Source: Oceanispirochaeta sp.
GTDB taxonomy: Bacteria > Spirochaetota > Spirochaetia > DSM-2461
DNA: 64,000 nucleotides
Direction of reading: 5' to 3'
Assembly: GCA_963663385.2 (NCBI GenBank)
Contig: CAXXXD010000003.1
Location: 544,001 to 608,000 of the forward strand
The notes below the pieces were generated by a model that worked only from the letters and a program-made list of their open reading frames with translations, was not told the origin of the DNA and searched no databases. The translations under genes were made by a program, and so were the position numbers. Below are positions 1 through 64,000 of the stretch, piece after piece. Position 1 is the stretch's first letter. Each line of letters opens with the position of its first letter.

Positions 1-1100
1 ATATTCTGACCCTCGAAACGGAGGGAGTCCAGCCGGTTTATCTCCCTTTCCAGAATCTGCTTTTTCTGCATAAGTCCGGTAATTTCCCTCTGTAAAGGTT
101 TGGCTTTTACCAGCCCCCGGATTTCACCTTCCAGGTCATTCAGAACCAGGGCAGTCCTCCAGTTACAGGTCTTTTTGATGGAGACTACATCGCCGTATAT
201 ATGGTCTCCCAGGTAGAGAATCTCACTACCCGAATAACCCAGATCCTGCTGCAGCTTGCCGAACCATCCACCCTGGAAGATTCCCTTGTCCACTTTTCCA
301 TTGTAATTACTCATCAGTCCTGTTTCCGGGTTAATCTTCAGGTAACGGCCGGTTCGTTCAAAAAAGCGCGGCTTGTCCGCAAATGTGATAACAAGCTCGA
401 AAACCTCCTGCCAGGTCCTGTGCTTTTTCAGATAGGGATTAAGGGAGTAATCCAGGAGCTGGCGGGTATAGGCATAATCCGAATTGGTGATAATCATCAG
501 TTTTTTGCCGTAATCCTTATAGCGTTCCAGCATCCCCGCAACCTGAGGATCCTGAATCACATAACGTTCAAAATCCTCTCTTAAACAGGATTTGATGCTG
601 TCATCCTGATGGAGCGTATCAATAACCTTATTAACATCGTCCGCCATAATATGAAAGGGCGGCATCTCTATCCCGTCGCTTTTCAACTGGACCAGCTGGG
701 AGAACAGGACCCCATTGGAAATGGCAAAGGATGTGTCCAGACTCTGAAAATCAGGATCCCGAAGATCTATGGCCATTTCCTGATAGATCTGCCGCTGTTT
801 ATGGAAATCCAGAGCCTTCAGGCCATGGTAGGCAATCTTTACCTTCCCGTGGCGGCTTACCTGAAGAAGGTTGCCGTTCCGCCGGTCGATGACAAGACCA
901 ACTATGGCTCTCTGAAAGTCAAAGGTCAGATCCGCCACTTCCGGGGGATAACCATAGCATTCTGCCAAACGCTGCGAAGCTAAACGGTGGGTCAGGGATT
1001 CGAACTCTTCCGCATTGTAGCGGACAAGGGTGTAATCCATATCAAAGCCTATTAATCTGATGTTCTTCATGTTGAGAACGCGGTTAATGAAAACGGGCAT
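1..1100 (-). CDS. HAD-IG family (cN-II-type) 5'-nucleotidase, 3' end runs off the window
   Basis: Not in the ORF track. Manual translation from ATG at 1100 gives MPVFINRVLNMKNIRLIGFDMDYTLVRY (HAD motif I DMDYTL) and LYLGDHIYGD near 185-220 (motif IV). It starts 7 bp after the ppk1 stop. Confidence 0.88.
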   Translation of the reverse strand, partial: MPVFINRVLNMKNIRLIGFDMDYTLVRYNAEEFESLTHRLASQRLAECYGYPPEVADLTFDFQRAIVGLVIDRRNGNLLQVSRHGKVKIAYHGLKALDFHKQRQIYQEMAIDLRDPDFQSLDTSFAISNGVLFSQLVQLKSDGIEMPPFHIMADDVNKVIDTLHQDDSIKSCLREDFERYVIQDPQVAGMLERYKDYGKKLMIITNSDYAYTRQLLDYSLNPYLKKHRTWQEVFELVITFADKPRFFERTGRYLKINPETGLMSNYNGKVDKGIFQGGWFGKLQQDLGYSGSEILYLGDHIYGDVVSIKKTCNWRTALVLNDLEGEIRGLVKAKPLQREITGLMQKKQILEREINRLDSLRFEGQN

Positions 1101-1107
1101 AACAAGT

Positions 1108-3198
1108 TTATCCTTTGGCTGTGTGTCTTACCAGATAATCGTATACGGCCTGCTGGGACAGGACAACATCTCCATCCGGGGGAACGGGTTGATATTCGTT
1201 TTTCAATTCACTATCCAGTATTCTGCCTTTTCGATTATCCTTCCATTGAATATCAAAAATGCTTTTTAATTCGTTTTTAATACTTTTCCGGTATATGGGA
1301 CAAGTCACTTCAATCCTGCGGTCAATATTTCTGCTGAGCCAGTCGGCAGACGTTATATAACAGAGGTTGTCCCCTCCGTTGCGGAATATAAAAAAACGGG
1401 CGTGTTCCAGGTATTGGTCAACAATGCTCAGGGCCTGGATATTTTCACTGAATCCCTCTACTCCGGTTACGAGAGAAAAACGGCTTCTGGCTATAATCTT
1501 TACCCTCACACCTGCGTTGGAAGCTTCATACAGTTTCTGTATAACCCCTTCATCACTCAGATTGTTCAGCTTCAGCCGTATGGTAGCCTTGATTCCCTGA
1601 CTGGCAAACTCTATTTCATTATCGATCAGTTCATATATTTTTTCCCGTAAACTGTAGGGAGAAACAACAAGGTGCTTACTCCTCCTGTGACGGTAGTTAT
1701 TTTCAAAGAAATCAAAAAGGGAATCCACTTCTTCACACAGCTCCTGGTGGGCGGTGATTAAAAAACAATCCGTATAGAGACGGGCTGTATCTTCATTCAG
1801 GTTTCCTGTTCCGATACCTCCGTAACGACGCATTTTACCCTTCTCCCTCCGGCTGATGAGGAGCAGTTTGGAATGAACCTTCAATCCTTCCACACCGAAA
1901 ATCACCTTAATCCCGTTGTCTTTGAGTATATTGGCCCAATAGATATTATTCTCTTCGTCAAAACGGGCTTTCAGTTCCAGGATAACAAGCACTTCCTTCC
2001 GGTTCTTTTTGGCATTTATCAGGGCATTCGCAACACTTGAGAATTTAGCCACCCTGTAGAGGGTTACCTTTATACCCTCCACATGGGGATCAATCGAAGC
2101 CTCCCGCAGAAGATCTATTACCGTATCAAAACTGTGATAGGGAAAGTAGAGAAGGGTATCCTTTGCCTTTATGGCGGAAAATATCTTTTTATTCTCGGGA
2201 AAATGCCTGTGATCTATAGGGGAATGGCTGTGGCAGCAGGGGAGGCCCACCAGTTTTGGAAAGCGGATAAAATCACTGAAATAGTGATACCTTCCACCGG
2301 CGGTTATGGTTTCGTATTTTCTGAAACGGAGCTTTTTTATAAATAATTCAAGGAAATCCTCGGGCATGGTGTTATCGTAGAGGAACCATATAGGGGCTCC
2401 CTCTTTTCTTTTCTGAACGCTCTGATTCACCCTGTTCAGATAGCTGACCGTAAGATCATCATCATCGATTTCCAGTTCCGAGTCCCGTACCACCTTGATG
2501 TTCCAGGCTTCTATCCCGACGTATTTATGATCCTTGAATATGGAATGGAGGCCGATCCGTACTATTTCATCAATCAGGATGATGCACTTCTTATCACTGC
2601 TGCCCGGCAGTTTAATAAAGCGGGGAATAACTTTGGTGGGAATTTCAATGATGGAGTATTTCTTCATCAGTTCTCCCTTAACCATTTTTTTCAGTTCCAC
2701 CGCCAGGTAGAGGGTTTTGTCTTTAAGATCGGGAAGACGGTAGCGCTGATCAATCATAATGGGAAAAATCTTATGACGGACTTCCTTTTCAAAATACTTG
2801 ATAACGTAGGCTTTCTGTTCATCCGTCAGATGATGATCGTCCAGAATAAAGATGTTCTCCTTGGTCATCTCCCCGAACAGAACTTTCAGGGTTTTGTTAA
2901 AGCGGTCCCTTTGAGCATTAACTACATTCTGAATATTTGTCAGAGCCTGCCCCGGGGGTTCTTTAAGAGCTATCTCCCCCTCCTGTCCCATCTGGCAGAG
3001 TCTTCTCATCATGGCAACCCGGACACGGAAAAACTCATCCAGGTTGGAAGAGTATATTCCCATAAACTTCATCCGTTCCCCCAGGGGATTCCGGGGATCC
3101 TCAGCCTCCTGCAGCACTCTTTCGTTAAATGAGAGCCAGCTGATTTCCTTGTTGGTATAAGGGTAGTTCCGGGTTTTACTTTTTTTAGCTCTGTTCAT
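1108..3198 (-). CDS. ppk1: Polyphosphate kinase 1
   Basis: 696 aa. Motifs ISWLSFNERVL, SNLDEFFRVRVA, ELKARFDEENNI, KVHSK and LEHAR. Confidence 0.97.
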   Translation of the reverse strand: MNRAKKSKTRNYPYTNKEISWLSFNERVLQEAEDPRNPLGERMKFMGIYSSNLDEFFRVRVAMMRRLCQMGQEGEIALKEPPGQALTNIQNVVNAQRDRFNKTLKVLFGEMTKENIFILDDHHLTDEQKAYVIKYFEKEVRHKIFPIMIDQRYRLPDLKDKTLYLAVELKKMVKGELMKKYSIIEIPTKVIPRFIKLPGSSDKKCIILIDEIVRIGLHSIFKDHKYVGIEAWNIKVVRDSELEIDDDDLTVSYLNRVNQSVQKRKEGAPIWFLYDNTMPEDFLELFIKKLRFRKYETITAGGRYHYFSDFIRFPKLVGLPCCHSHSPIDHRHFPENKKIFSAIKAKDTLLYFPYHSFDTVIDLLREASIDPHVEGIKVTLYRVAKFSSVANALINAKKNRKEVLVILELKARFDEENNIYWANILKDNGIKVIFGVEGLKVHSKLLLISRREKGKMRRYGGIGTGNLNEDTARLYTDCFLITAHQELCEEVDSLFDFFENNYRHRRSKHLVVSPYSLREKIYELIDNEIEFASQGIKATIRLKLNNLSDEGVIQKLYEASNAGVRVKIIARSRFSLVTGVEGFSENIQALSIVDQYLEHARFFIFRNGGDNLCYITSADWLSRNIDRRIEVTCPIYRKSIKNELKSIFDIQWKDNRKGRILDSELKNEYQPVPPDGDVVLSQQAVYDYLVRHTAKG

Positions 3199-3210
3199 TC
3201 ATTTATCCTG

Positions 3211-4290
3211 TTATCTGGTACTCATATTCTTCGGCAGCCTGTCGCCGAAACATGTATCGACGGAGCGGGCCTGGCCAATCAGCGGATGATCAACAGGAAC
3301 CATTTTTGTTTTGCCTGCCACATCCTTCAAGGGAATGGCTGTAAGGTCATACCCCTCAAAGGCAGCCATTTTACCGAAATCCCCTTTGACTGCCATTTCG
3401 GCGGCAAATGCGCCGAGGCGTGTGGCAATTACCCTGTCAGCGGGAGAAGGCGATCCTCCCCGCTGAATATAGCCGAGTATTGTTTCTCTTGTTTCGAACC
3501 CGGTCAGTTCCTGGATTTTCTTTGCCACATAGGTTCCGGCAGATATGGTCCTCTTCTTGCCGTTGGCTTTGGGAGGAATCCTGATTCCTTCGGCAACCAC
3601 AACAATGGAGTAGGGTTTTCCCGCATCCGCCCTTCTTTTCAGATATTTTTTTAGAATTTTAGGCTCCCAGTCTATTTCGGGCAGGAGAATGACATCTCCT
3701 CCGCCGGCTATACCGGAATAAAGAGTGAGCCAGCCTGTGTGATGCCCCATCACTTCTACAACCATGATCCTTTTATGTGAGTTGGCTGTGGTATGCATCC
3801 TGTCTATCGCTTCCGTCGCGATGGTTACAGCTGAATCGAATCCGAAGGTCATATCTGTTCCCCACACATCATTATCGATTGTTTTGGGTATGCCTATGAC
3901 GTTAAGCCCGAGTTCCTGCAGTTTCCCGGCGGTTTTCATTGTTCCGTTTCCGCCTATGCAGATTAGCCCGTCCAGCCCTATTTCGTTATAATTGTCAATA
4001 ATCCGCTCGGGTTTACTCTGGACGTATTCATCATATTCATTGTGTTTAAAGGGTTTCTCCCGGGAGGTGCCCAGTATGGTTCCCCCTACTGTCAGAATAC
4101 CGGAAAGGGACTTTTCGTCCAGTTCCATATACTCCTTATTAATCAATCCAAGGTAGCCGGAAGAGAAACCGTAAACTTTCATCCCGTATTTGAGCAGGGC
4201 CGCTTTACCAACCCCTCTGATGGCGGCATTGAGACCGGGACAGTCGCCTCCGGCAGTTAGAATTCCTATTTTCAACTGTTTTTCTGACAT
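3211..4290 (-). CDS. pfkA: 6-phosphofructokinase (PfkA family, probably ATP-dependent)
   Basis: Motifs GGDCPGLN, GGTILGTSR, GGNGT, PKTIDND and GYIQRGG. Confidence 0.95.
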   Translation of the reverse strand: MSEKQLKIGILTAGGDCPGLNAAIRGVGKAALLKYGMKVYGFSSGYLGLINKEYMELDEKSLSGILTVGGTILGTSREKPFKHNEYDEYVQSKPERIIDNYNEIGLDGLICIGGNGTMKTAGKLQELGLNVIGIPKTIDNDVWGTDMTFGFDSAVTIATEAIDRMHTTANSHKRIMVVEVMGHHTGWLTLYSGIAGGGDVILLPEIDWEPKILKKYLKRRADAGKPYSIVVVAEGIRIPPKANGKKRTISAGTYVAKKIQELTGFETRETILGYIQRGGSPSPADRVIATRLGAFAAEMAVKGDFGKMAAFEGYDLTAIPLKDVAGKTKMVPVDHPLIGQARSVDTCFGDRLPKNMSTR

Positions 4291-4378
4291 ATGCTCTCCA
4301 TTATACGGGTGAATATTAGAAAATTGTTAATACTCATAAGTATATAGTATTTGGAGAGTGTATGTCAGAAGAACTCAT

Positions 4379-5467
4379 CTAGGTCAGGGAAAAACAGAGG
4401 GTCCTTCGGTTTCTGTACTCTTCCATGGCATAATCAGCCAAATCATCCAGCAGGTCCGTATAGGATAACCCGTCCGCCTCACACATGAGAGCAAACATAC
4501 TTATATTTGTAAAACCGGGGATGGTATTTATTTCGTTCAGATAAACTCCGCCGTTCCTGTTATCCAGAAAAAAATCCACCCGGGCCATACCGCGGCATTC
4601 CAGGGCCTTATAGGCATCTATCGCTATCCTGCGTACTTTATCCGACAGATCCTGGCTTATACCGGCAGGAATAATGAGGGCTGCTCCGTCGGGATCGATA
4701 TACTTTGCTTCGTAATCGTAGAACTCATGAGAGGGGCGCAGTTCTCCCGGGGGAAAAGAGCGGGGATCCCTGTTCCCGATAACGGAACATTCGATTTCTC
4801 TGGCATCAACGGCCGGTTCTATGAGAATCTTGTTATCATAGCGCAGGGCTTCTTCCGCAGCCTGTCGAAATCCGTCCCTGCTATCCACACGGGAAACCCC
4901 TACTGATGAACCGGACTGGGAAGGCTTTATAAAAAGAGGCAGTTCGAAAGTTTCAACCATCTTATCTGTCAGAGTATTCCACGAAAAACCGGAGGCAAGG
5001 GTTTCCTGTTTCCGCAGGGTTCTGAAAGGGACAACAGGCAATTTGTGATGCTCCCATACGATTTTGGCAATATCCTTGTCCATGCCAAGGTAGCTGCCTC
5101 CAACGGTAGCGCCTATATAGGGCAGGTCTGCAATTTCCAGGAGTCCCTGAATTGTTCCATCCTCTCCGAAGGTTCCATGAAGAACGGGAAAAACCAGGTC
5201 TATATCAAGCTTCTCTCCTCCGCAGTAGAGTCCCCGGGCAGGTATTGCTGAAACCGTATTATCGGGGTCTTCCAGAATAGTCAGAGCCTCTCCTGATGAT
5301 TCAGGTGCCTTCTGCAGGAACCAGACTCCCGATTTGTTTATGCCAATCAGGGTTATCTCATACAGATCTTTTTTCAGATGATTCAGGACAGATGCTGCGG
5401 AACGGAGAGATACTTCATGTTCTCCCGAGCGTCCGCCGTAAAGTAGTGCAATGGATCTTTTACTCAT
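4379..5467 (-). CDS. ddl: D-alanine--D-alanine ligase
   Basis: Motifs GGRSGEHEVS, LHGTFGEDG, GSSVG, YDYEAKY and NEINTIPG. Start moved to ATG 5467 (MSKRSI). Confidence 0.95.
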   Translation of the reverse strand: MSKRSIALLYGGRSGEHEVSLRSAASVLNHLKKDLYEITLIGINKSGVWFLQKAPESSGEALTILEDPDNTVSAIPARGLYCGGEKLDIDLVFPVLHGTFGEDGTIQGLLEIADLPYIGATVGGSYLGMDKDIAKIVWEHHKLPVVPFRTLRKQETLASGFSWNTLTDKMVETFELPLFIKPSQSGSSVGVSRVDSRDGFRQAAEEALRYDNKILIEPAVDAREIECSVIGNRDPRSFPPGELRPSHEFYDYEAKYIDPDGAALIIPAGISQDLSDKVRRIAIDAYKALECRGMARVDFFLDNRNGGVYLNEINTIPGFTNISMFALMCEADGLSYTDLLDDLADYAMEEYRNRRTLCFSLT

Positions 5468-5573
5468 GTTCGAAACGTTAACATTTTTTTCAGCCCTTCT
5501 CAAGAGAACCGGATCATGTTATTCTGCCTTTAAATTGGGAATATCCTTTTCAGGGATTCTCCCGGAGGATTTC

Positions 5574-6023
5574 ATGGATCTCTTTACTTTTAATCCCCTT
5601 ATACTTTCGGGGTTTATGGGGATGGTTATTGCACAGCTTGCCAAATTCCTTTTAATACTTGCCCTGGAAAGGCGTGCCGCCTGGGACCGGATGACAGAAA
5701 CCGGGGGGATGCCTTCATCCCATGCTGCAACCGTTGCAGCTTTAACTACAGCCTGCGGACTGACCTATGGTGTAGAAAGCGCTTATTTTGCCATTTCCTT
5801 TGTCTTCGGCGCTATTGTTATTTACGATGCCACCGGAGTCAGACGGGCGGCAGGGCGGCATGCGGAAATTCTGAACAGCCTTATTACCGAGCTTTCCCAT
5901 CTTTTTGAGGAGGGAGACAAACCCAAGGCGCTTAAAACCCTTCTGGGGCATACCTATCCTCAGGTTGCCGTAGGGACACTTCTGGGTGTTCTGGTCGGTT
6001 ATGCCTGTACAGGCAGTTTCTAA
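5574..6023 (+). CDS. Divergent PAP2 family membrane protein (DUF212)
   Basis: Motifs TGGMPSSH, YDATGVRR and LGHT..QV. GGAGGA RBS precedes ATG 5574. Confidence 0.9.
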   Translation: MDLFTFNPLILSGFMGMVIAQLAKFLLILALERRAAWDRMTETGGMPSSHAATVAALTTACGLTYGVESAYFAISFVFGAIVIYDATGVRRAAGRHAEILNSLITELSHLFEEGDKPKALKTLLGHTYPQVAVGTLLGVLVGYACTGSF

Positions 6024-6036
6024 ATCACTACTCGAT

Positions 6037-6088
6037 AATCAGTTATACTTTAAATCAGTTATACTTTAAATCAGTTATACTTTAAATC
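6037..6088. repeat. Perfect tandem repeat, unit AATCAGTTATACTTTA x3.25
   Basis: Read directly: copies start at 6037, 6053 and 6069, followed by a partial AATC. Confidence 0.95.
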
Positions 6089-6139
6089 CTCCGTCCCCTA
6101 TACCTGAACCGCCGGTACAGGAAGAGGTCCGGGTTAAAT

Positions 6140-6166
6140 AAAAAAAGGCTGCCCCTCCGGGCAGCC
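6140..6166 (-). terminator. Intrinsic terminator after murE
   Basis: GGCTGCCC-ctcc-GGGCAGCC stem preceded by an A-run on the + strand (U-tail on the - strand). Confidence 0.8.
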
Positions 6167-6186
6167 CTGGCTTTCCTGAATTGAAA

Positions 6187-7701
6187 CTATCTTATTTTAT
6201 ATCCCATTTCTTTAAGCAGGTCTTCCAGAACGGATTTTTCATCCCAGGGGCGGGCCCCGTCATCGTAGATAATGGAACTTTCATGCCCCTTGCCCAGGGC
6301 CAGAACCATATCTCCCTCCTTTGCCATGGAAAGAGCCTTCTTCATGGCTTCCCTGCGATCGGGAATGAGGAAAAGGTCTTTGTCCGGAGTCTTATGAGAA
6401 ATCCCTTCAGAAATATCCCTCAGGATATCCATGGGATCTTCCCCGCGGGGGTCCTCATCACAGAGAAAGATAATATCCGCATATTCTTCGGCTATCTCTC
6501 CCTGTTCACTCCGTTTCTCCACATCCCGTTCTCCCGCTGATCCGAAAAGAACAATCAGCCGGCCTTTTGTGTCATTTTTAATCATGGGGAAAAGTTTTTC
6601 AAAAGAACCGGGGGTATGAGCGTAATCCACCATAACATCAAAGGGCATATCCCCTTCGACCGGACTCATCCGGCCTTTGACTCCCACCAGTCTGTTCAGG
6701 TACCCGGTCATGTCCATAATATCCTCTTCCAGCAGTTCTGATACAACCAGCACCGCAGCCATGACATTCTCTACATTGAACATCCCCGGCATATTGAGCT
6801 TTACCTCTCTTTTGCCGTTGGGAACATTGAGGGTAAAAGTAATATTCTGATGATCCGAGGAGTAATCACTGCCCCAGAGGTCGGTTTCCTTATTTTTCAG
6901 GCTATAGAGGAACACCGGCTTTTCACCGATGGCATCCATATAAATTTCACTCCACTGGGTATCATCATTAATAACGCCAAAGGCGTCATCATTGGGAGAG
7001 GAGGCTACCATTTTAAACAGATTGGCCTTGTCCAGGCGGTACTGCTCGATACTGCCGTGGAATTCCAGGTGTTCATGGGTGATATTCGTCAGTACGGCGG
7101 CATCGAATTCCACATCAGCCAGACGGGAATTCTTTTCGGACAACCCGTGGGATGTCGCTTCCAGAATGGCATAATCCTTTCCGTTATCCACCATCTCTCT
7201 GAGAATCTTGTGAATAAGAGTCGCCTCCGGCGTGGACTGCCTGTAGGGATTGGGAACAATTCTGTCTCCGGACTTGTAATTGACTGTGGACAGAAATCCC
7301 GCTTTTTCCCCGGAGAACTCCAGAAGCTGATGGATAAATGAAACGGTGGAGCTTTTTCCGTCTGTTCCTGTAACTCCTACCACCTTCAGTTTTCTGGAGG
7401 GATAGTCATAATAGGCCGCCGACAGGGGCGACATGGCCTTCCGGCAGTTTTCAACCTGAACATAGGTTATGCCATCCGTATAAAATCCCAGATCCCGGGA
7501 GTGAACAATCACGCCGGCTCCCTTATGAATGGCATCGGCAATATAATCATGGCCGTCTGTATGAACCCCTTCCAGAGCGAAAAAGAGAGAACCTTCGCTG
7601 ATATTTCTGGAATCATACTCCAGAGAGCTTACCGTTTTCTCCATGTCTCCCCGGGTTTTTAGGGGTTTTATGTCCTGAATAATTTCCTGAATAGTTTTCA
7701 T
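6187..7701 (-). CDS. murE: UDP-MurNAc-tripeptide synthetase MurE
   Basis: Motifs GVTGTDGKSS, STPE, EATSHGL, DYAHTP, DEDPR and GKGHE. Confidence 0.95.
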   Translation of the reverse strand: MKTIQEIIQDIKPLKTRGDMEKTVSSLEYDSRNISEGSLFFALEGVHTDGHDYIADAIHKGAGVIVHSRDLGFYTDGITYVQVENCRKAMSPLSAAYYDYPSRKLKVVGVTGTDGKSSTVSFIHQLLEFSGEKAGFLSTVNYKSGDRIVPNPYRQSTPEATLIHKILREMVDNGKDYAILEATSHGLSEKNSRLADVEFDAAVLTNITHEHLEFHGSIEQYRLDKANLFKMVASSPNDDAFGVINDDTQWSEIYMDAIGEKPVFLYSLKNKETDLWGSDYSSDHQNITFTLNVPNGKREVKLNMPGMFNVENVMAAVLVVSELLEEDIMDMTGYLNRLVGVKGRMSPVEGDMPFDVMVDYAHTPGSFEKLFPMIKNDTKGRLIVLFGSAGERDVEKRSEQGEIAEEYADIIFLCDEDPRGEDPMDILRDISEGISHKTPDKDLFLIPDRREAMKKALSMAKEGDMVLALGKGHESSIIYDDGARPWDEKSVLEDLLKEMGYKIR

Positions 7702-7742
7702 TCCAATATGTTAACAGTACCATCTGGCAAATTCAAGAGAAA

Positions 7743-9299
7743 TCAGAGGGAAGCCATTATGGAGAGAGCTGCTTTAAGTCCGTCCGAAGCAGAGCTGATG
7801 ATTCCCCCTGCATAGCCGGATGCCTCGCCGCAGATAAAGAGGTTCTCCGTTCCCTCTGTCAGACCGGAATCCCTGTCCCGGACAACCTGGATGGGAGAGG
7901 AGGTTTTACTCTCCAGTCCCATCAGCTGACCAGAGTCAAATCCCGGCAGCCTGCGGCATATATCATCAAGCCCTGTTCTCAGGGATTCAGCCACGGCTTC
8001 GGGAACCAGTTTCCCAAGATCCCGGGGAATTAAACCGGGCTGGTAGGAGCTCTCTTTCAGAGGGATCTCCTGTTTTTTCCCGAGAAAATCCCTGATCGCC
8101 ATAGCCGGGGCTTTATATCCGGAAGCTGTTTCAAAAAAACTGTTTTCCAGGTTTTTCAGCCAGTTCAGACTTTCCACAGCATTGAACTTTCTGCCTGTCA
8201 GCTTCTCAAGGGATATTCCCGCCACCAGGGCGGCATTGGCAAAGCGGCCGTCCCGTTTATAAAAGCTCATCCCGTTTACAATATTCTGATCCTTATATGC
8301 AGCGGCCGGAACAACTTTACCTCCGGGACACATACAGAAGGTATAGACAGGCAGAGGAGCCTGGCCGGATGTCAGCCTGTATTCCGCCGCCTTGACCCCG
8401 GGTAGGGCGGAGCATCCCCACTGTATCTTATTAATAAGCTCCTGCGGGTGTTCCATTCTGAAACCGAGGGCAAAGTTCTTGGCACGGAAGTCTATGTCCT
8501 TTCGAATCAGCATCCTGTAGCTGTCAAAGGAGGAATGTCCTGTCGCCAGTAGGGCAAAATCGCAGCTGTAGCTATTCCCTCCAGAGGTAACGGAACAGAC
8601 TTTTCTGTTCCTGATATCCAGGTCTGTCACCGTACAGCCGAAGTGAATTTCTCCTCCCGCTTCCTGAAAGGTTTTCCGCATATTGGCTGCAATGCGGATC
8701 AGGTTGTCGCTGCCGATATGGGGATGGGTCAGGTAAAGTATCTCTTCCGGGGCGCCCTGACGAACAAACTCTTCCAGAATATACTGTTTTTCCCTTTTTA
8801 TATGTTTGCTCCGGGAAGTGAGTTTCCCGTCGGAAAAAGTTCCGGCTCCTCCTTCCCCGAAGCTGTAATTACTGTCGGGTGTAAATATCCCCTTTTCCTC
8901 CAGTTTCTGAATATCCTTTTTCCTCTGTTCCACAGGCTGTCCCCGTTCCAGCAGGGTAACCTGAATACCCGACTGCTGCAGAAAAAGGGCTGCAAAAATC
9001 CCGGCGGGTCCCGTTCCCGCAATGACAGCTCTCTTTCCTGTCTGCACTTTTCGGGGATAAAGGGGCGTAACGGGACGGCTCCCAGTATTAACGGAGGGCA
9101 TATTTAGCAGGGGGGAGCTGACCAGAACACGGATCTGCCAGTGAATCCTGTCTTTTCGTCTTGAATCCAGGCTTTTTCTTATGATCTTATAGGAAAAATC
9201 CTGTATCCGGATCTGCTTCCGGATGGCAAGATTCAGATCTCCCTCGCTGTAGCCGCAGGGGAGTTTTATATCGATCTCGTTTTGTCCTGTTTTTTTCAT
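7743..9299 (-). CDS. Uncharacterised FAD-dependent oxidoreductase (COG2509-like)
   Basis: GTGPAG dinucleotide motif, FGEGGAGTFSDGKL, TFCMCPGG and GEASGYAGGI. Confidence 0.85.
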   Translation of the reverse strand: MKKTGQNEIDIKLPCGYSEGDLNLAIRKQIRIQDFSYKIIRKSLDSRRKDRIHWQIRVLVSSPLLNMPSVNTGSRPVTPLYPRKVQTGKRAVIAGTGPAGIFAALFLQQSGIQVTLLERGQPVEQRKKDIQKLEEKGIFTPDSNYSFGEGGAGTFSDGKLTSRSKHIKREKQYILEEFVRQGAPEEILYLTHPHIGSDNLIRIAANMRKTFQEAGGEIHFGCTVTDLDIRNRKVCSVTSGGNSYSCDFALLATGHSSFDSYRMLIRKDIDFRAKNFALGFRMEHPQELINKIQWGCSALPGVKAAEYRLTSGQAPLPVYTFCMCPGGKVVPAAAYKDQNIVNGMSFYKRDGRFANAALVAGISLEKLTGRKFNAVESLNWLKNLENSFFETASGYKAPAMAIRDFLGKKQEIPLKESSYQPGLIPRDLGKLVPEAVAESLRTGLDDICRRLPGFDSGQLMGLESKTSSPIQVVRDRDSGLTEGTENLFICGEASGYAGGIISSASDGLKAALSIMASL

Positions 9300-10189
9300 C
9301 TTTTATTTTCCTTAATAAAACGGCCGACCTCCTCCAGATCCGGAAGAGCGGCATGTCCTTTTCCTGTGCATTTTACTGCTGCCGCTGCCATAGCCGTATC
9401 AAGGGCTTCCGGAAGGGACTGCTTCAGATAAAGAGCCGCGGCCAAAGCTCCATGAAAGGTGTCCCCGGCACCGGTCGTATCTACGGCTTTAACAGAAAAG
9501 GCCGGTTTGTTTACGGGGCCGTCTGCATTGTAAAGCCAGAGACCTTCCGGTCCGTGTGTTACAATTATGTTTCCCCCGTAAGATTTATATAGTGCGGCAG
9601 CCTGTTTTTCCGGTTGGGCCAGAGTGGTGATCTTTCTGCCCAGATCACAGGATATGGCACAGTAGTCAGCCAGAGAAATCAATTTGTCCCTGAAGGGGTG
9701 GCAGTTGTTGGGACTGACATCCAGTACAATCGGTATATTACGCGAAGCTGCTTCCTCTGCCCATTCCACAGAGTTTTCTATCCAGCTCCCGTCCAGGAGA
9801 AGCAGGGAAATCCCATTCAGCCGGGGCCGGAGTTCCTTCCGGTACCCCATACCACGGATCCCTCTTTTATGAAAAATGGTTCGCCTGCCGTCCGGGGTTG
9901 TCATAATCTGACTGACAGGGGTTTCTCCTTCGGGAAAACGGAGGGACTGGCCGGTTGCCACGCCCTTTTCCCTCATGTACTTTTCCAGTAAATCTCCCTC
10001 TTCATCCTTTCCGAGGGCACCGTAGTAAGAGGAGGGCGCCCCTAGACGGGAGGAGGCGATAAGAGCATTCAGGGTCATTCCTCCGGGGACAGTCAAACTG
10101 CTTTTTATATAGCTCGTCTCTTCCTGTTCCGGCCAGTGGCTAATATAGTGTATCCTGTCAAGGGAGCTTCCGCCGAATCCGCCTATCAT
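9296..10189 (-). CDS. PfkB/ribokinase family carbohydrate kinase
   Basis: N-terminal PGG..N motif and C-terminal VDTTGAGDTF. Overlaps the next gene by 4 bp. Confidence 0.9.
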   Translation of the reverse strand: MIGGFGGSSLDRIHYISHWPEQEETSYIKSSLTVPGGMTLNALIASSRLGAPSSYYGALGKDEEGDLLEKYMREKGVATGQSLRFPEGETPVSQIMTTPDGRRTIFHKRGIRGMGYRKELRPRLNGISLLLLDGSWIENSVEWAEEAASRNIPIVLDVSPNNCHPFRDKLISLADYCAISCDLGRKITTLAQPEKQAAALYKSYGGNIIVTHGPEGLWLYNADGPVNKPAFSVKAVDTTGAGDTFHGALAAALYLKQSLPEALDTAMAAAAVKCTGKGHAALPDLEEVGRFIKENKR

Positions 10190-10372
10190 ACTTCCTCCTC
10201 AAACCTCTCATTTTGGGGAATTCACTACCTGTGTCAATGAATTATAGGGAAAATAAATGTTTTTGTATTTCAGATTTAACTTGACAGAACTGAAAACCTT
10301 GTTTATCTATTTTACATTCAACACTTTTTAAAATGAAGAAATTACGCTATTTCAGCCATTCTGGAGGCATAT

Positions 10373-12733
10373 GTGGCAGCTAAAAAGAAATTACTCATTG
10401 TGGAAAGTCCTGCAAAAGCCAAGACTATCAAAAAAATTCTGGGTAAGGATTTTACTGTAAAAGCCTCTGTGGGTCATATCAGGGATCTTAACAGCAAGGG
10501 GCGTGGTAAAAAAGCCCTCGGTATAGATACGGATAACGGGTATAAGCCCGATTATATTGTTATTAAAGGCAAGGAAAAGACCGTTAAGGAACTGCAGGAT
10601 GCGGCAGCCAAAGCTGATGAAGTCTACCTGGCTCCCGACCCGGACCGGGAAGGAGAAGCAATAGCCTGGCACCTGAAGGAAGTTATCGGTTTAACCGATG
10701 AAGAAGCCCATCGTGTCACTTATTCAGCCATTACAAAAAAAGCCGTACAGCAGGCTCTTGAACACCCCCGTAAAATTGATATGGACAGGGTGAATGCCCA
10801 GCAGGGCCGTCGTATTCTGGACAGGCTTGTAGGTTTCAGTCTCTCTCCCTTCCTCTGGAAAAAGGTAGCCAAGAATCTCAGCGCCGGACGGGTTCAGTCT
10901 GTTGCCGTTCGTATTGTTGTAGACAGGGAGCGGGAAATCAAGGCTTTTGTACCGGAAGAGTTCTGGAGAATTAAAGCCCTGGTTTCTCCGGAAAAAAAGG
11001 AAAAGGATAAATTTGATGCCCTGCTGGTTCGCTGGCAGGGAAAAAAATTCGAACTGGGAAACCCTGTCGCCCAGACAGAGGCTTCCGCCAGAGATGTGGC
11101 GGAACATATACAGAACAGCCCCCTCAGGGTTTTGAAAATAGAAACAAGGGAAGCAAAGGGAAAGACAAGTCCTCCTTTTATTACCTCGACCCTGCAGCAG
11201 GCGGCCAGTACTGCCCTAAACTTTGGTACAAGCAAAACCATGAGCGTGGCCCAGAAACTGTACGAAGGTATGGAGATTGACGGTGTTTCCCAGGGGTTGA
11301 TTACCTATATGAGAACCGACTCTACCAGGATTGCTCCGGAAGCGATGGATGAGGTTAGAACATATATCAGTGACAATTTCGATCCCGAATACCTTCCGGA
11401 AAAACCCCAGATTTACAGTACCAGCAAGAATGCCCAGGATGCCCATGAAGCGATCAGACCCTCTTCTGTTGAACTGACACCTGAAAAAGTTAAGCCCTTT
11501 CTGACCAGGGAACAGTATCGTCTTTATGAGCTGATCTGGCGCCGTTTTGTGGCTTCCCAGATGCCTCCGGCCCTGTATGATGTCACAACACTGACGATAG
11601 AGGCCGGAGAGGGCGAGCTGGAAGCCAAAGGACGTATCACCCGTTTCAAGGGGTATACCATACTGATTCCCGAAGAACAGAAGGGGAAAAAGGATGATGG
11701 TAAATATCAGGACCTGCCGGATATGCAGAAAGCGGATCCCCTGGATCTGCTGAATCTGGATACCACCCGGAATTTTACAAAACCACCGGCCCGGTTTTCC
11801 GAGGCGTCCCTTGTAAAAGCTCTTGAAAAAGAGGGAATCGGCCGTCCTTCTACCTATGCCCCTATCATTAAAACAATCAGTGACAGAGGATATGTGCGCC
11901 TGGAAAACCGCTATTTCCATGCCTCCGAACTGGGAATGGCTGTAAACGATATCCTGGTTCAGAATTTTGAAAATATTATGGATTTGAAGTTCACCGCCGG
12001 GATGGAGAGCGATCTGGACCAGGTGGAAAATGGCCAAACCGACTGGGTGAAACTGGTCGATGATTTCTACCAGCCCTTTCTGGAACGTCTGGATAAGGCC
12101 GGAAAGGAAGCCGAGGCCCTGAAGGGCCGTCCCTGGGAAGGCGAGGAAAAGTGCCCCCTCTGCGGCAGCGGCCTGGTCGTCAGGTATTCGGTTAACGGCG
12201 CTTTTCTGGGATGTGAAAAATACCCCGAATGTAAAGGTCTGATCCCCATGCCCGGAGAGAAAGGGGAGGAGGCTGAACCGGAGGCGGATGTAGACTGTCC
12301 GGAATGCGGCAGCCCCATGATAATGAAAACCTCAAGGTACGGGAAAAAATTCCTGGCCTGTTCCAAATATCCCGAGTGCAAGACAACTCTGTCTGTGGAT
12401 AAAGAGGGGAAACCGGTAGAACTGCCCAAGGTTGAAATGAATTGTGATGTCTGCGGTAAGCCTATGGAAGTTAAAATGGGCCGGAGAGGTCCCTTCCTTG
12501 CCTGTACGGGATACCCCGACTGCAAAAATACCATGCCCCTGGATAAAGAGGGGAAACCGGTTATTCTGCCTAAGGTGGAAGGTGAGGTCTGTGAAAAATG
12601 CGGTAAACCCATGGATGTAAAAATGGGGCGCCGCGGTCCTTTCCTGGCTTGTACGGGATTTCCAAAATGCCGCAATGCCAAACCTCTTCCCGGAGAGGAA
12701 GATAAAAAGGCAAAAAAAGAAGAAAAAGAATAA
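10373..12733 (+). CDS. topA: DNA topoisomerase I with four C-terminal zinc ribbons
   Basis: Motifs IVESPAKAK, DPDREGE, SAGRVQS, ITYMRTD and GIGRPST, plus four C4 repeats. GTG start with GGAGG RBS. Confidence 0.97.
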   Translation: MAAKKKLLIVESPAKAKTIKKILGKDFTVKASVGHIRDLNSKGRGKKALGIDTDNGYKPDYIVIKGKEKTVKELQDAAAKADEVYLAPDPDREGEAIAWHLKEVIGLTDEEAHRVTYSAITKKAVQQALEHPRKIDMDRVNAQQGRRILDRLVGFSLSPFLWKKVAKNLSAGRVQSVAVRIVVDREREIKAFVPEEFWRIKALVSPEKKEKDKFDALLVRWQGKKFELGNPVAQTEASARDVAEHIQNSPLRVLKIETREAKGKTSPPFITSTLQQAASTALNFGTSKTMSVAQKLYEGMEIDGVSQGLITYMRTDSTRIAPEAMDEVRTYISDNFDPEYLPEKPQIYSTSKNAQDAHEAIRPSSVELTPEKVKPFLTREQYRLYELIWRRFVASQMPPALYDVTTLTIEAGEGELEAKGRITRFKGYTILIPEEQKGKKDDGKYQDLPDMQKADPLDLLNLDTTRNFTKPPARFSEASLVKALEKEGIGRPSTYAPIIKTISDRGYVRLENRYFHASELGMAVNDILVQNFENIMDLKFTAGMESDLDQVENGQTDWVKLVDDFYQPFLERLDKAGKEAEALKGRPWEGEEKCPLCGSGLVVRYSVNGAFLGCEKYPECKGLIPMPGEKGEEAEPEADVDCPECGSPMIMKTSRYGKKFLACSKYPECKTTLSVDKEGKPVELPKVEMNCDVCGKPMEVKMGRRGPFLACTGYPDCKNTMPLDKEGKPVILPKVEGEVCEKCGKPMDVKMGRRGPFLACTGFPKCRNAKPLPGEEDKKAKKEEKE

Positions 12734-12813
12734 ACCGGGACTTTTTGTTCCAGCGTTGTTCATGTCGATTTTGCTTTACTTAATGCGAATCAATTCTTAC
12801 TTTTTATATATTG

Positions 12814-12840
12814 CCAGGCCGATCCATTGGATCGGCCTGG
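12814..12840. promoter_or_regulatory. Perfect inverted repeat upstream of ftsH
   Basis: CCAGGCCGATCCA-T-TGGATCGGCCTGG. Function unknown. Confidence 0.45.
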
Positions 12841-12903
12841 TCTTAATTCCCCGGAGAATAAACTCCGCGGGACAGGACCCTGATACGGGTATGAGGTGAA
12901 TAG

Positions 12904-15117
12904 ATGGAAAATAATCCTGAAGATAAAAAAATGAACAGTAAAGGCCAGGATAATAATGACGATTGGCGAAAGCGCTTTAAGGATGAATTGAATCCGGAAA
13001 AAATGGAGCAGCGGGTAAAGAAATTCCGTAACGGCAAGTACCGTTTCTCCTTCTGGTATTTTATTCTGGTTATCCTTGTATTAACCGTATTGAATTTTCT
13101 CTTTATGCGGACTCCCGATGAAGTTATCGAATACAGCGTCTTTAAGGAGAAGGTCGTTCAGGGAGAGATAAAACGGGTTAAACTCACCAATTCGTTCTAT
13201 TACGGCATGACCTATACTTCCGATCAATACACGACTCAAGTGGTTAATTCCCTGACGGACCGTTTAACCGGAAATGACAGTTCCCTGTCCGGAGCCGGGA
13301 TTGTCTACAAAACAGTCCCTATCAATGATGCAGCATTCGTTCCCCTGATGGAGAGTCAGGGGGTCGAGTATTATGCGGAACAGGAAAAAAGAAATTACTT
13401 CCTTGAAATCCTGGTAAGCTGGATTGTACCTCTTCTCTTCCTCTTTTTTATCTGGAGGATGATATTCAAGAGAATGGGAAATATGGGCGGTTCAAATGTC
13501 ATGAGCTTTGGCCAGAACAATTCCAAGATTGTAGCGGAAAATGATCTTAACACACGTTTTAAGGACGTTGCAGGATGCGAAGAGTCCAAGGACGAACTTG
13601 TTGAGGTTGTGGACTTTCTTAAAACTCCCGATAAATATACTTCCATTGGAGGTAAGATTCCAAAAGGGGTGCTCCTGGTAGGCCCTCCTGGAACAGGTAA
13701 AACCCTTATGGCCAGGGCCGTAGCCGGTGAAGCAGGTGTCACTTTCTTCCGCATGAGCGGTGCGGACTTTGTGGAAATGTTTGTGGGTGTCGGTGCCGCC
13801 CGTGTAAGGGATCTGTTTAAACAGGCGCGGGAAAAAGCGCCCTGTATCATCTTTATCGATGAGCTGGACGCCATCGGGAAAAGCCGTGCCGGGGCCATTT
13901 CCACCAATGATGAACGTGAGCAGACACTGAACCAGCTTCTGGTTGAGATGGACGGTTTTGATTCCACGTCTGGTGTTATTATTCTGGCCGCCACCAACAG
14001 ACCGGAAGTACTGGATCCGGCTCTTCTAAGACCGGGGCGATTCGACAGGCAGGTGCTGGTGGATAAACCTGACCTTCTGGGACGGGAAGCCATCCTGAAG
14101 ATTCATTCCAGTGATGTAAAACTGGGAGACTCTGTTAATCTGAAAGACATTGCCAAAGCAACCCCCGGTTTTGTTGGAGCCGATCTGGCAAACATTGTCA
14201 ATGAAGCGGCATTACTGGCTGTCCGAGGCGGAAGGGGTGCTGTTGAAACAAAGGATCTGGAAGAAGCCATAGAAAAAACAATAGCCGGACTGGAAAAAAA
14301 GAACAGATTGATTAATCCCCGGGAAAGGGAAATCGTAGCCTATCACGAGACAGGACATGCTCTGGTAGCGGCTTTTACTCCCGATTCGGACCCGGTACAG
14401 AAAATTTCCATTGTGCCCCGCGGGATGGGCGCTCTGGGGTATACCCTGCAGACTCCAACGGAGGATCGTTTCCTTATGACCCAGGAGGAGCTTATCGGAC
14501 GAATAGACATCCTTCTGGGAGGACGTGCGGCCGAAGAGATTGTATTTGGAAAACTTTCGACAGGTGCTTCCAACGATATAATGAAATCAACGGATATCGC
14601 CCGGAATATGATAACCGAATATGGAATGTCCGAGCGCTTTCGTAATGTGACCCTGACCAAGAGGAACGGTGGCTATCTGGAAGGCGGCGGGGCTCACAAG
14701 GAGTATTCCGAGTCTACTCAGCAGTATATTGATGAAGAAATCTCTCGTTTGATGGAGGAACGTTATACTGCCGTACTGAAGCTTCTGAACAGGCACCGGG
14801 ATCTTCTGGAAAGCATTACGGATCATCTGATGGATGTGGAAGTTGTCTCTTCCGAAGAGTTTCTTGAGTTGATCGGGAAAGATGAGAAGGGCGCTACGGA
14901 GCTGGAATCCCGTAAAGAGCGGGACATGAAAGTTTCTGAAAGGGCGGAGGAGAAAGGCCGCAAGCGGAATGACGCCATCATCGCCCGTAATAAAGCCCGA
15001 GAACTGGCGGAGAAAAACGAACCTCCCCAGGTTAATACGGAGCATAAAAAGGAGACCCCTTTTACAAGGGAGGTTCCTCTGGCCATGCAGGAGGATGAGG
15101 TTAACAAAGAGTCCTGA
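12904..15117 (+). CDS. ftsH: ATP-dependent zinc metalloprotease FtsH
   Basis: Two TM segments, Walker A GPPGTGKT, Walker B FIDE, SRH PGRFDR and zinc motif HETGH. Confidence 0.97.
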
Positions 15118-15139
15118 TTTTTGTATCTGATCTATTTCG

Positions 15140-15170
15140 AGCCCGGAAAACTGTTTTCCGGGCTTTTTTT
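15140..15170 (+). terminator. Intrinsic terminator after ftsH
   Basis: AGCCCGGAAAA-ctg-TTTTCCGGGCT followed by a T-run. Confidence 0.9.
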
Positions 15171-15228
15171 AATCAAATTTTGTTGTTTTGTATGTATATA
15201 TCACGTTACTATAAATTCGGAGGCCTGC

Positions 15229-16656
15229 ATGAACTTTCACTGGACTTTATTTGTTGATCTTGGAATTATCTCTCTGGGGTTGCTTCTGGGAACGATGATC
15301 CGTTCCAAAGTACGTTTTTTTCAGAAGTATCTTATACCGAATTCCCTGACTGCAGGTTTTATGCTGCTTATCTTCTATAACTGGATAGCTCCCGGACTGG
15401 GGATCAATACGGTATCTCTTGAAAATATTGTCTATCATTTTTTGAATTTGTCTTTTATTGCCATGATCCTCCGCATAGGCAGTAAGGTTCATTCCGATAA
15501 AAAAGCTGTAATTTCCATGGCAACAACACTTATCGCCCAGTACGGGCTTCAGTGTTTTCTGGGAACAGCCCTGACCCTGTTTCTGATTAAAACGTTTTTT
15601 CCGGATCTGTTTCCCGGATTCGGTTTGTTTTCAACCCTTGGTTTTTCTCTGGGGCCGGGACAGGCATTTGCCATCGGTACGGGATGGGAGGCCATGGGCT
15701 TTGAGGGGCTGAGCTCTGTCGGTTTGACTTTCGGAGCCATAGGGTTTCTGCTGGCTTGCTTCGGCGGTATATTCCTTATCAATTTCGGGTTGAGAAAAAA
15801 ATGGATATATCCGGAGCAGTTGACCGGGCTCAAGTCCCGCACCATTATGAAAGGAGTTGTAAAAAGAGGGGATGAGATACCGGAAGGAATGGTTCAGGAT
15901 AAAACCTCCTCCGAAGCGATCGATCCTTTTTCTTTCAATGCCGCTCTGGTACTCGGCACTTATCTGCTCTCCTTTCTGGTTATGAAACTTTTGAATCTCC
16001 TTCTGGCGCTGGCCGGCCCCATGGGACAGGAACTGGCGGTTAACCTGTGGGGCATTATGTTTATTTTCTGCGCCCTGACAGCCATGGTTGTTAAAAAAAT
16101 TATGATGATTCTGAGGGTTGAGTTTATTGTGGACGATCAGAGGCTGACGCGCATCGCCGGTTTTTCCGTTGATTTTATGGTGGCATCCGCTGTGGGTGCT
16201 ATTTCCATCGCTGTATTAAAAAGCTACTGGATCCCCATCCTTGTTGTCGCAGGTGTGGTAGGGGTGGTTACCATCATTACCCATATCTGGCTCTCATCCA
16301 GGATTTTTGATGATCACTCCTTTTACAGAGCCATACTGGTATACGGTTGTGTCACAGGAACTCTGCCTACCGGGCTGGCTCTGCTCAGGATTATCGATCC
16401 GCAATTTGAAACACCTGCTTCCAAAGATTATATGTATGCTTCGGGCATTGTCTTTTTGTTTGTTATCCCCATACTGATAACGGCCAATATGCCGGCCTAC
16501 GGGGCTCTGAAAGGATCATTGACAGAAACCTATATAGTGCTGGGGCTGTATGCTTTTTATGTGGTCCTCTGTTTTGCCGCTTACCTGTGGCTTTCCGGTC
16601 AAAACCGTTTCAACCGTCCGGCCGATCTGTGGCTTCATCAGAAGGATTTGAAGTAG
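15229..16656 (+). CDS. Sodium:glutamate symporter (GltS/ESS) family transporter
   Basis: Polytopic membrane protein with FFQKYLIP, GFSLGPG and YG..TGTLPTGLALLRIIDP. GGAGG precedes ATG 15229. Confidence 0.8.
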   Translation: MNFHWTLFVDLGIISLGLLLGTMIRSKVRFFQKYLIPNSLTAGFMLLIFYNWIAPGLGINTVSLENIVYHFLNLSFIAMILRIGSKVHSDKKAVISMATTLIAQYGLQCFLGTALTLFLIKTFFPDLFPGFGLFSTLGFSLGPGQAFAIGTGWEAMGFEGLSSVGLTFGAIGFLLACFGGIFLINFGLRKKWIYPEQLTGLKSRTIMKGVVKRGDEIPEGMVQDKTSSEAIDPFSFNAALVLGTYLLSFLVMKLLNLLLALAGPMGQELAVNLWGIMFIFCALTAMVVKKIMMILRVEFIVDDQRLTRIAGFSVDFMVASAVGAISIAVLKSYWIPILVVAGVVGVVTIITHIWLSSRIFDDHSFYRAILVYGCVTGTLPTGLALLRIIDPQFETPASKDYMYASGIVFLFVIPILITANMPAYGALKGSLTETYIVLGLYAFYVVLCFAAYLWLSGQNRFNRPADLWLHQKDLK

Positions 16657-16710
16657 AGTCCTTATTTCAGGCTTGTATAAAACGGCAATAATCCGCTTTG
16701 TTTATAATCT

Positions 16711-16745
16711 AAAAAAAGCTGCTGCAATTATCCTTTTGCAGCAGC
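16711..16745 (-). terminator. Intrinsic terminator after hflC
   Basis: GCTGCTGCAA-N8-TTGCAGCAGC preceded by A7 on the + strand. Confidence 0.75.
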
Positions 16746-16770
16746 CCCTATAACAGTAATAAGCTAAATA

Positions 16771-17751
16771 TTATCTTCCCGGATCGTAGAGGTAATCAAA
16801 ATATTCCATATCCGTAGTAAGTGTTTTTTCCAGAGAGGGCAGGATATTCTTGTAGGATTCCATGGACTTCCAGAAGTTGTAGAAGTCAGGATCCTGTCCG
16901 AATACTTCGGCATAGATCCTGGTGGCCTGGGCATCAGCCCGACCCTTGATCTCTTCCGATTCTGCATAGGCGCTGGATATAATGGATTTTTTCTCCCTCT
17001 CCAGTTTACCCATCCACTCGGCTTTCTGGCCTTCTCCGAAAGAACGGTAGGCCTGGGCAATCTGGTTCCTTTCCGAAATCATTCTGGCATAGACGGACTG
17101 GGTCAGATCATCGGAGTATCGTATCTGCCGGATAACAACATCAATTAGTTCAATACCGTACTGAGGGACGATGATCTGTGCTCTTTCAAGCACCTGATCT
17201 GAAATTTTTCTTCGTCCCATATTGATTTTGGGAAAGGTTGAACCGGTTGTAAAAGAGAAATTGGGGCCCCCCTCTGTTTCTTCAGAAACCAGTTGAGCTG
17301 CCTGATCTTCCTGAGACGCCGTTATTATCTGATCACTGCTTCTTACTGATTCCGCTAATGGATTCTGGGCAATAATGGTTCTTACAGCCGAATCAATAAC
17401 ATCATCCAGTCTGGCATAAGCCTGATTCATGCTTGTCACGGACTCGTAGAATTTAGCCGGATCGTTAATCTTCCACCGTGCTGTAGTATCCACCCAGATA
17501 AACTGATTTTCGGAAGTGGGAAGCCGCTGGGGGTCTCCATCCCAGGAAAGGATACGGCTTGAATAACGGCTTATGTTATCCACAAAGGGCATACGGATTT
17601 TCAAACCGGCATCCGTTTCCGTCTTTACAATTTTACCAAAGCGGGTTACAACCGCCTGTTCCCCTTCGGGGACAATGTAGAATGGGCCCAGGAATGCCAC
17701 CAGGGCAATCAGGACAAGAATAATAACTAGAAGCCTGACGCTTTTGTTCAT
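16771..17751 (-). CDS. hflC: Protease modulator HflC
   Basis: N-terminal TM and SPFH domain, with RMISER and DPDFYNF..S..SY. Confidence 0.93.
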   Translation of the reverse strand: MNKSVRLLVIILVLIALVAFLGPFYIVPEGEQAVVTRFGKIVKTETDAGLKIRMPFVDNISRYSSRILSWDGDPQRLPTSENQFIWVDTTARWKINDPAKFYESVTSMNQAYARLDDVIDSAVRTIIAQNPLAESVRSSDQIITASQEDQAAQLVSEETEGGPNFSFTTGSTFPKINMGRRKISDQVLERAQIIVPQYGIELIDVVIRQIRYSDDLTQSVYARMISERNQIAQAYRSFGEGQKAEWMGKLEREKKSIISSAYAESEEIKGRADAQATRIYAEVFGQDPDFYNFWKSMESYKNILPSLEKTLTTDMEYFDYLYDPGR

Positions 17752-18734
17752 TGAACACCTCCTGCCTGACCTATCGATTTAAAGGGCAGGAAATTTTCCA
17801 GGTTCTTATCCAGGATATCAACCGTACCCTTCTGTCCAAAAACCTCTTCGATCATTTCATAATAGAGCCGGTCCCTCGTGACGGAAGGACTCTTTTTATA
17901 TTCTTCAAGAACAGATGCAAACCGCGCTGTATCTCCGTTCGCCCGGTTAACCCGTTCTGTGGCATAACCTTCGGCAATCTGGATTATCTGCTGTTTCTGA
18001 CCGGTAGCTTTGGGAATCTCCGTATTGTAGGCTTCCTTTCCTTCATTGATCAGACGATTCATATCCTGAATGGCTTTATTAACGTCTTCGAAAGCATCCT
18101 GAACTTCTCCCTCAGGAGGAACGATATTCTGCAATTTGACTGTTGTCAGCTGGATCCCGAGACCGTAGTTGTCCAGAATTTTCTGTATCATCTGAATGCT
18201 CTCATCTTCAATGTTGGTTCTCTCTGAACCGATAACGTTAAGAATCGCCCTGTCACCAACAAGCTGATTCACAGCAGACTGGGAAATATCCCGTATGGTT
18301 TTTTCCTTGTTGTTGACATTAAAGAGCCAGGCATTCGGATCGACAATCCTGTACTGAATAATCCAGGATACATCCACGATATTCAGATCTCCCGTCAGCA
18401 TTACAGACTCATTGGAAAAATCCTTTTGCGAGTAGATAGTCTGAATTCCGGCACTGTCTGTCCTGAAACCAAACTGCATGGTCTGAATAACTTTAGTTGG
18501 TACTTTATAGACCCTTTCGATACCGAGGGGCAGTTTATACTGCAGACCGGGACCAGTGGTCCGGCTGTAACGTCCCAGGGTGAGAACGACGGCTTCTTCC
18601 GTCTGATCCACTACATATACTCCGCTCAGAATACTGAGAGCAATGACAATTACGATCAAAGCTGTCCAAATAAACGATGGCTTCATATTCAGATTTATCT
18701 TTCCCTTTTGCGGAGAGACATCTCTTTCAGGCAT
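17748..18734 (-). CDS. hflK: Protease modulator HflK
   Basis: SPFH domain with MLTGDLNIV and VQDAFEDVNKA. ATGA overlap with hflC. Confidence 0.93.
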   Translation of the reverse strand: MPERDVSPQKGKINLNMKPSFIWTALIVIVIALSILSGVYVVDQTEEAVVLTLGRYSRTTGPGLQYKLPLGIERVYKVPTKVIQTMQFGFRTDSAGIQTIYSQKDFSNESVMLTGDLNIVDVSWIIQYRIVDPNAWLFNVNNKEKTIRDISQSAVNQLVGDRAILNVIGSERTNIEDESIQMIQKILDNYGLGIQLTTVKLQNIVPPEGEVQDAFEDVNKAIQDMNRLINEGKEAYNTEIPKATGQKQQIIQIAEGYATERVNRANGDTARFASVLEEYKKSPSVTRDRLYYEMIEEVFGQKGTVDILDKNLENFLPFKSIGQAGGVQ

Positions 18735-18980
18735 AGCTCACCTCCATTTTCAAATTTTACAGGTAGTATAAAAGAATCTCTGTTTAAAAGAAACAATTCT
18801 TTTTCTTACCATTCATTAAACTTACAAAACCCTATGGGATGGGTCAAGTTAAATCCGGATTATGAACGGGTTGTTCGAATTTGCCGGGGCTGTTTGATTT
18901 ATGTTCGTACCCCGGTTCCTTCATTCAGGCGTAATTCTTTTTATAATGGTATAATAAAGGTAGAAGACAGGAGGAGCACT

Positions 18981-19193
18981 ATGGTAAATGAAGTGTTAAT
19001 TCTCATATCAGGAACTGTATGTCTGCTCTTCTCAGTCAATTTTCTGTTTATTGTTCCCGGAAAATTGAAGATTTCAGAAAGTCTCCCTGATGAAGAGAAA
19101 AAAAGAAAAACATCCCTCAGCCGTTTTACGGGATTATTACTGCTTTCTGCAGGAATTGTGTTATATATGATTTACGCCGTCCTGTTTCTGTAA
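18981..19193 (+). CDS. Small two-TM hypothetical membrane protein (70 aa)
   Basis: AGGAGG RBS precedes ATG 18981. Two hydrophobic helices; this is the C-terminal part of ORF 18426..19193. Confidence 0.65.
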   Translation: MVNEVLILISGTVCLLFSVNFLFIVPGKLKISESLPDEEKKRKTSLSRFTGLLLLSAGIVLYMIYAVLFL

Positions 19194-19242
19194 GCTTTAC
19201 CGGTAGAGATCTGCCTGTGGGTAATGGCATTCTCCTCTCATC

Positions 19243-19271
19243 TTGACAATATACAGGCCTGAAACTATGAT
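19243..19271 (+). promoter_or_regulatory. Sigma70-type promoter of metG
   Basis: TTGACA-N17-TATGAT. Confidence 0.7.
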
Positions 19272-19347
19272 ATTCCAAGGCTTCAACGACGTATGCTCAA
19301 GGCGTATCGCCGATCCTATAAATCATTTCAATACAAGAGGTTTTGCC

Positions 19348-21510
19348 GTGAAAAAAAGACTCGTAACTTCTGCCTTACCCTATGTAAATAATATCCCCCA
19401 TCTGGGAAATATCATACAGGTTCTTTCTGCCGATGTATTTGCCCGTTTCTGCCGCCAGGCAGGCTATGAAACCCTTTATGTATGCGGTACCGATGAATAT
19501 GGCACCGCAACCGAGACTAAAGCCCTGGAAGAGGGCGTTTCTCCCCGTGAACTCTGTGACCGTTTTAACAGGATTCACACAGAAATCTATCAGTGGTTCA
19601 ATATCAACTTTGATTACTTTGGACGGACATCCACTCCACAGCAGACAGAAATTGTTCAGCACCTTTTCAGGAAAGTGGATGAAGCGGGGCTGATTAACGA
19701 AAAAACCATAGAACAGCTCTACTGCAACAGCTGTGAACGTTTTCTGGCCGACCGCTATGTTGAAGGGACCTGCCCCCATTGCGGCAGTGAAAATGCCCGG
19801 GGAGATCAGTGTGAAGACTGCGGTAAACTCCTGGAACCCACTGAACTTGTCAATCCACGCTGCGGAACCTGCGGAGCCACCCCCGAAATAAAGAGTACAA
19901 AGCATCTTTATATAGATCTGCCTGCGGTTCTTCCCAGGCTGGAAGCCTGGATGGAAAAAGCTTCCGTCGACGGTTTCTGGGCCAAAAATGCGGTTCAGAT
20001 GACAAAAAGCTGGATCCGGGACGGTTTGAAAGAGCGCGCTATCACCCGTGACCTGAAATGGGGAATACCCGTTCCCAGGGAAGGTTATGAAGACAAGGTT
20101 TTCTATGTCTGGTTTGATGCTCCCATTGGTTATATTTCCATTTCGTCCTGTCATACGGACAACTGGAAGGACTGGTGGCAGGATCCCGATAATACAGAGC
20201 TTTTTCAGTTTATTGGAAAAGACAATATTCCCTTCCACACGGTTATTTTCCCGTCCACACTGCTGGGGAGCGGAGAAAACTGGACCATGCTCCATCACAT
20301 GTCTTCCAGTGAATACCTGAATTACGAAAACACAAAGTTCTCCAAAAGCAAGGGAATCGGTGTTTTTGGCAACGACTGTCAGGATACGGGAATTCCTGCC
20401 GATGTATGGCGTTTCTATATTTTCTACAATAGACCCGAAAAGTCGGATACCCAGTTTACATGGTCCGACTTTCAGGAAAAGGTTAATTCCGAACTCATTG
20501 GCAACCTGGGTAACCTTGTAAACCGGACCCTGACCTTTACCAGCCGCTTCTTTGACGGCAAGGTGCCCGAAGGGAAGGTTGACGAAGCTTTCTGGGCTGA
20601 AGTAAAAGCCAGGGAGAAGGATATTACCGAACGCCTGGACCGGGCAGAACTCAGGGATGCTTTTAAAGAGATGCTTCAGCTGAGTTCTCTGGGCAACAAA
20701 GCCTTTCAGGAGGGGGAACCCTGGCGTACCCGTAAAGACGATCCCGAGGCTGCGGGGTCTCTGCTGATGAATCTGATCTATCTGGTAAGGGACCTGGCGA
20801 TTCTTGTTCATCCCTACATTCCCGAGACTGCTGAAAAAATGGCGGCCCAGCTTGGTTTGAGCGACCTTAAATGGGAACACCTTGGACAGATGGAGGGAAT
20901 CGGAACCATCGGCAATCCGGAAATCCTCTTTCAGAAACTGGAAGATGAGCTGATAGAAGAGCTGAGAATCCGTTATTCCGGCAGTCAGGCCGACCGTGCG
21001 GCAGCCGAAGCGGAATCCTCTGCAGAATCTGAATTCCGCAGCACCATAGATCTTCGGGTTGCCAATATTGTGAAAGCCGAACAGCACCCCGATGCGGAAA
21101 AGCTCTATGTGATTACCCTTGATGCGGGAGAAGAGGAACACCGGACTATCTGCAGCGGTCTGGTCGGACACTACACCATTGACGAACTGAACGGCAGGAA
21201 TATTATTCTGGCTTACAACCTGAAACCGGCCAAGCTCCGTGGAATCAAATCCAACGGAATGCTTCTGGCAGCGGAAAACAAAAAGGATATGGAAGTGATT
21301 TTCCCTGCAAATGGAAAACCCGGCGACCGTGTTCTTCTGAATGGAGATGCCCCCGATACGGACGCTCCTTCCAAAAAGATTAAAATCGACCGTTTCTTTG
21401 AGATTCCCATTAAAGTGGAGGGGTATGAAGTAAAGGTCGGGGGAACAGCCCTGACCATTAACGGAGATGTCGTTAAAACCAGCCGGGTTGAAGCCGGTGA
21501 AGTAGGCTGA
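19348..21510 (+). CDS. metG: Methionine--tRNA ligase with C-terminal tRNA-binding (OB) domain
   Basis: TSALPYVN..PHLGN (HIGH), Zn knuckles, KFSKS and a C-terminal HPDAEKL domain. GTG start at 19348. Confidence 0.97.
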   Translation: MKKRLVTSALPYVNNIPHLGNIIQVLSADVFARFCRQAGYETLYVCGTDEYGTATETKALEEGVSPRELCDRFNRIHTEIYQWFNINFDYFGRTSTPQQTEIVQHLFRKVDEAGLINEKTIEQLYCNSCERFLADRYVEGTCPHCGSENARGDQCEDCGKLLEPTELVNPRCGTCGATPEIKSTKHLYIDLPAVLPRLEAWMEKASVDGFWAKNAVQMTKSWIRDGLKERAITRDLKWGIPVPREGYEDKVFYVWFDAPIGYISISSCHTDNWKDWWQDPDNTELFQFIGKDNIPFHTVIFPSTLLGSGENWTMLHHMSSSEYLNYENTKFSKSKGIGVFGNDCQDTGIPADVWRFYIFYNRPEKSDTQFTWSDFQEKVNSELIGNLGNLVNRTLTFTSRFFDGKVPEGKVDEAFWAEVKAREKDITERLDRAELRDAFKEMLQLSSLGNKAFQEGEPWRTRKDDPEAAGSLLMNLIYLVRDLAILVHPYIPETAEKMAAQLGLSDLKWEHLGQMEGIGTIGNPEILFQKLEDELIEELRIRYSGSQADRAAAEAESSAESEFRSTIDLRVANIVKAEQHPDAEKLYVITLDAGEEEHRTICSGLVGHYTIDELNGRNIILAYNLKPAKLRGIKSNGMLLAAENKKDMEVIFPANGKPGDRVLLNGDAPDTDAPSKKIKIDRFFEIPIKVEGYEVKVGGTALTINGDVVKTSRVEAGEVG

Positions 21511-21513
21511 TCT

Positions 21514-22551
21514 TTGGCCGATCGCGTAATAGCCGAGCGTTGTGAACTCTCGGCCCTTCAATCTGACTCTCTCTATAATGGTTTTCTTCAAACCCCCTTC
21601 TGGGCCCGCCAGAAGGCAGCTTTCGGCTGGAAGGCCGAGGCGGTCAAATGGCGGCAGGGCGAGGAGCGAGGGGTTCTTCTCGTATTGATAAAAAAACTCC
21701 CCGCCGGACTGGCTTTTGCCTATATCCCCGGTGCTCCTTCGCTGGATACGGCAGCAGAAGACCGAAAAGGTTTTCTGGAGGCTCTTTCCCGTGAACTCCG
21801 GGGGGTATTGCCTCTCGGGTGTTTCTTTATCCGTTACGATATGCCGGATTTTTCCACGGAAGAAGATGTTCTGCCGGATTTTCGGGATGTTTTGAAAAAA
21901 GCGCCCATGGATATTCAGCCCCCGGATACGGTCGTTTTAAACCTCAGGGAGGGATATGAAGCCCTGCTGCCGGGGATGCATAAGAAAACCCGTTACAATA
22001 TCCGTCTTTCTGAAAAGAAAGGGGTAAGAGTCGAAACGGCCGGGATAGAAAAACTGCAGGACTGGTATGAACTGAATAAAGTTACTGTAGAGCGGGACAG
22101 GATAGCCCTCCGTCCCTACAGGTACTATGAGCGATTGTTCCGGGAACTGGAGGGAGAGGACGCGCAGCTGACCCTCTACCTGGCCTATCATGGGGAAGAA
22201 CTTCTGGCTGGGATTATTGTTCTGTTCAATCAAAAGGAAGCCGTGTATCTGTACGGGGCCTCCTCCAATAACAAACGGAATCTGATGCCCGCCTATGCCC
22301 TTCAGGCACGGGCTATCCGGGATGCTGCTGATGCCGGTTGTGAAGAGTATGATCTCTACGGTTGTCCTCCCTCTGCCGATCCGGACCATCCTATGGCAGG
22401 GTTGTTCCGTTTTAAAACCGGTTTCGGAGGAGAACTGCGTCACCGGACCGGGGCCTGGGATTATCCATACAGCAGGTTGTTCTATGGCTTGTACCGGCTT
22501 ATGGAGGCGGGACGGCGCTGGTATCATAAAAGCTGGAAAAAAAGAGGGTAG
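21514..22551 (+). CDS. femX: FemABX-family peptidoglycan aminoacyltransferase
   Basis: Motifs FLQT..W, KTRYNIR..KKG, YLYGAS, YDLYG and GL.RFKTGFGG. Confidence 0.88.
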   Translation: MADRVIAERCELSALQSDSLYNGFLQTPFWARQKAAFGWKAEAVKWRQGEERGVLLVLIKKLPAGLAFAYIPGAPSLDTAAEDRKGFLEALSRELRGVLPLGCFFIRYDMPDFSTEEDVLPDFRDVLKKAPMDIQPPDTVVLNLREGYEALLPGMHKKTRYNIRLSEKKGVRVETAGIEKLQDWYELNKVTVERDRIALRPYRYYERLFRELEGEDAQLTLYLAYHGEELLAGIIVLFNQKEAVYLYGASSNNKRNLMPAYALQARAIRDAADAGCEEYDLYGCPPSADPDHPMAGLFRFKTGFGGELRHRTGAWDYPYSRLFYGLYRLMEAGRRWYHKSWKKRG

Positions 22552-22673
22552 GGGCCTCCGGAGACCCCCACTTGTCATACCTCCGGAAAAAATGCCAACA
22601 GGTATACTCATTTTCAGACTATAATTTATTCAAAACAAGCATTATACCTAATTGCTTTGAACAGGAGTGAATT

Positions 22674-24446
22674 ATGTCTGTAGAGAAAAAATCGCCCGTA
22701 CCCTCGGATCTGGATATTGCTCAGTCTGCCACCATACTTCCCATCGATAAGGTTGCCGGAAAATTCGGATTGCATAAGGATGATATCATTCCCTACGGAG
22801 ACACAAAGGCTAAAATCCGATTGTCCGCATTGGATCGGCTGGAAAAAGCCTGCTCCGGGAAAAAAGCAAAGTATATAGATGTTACAGCAATAACCCCAAC
22901 GCCTCTGGGCGAAGGGAAGACTACCACAACCGTTGGTCTGACCGAAGGATTGGCATACAACGGTTTTAAATCCCTCTGTGCCATACGACAGCCCTCAATG
23001 GGCCCGACATTCGGAATCAAGGGCGGCGCCGCAGGAGGCGGATACAGTCAGGTTGTACCCATGGAGGAGTTTAATCTTCATCTGACAGGAGATCTCCACG
23101 CTGTCAGTGCCGCCCATAATCTGGGGGCGGCTGCGGTGGATGCCCGTATTTATCACGAAGGAAGGTGGAGCGATGCCTTTCTGGCCAGGCAGGGACTCTC
23201 CCGGCTTGATGCGGATCCCTACAACGTTCTGTGGCGTCGGGTGGTGGATATGAATGACAGATCCCTCCGGAATATAATGACCGGGCTGGGTGAGCTGGGA
23301 GACGGCCCGATCCGGCAGTCGGGGTTCGATATTACAGTGGCAAGTGAACTCATGGCTATCCTGGCCCTTTCCACAAGTCTGAAGGATATGCGAGAGCGGA
23401 TCGGCCGTATGGTAATGGCCATGGATAAAAAGGGAAACCCTCTTACGGCGGAGGATTTCGGAGTAGCCGGAGCTATGGCTGTCCTTTTGAAGGATGCCCT
23501 TATGCCGAATCTGATGCAGACCATGGAAGAACAGGGCGCACTTGTCCATACAGGCCCCTTTGCCAATATCGCTCACGGGAACTCTTCGGTGATTGCAGAC
23601 TATCTTGGAATGAAAATGGGTGACTATCTGGTGACTGAATCCGGGTTCGGTTCCGATGTGGGGATGGAAAAATTCTTTCATATCAAGTGCCGGACGTCCG
23701 GTCTGGTCCCCGATGCGGTTGTTATGGTGGCTACTGTAAGGGCCCTGAAAATGCATGGAGGCGGTCCTGCTGTCAACCCGGGTAAACCTCTGGATCCTGT
23801 CTATAAAGAAAAGAACATCGACCTGTTGAAGAAAGGCTGCGGTAATCTTGCAGTGCATATCAAAAATACCCGGAAGTTCGGTGTTCCGGTTGTGGTTGCC
23901 ATAAATGTTTTTCCCACGGATGATCCGCAGGAATGGGATATTATCCGGGCAGCCGCTCTCGAAGCGGGCGCTGTCGACGCGGTTGTGTCCCGTCACTGGG
24001 AGAAGGGGGGAGAAGGCGCTTCCGAACTGGCGAAGGTTGTGGAAAAGGCTGCCGATGAACCGTCGGAGTTCCGTTACCTCTATGAACTGGATATGCCTGT
24101 GACAGAGAAAATTGAAATCCTGGCCAGAGAAGTATATGGTGCGGGAGGGGTTGAGTTTACCCGTGAAGCAAGGAAAAACCTGGACCGTTTTGAAGGAATG
24201 GGCTTTGGAAATCTTCCTGTCTGTATGGCTAAAACCCAGTACTCCCTGAGTCATGATCCCCTGGTTAAAAATGTTCCTCAACCGGGGTATATCTTTCCTG
24301 TTCAGGACATACGTGTCAGTGCGGGTGCCGGGTTTATCTACCCTCTGGCAGGAGACATTCGAACCATGCCGGGGCTGGGAAGCAAGCCTGCCTTTATGAA
24401 TATGGATATCGATCCCGAAACCGGCAGAATAACCGGCCTGTTTTAA
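22674..24446 (+). CDS. fhs: Formate--tetrahydrofolate ligase
   Basis: Motifs TPLGEGKTT, KGGAAGGGYSQ, GPFANIAHG, CMAKTQYS and TMPGL. Confidence 0.97.
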   Translation: MSVEKKSPVPSDLDIAQSATILPIDKVAGKFGLHKDDIIPYGDTKAKIRLSALDRLEKACSGKKAKYIDVTAITPTPLGEGKTTTTVGLTEGLAYNGFKSLCAIRQPSMGPTFGIKGGAAGGGYSQVVPMEEFNLHLTGDLHAVSAAHNLGAAAVDARIYHEGRWSDAFLARQGLSRLDADPYNVLWRRVVDMNDRSLRNIMTGLGELGDGPIRQSGFDITVASELMAILALSTSLKDMRERIGRMVMAMDKKGNPLTAEDFGVAGAMAVLLKDALMPNLMQTMEEQGALVHTGPFANIAHGNSSVIADYLGMKMGDYLVTESGFGSDVGMEKFFHIKCRTSGLVPDAVVMVATVRALKMHGGGPAVNPGKPLDPVYKEKNIDLLKKGCGNLAVHIKNTRKFGVPVVVAINVFPTDDPQEWDIIRAAALEAGAVDAVVSRHWEKGGEGASELAKVVEKAADEPSEFRYLYELDMPVTEKIEILAREVYGAGGVEFTREARKNLDRFEGMGFGNLPVCMAKTQYSLSHDPLVKNVPQPGYIFPVQDIRVSAGAGFIYPLAGDIRTMPGLGSKPAFMNMDIDPETGRITGLF

Positions 24447-24448
24447 AA

Positions 24449-24578
24449 CACTCTCAATCTCCCCTCATGGGGTGAGGTTGTTTGATACAATTTTTTTTCC
24501 GAACTTCTGGTCTTAAGTTCTCTATATAGAGTGAAAAGCAAGACGTTCTCCCCTCCTGTGGAGGGGCTGGGGGAGGTG
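24449..24578. repeat. REP-like composite palindromic element (CCCCTCC/GGAGGGG type)
   Basis: Left arm CTCTCAATCTCCCC..GGGG and right arm CCCCTCC-tgt-GGAGGGG-ctgggggaggtg. A similar element lies at 41276-41372. Confidence 0.6.
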
Positions 24579-24580
24579 CA

Positions 24581-24606
24581 GGTGATTGAGCGAAGCCGAA
24601 ATCACC
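24581..24606. repeat. Second REP-like palindrome GGTGATTGAGCGAAGCCGAAATCACC
   Basis: GGTGATT/AATCACC arms around a GAGCGAAGCCGA core. Overlaps the trmL stop codon. Confidence 0.5.
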
Positions 24607-25096
24607 ATTTGAGGCGGTGTAGCTGTCCCTCCGTCTCCAATCCCCTGAACTCCCTCTGTTTCAGGGCTTCGTAGCAGACTATGGCTGCTGCATTGGATAG
24701 ATTCAGGGAGCGTATATCCTCTTTCATGGGAATACGGATACAGGTCTCGGGGTTTTTTTTAAGCAGTTCTTCCGGGAGCCCCGAAGACTCTTTTCCGAAA
24801 ATGATATAGCTGTTGGGCGGGTATACGACATCCGCATAGGTGCGGCGGGCCTTGGTTGAGCAGTAAAAGAAATTCCCGTTGCTGTTCTGATGTAAAAAGT
24901 CTTCCAGACTGGTATAGACAAACAGAGTCAGTTTATCCCAATAGTCCAGTCCGGCCCGTCGGACAGATTTCTCATCGATCGAGAAACCCAGGGGCTCAAT
25001 TAGGTGGAGGGCTGTCCCTGTGGCAGCGCATGTTCGGGCAATATTCCCCGTATTCTGTGGTATTTCCGGTTCATGAAGAACGATATTCAAACCCAT
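24602..25096 (-). CDS. trmL: tRNA (cytidine/uridine-34 2'-O)-methyltransferase
   Basis: Motifs PEIPQNTGNIAR, RRAGLDYW, FGKESSGL and RSLNLSN. Confidence 0.93.
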   Translation of the reverse strand: MGLNIVLHEPEIPQNTGNIARTCAATGTALHLIEPLGFSIDEKSVRRAGLDYWDKLTLFVYTSLEDFLHQNSNGNFFYCSTKARRTYADVVYPPNSYIIFGKESSGLPEELLKKNPETCIRIPMKEDIRSLNLSNAAAIVCYEALKQREFRGLETEGQLHRLKW

Positions 25097-25105
25097 GAAT
25101 CCCTC

Positions 25106-27154
25106 CTATAATTGTGCCAGTTTCTGAATATTGAGAATAGCCGGTATGGACCGTATATTTTTAGCAATTTTCTTGAAATCGTCGGTTCTGTTCATCTCGA
25201 CCGTAAAGAACCCTTCCAGGTCCCCCCTGTCTGTCTCATTGATGCTGCCCGAAATCAGGTGTCCCTGGTATTTACGGATAGCTCCCTCTATTTCAGAAAA
25301 TAGATCGGGAACATTGTGGGCCATAACCCGGAATCGCTGGGTAGCCCTGCTGGAATAACTTTCCCATGCCACATCGATTTTCCGTATTTCAAAGTCATTG
25401 ATCCCCTTCAGGTTGCTGCAGTCGGAGCGGTGTACGATAATGCCCCTGCCGCGGGAAATAAAACCGATAATGTCGTCGCCGGGGGTAGGGTTGCAGCACT
25501 GGGCCAGGCGAATCATGATATTCCTTTCATGGTTGATGCTGACCCCGACCTTGGTGGTATCAATCATCTTGTTCTGAACAGCCTTTTCTTCAGAAAACTG
25601 TACTTTTTTCTGTTCAGACGGACCTGTCTCAGTATTCTGGGACGAGTGATGTTTTTTGGCAACAACATGGCGGTCTATTATCAGATCGTTGTCATGCTTG
25701 TTAAGCCAGTTCCGTATCTTTGAACGGGCTCTCGTTGTTTTGACAAAGCGGAGCCAGTTCAGATGGGGGTGTGCATTGGGAGAAGTTTGTATGGAAACAG
25801 TCTGAGTGTTCTTAAGGGGTTTATTCAGGGGAATAATGGAATCATCCGCTTTGGCGCTCAGGCAGTGATCTCCAACAGCCGTATGAATATGGTAGGCAAA
25901 ATCCACGGCGGTGGATCCCTGAGGCAGCTCGAATGTATCCCCCTCCGGTGTAAAAACAAAGATTGTATCCGAAAGAACATCCTCTTTCAGGCTGTTCATA
26001 AAATCACCCGATGTATAGGGTTCGCTGTTTATATCTTTGAGTTTCTGCAGAAGATTCTGATTGAAACTGTCCAGTTCAGAACCCTTTTTACCCTCTTTGT
26101 AAGCCCAGTGTGCCGCTATTCCGAATTCTGCGGTTTCATTCATTTCTACAGTGCGGATCTGTATTTCCAGGGGTTTTCCTATGCGGGTCATTACAGTCGT
26201 ATGAAGGCTCTTGTACCCATTCTCCTTGGGCATGGCAATATAGTCTTTGAAACGCCCGGCCAGCGGTTTGAACAGATGGTGTACCAACCCCAGAATGGTG
26301 TAGCACTCCTGCGGACTCTGGCAGAGAATACGGATCCCAAGAAAATCATAGATTTCGTCCAGTTCCTTACCCTTAGTCTTCATTTTCTGATAGATGGAAA
26401 AAAAGTGTTTGGCTCTGGTTTTTATCTGAATGGAAATTTTCTCTTCCTGGGAGGCTTCAACAATCTGCTTTTCCACGGCTTTAAGGAAGTCCGCGCGCTG
26501 CCCTTTCTTTTCACTCAGAAACGCTTTTATCTCATTGTATATATCGGGTTTCAGGAATTTGAGAGACAGATCTTCCAGTTCTGTTTTAATGGTATAGATT
26601 CCCAGTTTCCCCGCAAGGGGAGCATAGATATCGAGACACTCCCGGGCAATTCTTTTCTGCTTGTCCGGCCTCATATACTGCAGGGTATTCATGTTGTGGC
26701 GTTTATCCGCCAGTTTGATCAGGATAACCCGGATATCCTTATCCATGGCCAGGATCATTTTCCGGATGGTTTCTCTTTCCTGAACAGTTTTGTTCTTGAC
26801 GTTGACAATATTGATTTTTGTCACACCGTTTACCAGGTGTTCCACCTCTCTGCCGAAACGTTCATATATTTCCTGTCTGGTTGTGTCTGTATCCTCCAGA
26901 ATATCATGAAGAAGGGCTGCCGTAATGGCTGTGGCATCCAGCTGGAGCCCTATCAGAATTCTGGCAACATTGATAGGATGGATAATATAGGGTTCGCCGC
27001 TGGCTCTCTTCTGACCGGCATGAAGTGACTGGGCCCAGTAGGCAGCCTGCAGGATCTCCTCTTTTTCCTCTTTTGTATAATCTGTTAAGGTTTTCGAGAA
27101 GTTCTTGATGAGCTTTTCAATCTGATCTTCTGTAACCAGCTTCTGACTATTCAT
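25106..27154 (-). CDS. rel: Bifunctional (p)ppGpp synthetase/hydrolase
   Basis: HD motif LLHD..ED, synthetase motifs RFKD / YKSLHT / EIQIRT, plus TGS, CC and ACT regions. Confidence 0.95.
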   Translation of the reverse strand: MNSQKLVTEDQIEKLIKNFSKTLTDYTKEEKEEILQAAYWAQSLHAGQKRASGEPYIIHPINVARILIGLQLDATAITAALLHDILEDTDTTRQEIYERFGREVEHLVNGVTKINIVNVKNKTVQERETIRKMILAMDKDIRVILIKLADKRHNMNTLQYMRPDKQKRIARECLDIYAPLAGKLGIYTIKTELEDLSLKFLKPDIYNEIKAFLSEKKGQRADFLKAVEKQIVEASQEEKISIQIKTRAKHFFSIYQKMKTKGKELDEIYDFLGIRILCQSPQECYTILGLVHHLFKPLAGRFKDYIAMPKENGYKSLHTTVMTRIGKPLEIQIRTVEMNETAEFGIAAHWAYKEGKKGSELDSFNQNLLQKLKDINSEPYTSGDFMNSLKEDVLSDTIFVFTPEGDTFELPQGSTAVDFAYHIHTAVGDHCLSAKADDSIIPLNKPLKNTQTVSIQTSPNAHPHLNWLRFVKTTRARSKIRNWLNKHDNDLIIDRHVVAKKHHSSQNTETGPSEQKKVQFSEEKAVQNKMIDTTKVGVSINHERNIMIRLAQCCNPTPGDDIIGFISRGRGIIVHRSDCSNLKGINDFEIRKIDVAWESYSSRATQRFRVMAHNVPDLFSEIEGAIRKYQGHLISGSINETDRGDLEGFFTVEMNRTDDFKKIAKNIRSIPAILNIQKLAQL

Positions 27155-27987
27155 TGTTTTATTCCAGCTATCACTCTATCCCTATCTTCGATGTCCTGCA
27201 AGATACAGATCTGAGCGAATCCGGCATCATTCATAAGCTTCTCCATCTCTCCCATTTGAGGGGGCGCTGCTTCAATCATCAGACAGCCTCCGGTATTCAG
27301 TCTTTTAAAAGCTTCGGGGATGATGATCCTTATCAGGTCCAGGCCGTCAACTCCGCCGTCCAGGGCTAATGAGGGTTCTTTCCAGCCTTCATTCATTCGC
27401 TGGTCCGTTTCATCTGTGGTCAGGTAGGGAGGGTTGGTTACAATAAGATCGAAAGGTCCCTTCAGTTCCTCAAAAAGGGAGGTTCTTGTAAAAGGTACAC
27501 GTAAACTGTCGGAGCATAGTTCTTCCCGGTTTTTCCGGAAAATCTCTTCGGATACCGGAGAAATGTCAGAGGCCGAAACGCTTATCTCCGGATTTTCCAG
27601 GGCAAGGGTAAGGGCAATGCAGCCGCTTCCGGTACATAGATCATGCACACTTCTGTAGTTTGAACGGCAGATCCTTTCCATAGCCTCTTCTATCAGCACT
27701 TCCGTATCCGGCCGGGGACAGAGGATGCCCCGCTTGACGTAAAAGTCCCGTCCGAAGAATTCTTTCTTTCCGGTCAGGTAGGCAACCGGGTGCCCCTCCT
27801 GCCTCAGACGTATCAGTTCAAGGAATCTGATATAGTTATCCTGCGATAATTCATCGGGAAACGAGGCCAGTATCTTTTCACGTTTTTCTCCTGTCGTATG
27901 GGAAAGGAGGAGTGTGGCATCCAGCCAGGGGGAATCGGAGTCCTCCAGCAGGGAGGAGGCTTCCATAAGGGCTTCTCTATAGGTCAA
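27151..27987 (-). CDS. prmC: Release factor glutamine methyltransferase
   Basis: Motifs PRPDTE, DLCTGSG and NPPY. Directly follows prfA. Confidence 0.95.
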   Translation of the reverse strand: MTYREALMEASSLLEDSDSPWLDATLLLSHTTGEKREKILASFPDELSQDNYIRFLELIRLRQEGHPVAYLTGKKEFFGRDFYVKRGILCPRPDTEVLIEEAMERICRSNYRSVHDLCTGSGCIALTLALENPEISVSASDISPVSEEIFRKNREELCSDSLRVPFTRTSLFEELKGPFDLIVTNPPYLTTDETDQRMNEGWKEPSLALDGGVDGLDLIRIIIPEAFKRLNTGGCLMIEAAPPQMGEMEKLMNDAGFAQICILQDIEDRDRVIAGIKQ

Positions 27988-27992
27988 AGGAT

Positions 27993-29057
27993 TTACTCTT
28001 TCTTAAGGGCTTCTTCCTGAGCGCTCAGTTTCAGGGCCTGGAAGACTTCATCCATGTGCCCCTGCATTATACTGTCCAGTTTGTACAGGGTCAGGTTGAT
28101 GCGGTGATCGGTCAGTCTGTTCTGGGGAAAATTGTAGGTTCTGATCCGCTCGGAACGGTCTCCCGAACCGATCTGACTTTTCCTTGCTTCCGCTCTTTCC
28201 GAGTGCTTTTTGGCTTCTTCCGCTTCCAGCAGTCTGGAACGGAGTACTCTGAATGCTTTGGCTTTGTTCTTAATCTGCGACTTTTCATCCTGACAGGTTA
28301 CAACCAGCCCTGTGGGGAGGTGGGTGATTCTTACGGCCGAGTCGGTCGTGTTTACACTCTGCCCGCCCGGACCGGATGACCGGTAGACATCAATTTTAAG
28401 GTCCTCATTCCGGATCTCAACATCCGCTTCCTCTGCTTCGGGAAGAACCGCAACTGTAATGGCAGAGGTATGAATCCTGCCTCCCGACTCTGTGGCAGGG
28501 ACTCGCTGGACCCGGTGTACACCGGATTCGTATCTGAGATCGGCATAAACGCTTTTACCGCTGATGGAACAGATAATCTCTTTAAATCCGCCCAGCTCGA
28601 TTTCATTGGAAGACAGGATCTCCACTTTCCAGCCTTTTGTTTCGGCATAACGGGAATACATCCTGTAAAGGTCTGCGGCAAAAAGGGCCGCTTCGTCTCC
28701 GCCGGTACCGGCTCGGACCTCCATGATAATGTTTTTACCGTCCAGAGGATCTTTGGGGACCATCAGAAGACGGACTTTCTGTTCCATTTTTTCAACGGCT
28801 GCCTGCAGTTCAGCCGCTTCTTCCCTGGCCATCTCCTTCATTTCCGGATCGCTTTCGTTTTCAATCAACCCTTTTGCATCCGCCAGGCTGGCAATAAGAC
28901 CGGCATATTCATCTCCGGCTTCCATTATTTCCGCCAGATGAGTGTATTCCTGCATAATGGTTTTATATTTCTTCTGATCCCTGACAACATCAGGATCGGC
29001 TATCATTTTAGACAGTTCATTAAACCGGCCTTTCAGGCCTTCCAGTTTTTTAAGCAT
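27993..29057 (-). CDS. prfA: Peptide chain release factor 1
   Basis: GGQ motif and RF1-specific PAT tripeptide. Confidence 0.98.
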
Positions 29058-29163
29058 TAAAATTCTCCAGTACCATCCCTGACCGGGATGGTGGGTAAAA
29101 ACCTTTTATACCAGAATTTACGGGAGTTCGCAAGATAGCCGGCGGGATGTCTCAGAACTGTTC

Positions 29164-30261
29164 TTACTGTGAATCATACAGGCATACACGGTTGCGGCCC
29201 ATGGCCTTAGCCCGGTAGAGGGCAATATCCGCGTTCTTTATCAGATCGTCCAGGAGATTCTCCCTGCTGTATTCGGCTACTCCCACACTTATGGTAAGGT
29301 GAATACCCTTTTCCCAATCCCTGTTCTGTTCAACCTTGAGGCGCATCCTTTCGGCTACCTGCACCCCCTCTGCAAGGGGCAGGTCGTCAAGGAATACAAT
29401 AAACTCTTCCCCCCCGTACCGGGCGAACATATCCGATCCCCTGACTTCGGCAGAGCACAGACCTGTCAGTTTTTTCAGAACCTTGTCGCCCGCATCATGC
29501 CCCCAGGTATCATTTATCATTTTGAAATGATCCAGGTCTATCATGAGAAGGCACATTGTTTCTTCCGGATGCCTTTCCAGACGGATGAATTTTCTGGATA
29601 CAATCTCATTGAAGTAGAGGCGGTTAGGGGCGCCTGTCAGCATATCGTGGCGGGCTTCATGAAAGGCCAGCTCCTGAGATGTTTTCAGGTCGTTCTCCAG
29701 CTTTTTTGCCTCGGAGATATCAAGCAGTGTTGCTACTATCCCGTGAATTTCCCGGCGGTTGTACATATTCTTCAACTGTATCCGGTAATACCGGGACTGA
29801 TAGGCCTCATCCGTCTGCAGGGTAAGATGAAACAGGGTCCCCTTATGATCGATACCGCATTTCTCTATGGTGGAGATAAGCTCCCATTTTGTTTCACCCG
29901 AAAACATATCTTCCAGACGCTCAACTTTAATACAGCCGGAAATACAGTCCAGTATATTCCCCTTCCGGTCAATCAGGAGAATCGTATCATTCGAATTGCT
30001 CATAAGCAGGGCGAATCGTTTTCTTTCGCGAGTAAAGGCAGCGGTGTAGGTGATTATCAGAAGGGTGAAAATTACGGCAAAAAGTATCTGATCAAACTGC
30101 AGGAGAACCGGGTATGAGGGGTCTGTCTCCTCCTGTTCTATTTTAAAGGAGGATTCTCTGCTGCCTGGTGGGGGCAGGTAGGCATTTGCTGCAGTACAGT
30201 AAAACTGCAGGAATAGCATGAGAAAGAAGGTTGCAATTTTTTTTTTCATTTCAGGGGGCAT
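29164..30261 (-). CDS. Membrane-anchored diguanylate cyclase (PAS-like + GGDEF)
   Basis: Motifs DMLTGAPNR and DLDHFKMINDTWGH..GD, with RGSD I-site and GGEEF active site. Confidence 0.92.
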   Translation of the reverse strand: MPPEMKKKIATFFLMLFLQFYCTAANAYLPPPGSRESSFKIEQEETDPSYPVLLQFDQILFAVIFTLLIITYTAAFTRERKRFALLMSNSNDTILLIDRKGNILDCISGCIKVERLEDMFSGETKWELISTIEKCGIDHKGTLFHLTLQTDEAYQSRYYRIQLKNMYNRREIHGIVATLLDISEAKKLENDLKTSQELAFHEARHDMLTGAPNRLYFNEIVSRKFIRLERHPEETMCLLMIDLDHFKMINDTWGHDAGDKVLKKLTGLCSAEVRGSDMFARYGGEEFIVFLDDLPLAEGVQVAERMRLKVEQNRDWEKGIHLTISVGVAEYSRENLLDDLIKNADIALYRAKAMGRNRVCLYDSQ

Positions 30262-30288
30262 CCTGTTTTCCCCAATTCAAACCGCCTG

Positions 30289-31248
30289 TTAAGGAATGGT
30301 ATTCCTTAAAATCTCAAACCGGTCATAGGATTCTGTTTTAGCAAGGCAGATAATAGATTCCTTATTATCATTATAAATAATACTGGATTCCCCTTCCCAA
30401 AGCAAATCCAAAAAAACTCCTGTCAGGCAGGCTGTAATGCCATAGGGAATTTCTGTCTGTATCAACCGGGCGGGCAGGGCCCTTGAGAAGAGACTGACCT
30501 GATCTGACGTATAGGCTGTGCCGTTTGCCTTTATATCAATCCAGAGCTCCCCGGTCCGGTTGACCTCCTCCCACTCCCTGAGAAATGTATCCCGGCAGAT
30601 GGTAAGGCGTATATGATGGTCCTTTACCCTGAAGCCGTCTGCATCTTTAATATCTCCCGCGGACAGGCCGAGGATATCTTCTTCGAACTCGGTCAGAAAG
30701 TACTTATACTGGGAGTATAAGACCCGCCCTTCCGGACTGTATACAACCGCCTGATTAAAGACGCCTCTTTTTTCTGTATCATAATAAAAGCGGGTTCCCC
30801 CCAGGATATATACGCTGTATTCCCGGGATAAACTGCCCCATAGGCTATCTAGAAAATCCTCTGTATCGGACGATCCGGAGCTGAAAAGATCCTTAAGGGA
30901 TGTCAGGGCGGGGCGGTCCCGGATTATATCCTGCCAGACCTGCTCAAACGGCTTATCTTCCAGCAGATAGCTGTTCCAGGGAATGAGCGAGGCAAATACG
31001 CCCAGGTATTCCGGAAAGATCAGCAGATCCGCCGGTCCTTCCGCCATAGCCGCTTCTACAGCTTTCCGGACGGCCGATTCATAGGCCCTTTCGGAAAATA
31101 TCATATCCCTGTTCATTTCGAACTGTACGGTTACGGTTGTCAGTTCCTCGCCGGGTGTAAGAGAGTAAAGAGGGAGGAATCCTGACAGGAGTAAAAATAA
31201 AAAAGCTTTCCTCAGGGAGGAGGAAAGCTGTAATAGATAAATGGGCAT
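30289..31248 (-). CDS. Carbon-nitrogen hydrolase (nitrilase superfamily) with a probable signal peptide
   Basis: Catalytic triad motifs IFPEY, QYK and TICRD. Hydrophobic N-terminus. Confidence 0.8.
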   Translation of the reverse strand: MPIYLLQLSSSLRKAFLFLLLSGFLPLYSLTPGEELTTVTVQFEMNRDMIFSERAYESAVRKAVEAAMAEGPADLLIFPEYLGVFASLIPWNSYLLEDKPFEQVWQDIIRDRPALTSLKDLFSSGSSDTEDFLDSLWGSLSREYSVYILGGTRFYYDTEKRGVFNQAVVYSPEGRVLYSQYKYFLTEFEEDILGLSAGDIKDADGFRVKDHHIRLTICRDTFLREWEEVNRTGELWIDIKANGTAYTSDQVSLFSRALPARLIQTEIPYGITACLTGVFLDLLWEGESSIIYNDNKESIICLAKTESYDRFEILRNTIP

Positions 31249-31250
31249 GT

Positions 31251-32363
31251 TTATTCGGGAATTGTGTAAATGGTCTCTTTTTCAATATTGAAGGAGTCGC
31301 CGAAGGTGGGGACAACTTTCGTAACCGTCCTGACCGTTTTCCTGTTATTGGGTTGGATTTCATATCGGATAACCGTTTCCGCCAGTGTTTCGGCGGTGGT
31401 GCTGACTGCCAGATTTGTTCCGAATATCCTGTCCAGAATCATCAGGAGCGCATTACTGCTGCTCTGATTGAATTCTGTCTCCTGCGAAACTATCCTCTCA
31501 TAGGCAAGTGAGGTCCGGTTGGTTTTGCCATTATCTTCTAGGGATTCTGTGTAATATCTTACACCGTAGATTTCCTTTGTCTCTCTGTACCAGTAATCAA
31601 TCCACTCTTCAATCTTCTGATGGTATCTGACTTCACTGCTCCAGTTCATACCAGTTGCAGTGGCAGCGGGGGCATCCTGTATTGTCATATCCCCGTCAAT
31701 AGGAAAATGGTCGTACTGTGTCCCGTCATTGTAGTCGGATGTAATCCATTCATACCGGACGCTGCCGTCCTGGTAGTGAAGCTCCATTGTTTCCCTGGCT
31801 TTGGAATTGTATACCCAGGCTCCGTTCTCTTTTGTCGTTATAGGATCAGCATAAGTCCAGAACCCGTCTCCACCCGTTGGGGTGTCCCCTTCATTCCTGT
31901 CTACATCCAGGATGTAATACTCTTCAAGGTAGTAGTCAAAAATCTCTTCCTTTTTGGGATAATCTGTTTTGGCTGAAATTTTGTAAACGTTAAATGTTCC
32001 GGTATAAGTCATGGGGTTCACAACATCTTGTTCGTAAAGGGTTACCGTATAATAGGTTCTCTGCCCCTGTTCTGGATAGTTATTAACTTTGTTGCCGTAT
32101 TCGCCTTTGCCGATAAGTTTTGTAAAGCTGTAATTGGCTAACTCTTCATCTGTTGTAAGTTCCTTTGTCAACGTATAGGTATTAATCGCTGCTCTATCGT
32201 TTCCTTCGCTGAGGGTCACATCGTCTCCAGCCATCCAGTAGTAACCTGACAGGATATAATCCTGATCCGCATTTGAATCACTGCTGTCAAAACTGCATGA
32301 TGTAATTGAAAAAATTGTGATGAGTATGATTGTTAACAGCGTAATAATGCTTTTATTTGTCAT
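31251..32363 (-). CDS. Hypothetical lipoprotein, Tyr/Thr/acidic-rich
   Basis: MTNK + hydrophobic stretch + ITS-C lipobox. GGAGG RBS. Confidence 0.75.
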   Translation of the reverse strand: MTNKSIITLLTIILITIFSITSCSFDSSDSNADQDYILSGYYWMAGDDVTLSEGNDRAAINTYTLTKELTTDEELANYSFTKLIGKGEYGNKVNNYPEQGQRTYYTVTLYEQDVVNPMTYTGTFNVYKISAKTDYPKKEEIFDYYLEEYYILDVDRNEGDTPTGGDGFWTYADPITTKENGAWVYNSKARETMELHYQDGSVRYEWITSDYNDGTQYDHFPIDGDMTIQDAPAATATGMNWSSEVRYHQKIEEWIDYWYRETKEIYGVRYYTESLEDNGKTNRTSLAYERIVSQETEFNQSSSNALLMILDRIFGTNLAVSTTAETLAETVIRYEIQPNNRKTVRTVTKVVPTFGDSFNIEKETIYTIPE

Positions 32364-32488
32364 ATCGTACCTCCGAAAATCTTTTTAACTTTTAATTCTT
32401 TTTACTTTTTTATTTTACAATATCTTAATACTTTATCGGATATATTAAATATACACCATATTGAAAAAAAACACAAAAATGTGAGATT

Positions 32489-33910
32489 TTATTTATCAGC
32501 ACCTGTCGTTAAGCGTTGATGCTCTCTGATGTCTTTCAGGCGGTTATCCGTAATGGCCGTAAAGATGATCCGGTCCAGGGATTTGAGGGCCTGAAACAGA
32601 TGGACTGTCATAAGAACCGCACCTACAGAACAGGCCAGAAGGGTTGAAAACCCCGGCGTGGAGAAGAGGGGCAGGTACGGGCTTAATGCCGCGCCCGTCG
32701 TATTAAGCAGGAAAAACAGAAGGACTCCCTGAAGGGCCTTGCCGTACAACTCTATGTAGAATAGAAAATTCATGACTGTCAGAAACAGGCCCAGGACCAT
32801 AATGCTTACAGCCGTAAAGACAACCATGGGAAAAACTTCCCGCATCTCCGGTCTGAACCAGGCTGCTGATAGAAAAATCAGGGTGACACAGCCCTGGAGG
32901 GCCGCCTGCTCCTGCAGTACGAAACGGGTTGTCTTATTCAACTGGTACTGATTGGTTTTGATATGCCTTAAAGGTTTTCTGCCCAGACTGTCCAGAAATT
33001 TTTTCAGAACAAGGAAAAACTCGGTTTCCGAGAATATGGTGAAAAAAACAAGTCCCGGAATCATCATCAGATTGGTCAGGTACACAATGATATCGTAGGT
33101 CTTGTAGAGTTTCATGGACGTATCGGCAATATACTCCCCTTTCAAGCCCCAGAAAATAATTTTATCAATCCAGAGAGCGCCGTAATAGAAGAATCCCGTA
33201 ATAAAAAGAGCCCTGTACCGCTTTATATAACGGATAAAATCGTTAAGAACAGGTACTTTTTTATACCCCATTTCCTTCCGGAGATAGAAGAAAAGGAGCA
33301 GCATCAGAAGGAGCTGCCCCATGGTAAAGGCCATTAGAATATAACCGCTGTCAAACCGTATCATGGCTCCCTTCATAAAAAGGAGGGATGCTGCCATTCC
33401 AGATGAATAGACTATCAGCAGCTGATTGTAACGCTTCATGGCAGAAGCCGTAAGCATCAGAACCCATACATGATTTATAATGGTATATAACAGGATAAAG
33501 GCTGTTTTGTGTACTATTCCGACAGCCGGACCACCCAGAAAGAGTTTCTGAAGTCCAACTGCAACCGGTACAATTATAAACATGGAAGCCAGAAGATACC
33601 GGACTGTTAACCCCATGGCCTTATCCATCTCGTTTCTGTAAAGGTAGTCCGAGAGTATACGGGTAAAGATATAGTGAAAACCGCCGTTGAGTATAAGGGA
33701 TGAGGCATAGATATAGATGGTGGACGAAATAAAAAGGTTCCGTATCTCTACGGGAATCCCGAGAACCGGCTGCTGAAATATCAGAATGGTGATTATTGAG
33801 ATAAGCCAGGGGCCTGCCACAATCATGATCCCCGAAAGGGAAGCCTGAAAGAGGCCCCGGGCGCTTCCCAGGGAGGCAACCTTTCTCAGCTCGAACCCAA
33901 TGCCTGCCAT
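32489..33910 (-). CDS. pelG: Pel exopolysaccharide transporter PelG
   Basis: Signature N-terminus MAGIGFELRK, plus AGPW, FTR..SDYLY, WIDK and ET.FF. Polytopic. Confidence 0.93.
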   Translation of the reverse strand: MAGIGFELRKVASLGSARGLFQASLSGIMIVAGPWLISIITILIFQQPVLGIPVEIRNLFISSTIYIYASSLILNGGFHYIFTRILSDYLYRNEMDKAMGLTVRYLLASMFIIVPVAVGLQKLFLGGPAVGIVHKTAFILLYTIINHVWVLMLTASAMKRYNQLLIVYSSGMAASLLFMKGAMIRFDSGYILMAFTMGQLLLMLLLFFYLRKEMGYKKVPVLNDFIRYIKRYRALFITGFFYYGALWIDKIIFWGLKGEYIADTSMKLYKTYDIIVYLTNLMMIPGLVFFTIFSETEFFLVLKKFLDSLGRKPLRHIKTNQYQLNKTTRFVLQEQAALQGCVTLIFLSAAWFRPEMREVFPMVVFTAVSIMVLGLFLTVMNFLFYIELYGKALQGVLLFFLLNTTGAALSPYLPLFSTPGFSTLLACSVGAVLMTVHLFQALKSLDRIIFTAITDNRLKDIREHQRLTTGADK

Positions 33911-35317
33911 CTACTTTATCTCCATCTGAGCGAGGTTTGTGTACATCTCCCGGTACTTTCTATGCAGGTCTTTTTTATCATAAAAATTGAGCACCTTCTG
34001 AAAATTCTTTTTACCCAGTCTCTGCATCTCTTCGGGATTGTTGTAAACAGTCAGTATGCCATCGGCTATCTTACTGCTGTTTTTTGATGGAGCCAGAAAG
34101 CGTTCATCAAAATTCAGGAGTTCGGGAACATTTCCCACGGCAGTGGATACCGCGGGAATCCCCGAGCAGTAAGCTTCCAGGATTACAAGGGGCTGTGCTT
34201 CCCTCACACTGGTGAGGACAAGAACATCAATAAAACTGTAGTAATCCCTTACATCCTGTCTTCCGGTAAATTCAAATACATCCTGCAGTTTGAGGTTTTC
34301 AACCAGAAGCCGGCAGTCCTCATAGTAGTCCGGGTCTTCATCCGTCGGTCCGATACAGTAGAAACGGGCTTCAGGAACACGGTCCGCGACAATTTTACAG
34401 GCGGCAATATAGGTTTTTATATCCTTGATGGGAACAACCCGTCCGACAAGCCCTACATGAAAACCCGGGCGGGGGCAGCGTTCCAGTTTAAAACGCTCCA
34501 CATCAATCCCGTTAGGGATTACCTCTGTTTTTTCTACGGGAGCCCCCAGTTCAAGCTGTTTCTGCCGGTTTTCTTCAAAAAGGGCCGTAATATGATCGGC
34601 CTGGGTGTAACAGATCCGGCTGATCTTGTTGTAGATGCTGGTCCACATATCCCTCTGGTATCCCCTGACCAGCTGGGTTTTGCGGATTTCCATCTCCCGT
34701 TCCTTGTGATAAAGGCCGTGTTCTGTTAAAAGGAAGGGTTTTTTATGCCTGGAACTGGCTGCCAGGGCTGCCACACCGGCAAAGCCCGTTGATACGGCAT
34801 GATAGATATCCGCTTCGGGAGGAGTGGCTCCCAATACGCTGAACAGCATGTCATGGGAGGACTTCCAGGCCCAGTAGTAGTCGGAAAACGGGTAGAGAGG
34901 GTTGTTTCGGATATTCCCGTTTACTATCATTTTCCAGCCTATCCGGGATTTTACGGCAAGATGATACAGAAAGGTATTTTCCGGTATCATTCTAATCATC
35001 TTTCTTGTATCGGGATCCTTGTTCTCTGCCATAAGCTTATGGAAGCGGGCAATCTCCTTCAGCAGTTTCATCGGCCGGGGGGGAGATTTGAAGATTTTAC
35101 CTGTTGGTTCCCCCAATACGATATCCACGGATTCAATGACATTGGAAGGAAGCTTATAGCGCAGAGGCTGACCGGATTTGGGGGAGATCGTATAGAGTTT
35201 AAAATCCACTTCGGGGATATTTATGATCAGATCGTGTACCCAGGCGGAAACTCCTCCGGTAATGTAGGGGTAGGATCCCTCCAGAACAATACAGACTGTC
35301 ATGCGGCGGTCACTCAT
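33911..35317 (-). CDS. pelF: GT4 glycosyltransferase PelF
   Basis: Motifs EGSYPYITGGVSAW, STGFAG, TEHGLY.KER, GRVVPIKDIKT and S.REAQPLVILEA. Confidence 0.94.
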   Translation of the reverse strand: MSDRRMTVCIVLEGSYPYITGGVSAWVHDLIINIPEVDFKLYTISPKSGQPLRYKLPSNVIESVDIVLGEPTGKIFKSPPRPMKLLKEIARFHKLMAENKDPDTRKMIRMIPENTFLYHLAVKSRIGWKMIVNGNIRNNPLYPFSDYYWAWKSSHDMLFSVLGATPPEADIYHAVSTGFAGVAALAASSRHKKPFLLTEHGLYHKEREMEIRKTQLVRGYQRDMWTSIYNKISRICYTQADHITALFEENRQKQLELGAPVEKTEVIPNGIDVERFKLERCPRPGFHVGLVGRVVPIKDIKTYIAACKIVADRVPEARFYCIGPTDEDPDYYEDCRLLVENLKLQDVFEFTGRQDVRDYYSFIDVLVLTSVREAQPLVILEAYCSGIPAVSTAVGNVPELLNFDERFLAPSKNSSKIADGILTVYNNPEEMQRLGKKNFQKVLNFYDKKDLHRKYREMYTNLAQMEIK

Positions 35318-36128
35318 GTTTTCCAGTCCAGAAATCAAGGGTTTCCTTTTCCAGATCCGTCAGGTCATCCCTGCCTTTCATCTCATTCAAAAGCCTGTTC
35401 AGTTTCCGGGAGTCTCTTTTTTCATAGGCCAGTTCCAGTTTGACAAGGCGGTTTGAGGGCGCATCCGGCAGGAGCTGTTCAGCCTGATCATAGAGTTTCA
35501 GATTAATCAGAACCCGTATCAGCAGGTAGAGGTCCTCATCTGTGCTCACCTGACGGTTTTTCAGCTCCATCAGCAGAAGATAAGCCTCTTTCAGGTAAAA
35601 ATGATAGAGGGTCGTCTCCTTTTTATTGAGGAGCGCCAGGTGGTAGTAAATTTCCGCGGCGGCAGACTGATCTTCACGCTCCGGCTTTGTTTCCTGTTTT
35701 TCATTAAGGGCTACCAAATGCTGGTAAAAACTGCTATGGGATGAGTTATGCCGGGGGGCCGAATCCTGTTTTGCCGCCATCTTCTCTTTCAGGGCTACCA
35801 GCCGGGAGTTGTACTGTTTCTCCATGGCATTCAGGCTTTCCGCGGCAAACAGGGCCACTTCCTTGTCCTTATACTGGGAAATCTCCGTCAGAACTTCACT
35901 GAGCAGCAGGTTGGTTTCCAGATCCCTGTCCTTCCGGGACAGGAGCCACTCAATCTCGTCAAGATTATAGGGCTTCTTCATTATGGGATTCAGCCCGGTA
36001 GATTTATAGATAAACGCTTCAATGGGAAGCACATCTTCAAGGATCGCCTGCAGGGCTGCCGTAGGGGTTCTCGGTATGAACATGGTATTCAGTTTTTCAA
36101 TGTATCTGTAGGGGGAATCCTTTTTCAT
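35310..36128 (-). CDS. pelE: PelE-like HEAT/TPR protein (no obvious TM segment)
   Basis: Sits between pelD and pelF. Contains a D.EVALFAAESLNAMEK repeat-like motif and TPR-like helices. Confidence 0.6.
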   Translation of the reverse strand: MKKDSPYRYIEKLNTMFIPRTPTAALQAILEDVLPIEAFIYKSTGLNPIMKKPYNLDEIEWLLSRKDRDLETNLLLSEVLTEISQYKDKEVALFAAESLNAMEKQYNSRLVALKEKMAAKQDSAPRHNSSHSSFYQHLVALNEKQETKPEREDQSAAAEIYYHLALLNKKETTLYHFYLKEAYLLLMELKNRQVSTDEDLYLLIRVLINLKLYDQAEQLLPDAPSNRLVKLELAYEKRDSRKLNRLLNEMKGRDDLTDLEKETLDFWTGKHE

Positions 36129-37516
36129 AACTTCTGGATCTCCAGCAGGTATTCCGCTCTTTTAATCAAGTCATCCGGGTCCATTTTTTCACTGGTACTA
36201 CAGGAGGAGTATCCCAGATTTATCTCAAGGTTGAGAGATTCCCCTTTTATGGTCCAGGTTCTGTTGTTTATGTATTCCAGGCTTTCCAGGCAGAACAGGG
36301 AACACCCGTCATAATCGAGGTAGGGAATAAAAAGGGCTACCCGGGATTCCTCCCTGTAGTGAAAAAGCTCCGGTTTACTCTTGCTGCGGGATGCCAGTTC
36401 TTCCATCAGCTGCCCCTGAAGGAACTGTACTTCCTCCAGGCTGTATTGTTCGACCAGATCCCGGAAGTTCTGGAATTCAAGAAGGATCAGGCTGGAGGAG
36501 TTGAAGGTTCCCGATTCATTATATTTATACCCTTCCATAACCCTGTACAGCTGAGTGAACTGGGGAAGACCTGTATATTCGTTCTCTTCTTCTTCAGAAA
36601 GGAGAGACTCGAAATCCAGAGCCCGTTTAAGGGCAGGCTGGGCGAGGCTTATAATAATCTGAACCATGTTTTCCGTATAGCTGCTGTATTTGATAAAAGG
36701 CAGAGACTCCAGGTTGATGACTCCCCAGGTTCTGTTATCCAGAACAACCGGGCAGCATATGATGCTGTCCTCAGTATTCAGTTGAGCCAGTGAATCGTAG
36801 TTCATTGCCATCCGGATGGAAAACATCTGATTATTACGGAAAACCCATCCTTCAATTGTCTCCTTAAGATCGAGCACATCTCCTTTATTGTTTTCCGTCT
36901 CTTCCCCTTTGCGCATTTTCAGCTTCAGATTGCTTTTCTGGCTGTCGAAGATCCATAGGGATATACTTGTTGCTTCCGTAAAATGTACAATTGTATCCAG
37001 CAGGGTAGAGATACTTTTATTTGTATCCAGGCAGTCCACTTCCTGAATCCGGTCGTACATCAGGTTCAGCGACGATCTTTGACGGACTACGCGTTCTTCC
37101 AGTTCCCTGATTATATCGTGCTGGGAGAGAGTGACATCCTTCAGCTTGCTTTTTTCGCCTGATATTTTTCTGTATCGGGTCAGTATCTTGTCAATCTGAT
37201 AGAGACGGAACTGGTTAAGCGATCCCCCCAGATAGGAGAGAACAATTCCCGTGGTGCCGTTGACAAGAAGCCGTCCTGTTTCGGGTAAATCTTTGTGTAA
37301 CAGGATAAAACCCGCCACATTTAGGGAAAAAGCCGTAAAAAAACAGATCAGCCCGGAAACTCTTCCATGCCAGAAGGCCAGAAAAAGAGACGTTATCAAT
37401 ATAAGTGTTACCGGCTCGGGTAAATAACTTTCCACTACGGGAATATGGGTCGACACGCCGATAATGAGAGCTATTACTATACTTTCCGGAATAATGTTGC
37501 GTTTTTTCAGTTGCAT
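36125..37516 (-). CDS. pelD: PelD-like protein: TM helices, coiled coil, GAF and degenerate GGDEF
   Basis: N-terminal TMs, a GAF domain (GWVFRN..., IICCPV...WGVIN) and GGDEF scaffold remnants (YTGLP, LLEFQNF, INLG, DDLIKRA) without a GGDEF motif. First gene of the operon. Confidence 0.75.
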   Translation of the reverse strand: MQLKKRNIIPESIVIALIIGVSTHIPVVESYLPEPVTLILITSLFLAFWHGRVSGLICFFTAFSLNVAGFILLHKDLPETGRLLVNGTTGIVLSYLGGSLNQFRLYQIDKILTRYRKISGEKSKLKDVTLSQHDIIRELEERVVRQRSSLNLMYDRIQEVDCLDTNKSISTLLDTIVHFTEATSISLWIFDSQKSNLKLKMRKGEETENNKGDVLDLKETIEGWVFRNNQMFSIRMAMNYDSLAQLNTEDSIICCPVVLDNRTWGVINLESLPFIKYSSYTENMVQIIISLAQPALKRALDFESLLSEEEENEYTGLPQFTQLYRVMEGYKYNESGTFNSSSLILLEFQNFRDLVEQYSLEEVQFLQGQLMEELASRSKSKPELFHYREESRVALFIPYLDYDGCSLFCLESLEYINNRTWTIKGESLNLEINLGYSSCSTSEKMDPDDLIKRAEYLLEIQKL

Positions 37517-37577
37517 AACGGGTTTTAGATTATAATGTAAAATGTCACTATTGTATATATTTGTCTGGAGAATAACG

Positions 37578-40500
37578 ATGCAGAGAACAATCAGAAGGAA
37601 CAGGTTTCTTATTGCAGGAATCCTGTTTTTTTATATATTACTTTTTTCATCAGCTCTTACAGCTCAGGAAAACACGGAGGAGCAGGATGCTGAAGCCCTC
37701 CCGGAAGTTCCCGAGGTAAAGCTGACACCCATTTTTCCCGATTCGGAGGAAGGGCTGATCTATATAGAAGGGGAAGATGCTGTTTCAACCAACTTCGCTA
37801 CGGCTCCCATCTATAACTATGGGGCTTCCGCCTATCGTTCCCTGCAGCTGATTCAGCAGAATGCCCCCTACGGGGGGAAATCCTACTATGCGGAGTATGC
37901 TTTTTATGTGGAAGAGGAGGGGGAGTACTACTTCTGGTACGGTGGAACCCCTCCCGGGCCGAAAGAGGATGTATTCCCCTCCTATGCCAGCCCTTTCAAA
38001 TATATTCTGGATGATGGGGAAGCTGTTCCCGTATACAGAGAGGACCTCTCGGTCGTAGATGCCTACACGCCCTCCTATTACTGGATGGAAGTGGGGAAGA
38101 TCACCCTGACCGAAGGAGTACATAAGCTTCGCCTGGAAGTTTCGGATAAACGGCGCTACGACGGGCAGTACTACTTTTTTATGGATGCTTTCTTCTTTCT
38201 GCGGGAAGACCTGATGGAAGAAGAACTTGTTCTGGTTCCGGACGTTTTCCCGAAAAACCGTCTGGACCGCTCCCTGGACAACCCTTTTCAGTCCATTGCC
38301 TTCTATGAAGGCAGGATCAAGGAAGACCCGGGCAACAAGGACGCCTATATTGTGGTTTCCATGATCTACTCCCTCCTGGGAGACTATATAAATGCCATAA
38401 AAAATCTTAACAGTGCGGTTAACTTGGATCCGGAGGATTCCTATCCTCTTCTGCTGATGGCTAAAAACAGAATCTGGAATGGAGAGGTTACAGCCGGACT
38501 GACACTTTATAAACAGCTGGTTATCCTTGCCCCGGATAATGCCGCTTACTGGGCCGAGGCGGGTAAAGTTGCCGCCTGGACAGGCAACTATCGCGATTCC
38601 ATCGATTTTTTTACAAGGGGACTGGATAAGTTTCCCGAGGATCTGAACCTGAAGGTAAACCTGGGGCTTACCTATCTCTGGATGTCCCGGTCGGGAGAGG
38701 CCGAGACTGCTTTTTCCGAAGCTGAAGAGAGTTCGGCGGGGAACCATGAACGGGCAATGGAACTGGGAAATATTCACTCCCTGAACGGTTATCCCCAGTA
38801 TGCCGTGGAAATCTATAAAAAAGAGATTGCCCAGTCTCCGGAGTATCTGGAAACCTACCTCAATCTGGAGAAGGCCTACAGGGATACCGGGGAGAGGGAT
38901 AAGGCGGAAGAGCTGATCTCCCTGATCTACGACAGCTTTGAAGAGAGCAGCGCTTTTTCATCCTATATGAATGTTTATGAAGAGAAGCTTCAGATGAAAC
39001 AGGATATTCTGGACGGCTACCGCATAGCACTGGATGAGAACCCCGATAACATCAATCTCAGGCAGGAACTGGCCCAAACCTATTTCTGGAACGGACTAAA
39101 GGAAGAAGCTGTTGATGAATCCCTGCGTATTCTGGTTAATAAAATGTTCCATGTGTTTAAGGATTTTGACAGCAAAGCGGAAAAGCTGCTAACCCTGAGG
39201 GATAAACTCTCCTACACGATGGAACGTTACCATAGGATTATGGACTCCTGCGGAGATGCTTCAAAACAGTTAAGCAGCGCCCAGTCCGCTTATAAAAAGG
39301 CAGAAGCGGCTGTTCAGAAAAAGCCCGGAGATACGGAACTGGCAGCCAAAATGGATGAACAGTATCTGATTTATGCGGATGCCTATAATATGGCTCAGGT
39401 ATGGATAGACCGCCTTGCAGAGCAGGAAACCGTACTGGAGGACCTTAAAGACAACTGGGAATCTCTCTCTTCTGCCGAAGAGGAGGACGAAGAACTGTTC
39501 CGGCAGCTTATGGGTGATCTGGAGTGGTCCTGGGACAGGAGCTTCACCAAAATGGAACTTAGGCAGGTTCAGAGGGACGAGCCCTTTCTCGCCGGCTATA
39601 TACTGGGGCGTCTGGCCCTTTTCGAAGGTCGGATGGAAGAAGCTGCCCGGGTTCTTTCTTCCGATACATTTGAAGATTCTCCCTTTGCCCGGTACGGCTT
39701 GTATGAAGCCCTTCTCTGGCAGAACAATGAAAAAAAACAGGATGAAATGTGGGCCGGCGAAGCGGATGTCCTGACACTCTACCGGCAGCATCTTTTCGAT
39801 CTGGAGGCAACAGCCTGGAGCGAACCGGGTTCGGGCTCTTTCCTTCCTGATGATGATGAGGTAGCGAGTCTGACCGGATTTATGAATCAGCGGATTAAAG
39901 AGTTCAGTACGGACCGGGAAGAACTGGATAAGCTGGCGGGGAAAATCGGTAAAGCCATAGACAGAAAACTCAACCGCAGTATTTACTACCTGGAGCAGGA
40001 AACCTATATGCTCCGGTTCGAACTGGGGGATTACTATCTGGAAATGGAAGAGAACCTGAAAGCATCCCGTCAGTTTGACAGGGTTCTGGCTATGGATCCC
40101 TGGAATATAAGCGCCAATTACAAACTGGGGATAGTCAGTCAGCGCTACGGCAACTGGTACAGGGCCATGAATCAGTACGAGAAGGTCTACTTTCAGAACC
40201 CTCTCTACGAAAACGCCGCCTATTACTACAATCAGCTGGCCCGGGCGAATGCGGATTATGTTCATATAACAGCTCAGAATGTTACGGATCCCTCCCGTAT
40301 CGCCTATACGGGAACAGCCGAGTACAACAGTAAAGTGAACAACTGGCTGGGGTGGGGGCTCGACTATCAGCTGGATATTGACCGGCAGTACAGAACCTAC
40401 GGGAGCGAAGACCCCTCATCCTTCAAGCTTCATACGGCTGTGTTTGATCTTCCTCTGCGGCTGTCGGACTGGAATCTGCAGCTTACCCCCTTCGGGGGTG

Positions 40501-41276
40501 TGCAGGTGAGCAATGCCTTTTTTGGTTCGGATTACGGATTCAATCCCTACAAACCGGTTTCTGTCGAGGATAACCTGATCGCCCTGACATCCTCCTTTAC
40601 GGGAGGACTCGGACTCGACTGGACCTATGATTTTCTGGCTGTCGATATGGAGTATAGATACGCCCTGGAGGAGGATTCCCTCTTCTACGGCAGAAACCTG
40701 ACAAACGGGCATGGGGTGCAGCTCAATGCCAGTACCTACTTCCCCATACAATCCGATGACAATATCGGACCGGTAACAACAAGGACATTCGGATCCCTGA
40801 AAATCCTGCAGAGCGAAGATGTTTCCGGTACTAATCAGATCCGTCAGGTTGTGCAGGAGGTTGCCGCGGGGTATCTGGTTTCCCGGAATCCTTCCTTCAG
40901 ACTGACCCTGAACGGTCAGTTCAACTATGAGGACAGTCTGGATACGGATGTAACGGATTACTATGCACCTGATGAGGTCTATGAAGTAAAAGGAGGGCTG
41001 AGGGGAACTCTCGGTGTGCATAATGCCCAGTACACGGAAAGCGCCGAGATCAGCCTTTGGGGCAGCGCCGGAAGTTACCGGAGCGCCGGCGGGGATCCCG
41101 CTTTAAAGGTGGAGGGACAGTTAAGCGCCTACTATGTGAAAGAGACCATGATGCTCTATCTCCTTATAGGCGGGTACGGCACATATGATGAAGGGCTGGC
41201 AGATGATCCCATGTTCTGGGAACTGTCTGCTACCCTGGGATGCAAGGTAAACGTACCGTCCCTTCTGGTTCCCTAG
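37578..41276 (+). CDS. Large exported TPR protein with a putative N-terminal CBM-like domain and C-terminal beta-barrel (PelB/PgaA/BcsC-like)
   Basis: Sec signal peptide, many TPR motifs (LDPED, APDNA, DPWN) and a last ~340 aa of alternating aromatic beta-strands. GGAG RBS precedes ATG 37578. Confidence 0.7.
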   Translation: MQRTIRRNRFLIAGILFFYILLFSSALTAQENTEEQDAEALPEVPEVKLTPIFPDSEEGLIYIEGEDAVSTNFATAPIYNYGASAYRSLQLIQQNAPYGGKSYYAEYAFYVEEEGEYYFWYGGTPPGPKEDVFPSYASPFKYILDDGEAVPVYREDLSVVDAYTPSYYWMEVGKITLTEGVHKLRLEVSDKRRYDGQYYFFMDAFFFLREDLMEEELVLVPDVFPKNRLDRSLDNPFQSIAFYEGRIKEDPGNKDAYIVVSMIYSLLGDYINAIKNLNSAVNLDPEDSYPLLLMAKNRIWNGEVTAGLTLYKQLVILAPDNAAYWAEAGKVAAWTGNYRDSIDFFTRGLDKFPEDLNLKVNLGLTYLWMSRSGEAETAFSEAEESSAGNHERAMELGNIHSLNGYPQYAVEIYKKEIAQSPEYLETYLNLEKAYRDTGERDKAEELISLIYDSFEESSAFSSYMNVYEEKLQMKQDILDGYRIALDENPDNINLRQELAQTYFWNGLKEEAVDESLRILVNKMFHVFKDFDSKAEKLLTLRDKLSYTMERYHRIMDSCGDASKQLSSAQSAYKKAEAAVQKKPGDTELAAKMDEQYLIYADAYNMAQVWIDRLAEQETVLEDLKDNWESLSSAEEEDEELFRQLMGDLEWSWDRSFTKMELRQVQRDEPFLAGYILGRLALFEGRMEEAARVLSSDTFEDSPFARYGLYEALLWQNNEKKQDEMWAGEADVLTLYRQHLFDLEATAWSEPGSGSFLPDDDEVASLTGFMNQRIKEFSTDREELDKLAGKIGKAIDRKLNRSIYYLEQETYMLRFELGDYYLEMEENLKASRQFDRVLAMDPWNISANYKLGIVSQRYGNWYRAMNQYEKVYFQNPLYENAAYYYNQLARANADYVHITAQNVTDPSRIAYTGTAEYNSKVNNWLGWGLDYQLDIDRQYRTYGSEDPSSFKLHTAVFDLPLRLSDWNLQLTPFGGVQVSNAFFGSDYGFNPYKPVSVEDNLIALTSSFTGGLGLDWTYDFLAVDMEYRYALEEDSLFYGRNLTNGHGVQLNASTYFPIQSDDNIGPVTTRTFGSLKILQSEDVSGTNQIRQVVQEVAAGYLVSRNPSFRLTLNGQFNYEDSLDTDVTDYYAPDEVYEVKGGLRGTLGVHNAQYTESAEISLWGSAGSYRSAGGDPALKVEGQLSAYYVKETMMLYLLIGGYGTYDEGLADDPMFWELSATLGCKVNVPSLLVP

Positions 41277-41372
41277 ACCCCTCTCAGTCTCCCAACAGGA
41301 AAGCCTTTTATTCTACGAAGGAAGAGTCAGTACTCTTCGCCCTCTCCTGAGGAGAGGGCCGGGGAGAGGTCT
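41276..41372. repeat. REP-like composite palindromic element
   Basis: GACCCCTCTCAGTCTCCC ... GCCCTCTCC-tga-GGAGAGGGC-cggggagaggtc, between convergent genes. Confidence 0.65.
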
Positions 41373-42225
41373 AAGCGATTCTGAACAGGCTTTTACACTC
41401 CTGGAAAAGAGGATCCTTCTGAAGATCTATCATGAAACGTTCCTGAAAATAGTGCAGGTTGTTCAGGGTTAATCCGCTGTAGAGCAGAAAAGGTTTTAGG
41501 ACCGTCTGAACTTCTTCGGAGAATTCAAACTCGTGGAGAGTGGTTGTCAATATATCAGAAATAGATATAAGAACAATTAGTTCTTTATGGGGAGACTGGA
41601 TATTGCTGTTGCCGTGTTCTCCGGCCACATCGGCATAGATGCTGGGGAAATTCCAGCTTTCCATGATTTTCCGTCCCACACTCAGATGGTCTGCTCCATA
41701 AATTCTGATTTCCTCTTTGCAGGTGAGCCTTTCGTTGAGGTTCATAAATTCCATAACGCCATCATAGTTGCCGGGTTTTGACTCATAAAGGGCAAGCTGT
41801 CCGATATCATGGAGGAGTCCGGCCAGGAAAACTTCTTCCTTCCAGCGGGACTGTCCTGCAATATCCGAAAGTTTCCTGGCAATAAAAGCCGTTATAAGGG
41901 AGTGCTGCCAGAAATATTTGTAAAAGGGCGTTACCGTATTCTTCTGAAACATATTGGAGGCTGTAATCAGCATCACAAGGCTTTTGATCGCTTTAAATCC
42001 CATCAGGGAAATGGCTGTCTGCAATTTTGTTATCTGCTGCTGTCTGGCATACAGAGCCGAATTGGCAACCTTCAGTATTTTTGCTGTAAGACCCGGATCA
42101 AGGCTTATCAGATCCTCCAGCTCCGAAAATGAAACATCTCCCAGATCTTCTGCATAAGTCAGTATCTTGGTCGCCACATCAGGCATTATGGGGATATTCT
42201 TTAGAAATTTGTCATAATTATCCAT
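41371..42225 (-). CDS. HDOD domain protein
   Basis: Motifs DPGLTAKILKVANS, AISLMG, FWQHS, AGLLHDIG and GADH..G. Confidence 0.92.
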   Translation of the reverse strand: MDNYDKFLKNIPIMPDVATKILTYAEDLGDVSFSELEDLISLDPGLTAKILKVANSALYARQQQITKLQTAISLMGFKAIKSLVMLITASNMFQKNTVTPFYKYFWQHSLITAFIARKLSDIAGQSRWKEEVFLAGLLHDIGQLALYESKPGNYDGVMEFMNLNERLTCKEEIRIYGADHLSVGRKIMESWNFPSIYADVAGEHGNSNIQSPHKELIVLISISDILTTTLHEFEFSEEVQTVLKPFLLYSGLTLNNLHYFQERFMIDLQKDPLFQECKSLFRIA

Positions 42226-42302
42226 TACTTTATTAATCGTTCCAATTTTAAATATTTATAAGTATTATTATGTATGAACGGTTAAGTTACAAGGAGTGTG
42301 TC

Positions 42303-43304
42303 ATGTCTGATCTGAAATGGGGTGTGTTAAGTACTGCGCTTATTGGAATAAAAAAAGCTATACCGGGTATTCAGAACTCCCGGGGAAATACCGTCCATGC
42401 CATAGCATCGAGAAACAGCAGCACCGCAGCACAAGCCGCCAGAGAAGCAGGAATCCCTGTTTCATACGGCAGTTATGAAGAGCTGCTTTCGGATAAGGAT
42501 ATAGATGCTGTATATATTCCCCTGCCAAACCATATGCATGTGGAGTGGAGTATGAAAGCCATGGAAGCGGGGAAACATGTTCTCTGCGAAAAGCCTATAG
42601 CCCTGTGTTCCGGGGATATCCGGAAGCTGAAAGATGTCAGTCTGAAAACAGGAAAGATTATTTCAGAAGCTTTCATGGTTAAGCATCACCCTCAATGGCA
42701 GACGGCGAGACAGGTTGTTCAGAAGGGAACCCTGGGGGAATTAAAAGCAATTCAGGGGGTATTCAGCTATTTCAACAGAGACGAAGGGAATATCCGGAAT
42801 ATTCCGGAATACGGCGGAGGCGGTATTCTGGACATAGGCTGTTATCCTGTGGTAACCTCGCGCTATATTTTTAATGAGGAGCCCCTGCGTGTCATAGCTC
42901 TTCTGGAAAAGGATCCGGAATTCAGAATAGATCGACTGGGATCTGTTATTATGGAATTCCCTTCCGGACAGGCCTCTTTTGTCTGTTCAACACAGATGGT
43001 ACCCTTTCAGAGGATGAACATTATAGGAACAAAAGGACGCCTTGAAATCGAGATTCCTTTCAATGCTCCGCCGGACAGAAAGACCCATATGTTCCTTTCC
43101 AAGGGAGAGTTCTATCAGGCGGAGAACCAGCTGCTTGATTTTGATATCTGTGATCAGTACGGGCTGCAGGCGGAATCTTTTGCCAGAGCTGTCAGGAAAG
43201 GGGATGAACTGGTTATGACTATGGAGGATTCCATCCGGAATATGAAAGTTCTGGAAGCAATCTTCCGGTCAGCCGAATCAGGCCGGTTTGAGGCCGTTTT
43301 ATAA
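42303..43304 (+). CDS. Gfo/Idh/MocA family oxidoreductase
   Basis: Motifs VYIPLPNH.H, KHVLCEKP and GGG.LDIGCY. AGGAG RBS. Confidence 0.92.
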   Translation: MSDLKWGVLSTALIGIKKAIPGIQNSRGNTVHAIASRNSSTAAQAAREAGIPVSYGSYEELLSDKDIDAVYIPLPNHMHVEWSMKAMEAGKHVLCEKPIALCSGDIRKLKDVSLKTGKIISEAFMVKHHPQWQTARQVVQKGTLGELKAIQGVFSYFNRDEGNIRNIPEYGGGGILDIGCYPVVTSRYIFNEEPLRVIALLEKDPEFRIDRLGSVIMEFPSGQASFVCSTQMVPFQRMNIIGTKGRLEIEIPFNAPPDRKTHMFLSKGEFYQAENQLLDFDICDQYGLQAESFARAVRKGDELVMTMEDSIRNMKVLEAIFRSAESGRFEAVL

Positions 43305-43399
43305 TTGTAATAATGATTGAAATTATAGAACATAGGAATTATGTTATTAGCATAGAATATATATTTATTAATATTTAAAAATATACGGAGGAACTCAGT

Positions 43400-43684
43400 A
43401 TGGTAAAACATGTTGTCATGTGGAAATTGAAGGATAAAAACAGAGCGGAAGAGCTAAAAGACGCAATATATTCCATGAAGGGGAAGGTTTCTTCAATGGT
43501 TGATGTAGAATGCGGAATTAACTTTAACCCCGGAGAAGCTGCATGTGATCTTGTTCTGATATCGACCCATAACAGCCGTACCGAACTGGATACCTACCAG
43601 GATGATCCCCTGCATGGGGAGATTAAAAAGATTGTCGGACCTGCCGCGATGTCCCGCCATGTCACTGATTTTGAAATGGATTAA
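43400..43684 (+). CDS. Dabb (stress-responsive A/B barrel) family protein
   Basis: Motifs VKHVVMWKLK, G.N, DLVL.S and Y..DPLH. Confidence 0.88.
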   Translation: MVKHVVMWKLKDKNRAEELKDAIYSMKGKVSSMVDVECGINFNPGEAACDLVLISTHNSRTELDTYQDDPLHGEIKKIVGPAAMSRHVTDFEMD

Positions 43685-43715
43685 CGGATTCTAGGAGACA
43701 TAAGGATAAAACAGG

Positions 43716-44945
43716 ATGCAGGGAAGACTGAATAAAATTCTGCAGATTGACCAGGATCTGAACCGGATCCAGGATGTGGATATGCTGCTGGAGAGGATAC
43801 TGTATTACGCCAGGCAGGCTGTTTCTGCGGATGCCGGATCGATATATATCAAGGATGGGAATGAGCTTGAAATCCGCCACTCCCAGAATGATACCCTCCA
43901 GAAAAAGCTGGCCCCCGGAAAGAAGCTGATCTATTCTATTTTCCGGATTCCCATAAATGAAAAATCCATCTCCGGATTTGTGGCAGACAGGGAGACCCAT
44001 CTGAATATACCGGATATGTACAATATCCCCGAAAGCTGTCCCTACAGTTTCAGCACCCATTATGATGAGGTATCAGGATACAAAACCGTTTCTTCTCTTA
44101 CCTTCCCCCTTAAAACAAATCAGGGAGAGCTGCTGGGAGTTCTTCAGCTGCTGAATGCCAAAGGGAAAAACGGGAAAATCGTTCCCTTTATGAAAGAGGA
44201 TGAACCTTTTGTCCTTCATTTCGCCAGTTCGGCTACTGTGGCCCTGCAGCGGACCCGTATGACCCGAACTCTCCTGCTGAGGATGATACAGATGGCAGGA
44301 CTCCGGGATCCCAAGGAGACGGGAGCCCATGTTAACCGGGTGGGAGCTATCTCCTGTGAAATCTATGAGGCCTGGGCTGTAAAGAATAAAGTACCGGAAG
44401 AACAGATTCAGAAAGAGAAGGATATCCTCCGTATGGCATCCATGCTCCATGATGTGGGTAAGGTGGGGATTTCCGATCTGATTTTGAAAAAGCCCGCCCG
44501 TTTTACCGACGAAGAATACTATATCATGCAGTCTCATTCCTATATCGGAGCCAGGCTTTTCGATAACAAGCAGTCCGATCTGGATATTATCGCCAGGGAT
44601 ATTGCCCTGCGGCATCATGAAAACTGGGATGGCACGGGATACCCGGGGAAAATTCCCTGGCATGAATATGACTCTCTGGAGGAAACAATCGGCAGCGCAT
44701 CGGAAAAACCGGAAGGCCTAAAGGGCGGGGAAATCCCTTTTTTTGCCAGGATTGTCGCTCTGGCGGATGTTTATGACGCCCTCTCTTCCAAAAGGGTCTA
44801 TAAAGAGGCCTGGACAGAAGATGATGTTCTTAACGAGATCCGCCGCTGCAGAGGAACGAAGTTCGACCCCGAGCTGGTGGATATATTCTTTGAAATTGTT
44901 CCCATGCTGCACCATATTCAGGAAAAATATCCGGATAGTGAGTAG
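43716..44945 (+). CDS. GAF + HD-GYP cyclic-dinucleotide phosphodiesterase
   Basis: GAF domain followed by ETGAHV.R, LHDVGK, HHENWDGTGYP and ADVYDAL. Confidence 0.92.
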   Translation: MQGRLNKILQIDQDLNRIQDVDMLLERILYYARQAVSADAGSIYIKDGNELEIRHSQNDTLQKKLAPGKKLIYSIFRIPINEKSISGFVADRETHLNIPDMYNIPESCPYSFSTHYDEVSGYKTVSSLTFPLKTNQGELLGVLQLLNAKGKNGKIVPFMKEDEPFVLHFASSATVALQRTRMTRTLLLRMIQMAGLRDPKETGAHVNRVGAISCEIYEAWAVKNKVPEEQIQKEKDILRMASMLHDVGKVGISDLILKKPARFTDEEYYIMQSHSYIGARLFDNKQSDLDIIARDIALRHHENWDGTGYPGKIPWHEYDSLEETIGSASEKPEGLKGGEIPFFARIVALADVYDALSSKRVYKEAWTEDDVLNEIRRCRGTKFDPELVDIFFEIVPMLHHIQEKYPDSE

Positions 44946-44979
44946 ATCAGTTGATTTTTCTCTTTGAGGACTCTCCCTG

Positions 44980-45942
44980 ATGGACAGAATTATACTGGCT
45001 CCCCTTGAAGGAATGACCGATTCGGTTTTCCGTCAGTGTTACTACAGACATTTTAAGGGACTGGATGAAGCTGTTACTCCGTTTCTGCCGGTACCGGACA
45101 GTGTTGTCAAAGTGCCCCGGAGATCTTTTCGGGATGTGGCTCTTCCGGGAGAATCCCCGGTTCCCGAAATTCCTCAGCTGCTTCTCTCTTCGAAGGAGTC
45201 CTTTCTGATAGCAGGCCGTTCTCTGGCGGATGCCGGTTATACCGAAGTGAACTGGAATCTGGGCTGTCCTTCAAAGGGGGTTGTCAATAAAGGCAAAGGC
45301 GCCGGCATGATGCCCTATACAGAAGATATTCTCTCGCTTCTGGATTATATACTTCCCCTTGTACCCTTAAAAATTTCCCTGAAAATCCGCCTGGGTATGC
45401 ACCACCCCTCTGAATCGGAAAAACTGGTTGACCGTCTGAATGACTACCCGATCAAAGAGCTGATATGCCATCCCCGACTGGGATCGGCCCTGTACAGAGG
45501 AGAACCTGACCTTAATGGCTTTTCCCGTATCAGGGACCGCTGTCGTCTGCCTCTGGTTTATAATGGGGATATCCTTTCAATCGAAGATTTCCTGAAGTTG
45601 AAAAAACGTTTTCCCTCCCTTTCGGGATGGATGATAGGGCGGGGAATACTCCGTAATCCTTTTCTTCCCGAACAGATCAGGGATTGGGGGAACGGGCATT
45701 CTGATTCCTGCCACAGGGATTTTTATCCTCTGAAAGAGGAGCGGTTCCGTATTTTTCTTGCAGATTTATACAACGCCTATAAATCCGGAATTCCCTCGGT
45801 TAAACACAGAACAAACTGGATGAAGGGAATTCTGTTTCTGATTATCAAAGGTTCAGCAGCAGAGAATAGAATAAAAGCAAAACTGAGGGATATGGGGGAT
45901 GAAAAGGATTTTTTCCGTTTACTGGATGAGCTTTTTCAGTAA
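44980..45942 (+). CDS. tRNA-dihydrouridine synthase family protein
   Basis: Motifs LAPLEG, NLGCP, KIRLG, HPR, YNGDI and MIGRG. Confidence 0.9.
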   Translation: MDRIILAPLEGMTDSVFRQCYYRHFKGLDEAVTPFLPVPDSVVKVPRRSFRDVALPGESPVPEIPQLLLSSKESFLIAGRSLADAGYTEVNWNLGCPSKGVVNKGKGAGMMPYTEDILSLLDYILPLVPLKISLKIRLGMHHPSESEKLVDRLNDYPIKELICHPRLGSALYRGEPDLNGFSRIRDRCRLPLVYNGDILSIEDFLKLKKRFPSLSGWMIGRGILRNPFLPEQIRDWGNGHSDSCHRDFYPLKEERFRIFLADLYNAYKSGIPSVKHRTNWMKGILFLIIKGSAAENRIKAKLRDMGDEKDFFRLLDELFQ

Positions 45943-46277
45943 ACCGCTTTAAGTCCTTCCCTGAAGAGATTACCGCAGGCTGTGAACATGGCATTTCTGG
46001 TTTTCATAATTATAATACCGCTCTCGTCGGCCAAACGGATCATATTGGGAGTAATTTCTTTATCTCTTACAAAAAGAATACAGGATATATCTGCCATTTC
46101 GGCTGTACGGATTGCCTGAATATTAGCCAGACCGGTTATAAGAACGGCATCATCGGCTTCTACAGTCAGTACGTCACTCATTAAATCCGAACTGAAGGCT
46201 TGTACGATTTCCCTGTCATCCAGGGTTCCGCATACAAGTTCCGCTTCGGTGATTGCCAGAATTTCTTCTAATTTCAT
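45936..46277 (-). CDS. DRTGG domain protein
   Basis: Motifs SDLMSDVL, LITGL.N.QAIRTAEM. Start moved to ATG 46277 after AGGAG. Confidence 0.85.
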   Translation of the reverse strand: MKLEEILAITEAELVCGTLDDREIVQAFSSDLMSDVLTVEADDAVLITGLANIQAIRTAEMADISCILFVRDKEITPNMIRLADESGIIIMKTRNAMFTACGNLFREGLKAVY

Positions 46278-46448
46278 TCTTTCTCCTGATTCTAAAATCA
46301 TCATATAAGGAATTATGAACTTTATCAATCATCCCTTCCCAGTTTGTTCCTTATCCCGGAAAACTCAACTCTGAAGATGCTATAAAAGTTACAGATTGCG
46401 GGGATAGGAGTATATTTGATAAAAACGGATGTATTTTTATTCAACTTC

Positions 46449-46477
46449 TTGCATATTCCGAAAAGTTACGGTAATAT
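46449..46477 (+). promoter_or_regulatory. Candidate sigma70 promoter for the TAXI-TRAP operon
   Basis: TTGCAT-N17-TAATAT. Confidence 0.4.
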
Positions 46478-46812
46478 TTTTTGTTATCTTACCGGTATCT
46501 TAAACTCCGGTAGCTTCAACAATCATCTGTTTTCAACCTATTAACTGCCTAGTTAATCAAGTACTGCGGCGGTTCTTGCACGGATATGTTTAACAATATA
46601 GGGATCTTTTTCCCGGATTATCGTTATCAGAGAGTTCATTCCGGTATTACCGGCTCAATCTCCTGAGTTTGAATTTCTTTTCATATAGACCGGATGGTTT
46701 GTCCCGGCGGTCTTTAGCGGATTATTTCGGGTTCCGCCCCATTAAACATCTGGATTTATTTGGATTATATATCCATATGATAAATATACAACCAATTTGG
46801 AGGAATGTAAGA

Positions 46813-47802
46813 ATGAAAAAGGCATTCAGTATAGCTGCAATAGCTCTGGTTTTCAGTGTGCTCTTTACGGGCTGTGAAAAAAAAGAAGCGGGAGAGGCAG
46901 CTCCGCAGAGAACTTTTGTTACCATTGGAACAGGCGGTGTAACCGGTGTGTACTACCCTACCGGTGGAGCGATAAGCAAGATGGTTAACCAGAACTTCGA
47001 TACATACGGAATCAAGGCAACCGTTGAATCCACAGGCGGATCAGTATTCAATGTCAATGCCATTATGGCGGGTGATCTGGAGTTCGGTATCGTTCAGTCC
47101 GACAAACAGTATCAGGCCTATAACGGAACAGCCGACTGGGAATCTGCCGGAAAGCAGGAAAAACTCAGAGCCGTGTTCTCTATCCACCCCGAATGCGTCA
47201 CCATGCTTGCAGCAGATGACTCGGGTATTGAAAAATTCGAAGATATTGTCGGCAAGGTTATCAATATCGGAAACCCCGGATCCGGTCAGAGGGGGAATGC
47301 CCAGGATATTATGGAAGCCTATGGTATCGACTGGGAGAAGGATATTAAAGCAGAAGGCCTGAAGGCATCCGAAGCAGCCAAAATGCTTCAGGACGGCAGA
47401 ATAGATGCTTACTTCTATACTGTCGGGCACCCCAACGGTTCCTTTAAGGAAGCCACCTCCGGCGCCAGAAAAGCCCACTTTGTGCCCATTACCAAAATCG
47501 ACGGCCTGCTGGCTGACTTTCCCTACTATGCGGCATCCTATATTCCCGTTAAGGAATATCCCAATGCAACCAATACGAGCGATATTGATACATTCGGTGT
47601 AAAAGCGACACTGTGTACATCATCCGATGTTCCCGATGACGTTGTTTACGCCATTACCAGGGAAGTCTTTGAAAATCTTGAGGATTTCAAAAAACTGCAT
47701 CCTGCTTTTGCTGTACTGACAAAGGAAAGCATGCTGACCGGTCTTTCTGCACCGATTCACGACGGTGCCATGAAGTACTTTAAGGAAGTCGGGCTGAAAT
47801 AA
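46813..47802 (+). CDS. TAXI-family TRAP solute-binding lipoprotein
   Basis: FTG-C lipobox and motifs TIGTGGVTGVYYP.G, STGGS..N, GNPGSG and PIHDGA.KY. Confidence 0.93.
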   Translation: MKKAFSIAAIALVFSVLFTGCEKKEAGEAAPQRTFVTIGTGGVTGVYYPTGGAISKMVNQNFDTYGIKATVESTGGSVFNVNAIMAGDLEFGIVQSDKQYQAYNGTADWESAGKQEKLRAVFSIHPECVTMLAADDSGIEKFEDIVGKVINIGNPGSGQRGNAQDIMEAYGIDWEKDIKAEGLKASEAAKMLQDGRIDAYFYTVGHPNGSFKEATSGARKAHFVPITKIDGLLADFPYYAASYIPVKEYPNATNTSDIDTFGVKATLCTSSDVPDDVVYAITREVFENLEDFKKLHPAFAVLTKESMLTGLSAPIHDGAMKYFKEVGLK

Positions 47803-47823
47803 GCCATTTTTCATTGAAGGGTA

Positions 47824-47861
47824 GGCAGAATGCCCGTTACCTGACGTGACGGGCTTCTGTC
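47824..47861 (+). other. Intercistronic stem-loop (possible mRNA stabiliser or attenuator)
   Basis: GCAGAA-TGCCCGTTAC-loop-GTGACGGGC-TTCTGT between the binding-protein and permease genes. Confidence 0.55.
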
Positions 47862-47894
47862 TTATCGCCTCTGATTTAAAGGAATCTTTCTCTT

Positions 47895-49973
47895 ATGATT
47901 AAAGAACTAGAAGTTGAACAAAGCGATGCGGATCTTAAAAAAGCCCAGCAGATAGTTGATGAAGCCGAGGGTGGTACCAGGAATATCAAATCCGGCTGGT
48001 CCCGCTGGCTGATACCTGCAGTAGCCGTATCCTGGTCCATATTCCAGTTGCTTATTTCTTCCGTAGTGCTTCTGGAAAGCACAATAGTACGGTCCATCCA
48101 CCTGGGGTTTGCCATTTGTCTGGTTTTTCTGAGCCACCCTCTTTTTAAAAAACCCAGGAAAAACCGTTTTCTGAATTATTTTGCCAATAACGACCGTTTC
48201 AGCGTTGTCGATATAATAATAACTGTTTCTGCTACTCTGCTTGCTTTGTATATTGCCATTGACTATATCGGTATGAGCAATCGAATGGGGTCTCCGATTT
48301 TCAGGGATCTCCTGTTCGGGTTTATTCTGGTTGTTCTTCTCCTGGAAGCTGCCAGGCGTTCCCTGGGGCCAGCTCTTCCCATTGTGGCAGTCGTATTTAT
48401 CCTATACAGTTTTTTCGGACCTTACATGCCCTCTGTTCTGGCTTTCAAGGGTGTTTCTGTAAACCGTTTTATCGGTCAGATTACCATGACCACAGAAGGT
48501 ATCTACGGTGTGCCTCTTGATGTCTCGGCTACCATCGTTTTCCTTTTTGTCCTTTTTGGCGCCATGCTCGATAAAGCGGGAGCCGGAAAGTATTTTGTCG
48601 ATCTGGCTTTCAGTCTTCTGGGACGTTTTAAAGGCGGACCGGCCAAAGCCGCCGTACTGGCCAGCGGGTTGACAGGGATGGTTTCCGGATCCAGTATCGC
48701 CAATACGGTTACAACCGGCACGTTTACCATTCCCCTTATGAAAAGTGTCGGATATCCGGCTCACAAAGCAGGCGCCGTAGAAGTCGCCTGCAGTACCAAT
48801 GGTCAGCTGATGCCTCCCATTATGGGGGCGGCTGCCTTTATTATCGCAGAATACTGTAACCTGGAATATGTCGAAGTGATCCGTGCCGCTTTTATCCCTG
48901 CTGTTGTTTCCTATATTGCTCTGATGTATATAACTCATCTGGAAGCTTCCAAACTGGGACTGACGGGCATTCCCCGGGAAGAACTCCCCCGGTTCTGGCC
49001 CACTTTCATTGCGGGTATACATTTTCTGATCCCCCTGTTATTTCTTATCGTGGAACTGGTTGTATTCAGGCACTCTCCCGCTCTGGCCGCGTTCCGGGCC
49101 ATTATGGCTCTGGCAGTGCTGATTGTACTGCAGAATCTGTATAAGGCATATAAAAAAGGCTCATCCTACGGCAAGGCTCTGAAGCATGCGGCTTATCAGA
49201 TCCTGACGTCCCTTGAAGCGGGCGGAAAAAACATGATGGGAATCGGTGTGGCTGTCGCCTCCGCCGGTATTATTGTAGGTGTTGTAACACTGGGACTGGG
49301 AGGAATCATTACAGAAGTAATTGAAGTCCTTTCCGGCGGGAACTTCCTGTTGATTCTTATCATTACGGCTATAGCCAGTCTTATTCTGGGAATGGGACTG
49401 CCCACTACCGCAAACTATATTGTTATGGCCTCTCTGACAGCCCCGGTCATTCTATCCCTCGGGGAGAAGAACGGTATTATGATTCCCCTGATCGCTGCCC
49501 ATCTCTTTGTATTCTTCTTTGGTATACTGGCGGACGATACACCTCCTGTAGGTCTGGCGGCCTTTGCTGCTTCGGCTATTGCCAAATCAGACCCCATTAA
49601 GACTGGTATTCAGGGGTTCACCTATGATATTCGAACAGCCATACTGCCTTTTATGTTTATTTTCAATACGGATCTCCTGTTGATCGGTGTGGATAGTGTT
49701 TTCCATGCCATATGGGTGTTTATTGCCGCCCTGTTTGCCATGTTTGCCTTTGCAGCCCTGACTCAGGGGTTTTTTGCCGGGAAAAACAAATGGTACGACG
49801 GTGTACTCCTGGCTGTTGTTACGCTGACCCTCCTGAGGGCTGATCTGTTTAATTCGTGGTTGAACAGGCCCGATCTGCCTTCTTACTTCATCAATCTGGC
49901 GGGAATGGGAATAATGGTACTGGTATATCTGAACCAGAGATTGCGAATAAAAAGCTCAGAAGTGAAAGCCTGA
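47895..49973 (+). CDS. TRAP transporter fused permease (4TM/12TM)
   Basis: Motifs GGPAKAAV, GSSIAN, GQLMPPIMGAAAF, GMGLPT and DTPPV. Confidence 0.94.
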   Translation: MIKELEVEQSDADLKKAQQIVDEAEGGTRNIKSGWSRWLIPAVAVSWSIFQLLISSVVLLESTIVRSIHLGFAICLVFLSHPLFKKPRKNRFLNYFANNDRFSVVDIIITVSATLLALYIAIDYIGMSNRMGSPIFRDLLFGFILVVLLLEAARRSLGPALPIVAVVFILYSFFGPYMPSVLAFKGVSVNRFIGQITMTTEGIYGVPLDVSATIVFLFVLFGAMLDKAGAGKYFVDLAFSLLGRFKGGPAKAAVLASGLTGMVSGSSIANTVTTGTFTIPLMKSVGYPAHKAGAVEVACSTNGQLMPPIMGAAAFIIAEYCNLEYVEVIRAAFIPAVVSYIALMYITHLEASKLGLTGIPREELPRFWPTFIAGIHFLIPLLFLIVELVVFRHSPALAAFRAIMALAVLIVLQNLYKAYKKGSSYGKALKHAAYQILTSLEAGGKNMMGIGVAVASAGIIVGVVTLGLGGIITEVIEVLSGGNFLLILIITAIASLILGMGLPTTANYIVMASLTAPVILSLGEKNGIMIPLIAAHLFVFFFGILADDTPPVGLAAFAASAIAKSDPIKTGIQGFTYDIRTAILPFMFIFNTDLLLIGVDSVFHAIWVFIAALFAMFAFAALTQGFFAGKNKWYDGVLLAVVTLTLLRADLFNSWLNRPDLPSYFINLAGMGIMVLVYLNQRLRIKSSEVKA

Positions 49974-50022
49974 TTCCTATCCGGGGTTGTGATTCCCCGG
50001 GTAGTGTTTTATTATTTCCCTG

Positions 50023-51678
50023 ATGTCCAGTAAACAACACCAACGATTCAGTCTTTACTACCGCAACGGGTATGCTGTACTCAGGGTTTTTCCTCCCTCT
50101 TCTCCTGATGAAAAGGTATACGCCGAAGAAATTGTCAACAGGATGAAGCTCCTTCAAATTCCCATGGTCCGCATGAAAACTATCGATGATATTATCGAAC
50201 GGGCTGACGGGAGCAGGGAAAAACTTATTGAATGGCCCGCCGGCGTACATCTCAGTCCTCATATCAATATTCGAATCAGCGAGGATCTTATGCTGGTTGA
50301 GGTTTTTATAGATCCGCCGAAGATTGGCGGCGGGATTGTAACCAGAGAACAGTTTGAACACCTGATGGATGATAACGGTATTAGTTCGGGAATAGACTGG
50401 GACCGTATTACAGCCTGTACGGATAATGAATGTTATAATGCCTGGATACCTATCGCTAATGGCCGTCCACCCGTTCACGGACGGGGCGGGAGGGTAAAAT
50501 ACAACTTCAGCACCGATACGGGCAAGCCTTTCAGGGAACTGCCCCATGGCAGGATCGATCTGAAGGAACTGAACTTTATTCAGTTCAGGCGGAAAGGGGA
50601 CCTTTTAGCCGAAAGGGAAGCGCCTGTGCTGCCCCAGGATGGTTATGATGTGCGGGGAAATGCTGTTTCTGCCAATCCCATGGATGAGGAAGATCCGCTG
50701 GTTTCCGGGGAAATGACAGAACTGCGGGATGAAGGCATCTATGCCCTGGAAGATGGAAATGTCCGTCTTGACAGGGGCGCTGTGGTTATAGAACCGGTTG
50801 TAACCGTAAATAATGTGGACTACGAAACAGGGAACCTTGATTTCGAGGGGTCCATTATTGTAAAGGGTACTGTGGCAGACGGATTTCATATCAAGGCCAG
50901 CGGGGATATCCAGATAGGCAAAAGTGTCGGCCGGGTTCTGATAGAATCGGGTCGGAATGTTATCCTTCAGGCGGGAATAAACGGAGACAAAGAGGGGAAG
51001 GTAAAAGCCGACGGAGATATTTACACCCGTTTTGCAGAGAGTGCTTTTCTTGAGTCGACAGGGAGCCTGATTGTAACAGGGGCCATTCTTCACTCTACCA
51101 TCAAGGTCTCGGGACACCTTCTGCTGGAAGGGGGACGGGGTGAAATCCTGGGCGGTCTGGCCATCGTCCGGGGCTGGGTCAAATGCCGGAAAATCGGGAG
51201 CCTTTATGAAACAAAGACGAATCTTATTGTTGGTGTGGAACCCCATGAGCTGGAAGAATTTCTGGATCTGCTGAAAGAACTGGATGATTTACGGGATCAA
51301 CAGGATAATATTGACAAACAGATTCGGTATTACAATAAGAAAAGGAATCAGAACGGTTCTGTTCCGAAGCTCTCCATCCATATTCAGATTCTGGAAAAGG
51401 AATTAAAGGTTATCTCTTCCCGGATAGAGGAACATGCCAGGCGAATCAAGAAGATCAGAAAAACACTGGAACCGGATTCCGAGTGTTTTGTGCTGGCGGA
51501 GGATATGATTTATTCAGGCGCCAGGGTTAGTTTCGGTTTGTTTGAATTTGCACCGGACCAGCGAGGTGCCAGAAAAACCATACTTCAGTTCAGAGAGGGA
51601 AGGATTCGGGAAACCGGTTATAACCCGGCACAGATGCCCGAAGAGATAGCCAGACAACTTCCTAGGGACGAGACGTAA
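50023..51678 (+). CDS. FapA family protein (DUF342)
   Basis: Motifs GRIDLKEL and VDYETGNLDFEG, followed by beta-helix repeats and a coiled coil. Confidence 0.88.
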   Translation: MSSKQHQRFSLYYRNGYAVLRVFPPSSPDEKVYAEEIVNRMKLLQIPMVRMKTIDDIIERADGSREKLIEWPAGVHLSPHINIRISEDLMLVEVFIDPPKIGGGIVTREQFEHLMDDNGISSGIDWDRITACTDNECYNAWIPIANGRPPVHGRGGRVKYNFSTDTGKPFRELPHGRIDLKELNFIQFRRKGDLLAEREAPVLPQDGYDVRGNAVSANPMDEEDPLVSGEMTELRDEGIYALEDGNVRLDRGAVVIEPVVTVNNVDYETGNLDFEGSIIVKGTVADGFHIKASGDIQIGKSVGRVLIESGRNVILQAGINGDKEGKVKADGDIYTRFAESAFLESTGSLIVTGAILHSTIKVSGHLLLEGGRGEILGGLAIVRGWVKCRKIGSLYETKTNLIVGVEPHELEEFLDLLKELDDLRDQQDNIDKQIRYYNKKRNQNGSVPKLSIHIQILEKELKVISSRIEEHARRIKKIRKTLEPDSECFVLAEDMIYSGARVSFGLFEFAPDQRGARKTILQFREGRIRETGYNPAQMPEEIARQLPRDET

Positions 51679-52546
51679 AAAGTTTTCCTGCCAGGATGCC
51701 TGTGACAATAGTGATCAGACCGGCAACGGTCGTCCAGTAAATTGTTTCTCCCAGAATAATACTGATCCATACAAGGGACAGGAACGGGGCCAGGTACACT
51801 ATATTGCTGATATCCGCGGATCGTCTGGCGAGCTTCATGGCCATAGCCCAGAATACAAATGTTATCCCCATTTCAAACAATCCCACATAGGCTGACGAAA
51901 GAATGCCTTTCAGGGTCCATGCAGGTGTTTCCAGTCCGAGGAACCCCTTTATTATAAGCAGTACGGGGATGGCCGCTGTAAATGACCAGAACATCCTGAT
52001 AATCTCATTCCCCTTCTGAGCGCTGTTCAGGAGCCAGTACAGGGCCCAGAGAACAGAGCTGGACAGAGCCAGTATGATACCGCTTCTGGAGAATTCCTTT
52101 GTACTGCCGCTGCCCCCCTGGCTGATCAGGATGACTCCGGTCAGGCACAAACCAAGAGAGAGGATATCAATCCTGCGGAGAGCCTGTCTCAGAATGGGTA
52201 CGGAAAGGAGGACAAGCATAACGGGCCATGTATAATTGAGGGGTTGTGCAATCTGTGCCGGAAGCAGTTCGTAACTGCGGAAAAGGATCAGGTAATAACC
52301 CACAGGGTTTACCAGAGCCAGCAAGGCAATTCTGATCCAATCCCTGTTCTTCATTTTCAGAAGAGACGCCGTTTTTCCCTGAACGGCAATCAGGATAAAA
52401 AGCGCCACGGCCGACCAGATCACAGCACGCAGAAGAAGATGAAACGAATCCATTTCCTGCAGGGCTACTTTAAAGGCTGTCGCTACAGTTGACCAGAGAA
52501 AAACGGCAGTCAGTGCATATGTGAGAGCTTTATTGTTCTGTTTCAT
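51662..52546 (-). CDS. EamA/DMT family transporter
   Basis: About 10 TM segments, with WSTVATAFK, AQPLNYTWP and YLAPFLS. Confidence 0.9.
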   Translation of the reverse strand: MKQNNKALTYALTAVFLWSTVATAFKVALQEMDSFHLLLRAVIWSAVALFILIAVQGKTASLLKMKNRDWIRIALLALVNPVGYYLILFRSYELLPAQIAQPLNYTWPVMLVLLSVPILRQALRRIDILSLGLCLTGVILISQGGSGSTKEFSRSGIILALSSSVLWALYWLLNSAQKGNEIIRMFWSFTAAIPVLLIIKGFLGLETPAWTLKGILSSAYVGLFEMGITFVFWAMAMKLARRSADISNIVYLAPFLSLVWISIILGETIYWTTVAGLITIVTGILAGKLFTSRP

Positions 52547-53267
52547 TGCTGTCCATTTTAAGGTAACGGATTTTCTTAAACACTTTTTCCATATGGCGGG
52601 CTTCTTTCAGACTCATGCCGGACCGGGCGAATATATCCCTGAAGTATCCTCTGGTGTCAAATCTGTCTGGTTTGTCAAAAAAACCGATATCTTCCAGAAC
52701 CCCGTATACAGCAGAGGAGAGTTCATCTACCTTCTCAAGGCTCACAGGAGTATACCGGCCAATCCTCTCTTCGCTTTTTCTGTAGAACACATAGGCCATA
52801 ATCTGAACGGCATGAGAAAGATTGAGAGAGGGATTCTGCGGATCCGAGGGTATATGACAGGCTGCCGTACAGGCGGCAAGTTCCCGGTCGTTCAGTCCAT
52901 TCTGTTCATTGCCGAATACAAGGGCAATGGTTCCTTCCGTATATTCGGCGGCTTTCTCCGCCAGCTCTTCCGGGAGGTAGGAAAAATACTTGCGCCGACT
53001 GCCCCTGCGGCGGGTTATCCCTGCCGCCAGAACCGTATCTTTCAGGGCTTCCTCCAGTGTGTCAAATCGTTCTGCCCCGTCGAATATGCTTTTGGCATGA
53101 ATGGACATATCCCGGACATGTTCAAGATTCAATTCCGATATATCCCCGGCTATAGCCAGTCTCTTCAATCCCATATTCTGCATGCACCGGCACACGGAGC
53201 CGACATTCAGCCCTCCCTCGGGGCGGCACAGAACGATTTTAATTCGATTCAGGAAATCATTACTCAT
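52530..53267 (-). CDS. TrmJ/LasT-type SPOUT RNA methyltransferase
   Basis: Motifs NVGSVCR.M.NMG, VFGNE.NGL and PSLNLSHAV. Confidence 0.88.
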   Translation of the reverse strand: MSNDFLNRIKIVLCRPEGGLNVGSVCRCMQNMGLKRLAIAGDISELNLEHVRDMSIHAKSIFDGAERFDTLEEALKDTVLAAGITRRRGSRRKYFSYLPEELAEKAAEYTEGTIALVFGNEQNGLNDRELAACTAACHIPSDPQNPSLNLSHAVQIMAYVFYRKSEERIGRYTPVSLEKVDELSSAVYGVLEDIGFFDKPDRFDTRGYFRDIFARSGMSLKEARHMEKVFKKIRYLKMDSNETEQ

Positions 53268-53337
53268 AGTTACACTTTTATATCAGATTCCGGAAAGATT
53301 GAAAATCATCAGGGGCTGCTGTTTATCGGTTTGATTC

Positions 53338-55143
53338 CTACTGACTGATGATTTTAAGGAAGATATCCAGGAGTTCCGGATCAAACAGTTTTCCTCTCTG
53401 TTCTTTGAGAAAGTCCAGTGTTTCTTCTATGCTGAAACCTTGTCGATAGGGCCTGTCTTCGGTAATGGCATCAAAAACGTCGGCTATGGTGACAATCCGG
53501 GCGGGCAGGGGGATCTGTTCGCCTGCCAGACCTTCCGGGTATCCTGTACCGTCCCATCTTTCATGATGGTATTTGACTATCTGGCGGATTACGGAAAAGT
53601 CCGGAACATCTTTTAAAATATCGTAGCCCTTGCCGGGATGGCTTTTGATTATACTGAATTCCGCATCAGTCAACCTACCCGGTTTATCAAGGATGCTTTC
53701 GGGTACACCCATCTTCCCTATATCATGAAGCATGGCTCCCATATGAATGCCTGACTTCATTTCGTCGGATATATCCATCTTTTCGGTTATGATATCGGCG
53801 ACTTCCGCCACCCGGTCGCTGTGACCGGCGGTCCATCGGGATTTGGCATCCACGCTTCTGATGAGAGACCGGTAGAGAGCATTGTAGAGAGACTCCCTCC
53901 GTTTCATATCATGGAGACTCTTCAGGGCGACCCCTGTCTGATCCGAGAGCATTCCCAGGGCTTCCCTGTCCTGATTGCTGAAGGTCTTCCGGGAAATGGC
54001 AAATATGCCGACGAAAGTTTCATCCTGAAAGAGGGGGACACTTAAAACTTTTTTACAGGCCTTATCCGTCAGGATCATGACGGCAGGAGTATCCTCCCCA
54101 ATGGAAAATTCAAATGGAACTTCCATATTCTGAAGGAGCCTGTCCGGCACGTTTTCCATTTTGATTATGTGGTTTTCTATTTCACGTTCAGCCGGGGCAG
54201 CCGCTATTATATGAAAAGCTTCCTCCACTTTTTCCAGAACCGTAACAGGGGCCTGATCAAACTGATCGGATATAAGACCGGCCACCTTGTACAGAAGTTC
54301 CCTGCGGGATACCGACGAGAGTACAGTCCTGTCAATTCTGTTCATGGTCTGCATGGATTTTATTCGATGATCAATATTGGCCGCCATTTCGTCCATAGTG
54401 CGGGACAAAAGCCCTATGTCGTCCCGCCTCCTGCTGTTCATGCGGGTATCGAAATGACCGGAAGCCATGGAAAAGGCTGTATCAGCCATCTGCTTGATAG
54501 GCCTGGACAACCGGGAAGCAAAAAAAGAACCGAGAAAGGTAGAGAGGATCAGAACAACAATTCCATAAACCATAATGGTATCTTTTTCACTAGTAATATA
54601 GTTAAAAATACTGCCCTGCTTCTGAAGCATCTGAATAACATAGTCGTTATCATCCTCTCTGGAGGTAATGTCCAGAAGTATGCTTCTTTTATTCTCCTGT
54701 CCCAGAAAAAGCTGTTTTTCTATATATATGCCTTCTGACAGACTCCTGTTCAGGGATTCAACCTGTTTTTCATTCGGAAGGATCATGCCTGCGAATGATC
54801 TCTCGGAGGAGGCGAGCATCACCCAGTCTTCCTCTCCGTCTTTCTTCATAAAAAGATTAAGCTGAAAATCCAGAGACTGTTCATTCGGTATTATGGTTAT
54901 GATCTGTTCCAACAGCTTTGCGCCGATTTCGGGTTTTTCGATAAAAGCGTTGTAGAGCCAGTCCTTTTCGTAGTGGGATTCATGAAAAAGCTTTTCAATT
55001 CCACTGCGGAATTCCCTGATAACTTCCATGCTGGTAAGCAGGGTTCCTGAAATAAAGGATATATACCCTATAATCATCCCGAAAACGACAAAGAGAAGTG
55101 TCTGCTTAAGATGGAGCAGCTTGGAACCTAAACGAAAAGTCAT
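53338..55143 (-). CDS. Membrane sensor HAMP-GAF-HD-GYP phosphodiesterase
   Basis: Two TMs, HAMP (LSRPIKQM...DDIGLL), GAF, TAGHS, LHDIGK and HHERWDGTGYP. Start position uncertain. Confidence 0.9.
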   Translation of the reverse strand: MTFRLGSKLLHLKQTLLFVVFGMIIGYISFISGTLLTSMEVIREFRSGIEKLFHESHYEKDWLYNAFIEKPEIGAKLLEQIITIIPNEQSLDFQLNLFMKKDGEEDWVMLASSERSFAGMILPNEKQVESLNRSLSEGIYIEKQLFLGQENKRSILLDITSREDDNDYVIQMLQKQGSIFNYITSEKDTIMVYGIVVLILSTFLGSFFASRLSRPIKQMADTAFSMASGHFDTRMNSRRRDDIGLLSRTMDEMAANIDHRIKSMQTMNRIDRTVLSSVSRRELLYKVAGLISDQFDQAPVTVLEKVEEAFHIIAAAPAEREIENHIIKMENVPDRLLQNMEVPFEFSIGEDTPAVMILTDKACKKVLSVPLFQDETFVGIFAISRKTFSNQDREALGMLSDQTGVALKSLHDMKRRESLYNALYRSLIRSVDAKSRWTAGHSDRVAEVADIITEKMDISDEMKSGIHMGAMLHDIGKMGVPESILDKPGRLTDAEFSIIKSHPGKGYDILKDVPDFSVIRQIVKYHHERWDGTGYPEGLAGEQIPLPARIVTIADVFDAITEDRPYRQGFSIEETLDFLKEQRGKLFDPELLDIFLKIISQ

Positions 55144-55207
55144 ATATAAAAAAGTAACTATTTCAGAGTAGGGAATCAAGGAACATGCAGTGAATTTTAC
55201 TTGAACT

Positions 55208-55618
55208 TTACACTGACGGATTGCCCCTTCTGGAAACCGGTGCTGTTCCTTTTATCCATAGAAAGTGCGTGTGCTCGCCCAGACTGTTGAACGGAGACTG
55301 CCGGTAGTATTGCCTTTCCTGTTCCAGCCACCCTTCGCTGTCGATTCCGGGAGGCTGCCACTGCAGAAAAAAGCCCTGGAAAACACGGATTCCCGACTGC
55401 AGCAGGATCTGCCCCGGTTGCCGGTTCAGAACATTCTGTATTTCCTTTCCCGATAGTCCGCCGGGAGGGGTCAGTTTACGAGGACCTGAAGAGGCTTTCT
55501 TATGAGAGATAAGCTGACCATTAATGCCTTTTTTCAGGCGTATTACCCCCTTTTCCGATGCATATACTTTTTCTTCCAGCCTTAAGGCCAGATCGTCGAA
55601 ATTCCTGTTTTCCGCCAA
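55208..55618 (-). pseudogene. CmoM/SmtA-like methyltransferase with an in-frame internal deletion of the SAM-binding core
   Basis: N-terminus NRNFDDLA...VY.SEKG.IR and C-terminus GIRVF...LEQERQYYRQSPF..LG...H match both ends of SmtA/CmoM as recalled. Only 136 aa and no GxGxG motif. Confidence 0.7.
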
Positions 55619-55774
55619 TTCCTGCTATCCCGTCCAGTGAATTGTTCACAGTATAGCCCGACAGGAGCCTCGGGTTACAGCTCCCCCGGCGAATCGGGGA
55701 ATCTCATCAGGAAATTACAAAAAAGTGTAAAGAATTTCCTGACTTCCGGCGGTTGGAGCTGTTATCCTGATTAT

Positions 55775-58552
55775 ATGAACCAATACTGTATAGCCTGCGG
55801 CGTTTTCCGAACAGATCTTGAACTGATTCTGCCCACTCTGGCATCCAGACCCTTTGTCCGTTATCTGGAGGGGGGATTGCACTCTGATCCGGATTTCCTT
55901 CGCCGGGAACTGCAGGCTGCCATTGACGAGGTTCCCTGCGGATATGACAGGATTATTCTGCTGTACGGAGTCTGCGGCAAGGGAATTGTCGGATTGAACT
56001 CCGGGAATAAAACCCTTCTGATCCCCCGGGTACACGACTGTATCAGCCTCTTCCTGGGAGGAACGGCGGAGTACAGAAAACAGTTCTCCCATAAACCGGG
56101 CACCTACTATATTTCGCCGGGCTGGTACGATGAGCAGGTCCAGCCTAAGGGCAAAGTTTCCCAGAAAGGCACTTCTCTTCTGAAGGAACATAAAACCGGT
56201 TTTCCCAGACAGTATGTGGATACCATGGACCAGGAGGTCTGGCAGGAGCGGTTCGGGCAGGATAATACAAAAGAAATAACAGGTTTTTTTGATTCCTGGA
56301 AGAAAAACTATACCCGGGCCGTTTATATCGATACCGGATCGGCCCGGTCCGATAAATACGAAAAATATGCCAGAGCCCTTGCGGAGGAGAATGGCTGGGA
56401 GTATACGGAACTGAAGGGGTCAACCGCGATGATCCGCCGCTGTTTTGATGAAAATCCGGAAGGGGATGATCTTCTGATCGTTCCTCCGGGCCGCAAGGTT
56501 ACATTCGATCCCGCCTCCTCCAGTTTAAGCAGCGCCACTCCGGAAGGGGAGGATACTCTCTTCCGGGACCGGATTATCCGGACAACCGGCGAAGGAGATG
56601 AAAGCCTGAAAACCCGCTATACCAGAGGCCTGGGGATTGATGCGGGGGGAACCTATACGGATGCTGTTCTCTATGATTTTAAAAAATCCGCTGTTTTGTC
56701 GCGGGCAAAAGCATTAACGACAAAATGGAAGTACTCCGAAGGGATCATGGCGGCGCTGGAGCACATCCCCGCCGAGGAGCTGTCCAGTGTGGATCTGGTC
56801 AGCCTTTCCACAACCCTTGTTACGAACGCTATTGTTGAGTCAAATACCCATCCGGTCGGGCTTCTGATCATGCCTCCCGGCCGTCTAACGGCTGGGGATA
56901 TTGAACATGTTCCTGCCAGTGTCATTCAGGGGCGTATGACTATCGAGGGCGCGATGGTGGAAGATATTGATCCTGAGGAGATCCGTCAGAGGGCAGAGGA
57001 GATGATAACGCATTATGGTGTCAGGGCCTTTGCCGTATCCGGCTACGGCGGATCCGTGAATCCCCGGCTGGAGCTGAAAGTAAAGAAGATTATCAGGGAG
57101 TCTACAGGGCTGGATGTGTGCTGCGGTCATGAGCTGTCGGGCTCTCTGAATTTCTATATCCGTGCCAGAACAGCTGTTCTGAATGCGGGGACCATACCGA
57201 TCATGGAGGAGTTCCTGAGGGAGATGAAGGCGGCTCTGGACGGGATAGGTGTCAAAGCTCCTATCCTCGTTGTCCGGGGGGACGGTTCCATTATGACTGA
57301 ATCCTATGCCAGTGATTTTCCTGTACAGACAGCCCTTTCCGGTCCTGCGGCAAGTATGGCCGGAGCCAGGCATCTGACAGATCAGAAGGAAGCCCTGGTA
57401 GCCGATGTGGGAGGCACAACTACGGATATCGGTTTTCTGGAAGAGGGACTGGTTTCCATTTGTGATGACGGGGCTGCCATCGGCAGATGGAAAACCCATG
57501 TCCGGGCTGTGGATATGTTAACCGTCGGTCTGGGAGGGGACAGTGAAATCCTCTTTGACAGGCAGAGCTGGCGGATCGGTCCCAGACGGATAACACCTTT
57601 CTGCTGGCTGGACAGCCGCAATAACCTGGAGGAGGCTCTGGGGAAAGCTCTAAAGAAACCGGAACGCTGGGAGGGCTCCTTCAAACCCCTGCAATGGTTC
57701 TGCCTGAGCGGTAAAAAAGCGGACTTTGAACTGACAGGGCAGGAAAAGAGGATACTGGACGCACTTGCAGAACGACCTATGATGGCATGGGAACTGGGCG
57801 ATCTGATTTGTGACGGCGTATGGAAACTGCTCAGAACAGAACGGCTTGAAAAGTCCTATTGTCTGCTCCGGATCGGATTGACCCCGACAGATCTCTACCA
57901 TAGGGAAGGGGCTCTCTCCCTGTGGGACTCCCCTCTGCTGAAGGAATATGTTTCTTTATCGGCCATTGTCAGTTCCATGGCAGAGGACCTGTTTCTGGAA
58001 CATTTAAAAGAGAAGATTTCCCGCCAGGCAGGAGGAGCTCTGTTAGACCGGATTTTTCCCGGGAACAGTCAGCGGGAGCAGGAACGTCTGCTGGAGAAGG
58101 GGAACCGCTGGATGCAGCTGCAGCCCCGGCTTAATGTCCCTGTTATCGGTCTGGGCGGTCCTGCGGGGCTGATGCTGAAAGACGCCGTAACCCGCCTGGG
58201 AGGAGAACTGATCATCCCCGAAAACAGCGAAGTGGCCAACGCGGTGGGAGCCGTTACCAGTGAAGTCTCCGTCAGTACCAGCGCATCCATTGTCACGACA
58301 GCTCAGGGGCTGTTCCGTATCCAGGGGATCGCCCATGAGGCGGATGATTTTGAATCCCTTGAGGAAACCGAGTCCTACTGCCTTAAGATTCTTAATGAGA
58401 AAATCCTGAAAAAGGCCCGGGCAGCCGGAACCAGTTCCACAGGAGTGGAAATCCTGATTCAGAACCGTACCGCAGAAGCTTCCGGCGGGGAAAGCCTCTT
58501 TCTGGAAAGGCAGTTCAGCGCCAGCCTGACGGGAATTCCCGACCTGGTTTAA
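55775..58552 (+). CDS. DUF1638 domain fused to a hydantoinase/oxoprolinase A-family domain
   Basis: N-terminal IACG, GLH..P, YGVCG, HDCI and GTYY.SPGW; then GIDAGGTYTD, STTLVTN, SGPAAS and DVGGTTTD. Confidence 0.85.
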   Translation: MNQYCIACGVFRTDLELILPTLASRPFVRYLEGGLHSDPDFLRRELQAAIDEVPCGYDRIILLYGVCGKGIVGLNSGNKTLLIPRVHDCISLFLGGTAEYRKQFSHKPGTYYISPGWYDEQVQPKGKVSQKGTSLLKEHKTGFPRQYVDTMDQEVWQERFGQDNTKEITGFFDSWKKNYTRAVYIDTGSARSDKYEKYARALAEENGWEYTELKGSTAMIRRCFDENPEGDDLLIVPPGRKVTFDPASSSLSSATPEGEDTLFRDRIIRTTGEGDESLKTRYTRGLGIDAGGTYTDAVLYDFKKSAVLSRAKALTTKWKYSEGIMAALEHIPAEELSSVDLVSLSTTLVTNAIVESNTHPVGLLIMPPGRLTAGDIEHVPASVIQGRMTIEGAMVEDIDPEEIRQRAEEMITHYGVRAFAVSGYGGSVNPRLELKVKKIIRESTGLDVCCGHELSGSLNFYIRARTAVLNAGTIPIMEEFLREMKAALDGIGVKAPILVVRGDGSIMTESYASDFPVQTALSGPAASMAGARHLTDQKEALVADVGGTTTDIGFLEEGLVSICDDGAAIGRWKTHVRAVDMLTVGLGGDSEILFDRQSWRIGPRRITPFCWLDSRNNLEEALGKALKKPERWEGSFKPLQWFCLSGKKADFELTGQEKRILDALAERPMMAWELGDLICDGVWKLLRTERLEKSYCLLRIGLTPTDLYHREGALSLWDSPLLKEYVSLSAIVSSMAEDLFLEHLKEKISRQAGGALLDRIFPGNSQREQERLLEKGNRWMQLQPRLNVPVIGLGGPAGLMLKDAVTRLGGELIIPENSEVANAVGAVTSEVSVSTSASIVTTAQGLFRIQGIAHEADDFESLEETESYCLKILNEKILKKARAAGTSSTGVEILIQNRTAEASGGESLFLERQFSASLTGIPDLV

Positions 58553-58648
58553 AGGCCGGGGATATGTTAAAGCCATCAGTAATGGAGATGAATCCGGAAT
58601 AGTATATGCGAAACGTCGTGTTTTACATGTTCCGGATAATAAAACTCT

Positions 58649-59092
58649 CTATTCGTAATTGTAATAGATGCTTTCGGCTTTATCTCCGTCTTCCTGTCCT
58701 GTTAATTTATCAAGCAGAGATCCCGTAAAGCCTCCCAGCTCATACTGATGTATATCCGATAGTTTTGCCCAGACATATTCTTCGGCTTCATCATTCAGGG
58801 TTACCTCTGTAGAATCCGTTTTACACAGATAATCCATAAAGAGAAAATGCCTGTCTTTGTAAAAACCGTTATTATAGAAACACTCTTTAATTCCCAGAGG
58901 TTTTATGTCTTTTATTTTTAATCCGGTTTCTTCCAGTATCTCCCTTCTCAGGGCATCCTCCAGCTTCTCTCCAAATTCGACATGGCCGCCGGGGATAACA
59001 TATTTATCATCCCATTTATGGGACTTGCACAGTAACACTTCGTTTTCCGGATTAAATATGACTGCGCTGACTGTCAATTCTGGGTATTTCAT
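58649..59092 (-). CDS. NUDIX hydrolase
   Basis: Nudix box GGHVEFGEKLEDALRREILEETGL. Confidence 0.92.
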   Translation of the reverse strand: MKYPELTVSAVIFNPENEVLLCKSHKWDDKYVIPGGHVEFGEKLEDALRREILEETGLKIKDIKPLGIKECFYNNGFYKDRHFLFMDYLCKTDSTEVTLNDEAEEYVWAKLSDIHQYELGGFTGSLLDKLTGQEDGDKAESIYYNYE

Positions 59093-59164
59093 AATTCCTG
59101 TTCCTCTCAATATGTGTACGAAGTCCAGCATTTACTCTGATATAAAAATCAGCCAGTTCTTCCC

Positions 59165-59533
59165 CTATGCCATAGGGCGAGCAGGTTTTCCAAATCTATC
59201 CTGGTAATTCACTTTTACCATTTTGTGCCGAATAACTCTTCCAGCAAACCCCGGCAGGGAAAGGCAGCCTTCAAAACCTGATTCCTCTCCAGACATTTCT
59301 GTTATCTCCGGGTTTATCAGTTCATAATATTCTCCCAGATAATCAATAACGACAATCCTTTTCAGGAGAGAAATCTGAGGAGCTGCCAGCGCTGCGCCGT
59401 CGCCATGCTTTCTCAATGTATTTGATATTATATCAATTTTCCTGTGCAAGCCCTTATGAAATACTGTGACAGGTGAACATTGCGCTCTCAGGCGGTTATC
59501 TCCAAAATGTATAATATTTTCCTGTTTGCTCAT
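59165..59533 (-). pseudogene. def: Truncated peptide deformylase
   Basis: Motifs GAALAAPQ and EGCLS are present. The ORF stops before the HExxH motif, which is also absent from the other two frames. Confidence 0.78.
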
Positions 59534-59576
59534 ATAAAATGAATTCTTCAGATAACACGATTTGCGCTAAGCACTA

Positions 59577-60044
59577 TTATAAAATTCCGGGAATAAACAT
59601 CCATTTTACTGATTTCTGATATTCTCGATAGGAATCACTCATACTTCTAATTAAAAACTTCTCTTCTTCCTTTGCTAAACTGAATAACACAATGGATAAA
59701 AGAGTCGGTACTGGAACGGTAAAAACAAAATTCCAGGCAATATATATTCCCCATGTAATCATAAAAAGGCTTAAGTACATTGGGTGTCTAACTTTAGAAA
59801 ATATACCGGAGGATATTATGGCTTTGATATTGTCAGAAGTTCTATGCCCGTCCTTATGGTGTTTATGGCACCGCATATGTATTAAAAAGCCCAGAAGGGC
59901 AATCGTACTTCCAATGATAATGGAATAAATAGAGGAAAAGAGGGCTGCCCAATGGAATATTTCACCGCATATATGTAAACCAAGCTGTATCAATAAAAAT
60001 ACGTTTATAAGAAAATCGGGCTTTAAATTCAATATACTCTTCAT
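59577..60044 (-). CDS. Isoprenylcysteine carboxyl methyltransferase (ICMT/PEMT) family membrane protein
   Basis: Motifs GIFSKVRHPMY, EEEKFL and Y.EY...V..FIP. AT-rich. Confidence 0.85.
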   Translation of the reverse strand: MKSILNLKPDFLINVFLLIQLGLHICGEIFHWAALFSSIYSIIIGSTIALLGFLIHMRCHKHHKDGHRTSDNIKAIISSGIFSKVRHPMYLSLFMITWGIYIAWNFVFTVPVPTLLSIVLFSLAKEEEKFLIRSMSDSYREYQKSVKWMFIPGIL

Positions 60045-60195
60045 AGCACTCTCTTTATAATAGGTTACTCAAGAAATCAGGGTATTTATTATTTAAAATA
60101 TTACCCCGGTTTACGATTGTTCCCTGCCAATATAACACATTCTATAACCTAGTCTCTACTATTCCAATGCCTTTTCCTCTCTGGTTTTCATTTAC

Positions 60196-60291
60196 ACTCC
60201 GGAACTGCATAAGAGTCTGGCTGTAAAATCAGCAGTAGAAGGCATTTCAATCAATAAGTATATAATTTCAAGAATTTCCACTGTTGTATAA
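60196..60291 (+). pseudogene. HicB-type antitoxin C-terminal (RHH) fragment
   Basis: Manual translation gives TPELHKSLAVKSAVEGISINKYIISRISTVV*. No in-frame ATG/GTG/TTG back to the TAA at 60145. Confidence 0.65.
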
Positions 60292-60420
60292 ATGAAAAAA
60301 AACCAAAATTGGACATAACACCAACTACACCCATTGCGTGATAACGGATACAACGAATATATCATAAATAGACATCCGCAGACAGAAGATTTTGTGATTA
60401 TATTATTGTAGAATCCAACC

Positions 60421-61164
60421 TTACGAAAGCAGCTCCCTCAGCATCCTCTCCCGGTTATTCATAAAGTACTTCGTAATCTGAAAATGTTCTGTATCCTCGT
60501 AATCCACCCGGGATATCCCCGTATCACTGAAGCTGTAGATGGTAGAGTGGGGGTAGGCGAGGAGCAGAGGGGAGTGGGTTGCTATGATAAACTGGGAAGA
60601 CTGCTCTACAAGCTGGTGAATCCGGCTTATGGCCGACAGCTGCCTGGCCGGAGAAAGCGCCGCTTCCGGCTCATCCAGAATGTAGATGCCGCTCCCGAAA
60701 AAGCGGTTCATCAGCAGAGAGAAAAAGGACTCCCCGTGGGACTGACAGTGAAGGGATGTTCCTCCGTATGAGCCTATTACAGGAGCGCCGAAGGAGCCTT
60801 CCCGGTCCATCGCATCAATATTGGTGGCCACATTGTAAAAGCTTTCGGCCCTCAGGAAATACCCGTCCTTCGGGCGGATGTACCCTTTTGAAACCTTAAG
60901 GTACTCATGCAGTTCCGAACAGGTATCTTCTGTAGAAAAACTGAAGTTTTTCGATCCCCCCTCGGGGTTGAAACCAAGAGCAATGGCGATAGCTTCAAGC
61001 AGGGTGGACTTGCCGCTGCCGTTTTCTCCCACCAGGAATGTGACCTTTGAGTCGAATCTCAGGGATTTCAGATTTCCGATGGCGGGAATATTAAAGGGGT
61101 AGGAATCCTTTCGTTCCCCTGAAGGCGGAGATAAGGTAATTCTGTTTAAATAACTCGAATCCAA
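60421..61164 (-). CDS. Stand-alone ABC/AAA-type ATPase (COG3910-like)
   Basis: Motifs GENGSGKS, LRAESF, SHGE, ILDEPE and ATHSP. TTG start after AAGGAG. Confidence 0.88.
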   Translation of the reverse strand: MDSSYLNRITLSPPSGERKDSYPFNIPAIGNLKSLRFDSKVTFLVGENGSGKSTLLEAIAIALGFNPEGGSKNFSFSTEDTCSELHEYLKVSKGYIRPKDGYFLRAESFYNVATNIDAMDREGSFGAPVIGSYGGTSLHCQSHGESFFSLLMNRFFGSGIYILDEPEAALSPARQLSAISRIHQLVEQSSQFIIATHSPLLLAYPHSTIYSFSDTGISRVDYEDTEHFQITKYFMNNRERMLRELLS

Positions 61165-61339
61165 AATCCGGGCTCCTTTCAATCTTCATCTGATAGCCTG
61201 AAGGCTGCATCAGCTGTATTTTCTATGATATACCGGATACTCTTGAAAAAATACTGCTTTTAAATCCCCTCATCATATGGTTTAATTAGAAAGAAATGAT
61301 ATAAGAAAGAATTCATAATAGATTAATTTGAGGATTAAA

Positions 61340-63223
61340 ATGCAGAATAGAACAAAATTCAACATGGTTACCCTTCTGCCGGGAGCCATCTTTTTCATTA
61401 TACAATTTTTCAGTTTACAATACCTGATAAAGCCCTCCCGGGGAGATCTATTCAGAATCCTGCCCTATTACGGAATCGTCGCAGTTATCTGCCTTGTATC
61501 GTTTTATGTTATAATACTGAAATTCAGAAAGCTGGCCCTGGCTGATATTTCGGAAATCCGGGGTGACAATGCCGTGTTTTCCGACTATCTGAAAAATCTG
61601 GGGGCTGTACCGGTCCGCTCTCTTTTAACGAGTATGTTAACAATGGTTATTGCACAGATCCTGTTTCAGTTTGTTTACAGTTTCTGCCTGATAATTCCTC
61701 CAGCTGTTCTTCTGTCCTTTGCAGGGCTGATGATCGGATATGGCTTTCTGGCTGCGGGCTTTACCTATGTTTCGCTGGATCACTATATTACGGATTTCCT
61801 GTACAGTCAGAAAGTGGTGCATTTTCCCCTGGAAAAAGTAGCTGCCCGGCAAAAATCCAAAAATATTATTGTCCCTCTGTTTATTATGATAATAACCCTG
61901 TTATCGACTCTCTTCCTCTCTCTGATGATGCTCTATAATGCCCCTCTGGTCACAAGAGGGAATGATACCGCCATTTTTCAGTATCTTATTGTTCAGGTGC
62001 TGCCGTCAATTTCATTCTTTTTTATAGTTGTGCTTTTTCTGGTGATGAACTGGGCGAAGAACAATTCCACCCTGCATAAGATGATAACAAACCGGCTGGA
62101 AGACATGGTCTCCCATGATAAGAATCTGACCCGCCGTATTTACATATCCTCAGTGGATGAGCTGTCTGTTATCAGCCGTCATGTTAATGAATTCAGCAAT
62201 ATGATTGCCGACTATATAAGGGAAACCGGAAAAGTTTACGGAAAGCTGGATAAAAACCAGAAGGAACTATCCCTGTGCGTAGACGAATCCTCCTCTGCTA
62301 TCGGGGAAATATCCTCATTGCTGGACAAGACGATTGAATCTGTCGCGTCGGTAGACAGAATTGTCAAGGAAAACAGAATCACAGGAAAATCCCTTGCCGA
62401 AAACGTGGCAAAAACTGTGGAAGGCGTGGAAGGGCAGTCTGCCAGTGTCGCCGAATCGTCTGCTGCGGTAGAGCAGATGATTGCCTCCATCTCCGAAGTA
62501 ACCAGAAGAACGGGGAATGTCCGTGAAAATACGGATAATCTGGTACGATCGTTTCAGGACGGCGAGGACCGGGTCAATAAAACCATTACCTCCATCTCAG
62601 GGGTGGCGGAGCTCTCCGAAGGCCTGATGGGAATCAACCAGCTGATTTCCGGAATTGCCGCCAGAACCAATCTGCTGGCTATGAACGCTGCAATCGAAGC
62701 AGCTCATGCGGGAGATGCGGGAAGGGGATTTTCCGTCGTAGCCGATGAAATCCGCAAACTGGCGGAAAATACGGCTTCCCATACAAAATCCAGCAGCGAA
62801 AACCTTAAAAGAATCCTGGATGAGATTCAGGTATCCCTCAAGGCTGCCAAGTCTACCGGTATTTCCTTTAATGGCATGAAAGAAGGGGTCCTGCATATTC
62901 AGGATGAAACCCTCTCTATTGCAGAATCCATGTCCGAGCACGACAGGACCAACAGGGAAGTGCTCAAGCAGTTGACCCATACACGGGAGCTGGCGGAAAA
63001 CCTTGATCAAATTGCACAGACCCTGACCAGTCAGAGTAAGAGTCTGATCGATGATTTGAAAGTACTGGATGATGAATCGGATATCTCCCTGGAGTACGGT
63101 GCGGAAATGAAAGAAAAAAACAACCTTGTCAAAAAAGGGCTGGAGCAGCTGCAGAATGTCTCTTCCGTCACTCAGGAGCTGAACAGACAGACCCGTGTCA
63201 TGATTGAGTCTTTTAAGGTTTGA
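61340..63223 (+). CDS. Methyl-accepting chemotaxis protein with a multi-TM sensor region
   Basis: Signalling hairpin [34 protein letters not shown] and a HAMP domain. Confidence 0.94.
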
Positions 63224-63297
63224 CAGTTCGTTTTCTATTCTATAATAATTAATATAATATTCTTTAATTCACAGTTCTGGGAAGGAGCCTGTTACAA

Positions 63298-63702
63298 ATG
63301 GAACAGCAGGAGTCACTGAGTAGGAATCAAGATGGAAACGAAACCATCCTGATTGCAGAAGATAACGAACAGGTCAGAAAACTGGCAGAGATTATCCTTG
63401 AAAACAATGGTTACTCCGTACTGGCTGCAGAAGATGGCGAGGCAGCTATGGAGATACTGCAGACTTCCGGAGGAGGGATAGATCTCCTTCTGACAGATCT
63501 GCTTATGCCGGGAATGAACGGCAGGGATCTATTCTTAAATGCAAAGAAGATATACAAATCCATAAAGGTCATCTATATGTCAGGCTATACGGATGATATT
63601 ATTTCTCCCGAGCAGGATCTGGAACCGGGAGTTTACTTTATTCAGAAGCCCTTTACCATCAATCTGCTGATCGACAAAGTCAGGGAAGCTCTGGATTCCT
63701 GA
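63298..63702 (+). CDS. Single-domain response regulator
   Basis: Motifs AED, TDLLMPGMNG, MSGY and KPF. Confidence 0.92.
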   Translation: MEQQESLSRNQDGNETILIAEDNEQVRKLAEIILENNGYSVLAAEDGEAAMEILQTSGGGIDLLLTDLLMPGMNGRDLFLNAKKIYKSIKVIYMSGYTDDIISPEQDLEPGVYFIQKPFTINLLIDKVREALDS

Positions 63703-63801
63703 CTTTTACGGGGAATCGCCTGATTATACGGCTGAAGTGATTGAAAATACAGCCAATATATAATAACTAATAATTAACCAATAACAAAAATGAGGTAGTT
63801 C

Positions 63802-64000
63802 GTGACGGAATGTGAGTTAATTGAAAAATGCCCTTTTTTCAACGATGCTCTGGGTAACAGGCCAGATACTGTTGAAGAAATGAAAGTAAAATACTGTAAA
63901 AGCAACAACCTGAACTGCGCCCGCTATATGATAGCGACCGCGGTCGGTAAGGAACATATACCCGCCGATCTATACCCGGACCAGAAAATGCAGGCCTACG
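63802..64000 (+). CDS. Small Cys-rich hypothetical protein, runs off the window
   Basis: GAGGT RBS and GTG start. Manual translation gives MTECELIEKCPFFND...KYCKSNNLNCARY...PADLYP. Confidence 0.7.
   Translation, partial: MTECELIEKCPFFNDALGNRPDTVEEMKVKYCKSNNLNCARYMIATAVGKEHIPADLYPDQKMQAY

Follow-up and report, generated by a model that had tools for sequence, protein, structure and literature searches.

The window analysed here, the whole stretch of 64,000 nucleotides, carries a locus of a free-living spirochaete that on balance probably encodes a long-inherited form of the synthase-dependent Pel secretion machinery specific to spirochaetes, by the steps proposed below. Judged by analogy with studied systems, the locus probably encodes a synthase-dependent exopolysaccharide secretion system whose product is probably a GalNAc polymer. 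The absence of the usual PelD on-switch and of the usual sugar-modifying enzyme, together with the presence of two uncharacterised partners, points to a different control and finishing of the polymer. The features of the locus are as follows.

29164..30261, minus strand: membrane diguanylate cyclase (RYGGEEF; PF00990, 147 bits), linked only in this genus, of doubtful membership
30289..31248, minus strand: nitrilase-fold protein whose gene follows that of the lipoprotein by 2 bp; linkage seen in this genus only, membership doubtful
31251..32363, minus strand: lipoprotein of no known family, 370 aa, Cys23, partner of the system by co-occurrence with pelG
32489..33910, minus strand: pelG, inner-membrane exporter subunit, 473 aa (PF16933)
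33911..35317, minus strand: pelF, GT4 glycosyltransferase, 468 aa from the ATG at 35317 (NF038011, DUF3492)
35310..36128, minus strand: pelE-like helical protein devoid of membrane helices, 272 aa (hhalign, profile)
36125..37516, minus strand: pelD-like protein, 463 aa, with membrane helices, coiled coil, GAF and degenerate GGDEF lacking RxxD
37529..37536, no strand assigned: palindrome ATTATAAT within the 61-bp gap, reading as a -10-like hexamer on either strand, candidate for a shared promoter
37578..41276, plus strand: predicted outer-membrane exporter, 1232 aa (AlphaFold2 model, structure matches), made in order of signal peptide, CBM35-like domain, TPRs, helical stalk, TPRs and 16-strand barrel
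about 37746-38216, plus strand: CBM35-like domain of the exporter (fold match)
about 40254-41255, plus strand: 16-strand barrel of the exporter (fold match)
41371..42225, minus strand: stand-alone HDOD protein, 284 aa (PF08668), candidate regulator

The four minus-strand pel genes and the divergent giant gene occur where the initial annotation had placed them, but its limits (32489..41276) were too narrow, as the lipoprotein gene (31251-32363) and the HDOD gene (41371-42225) also belong to the locus. The most unusual features of the system, all overlooked by that annotation, are these two partners and the lack of a PelA-type deacetylase. The tight coupling it described is real: the ATGA overlap of pelD and pelE is read directly at the junction, pelE and pelF share 8 bp when the ATG at 35317 is taken as the PelF start, and pelF and pelG abut with a 0-bp gap. 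Similarly, 61 bp separate the ATG of pelD (37516) from that of the giant gene (37578), which is preceded by GGAG and yields a product of 1232 aa, the length of the nearest homologue (91% identical); an alternative start at the upstream ATG 37542 would reduce the gap to only 25 bp. The arrangement is not due to chance: 10/10 genomes of the genus have the same gene block, and of 80 loci collected with the giant gene as sole criterion, 61 have PelD at most 10 kb away, short contigs accounting for many of the rest. In four full-length loci (L062, L098, L105, L126), no pelD lies that close to the giant gene. Among the 80 loci, 42 have a linked HDOD gene, whose position and orientation vary and which sometimes sits immediately upstream of pelD; 25 have DUF2194-type genes and 6 have GH114 genes. 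The head-to-head layout of pelD and the giant gene is common but was rejected as a defining trait because other lineages place the giant gene in line after pelG. Within the gap, ATTATAAT is the joint best minus-strand site of a promoter scan (10/12), and ATTATA or AGTATA occurs at a constant distance from the pelD start in 10/10 same-genus loci; because the scan as a whole did not exceed chance (22 sites found vs 17.3 +/- 4.2 expected), the shared promoter is a lead only.

The Pel-type synthase named initially is recovered by profile search, PelF and PelG both exceeding their curated family cut-offs and PelD and PelE being real but divergent. PelF matches NF038011 at 336 bits (cut-off 100) as well as DUF3492, and carries the motifs GRVVPIKD and EAQPLVILE found in annotated PelF proteins, while PelG matches PF16933 at 235 bits (cut-off 29) over profile positions 1-452 of 452; by these sequence profiles, PelF and PelG are members of the Pel families. 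PelF would polymerise a UDP-HexNAc, most likely UDP-GalNAc, into an α-1,4 chain, the product being that expected from Pel, and the chain would cross the inner membrane by way of PelD, PelE and PelG; taken jointly, these two steps are likely. A gene for a GalE-type epimerase resides elsewhere in the genome, away from the locus.

The spirochaete host suspected at the outset agrees with the named homologues, which belong to the Spirochaetota. PelG is encoded in 77 of 301 genomes of the class, and the 77 PelF rows form one spirochaete clade spanning several classes (SH-aLRT 100), in a rapidly built tree whose outgroup has long branches and just 7 rows. A recent horizontal arrival was rejected, as the GC content matches that of the window, the flanks are common across the genus and the PelF clade extends over several classes. 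A literature search retrieved no description of such a spirochaete Pel system, in line with the initial statement that none was known to be characterised.

The giant TPR/barrel gene is borne out by the predicted structure (AlphaFold2, pLDDT 91.5). The best fold match of the barrel is PgaA (4y25; Z 26.7, rmsd 2.3 over 279 residues), followed by BcsC (Z 23.3 and 22.6) and PelB (9h80; Z 22.3), the next match falling to 17.2, so that the four best matches are the polysaccharide export pores PgaA, BcsC (twice) and PelB. The model thus predicts the association of TPRs with a 16-strand barrel typical of the PelB fold, with PgaA scoring above PelB, and the exporter gave no sequence match to two annotated PelB proteins, both in keeping with the divergent export module proposed earlier. 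A Foldseek search with the whole protein returned mostly generic TPR proteins, BcsC appearing at rank 15. The N-terminal domain, a putative β-sandwich of CBM35/CBM6 type for which Pfam gave no match, resembles CBM35 3zm8 (Z 12.4, rmsd 2.6 over 123, from the whole-protein search), and the Atlas neighbours are CBM35 and CBM6, at 0.91-0.93. It is very probable that this exporter alone takes the chain across the periplasm and the outer membrane: from the predicted fold, the CBM35-like domain would catch the chain, the TPRs and stalk would guide it and the PgaA-like barrel would release it, with no PelC ring.

The proximity of the barrel to PgaA, the modest identity of PelF to annotated PelF proteins outside the phylum (28-37%) and the failure of genome searches to find PelA and PelC could also suit a PelDEFG-like core making another product, such as a different HexNAc or hexose polymer or a periplasmic or sheath glycan, instead of a biofilm matrix. 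This is very improbable, since the NF038011 cut-off is exceeded by a wide margin, the outer-membrane pore implies export, and many loci of the same PelF clade carry GH114, which acts on α-1,4-GalNAc/GalN, and DUF2194, active on α-1,4-GalNAc/GalN in the studied systems covered by the available text of PMC13254593.

With respect to its control, the spirochaete system departs from Pel in its PelD. The protein displays the expected succession of membrane helices, GAF and degenerate GGDEF, its GAF and GGDEF regions match solved structures, and the spirochaete PelD profile matches 5/5 control PelD proteins; the PF16963 (PelD GGDEF) profile matched neither the locus nor the controls. The c-di-GMP site RxxD occurs in 0/81 family sequences vs 5/5 controls, which fits the altered regulation put forward in the initial annotation. 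Other arginines (R142, R227, R235) are conserved and, together with the diguanylate cyclase adjacent in this genus, they mean that c-di-GMP could bind elsewhere; the genome contains many GGDEF genes. A PelE homologue in the pelE position is recognised by hhalign (96%, against the protein occupying the PelE position in a Gram-positive-type locus) and by a family profile that matches 3/5 control PelE proteins. A simple hydropathy scan detected no membrane helices in this PelE (peak 1.13); the peak stays below 1.6 in 62/67 family members, 5/67 are marginal, and all five controls are positive, above 1.6.

The stand-alone HDOD protein matches PF08668 at 160 bits and retains the metal-binding His and Asp residues of the family, its two-metal site being largely intact (H108, H139, D140, H180 and H204 in 48-52 of 52 sequences, D224 in 39). 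It carries an ALYARQ motif not seen in the two other HDOD genes of the genome. PelG is present in 60 of the 63 genomes possessing this subfamily, against a base rate of 77/301, leaving 3/63 carriers without it; conversely, 17/77 pelG genomes lack the subfamily, of which 9 have a Gram-positive-type operon and 3 another type. The gene adjoins pel genes in other classes too, and in many families the distribution of the HDOD protein, like that of the lipoprotein, follows pelG even where the genes are not linked. With RxxD gone, c-di-GMP would not switch output at that site. The HDOD protein would probably take on this task: it would sense or cleave a nucleotide with its metal site and then act on the synthase from the cytoplasmic side. 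Its linkage to pelG is observed, and the mechanism is offered tentatively. A complex prediction between the PelD cytoplasmic region (residues 30-361, alignment A8) and the HDOD protein scored 0.00, which speaks neither for nor against binding. The nucleotide step is weakened by the HDOD protein SadB, a proteolysis adaptor without ligand in Pseudomonas aeruginosa according to the available portion of PMC12075610.

Two further neighbours were rejected as general parts because they are linked only in this genus. The nitrilase-fold protein matches CN-hydrolase structures and has invariant E80, K182 and C218, its gene occurring in 12/103 loci, all from this genus or duplicates of them; close matches of the diguanylate cyclase occur in 3/80 giant-gene loci.

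No PelA was detected by tblastn at E 1e-3 with two annotated PelA queries in the 98%-complete genome, and the same genome yielded no DUF2194 (CE26) with PF09960, PF10096, a spirochaete DUF2194 protein or a 26-protein profile. PelC, a short and divergent protein searched with sequence queries only, gave no tblastn match with three PelC-position proteins. A lone GH114 gene, of a family acting on α-1,4-GalNAc or GalN, lies 184 kb from the locus. The polymer of this lineage would not be finished by a PelA-type enzyme.

The lipoprotein found instead matches no Pfam or NCBIfam family and has 133 relatives among 1.84 billion representatives. Its model (pLDDT 91) is a curved β-meander for which Foldseek returned nothing at E 0.001, the best fold match reaching Z 8.4 (VIA), to small porins, PelC not figuring among the matches, and all Atlas matches staying under 0.9; the predicted fold may be new, a missing match being no proof of it. 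PelG occurs in 35/36 lipoprotein carriers, spanning 15 families, and the 77 pelG genomes comprise 32 with the lipoprotein only, 30 with the deacetylase only, 3 with both and 12 with neither. DUF2194 was present in 2/30 genomes chosen for the lipoprotein, and the lipoprotein in 0/33 chosen for linked DUF2194. These genomes are far from independent, since lipoprotein status switches just 3 times along the PelF tree. A strict swap across the whole superfamily was rejected: a distant sister family (hhalign 98.5%) co-occurs with the deacetylase in 13/20 carriers, so the swap holds for the family of the linked lipoprotein only. Charge was uninformative as a clue to a cationic polymer, since barrels are acidic with the deacetylase (mean -17.5) and without it (-13.6), and 24% of the 55 lipoprotein-like proteins of the genome equal or exceed the linked one in acidity.

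In about half of the carriers, a DUF2194 deacetylase of the Gram-positive type would thus finish the polymer. This lineage has the lipoprotein in its place, which most likely binds the polymer to anchor or chaperone a chain remaining acetylated and neutral, a reading that the LamG fusions of the family described below also support; the alternation itself is observed, and this role is one we find about as easy to accept as to doubt. Alternatively, within the same secretion system, the lipoprotein could be an enzyme replacing the deacetylase, a new-fold de-N-acetylase or other modifier, giving a cationic Pel or a differently modified product. Besides the near-complete alternation with DUF2194, this finds support in conserved charged and aromatic residues (E125 and R168 invariant; Y74, Y127, D151, R181, Y225, R247, Y249 and E267 at >=90% over 128 sequences) and in C-terminal extensions (12/26 aligned members), of which 2/2 scanned match LamG PF13385, a catalytic domain plus LamG being a frequent layout among enzymes. 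Moreover, as far as the available text of PMC13254593 goes, deacetylation is essential in both studied systems. The enzyme reading is nevertheless unlikely: no histidine is found among the invariant or near-invariant columns of the 128 sequences, hence no CE-type metal site, no enzyme appears among the fold matches, and the sister family coexists with the deacetylase.

Against the proposed explanation, four unlinked CE4 (PF01522) genes of the genome and the linked nitrilase-fold gene could deacetylate. The locus could then be an ordinary Pel with scattered parts, c-di-GMP binding at a non-RxxD site of PelD through its conserved arginines, an unlinked CE4 or the nitrilase-fold protein deacetylating, and the HDOD protein and lipoprotein being accessory; the adjoining cyclase and nitrilase-fold genes and an unlinked DUF2194 lipoprotein in 2/10 same-genus genomes would fit. 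It is decidedly improbable, because the cyclase and nitrilase-fold genes are linked only in the genus whereas the HDOD and lipoprotein genes follow pelG across many families, and loss of RxxD in 81/81 sequences suits a changed function better than drift. A bolder extension of the spirochaete-specific variant, which we consider rather unlikely, would make it a third type of Pel machine, where the HDOD metal-site protein replaces the c-di-GMP site of PelD as switch, possibly through another nucleotide signal. In half of the lineages, a lipoprotein of new fold would replace the deacetylase, serving either to anchor a neutral Pel-like polymer or as the first of a new class of enzymes that modify polysaccharides.

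Pel is described among the most mechanistically conserved biofilm polymers, c-di-GMP binding by PelD, deacetylation and, in diderms, the PelC ring being treated as essential. The spirochaete system, frequent among environmental spirochaetes (pelG in 77/301 genomes of the class), appears to dispense with all three, so that it offers a natural test of which Pel rules hold generally. Through it, two orphan families, the stand-alone HDOD subfamily and the lipoprotein without fold match, are also tied to a pathway with a readable output.

Compared with pelABCDEFG of Pseudomonas aeruginosa, the locus shares the pelD-E-F-G order and coupling, the PelF and PelG families, the membrane-GAF-GGDEF layout of PelD and an exporter combining TPRs with a 16-strand barrel. 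It differs in that PelA and PelC were not found, PelD has no RxxD and PelE no membrane helices, an HDOD protein and a lipoprotein accompany the system, and the exporter adds a CBM35-like domain to a fold nearer PgaA, without sequence match to PelB. It resembles the pelDEA(DA)FG system of Bacillus cereus in that the spirochaete PelD profile scores best against the PelD of a locus of Gram-positive type (Cetobacterium, 111 bits) and that sister spirochaete loci use a DUF2194 deacetylase and a separate GH114; unlike the B. cereus system, the spirochaete system has an outer-membrane exporter, and this lineage is devoid of DUF2194. The RxxD motif, required in B. cereus Pel according to the accessible part of PMC7112168, is absent from spirochaete PelD. 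Streptococcal class IV PelD systems, in the portion of PMC7890745 available, likewise appear to control Pel other than through the PelD RxxD, extra accessory genes being proposed there as regulators; however, streptococci lose the whole GGDEF domain and have no c-di-GMP enzymes, whereas spirochaete PelD keeps a conserved GGDEF domain in a genome rich in GGDEF genes, with an HDOD protein as partner. The PgaA (PNAG) and BcsC (cellulose) pores similarly combine TPRs with a 16-strand barrel and no lipoprotein ring, but show only 10-11% identity to the spirochaete exporter, which is coupled to a GT4 PelF and not a GT2, bears a CBM35-like domain at its N terminus and has a long helical stalk. Finally, the regulator candidate shares the HDOD fold of Geobacter 3HC1 (its best solved match, E 9e-34, with aligned metal ligands), MmoQ and SadB, from which it is set apart as a distinct ALYARQ subfamily, tied to pel genes, in which the second His of the HH pair is mostly replaced.

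The core of the system encoded in the window is Pel, and its genes are organized as follows:

31251-32363, minus strand: lipoprotein, 370 aa, no match in family searches
32489-33910, minus strand: pelG (PF16933, 235 bits)
33911-35317, minus strand: pelF (NF038011, 336 bits)
35310-36128, minus strand: pelE
36125-37516, minus strand: pelD
37578-41276, plus strand: giant gene, 1232 aa, putative exporter
41371-42225, minus strand: stand-alone HDOD protein

The PelF and PelG signatures reported in the initial annotation are borne out by these profile matches, and the junctions it described, an ATGA overlap, an 8-bp overlap and a 0-bp gap within pelD-E-F-G and a 61-bp head-to-head gap to the giant gene, are all confirmed in the sequence. 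The closest named homologues share 57-63% identity and carry the labels Oceanispirochaeta or Spirochaetales, and the name "PelD" has already been given to some family members by automatic annotation.

In the PelD-like protein, membrane helices are combined with a GAF domain and a degenerate GGDEF domain, and its family profile matches all five control PelD proteins. The RxxD motif, which in B. cereus is reported to be required for both c-di-GMP binding and biofilm (PMC7112168), occurs in the five controls; at its aligned position it was found in none of 81 distinct family sequences, which remained from 92 matched loci after removal of duplicates and of rows gapped at that column. Profile and alignment comparison show the PelE-like protein to be a homologue of PelE. 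With a hydropathy threshold, no hydrophobic helix was found in the window's protein, and 62 of 67 family members lie below this threshold; all five controls lie above it. The window's PelE (35310-36128) also carries an insertion of about 28 residues, absent from 19 aligned relatives.

Linkage to the pel genes, together with the loss of RxxD, suggests that the HDOD protein regulates the synthase. At E 1e-85 or better, a cut-off picked after the scores were known, its subfamily occurs in 63 of 301 genomes of the class, 60 of which possess pelG; at E 1e-50, pelG is found in 61 of 71 carriers. Other operon types occur in 12 of the 17 pelG genomes devoid of the subfamily. The position and strand of the HDOD gene vary among lineages, one placement being directly before pelD. 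Two genes for HD-GYP-type phosphodiesterases with GAF or HAMP domains also lie near the locus (43716-44945 and 53338-55179), the synteny of the former being limited to the genus.

The giant gene had been read as a TPR/barrel gene, and the AlphaFold2 model of its protein (residues 45-1244, 101 sequences, pLDDT 91.5) agrees, with a β-sandwich, TPRs, long helices, further TPRs and 16 barrel strands in this order. Compared to 48,161 solved chains, the model best matches PgaA (Z 26.7, rmsd 2.3 over 279), BcsC (Z 23.3 and 22.6) and PelB (Z 22.3), the fifth-ranked match falling to Z 17.2. The predicted fold of the N-terminal domain resembles CBM35 (Z 12.4, rmsd 2.6 over 123), and its Atlas neighbours are CBM35 and CBM6 clusters. 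Since these are the top folds and the family profile matches neither of two annotated PelB proteins, the giant protein is predicted to work like PelB, PgaA or BcsC but is not PelB by sequence. Among 7990 candidates scored, 112 proteins reached E 1e-10 or better and 108 of them form a single family, all organism names shown being spirochaetes; below that, scores drop to generic TPR matches.

A scan of species genomes confirmed 117 giant-gene loci, of which the best 80 were analysed (78 titled spirochaete, two merely "bacterium"). Within the fetched flank of these 80, PelD occurs at 61, PelF at 58, HDOD at 42, a DUF2194-type gene at 25, the lipoprotein at 21 and GH114 at 6; many missing neighbours reflect short contigs, but at four full-length loci (L062, L098, L105 and L126) the exporter gene lies without pelD or other pel genes within 10 kb. 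Three of these have HDOD in the vicinity, and a TPR gene of 971 aa occurs near the exporter gene in at least L098. The pelG gene occurs with the same gene block in 10 of 10 genomes of the genus, above cut-off in 77 of 301 genomes of the class, and in 22 of 401 sampled from the phylum. In other classes the exporter is longer (1630-1740 aa), the PelD type is unchanged and HDOD adjoins pelG.

In a PelF tree of 90 rows, obtained by a quick rather than a careful search, the 77 rows of the window type form one clade (SH-aLRT 100), separate from 7 outgroup rows and two further spirochaete PelF types. Other arrangements were also encountered. Five loci from other classes (L139, L141, L146, L147, L154) carry, often near the main locus, a further pelF-pelG pair that is divergent and lacks pelD and pelE. 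Its neighbours are a 770-aa protein and a weaker HDOD gene, and its PelF rows form a separate clade. Families f7 and f21 (L044:2247-9960, L047:5722-13302) possess instead a pel operon of the Gram-positive type, which includes DUF2194 and a PelE anchored in the membrane and whose PelF clusters with Cetobacterium. Family f46 (L138, L143, L152, L153) has pelDEFG and HDOD, and the fetched 20 kb contain no exporter gene. Family f102 (L195, L196, L197, L213) shows yet a different pel-like type, in which the PelD-like genes are short and PelF is only 22-33% identical to the window's. In six loci of other classes (L140:8881-10011 and kin), the gene immediately ahead of the long-form exporter is a conserved one of 370 aa whose start resembles that of a lipoprotein; it may be a split N-terminal part or stand in for PelC.

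The lipoprotein of the window has 133 relatives among 1.84 billion representatives, and its model (pLDDT 91) shows no clear match to known folds. Twelve of 26 aligned family members are longer, and both of those scanned contain a LamG lectin-like domain. It occurs in 36 of 301 class genomes, from 15 families, and pelG accompanies it in 35 of the 36. The 77 pelG genomes comprise 32 with the lipoprotein only, 30 with DUF2194 (the Gram-positive-type Pel deacetylase family) only, three with both and 12 with neither. By targeted check, DUF2194 occurs in 2 of 30 lipoprotein-bearing genomes, unlinked in both, and none of 33 genomes in which DUF2194 is linked has the lipoprotein. A Fisher test of this alternation gives p 1e-8, which is too strong a figure because the lipoprotein label changes only three times on the PelF tree. 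One main rival explanation is that the lipoprotein would itself be the polymer-modifying enzyme. A distant sister family stands alongside DUF2194 in 13 of its 20 carriers, and is present in 6 of the 12 genomes with neither gene. The lipoprotein gene is duplicated in tandem in two same-genus genomes (L027:3579-5788, L028:14186-16453) and split across two frames in L036.

The other main rival supposes that ordinary Pel functions come from unlinked genes. The window's genome, 98.1% complete, contains a lone GH114 gene 184 kb from the locus, four CE4 genes, all unlinked to it, and a GalE-type epimerase. In the same genome, tblastn with PelA, PelB and PelC controls yielded no match, and searches with PF09960, PF10096, a spirochaete query and a profile of 26 sequences detected no DUF2194 deacetylase. 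Two same-genus genomes (L131:9902-11950, L132:8462-10441) possess, at 35-39 kb from pelG, a DUF2194 gene of the lipoprotein type that stands alone and is absent from the window's genome.

The mechanism we favour is that PelF most likely builds an α-1,4-HexNAc chain, which most likely passes through the inner membrane by way of PelD, PelE and PelG and is then, most likely, bound, guided and exported by the giant protein. The HDOD protein would gate synthesis, replacing the RxxD site, and in the window's lineage the lipoprotein would bind a chain left unmodified by any PelA-type enzyme.

The initial annotation knew of no characterised spirochaete Pel system, and full-text searches of open papers, with most matches judged by their listing, turned up no account of one or of an HDOD-Pel link; a mention in a tree figure or a closed paper may exist. 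In a 2020 operon survey (PMC7112194), spirochaetes appear among the input genomes only, and neither in the predicted operon tables nor elsewhere in its 18 supplements. The system is a real, widespread and apparently undescribed variant of a known one. What is new in it is the loss of the c-di-GMP site, an HDOD protein dedicated to the system, a PgaA-like exporter with a putative CBM, and a deacetylase-free branch with its own lipoprotein. With respect to known systems, the barrel region of the giant protein shares its predicted fold with PgaA, BcsC and PelB, PgaA scoring highest, and the pel-linked HDOD protein mostly retains the metal ligands of the Geobacter structure 3HC1.
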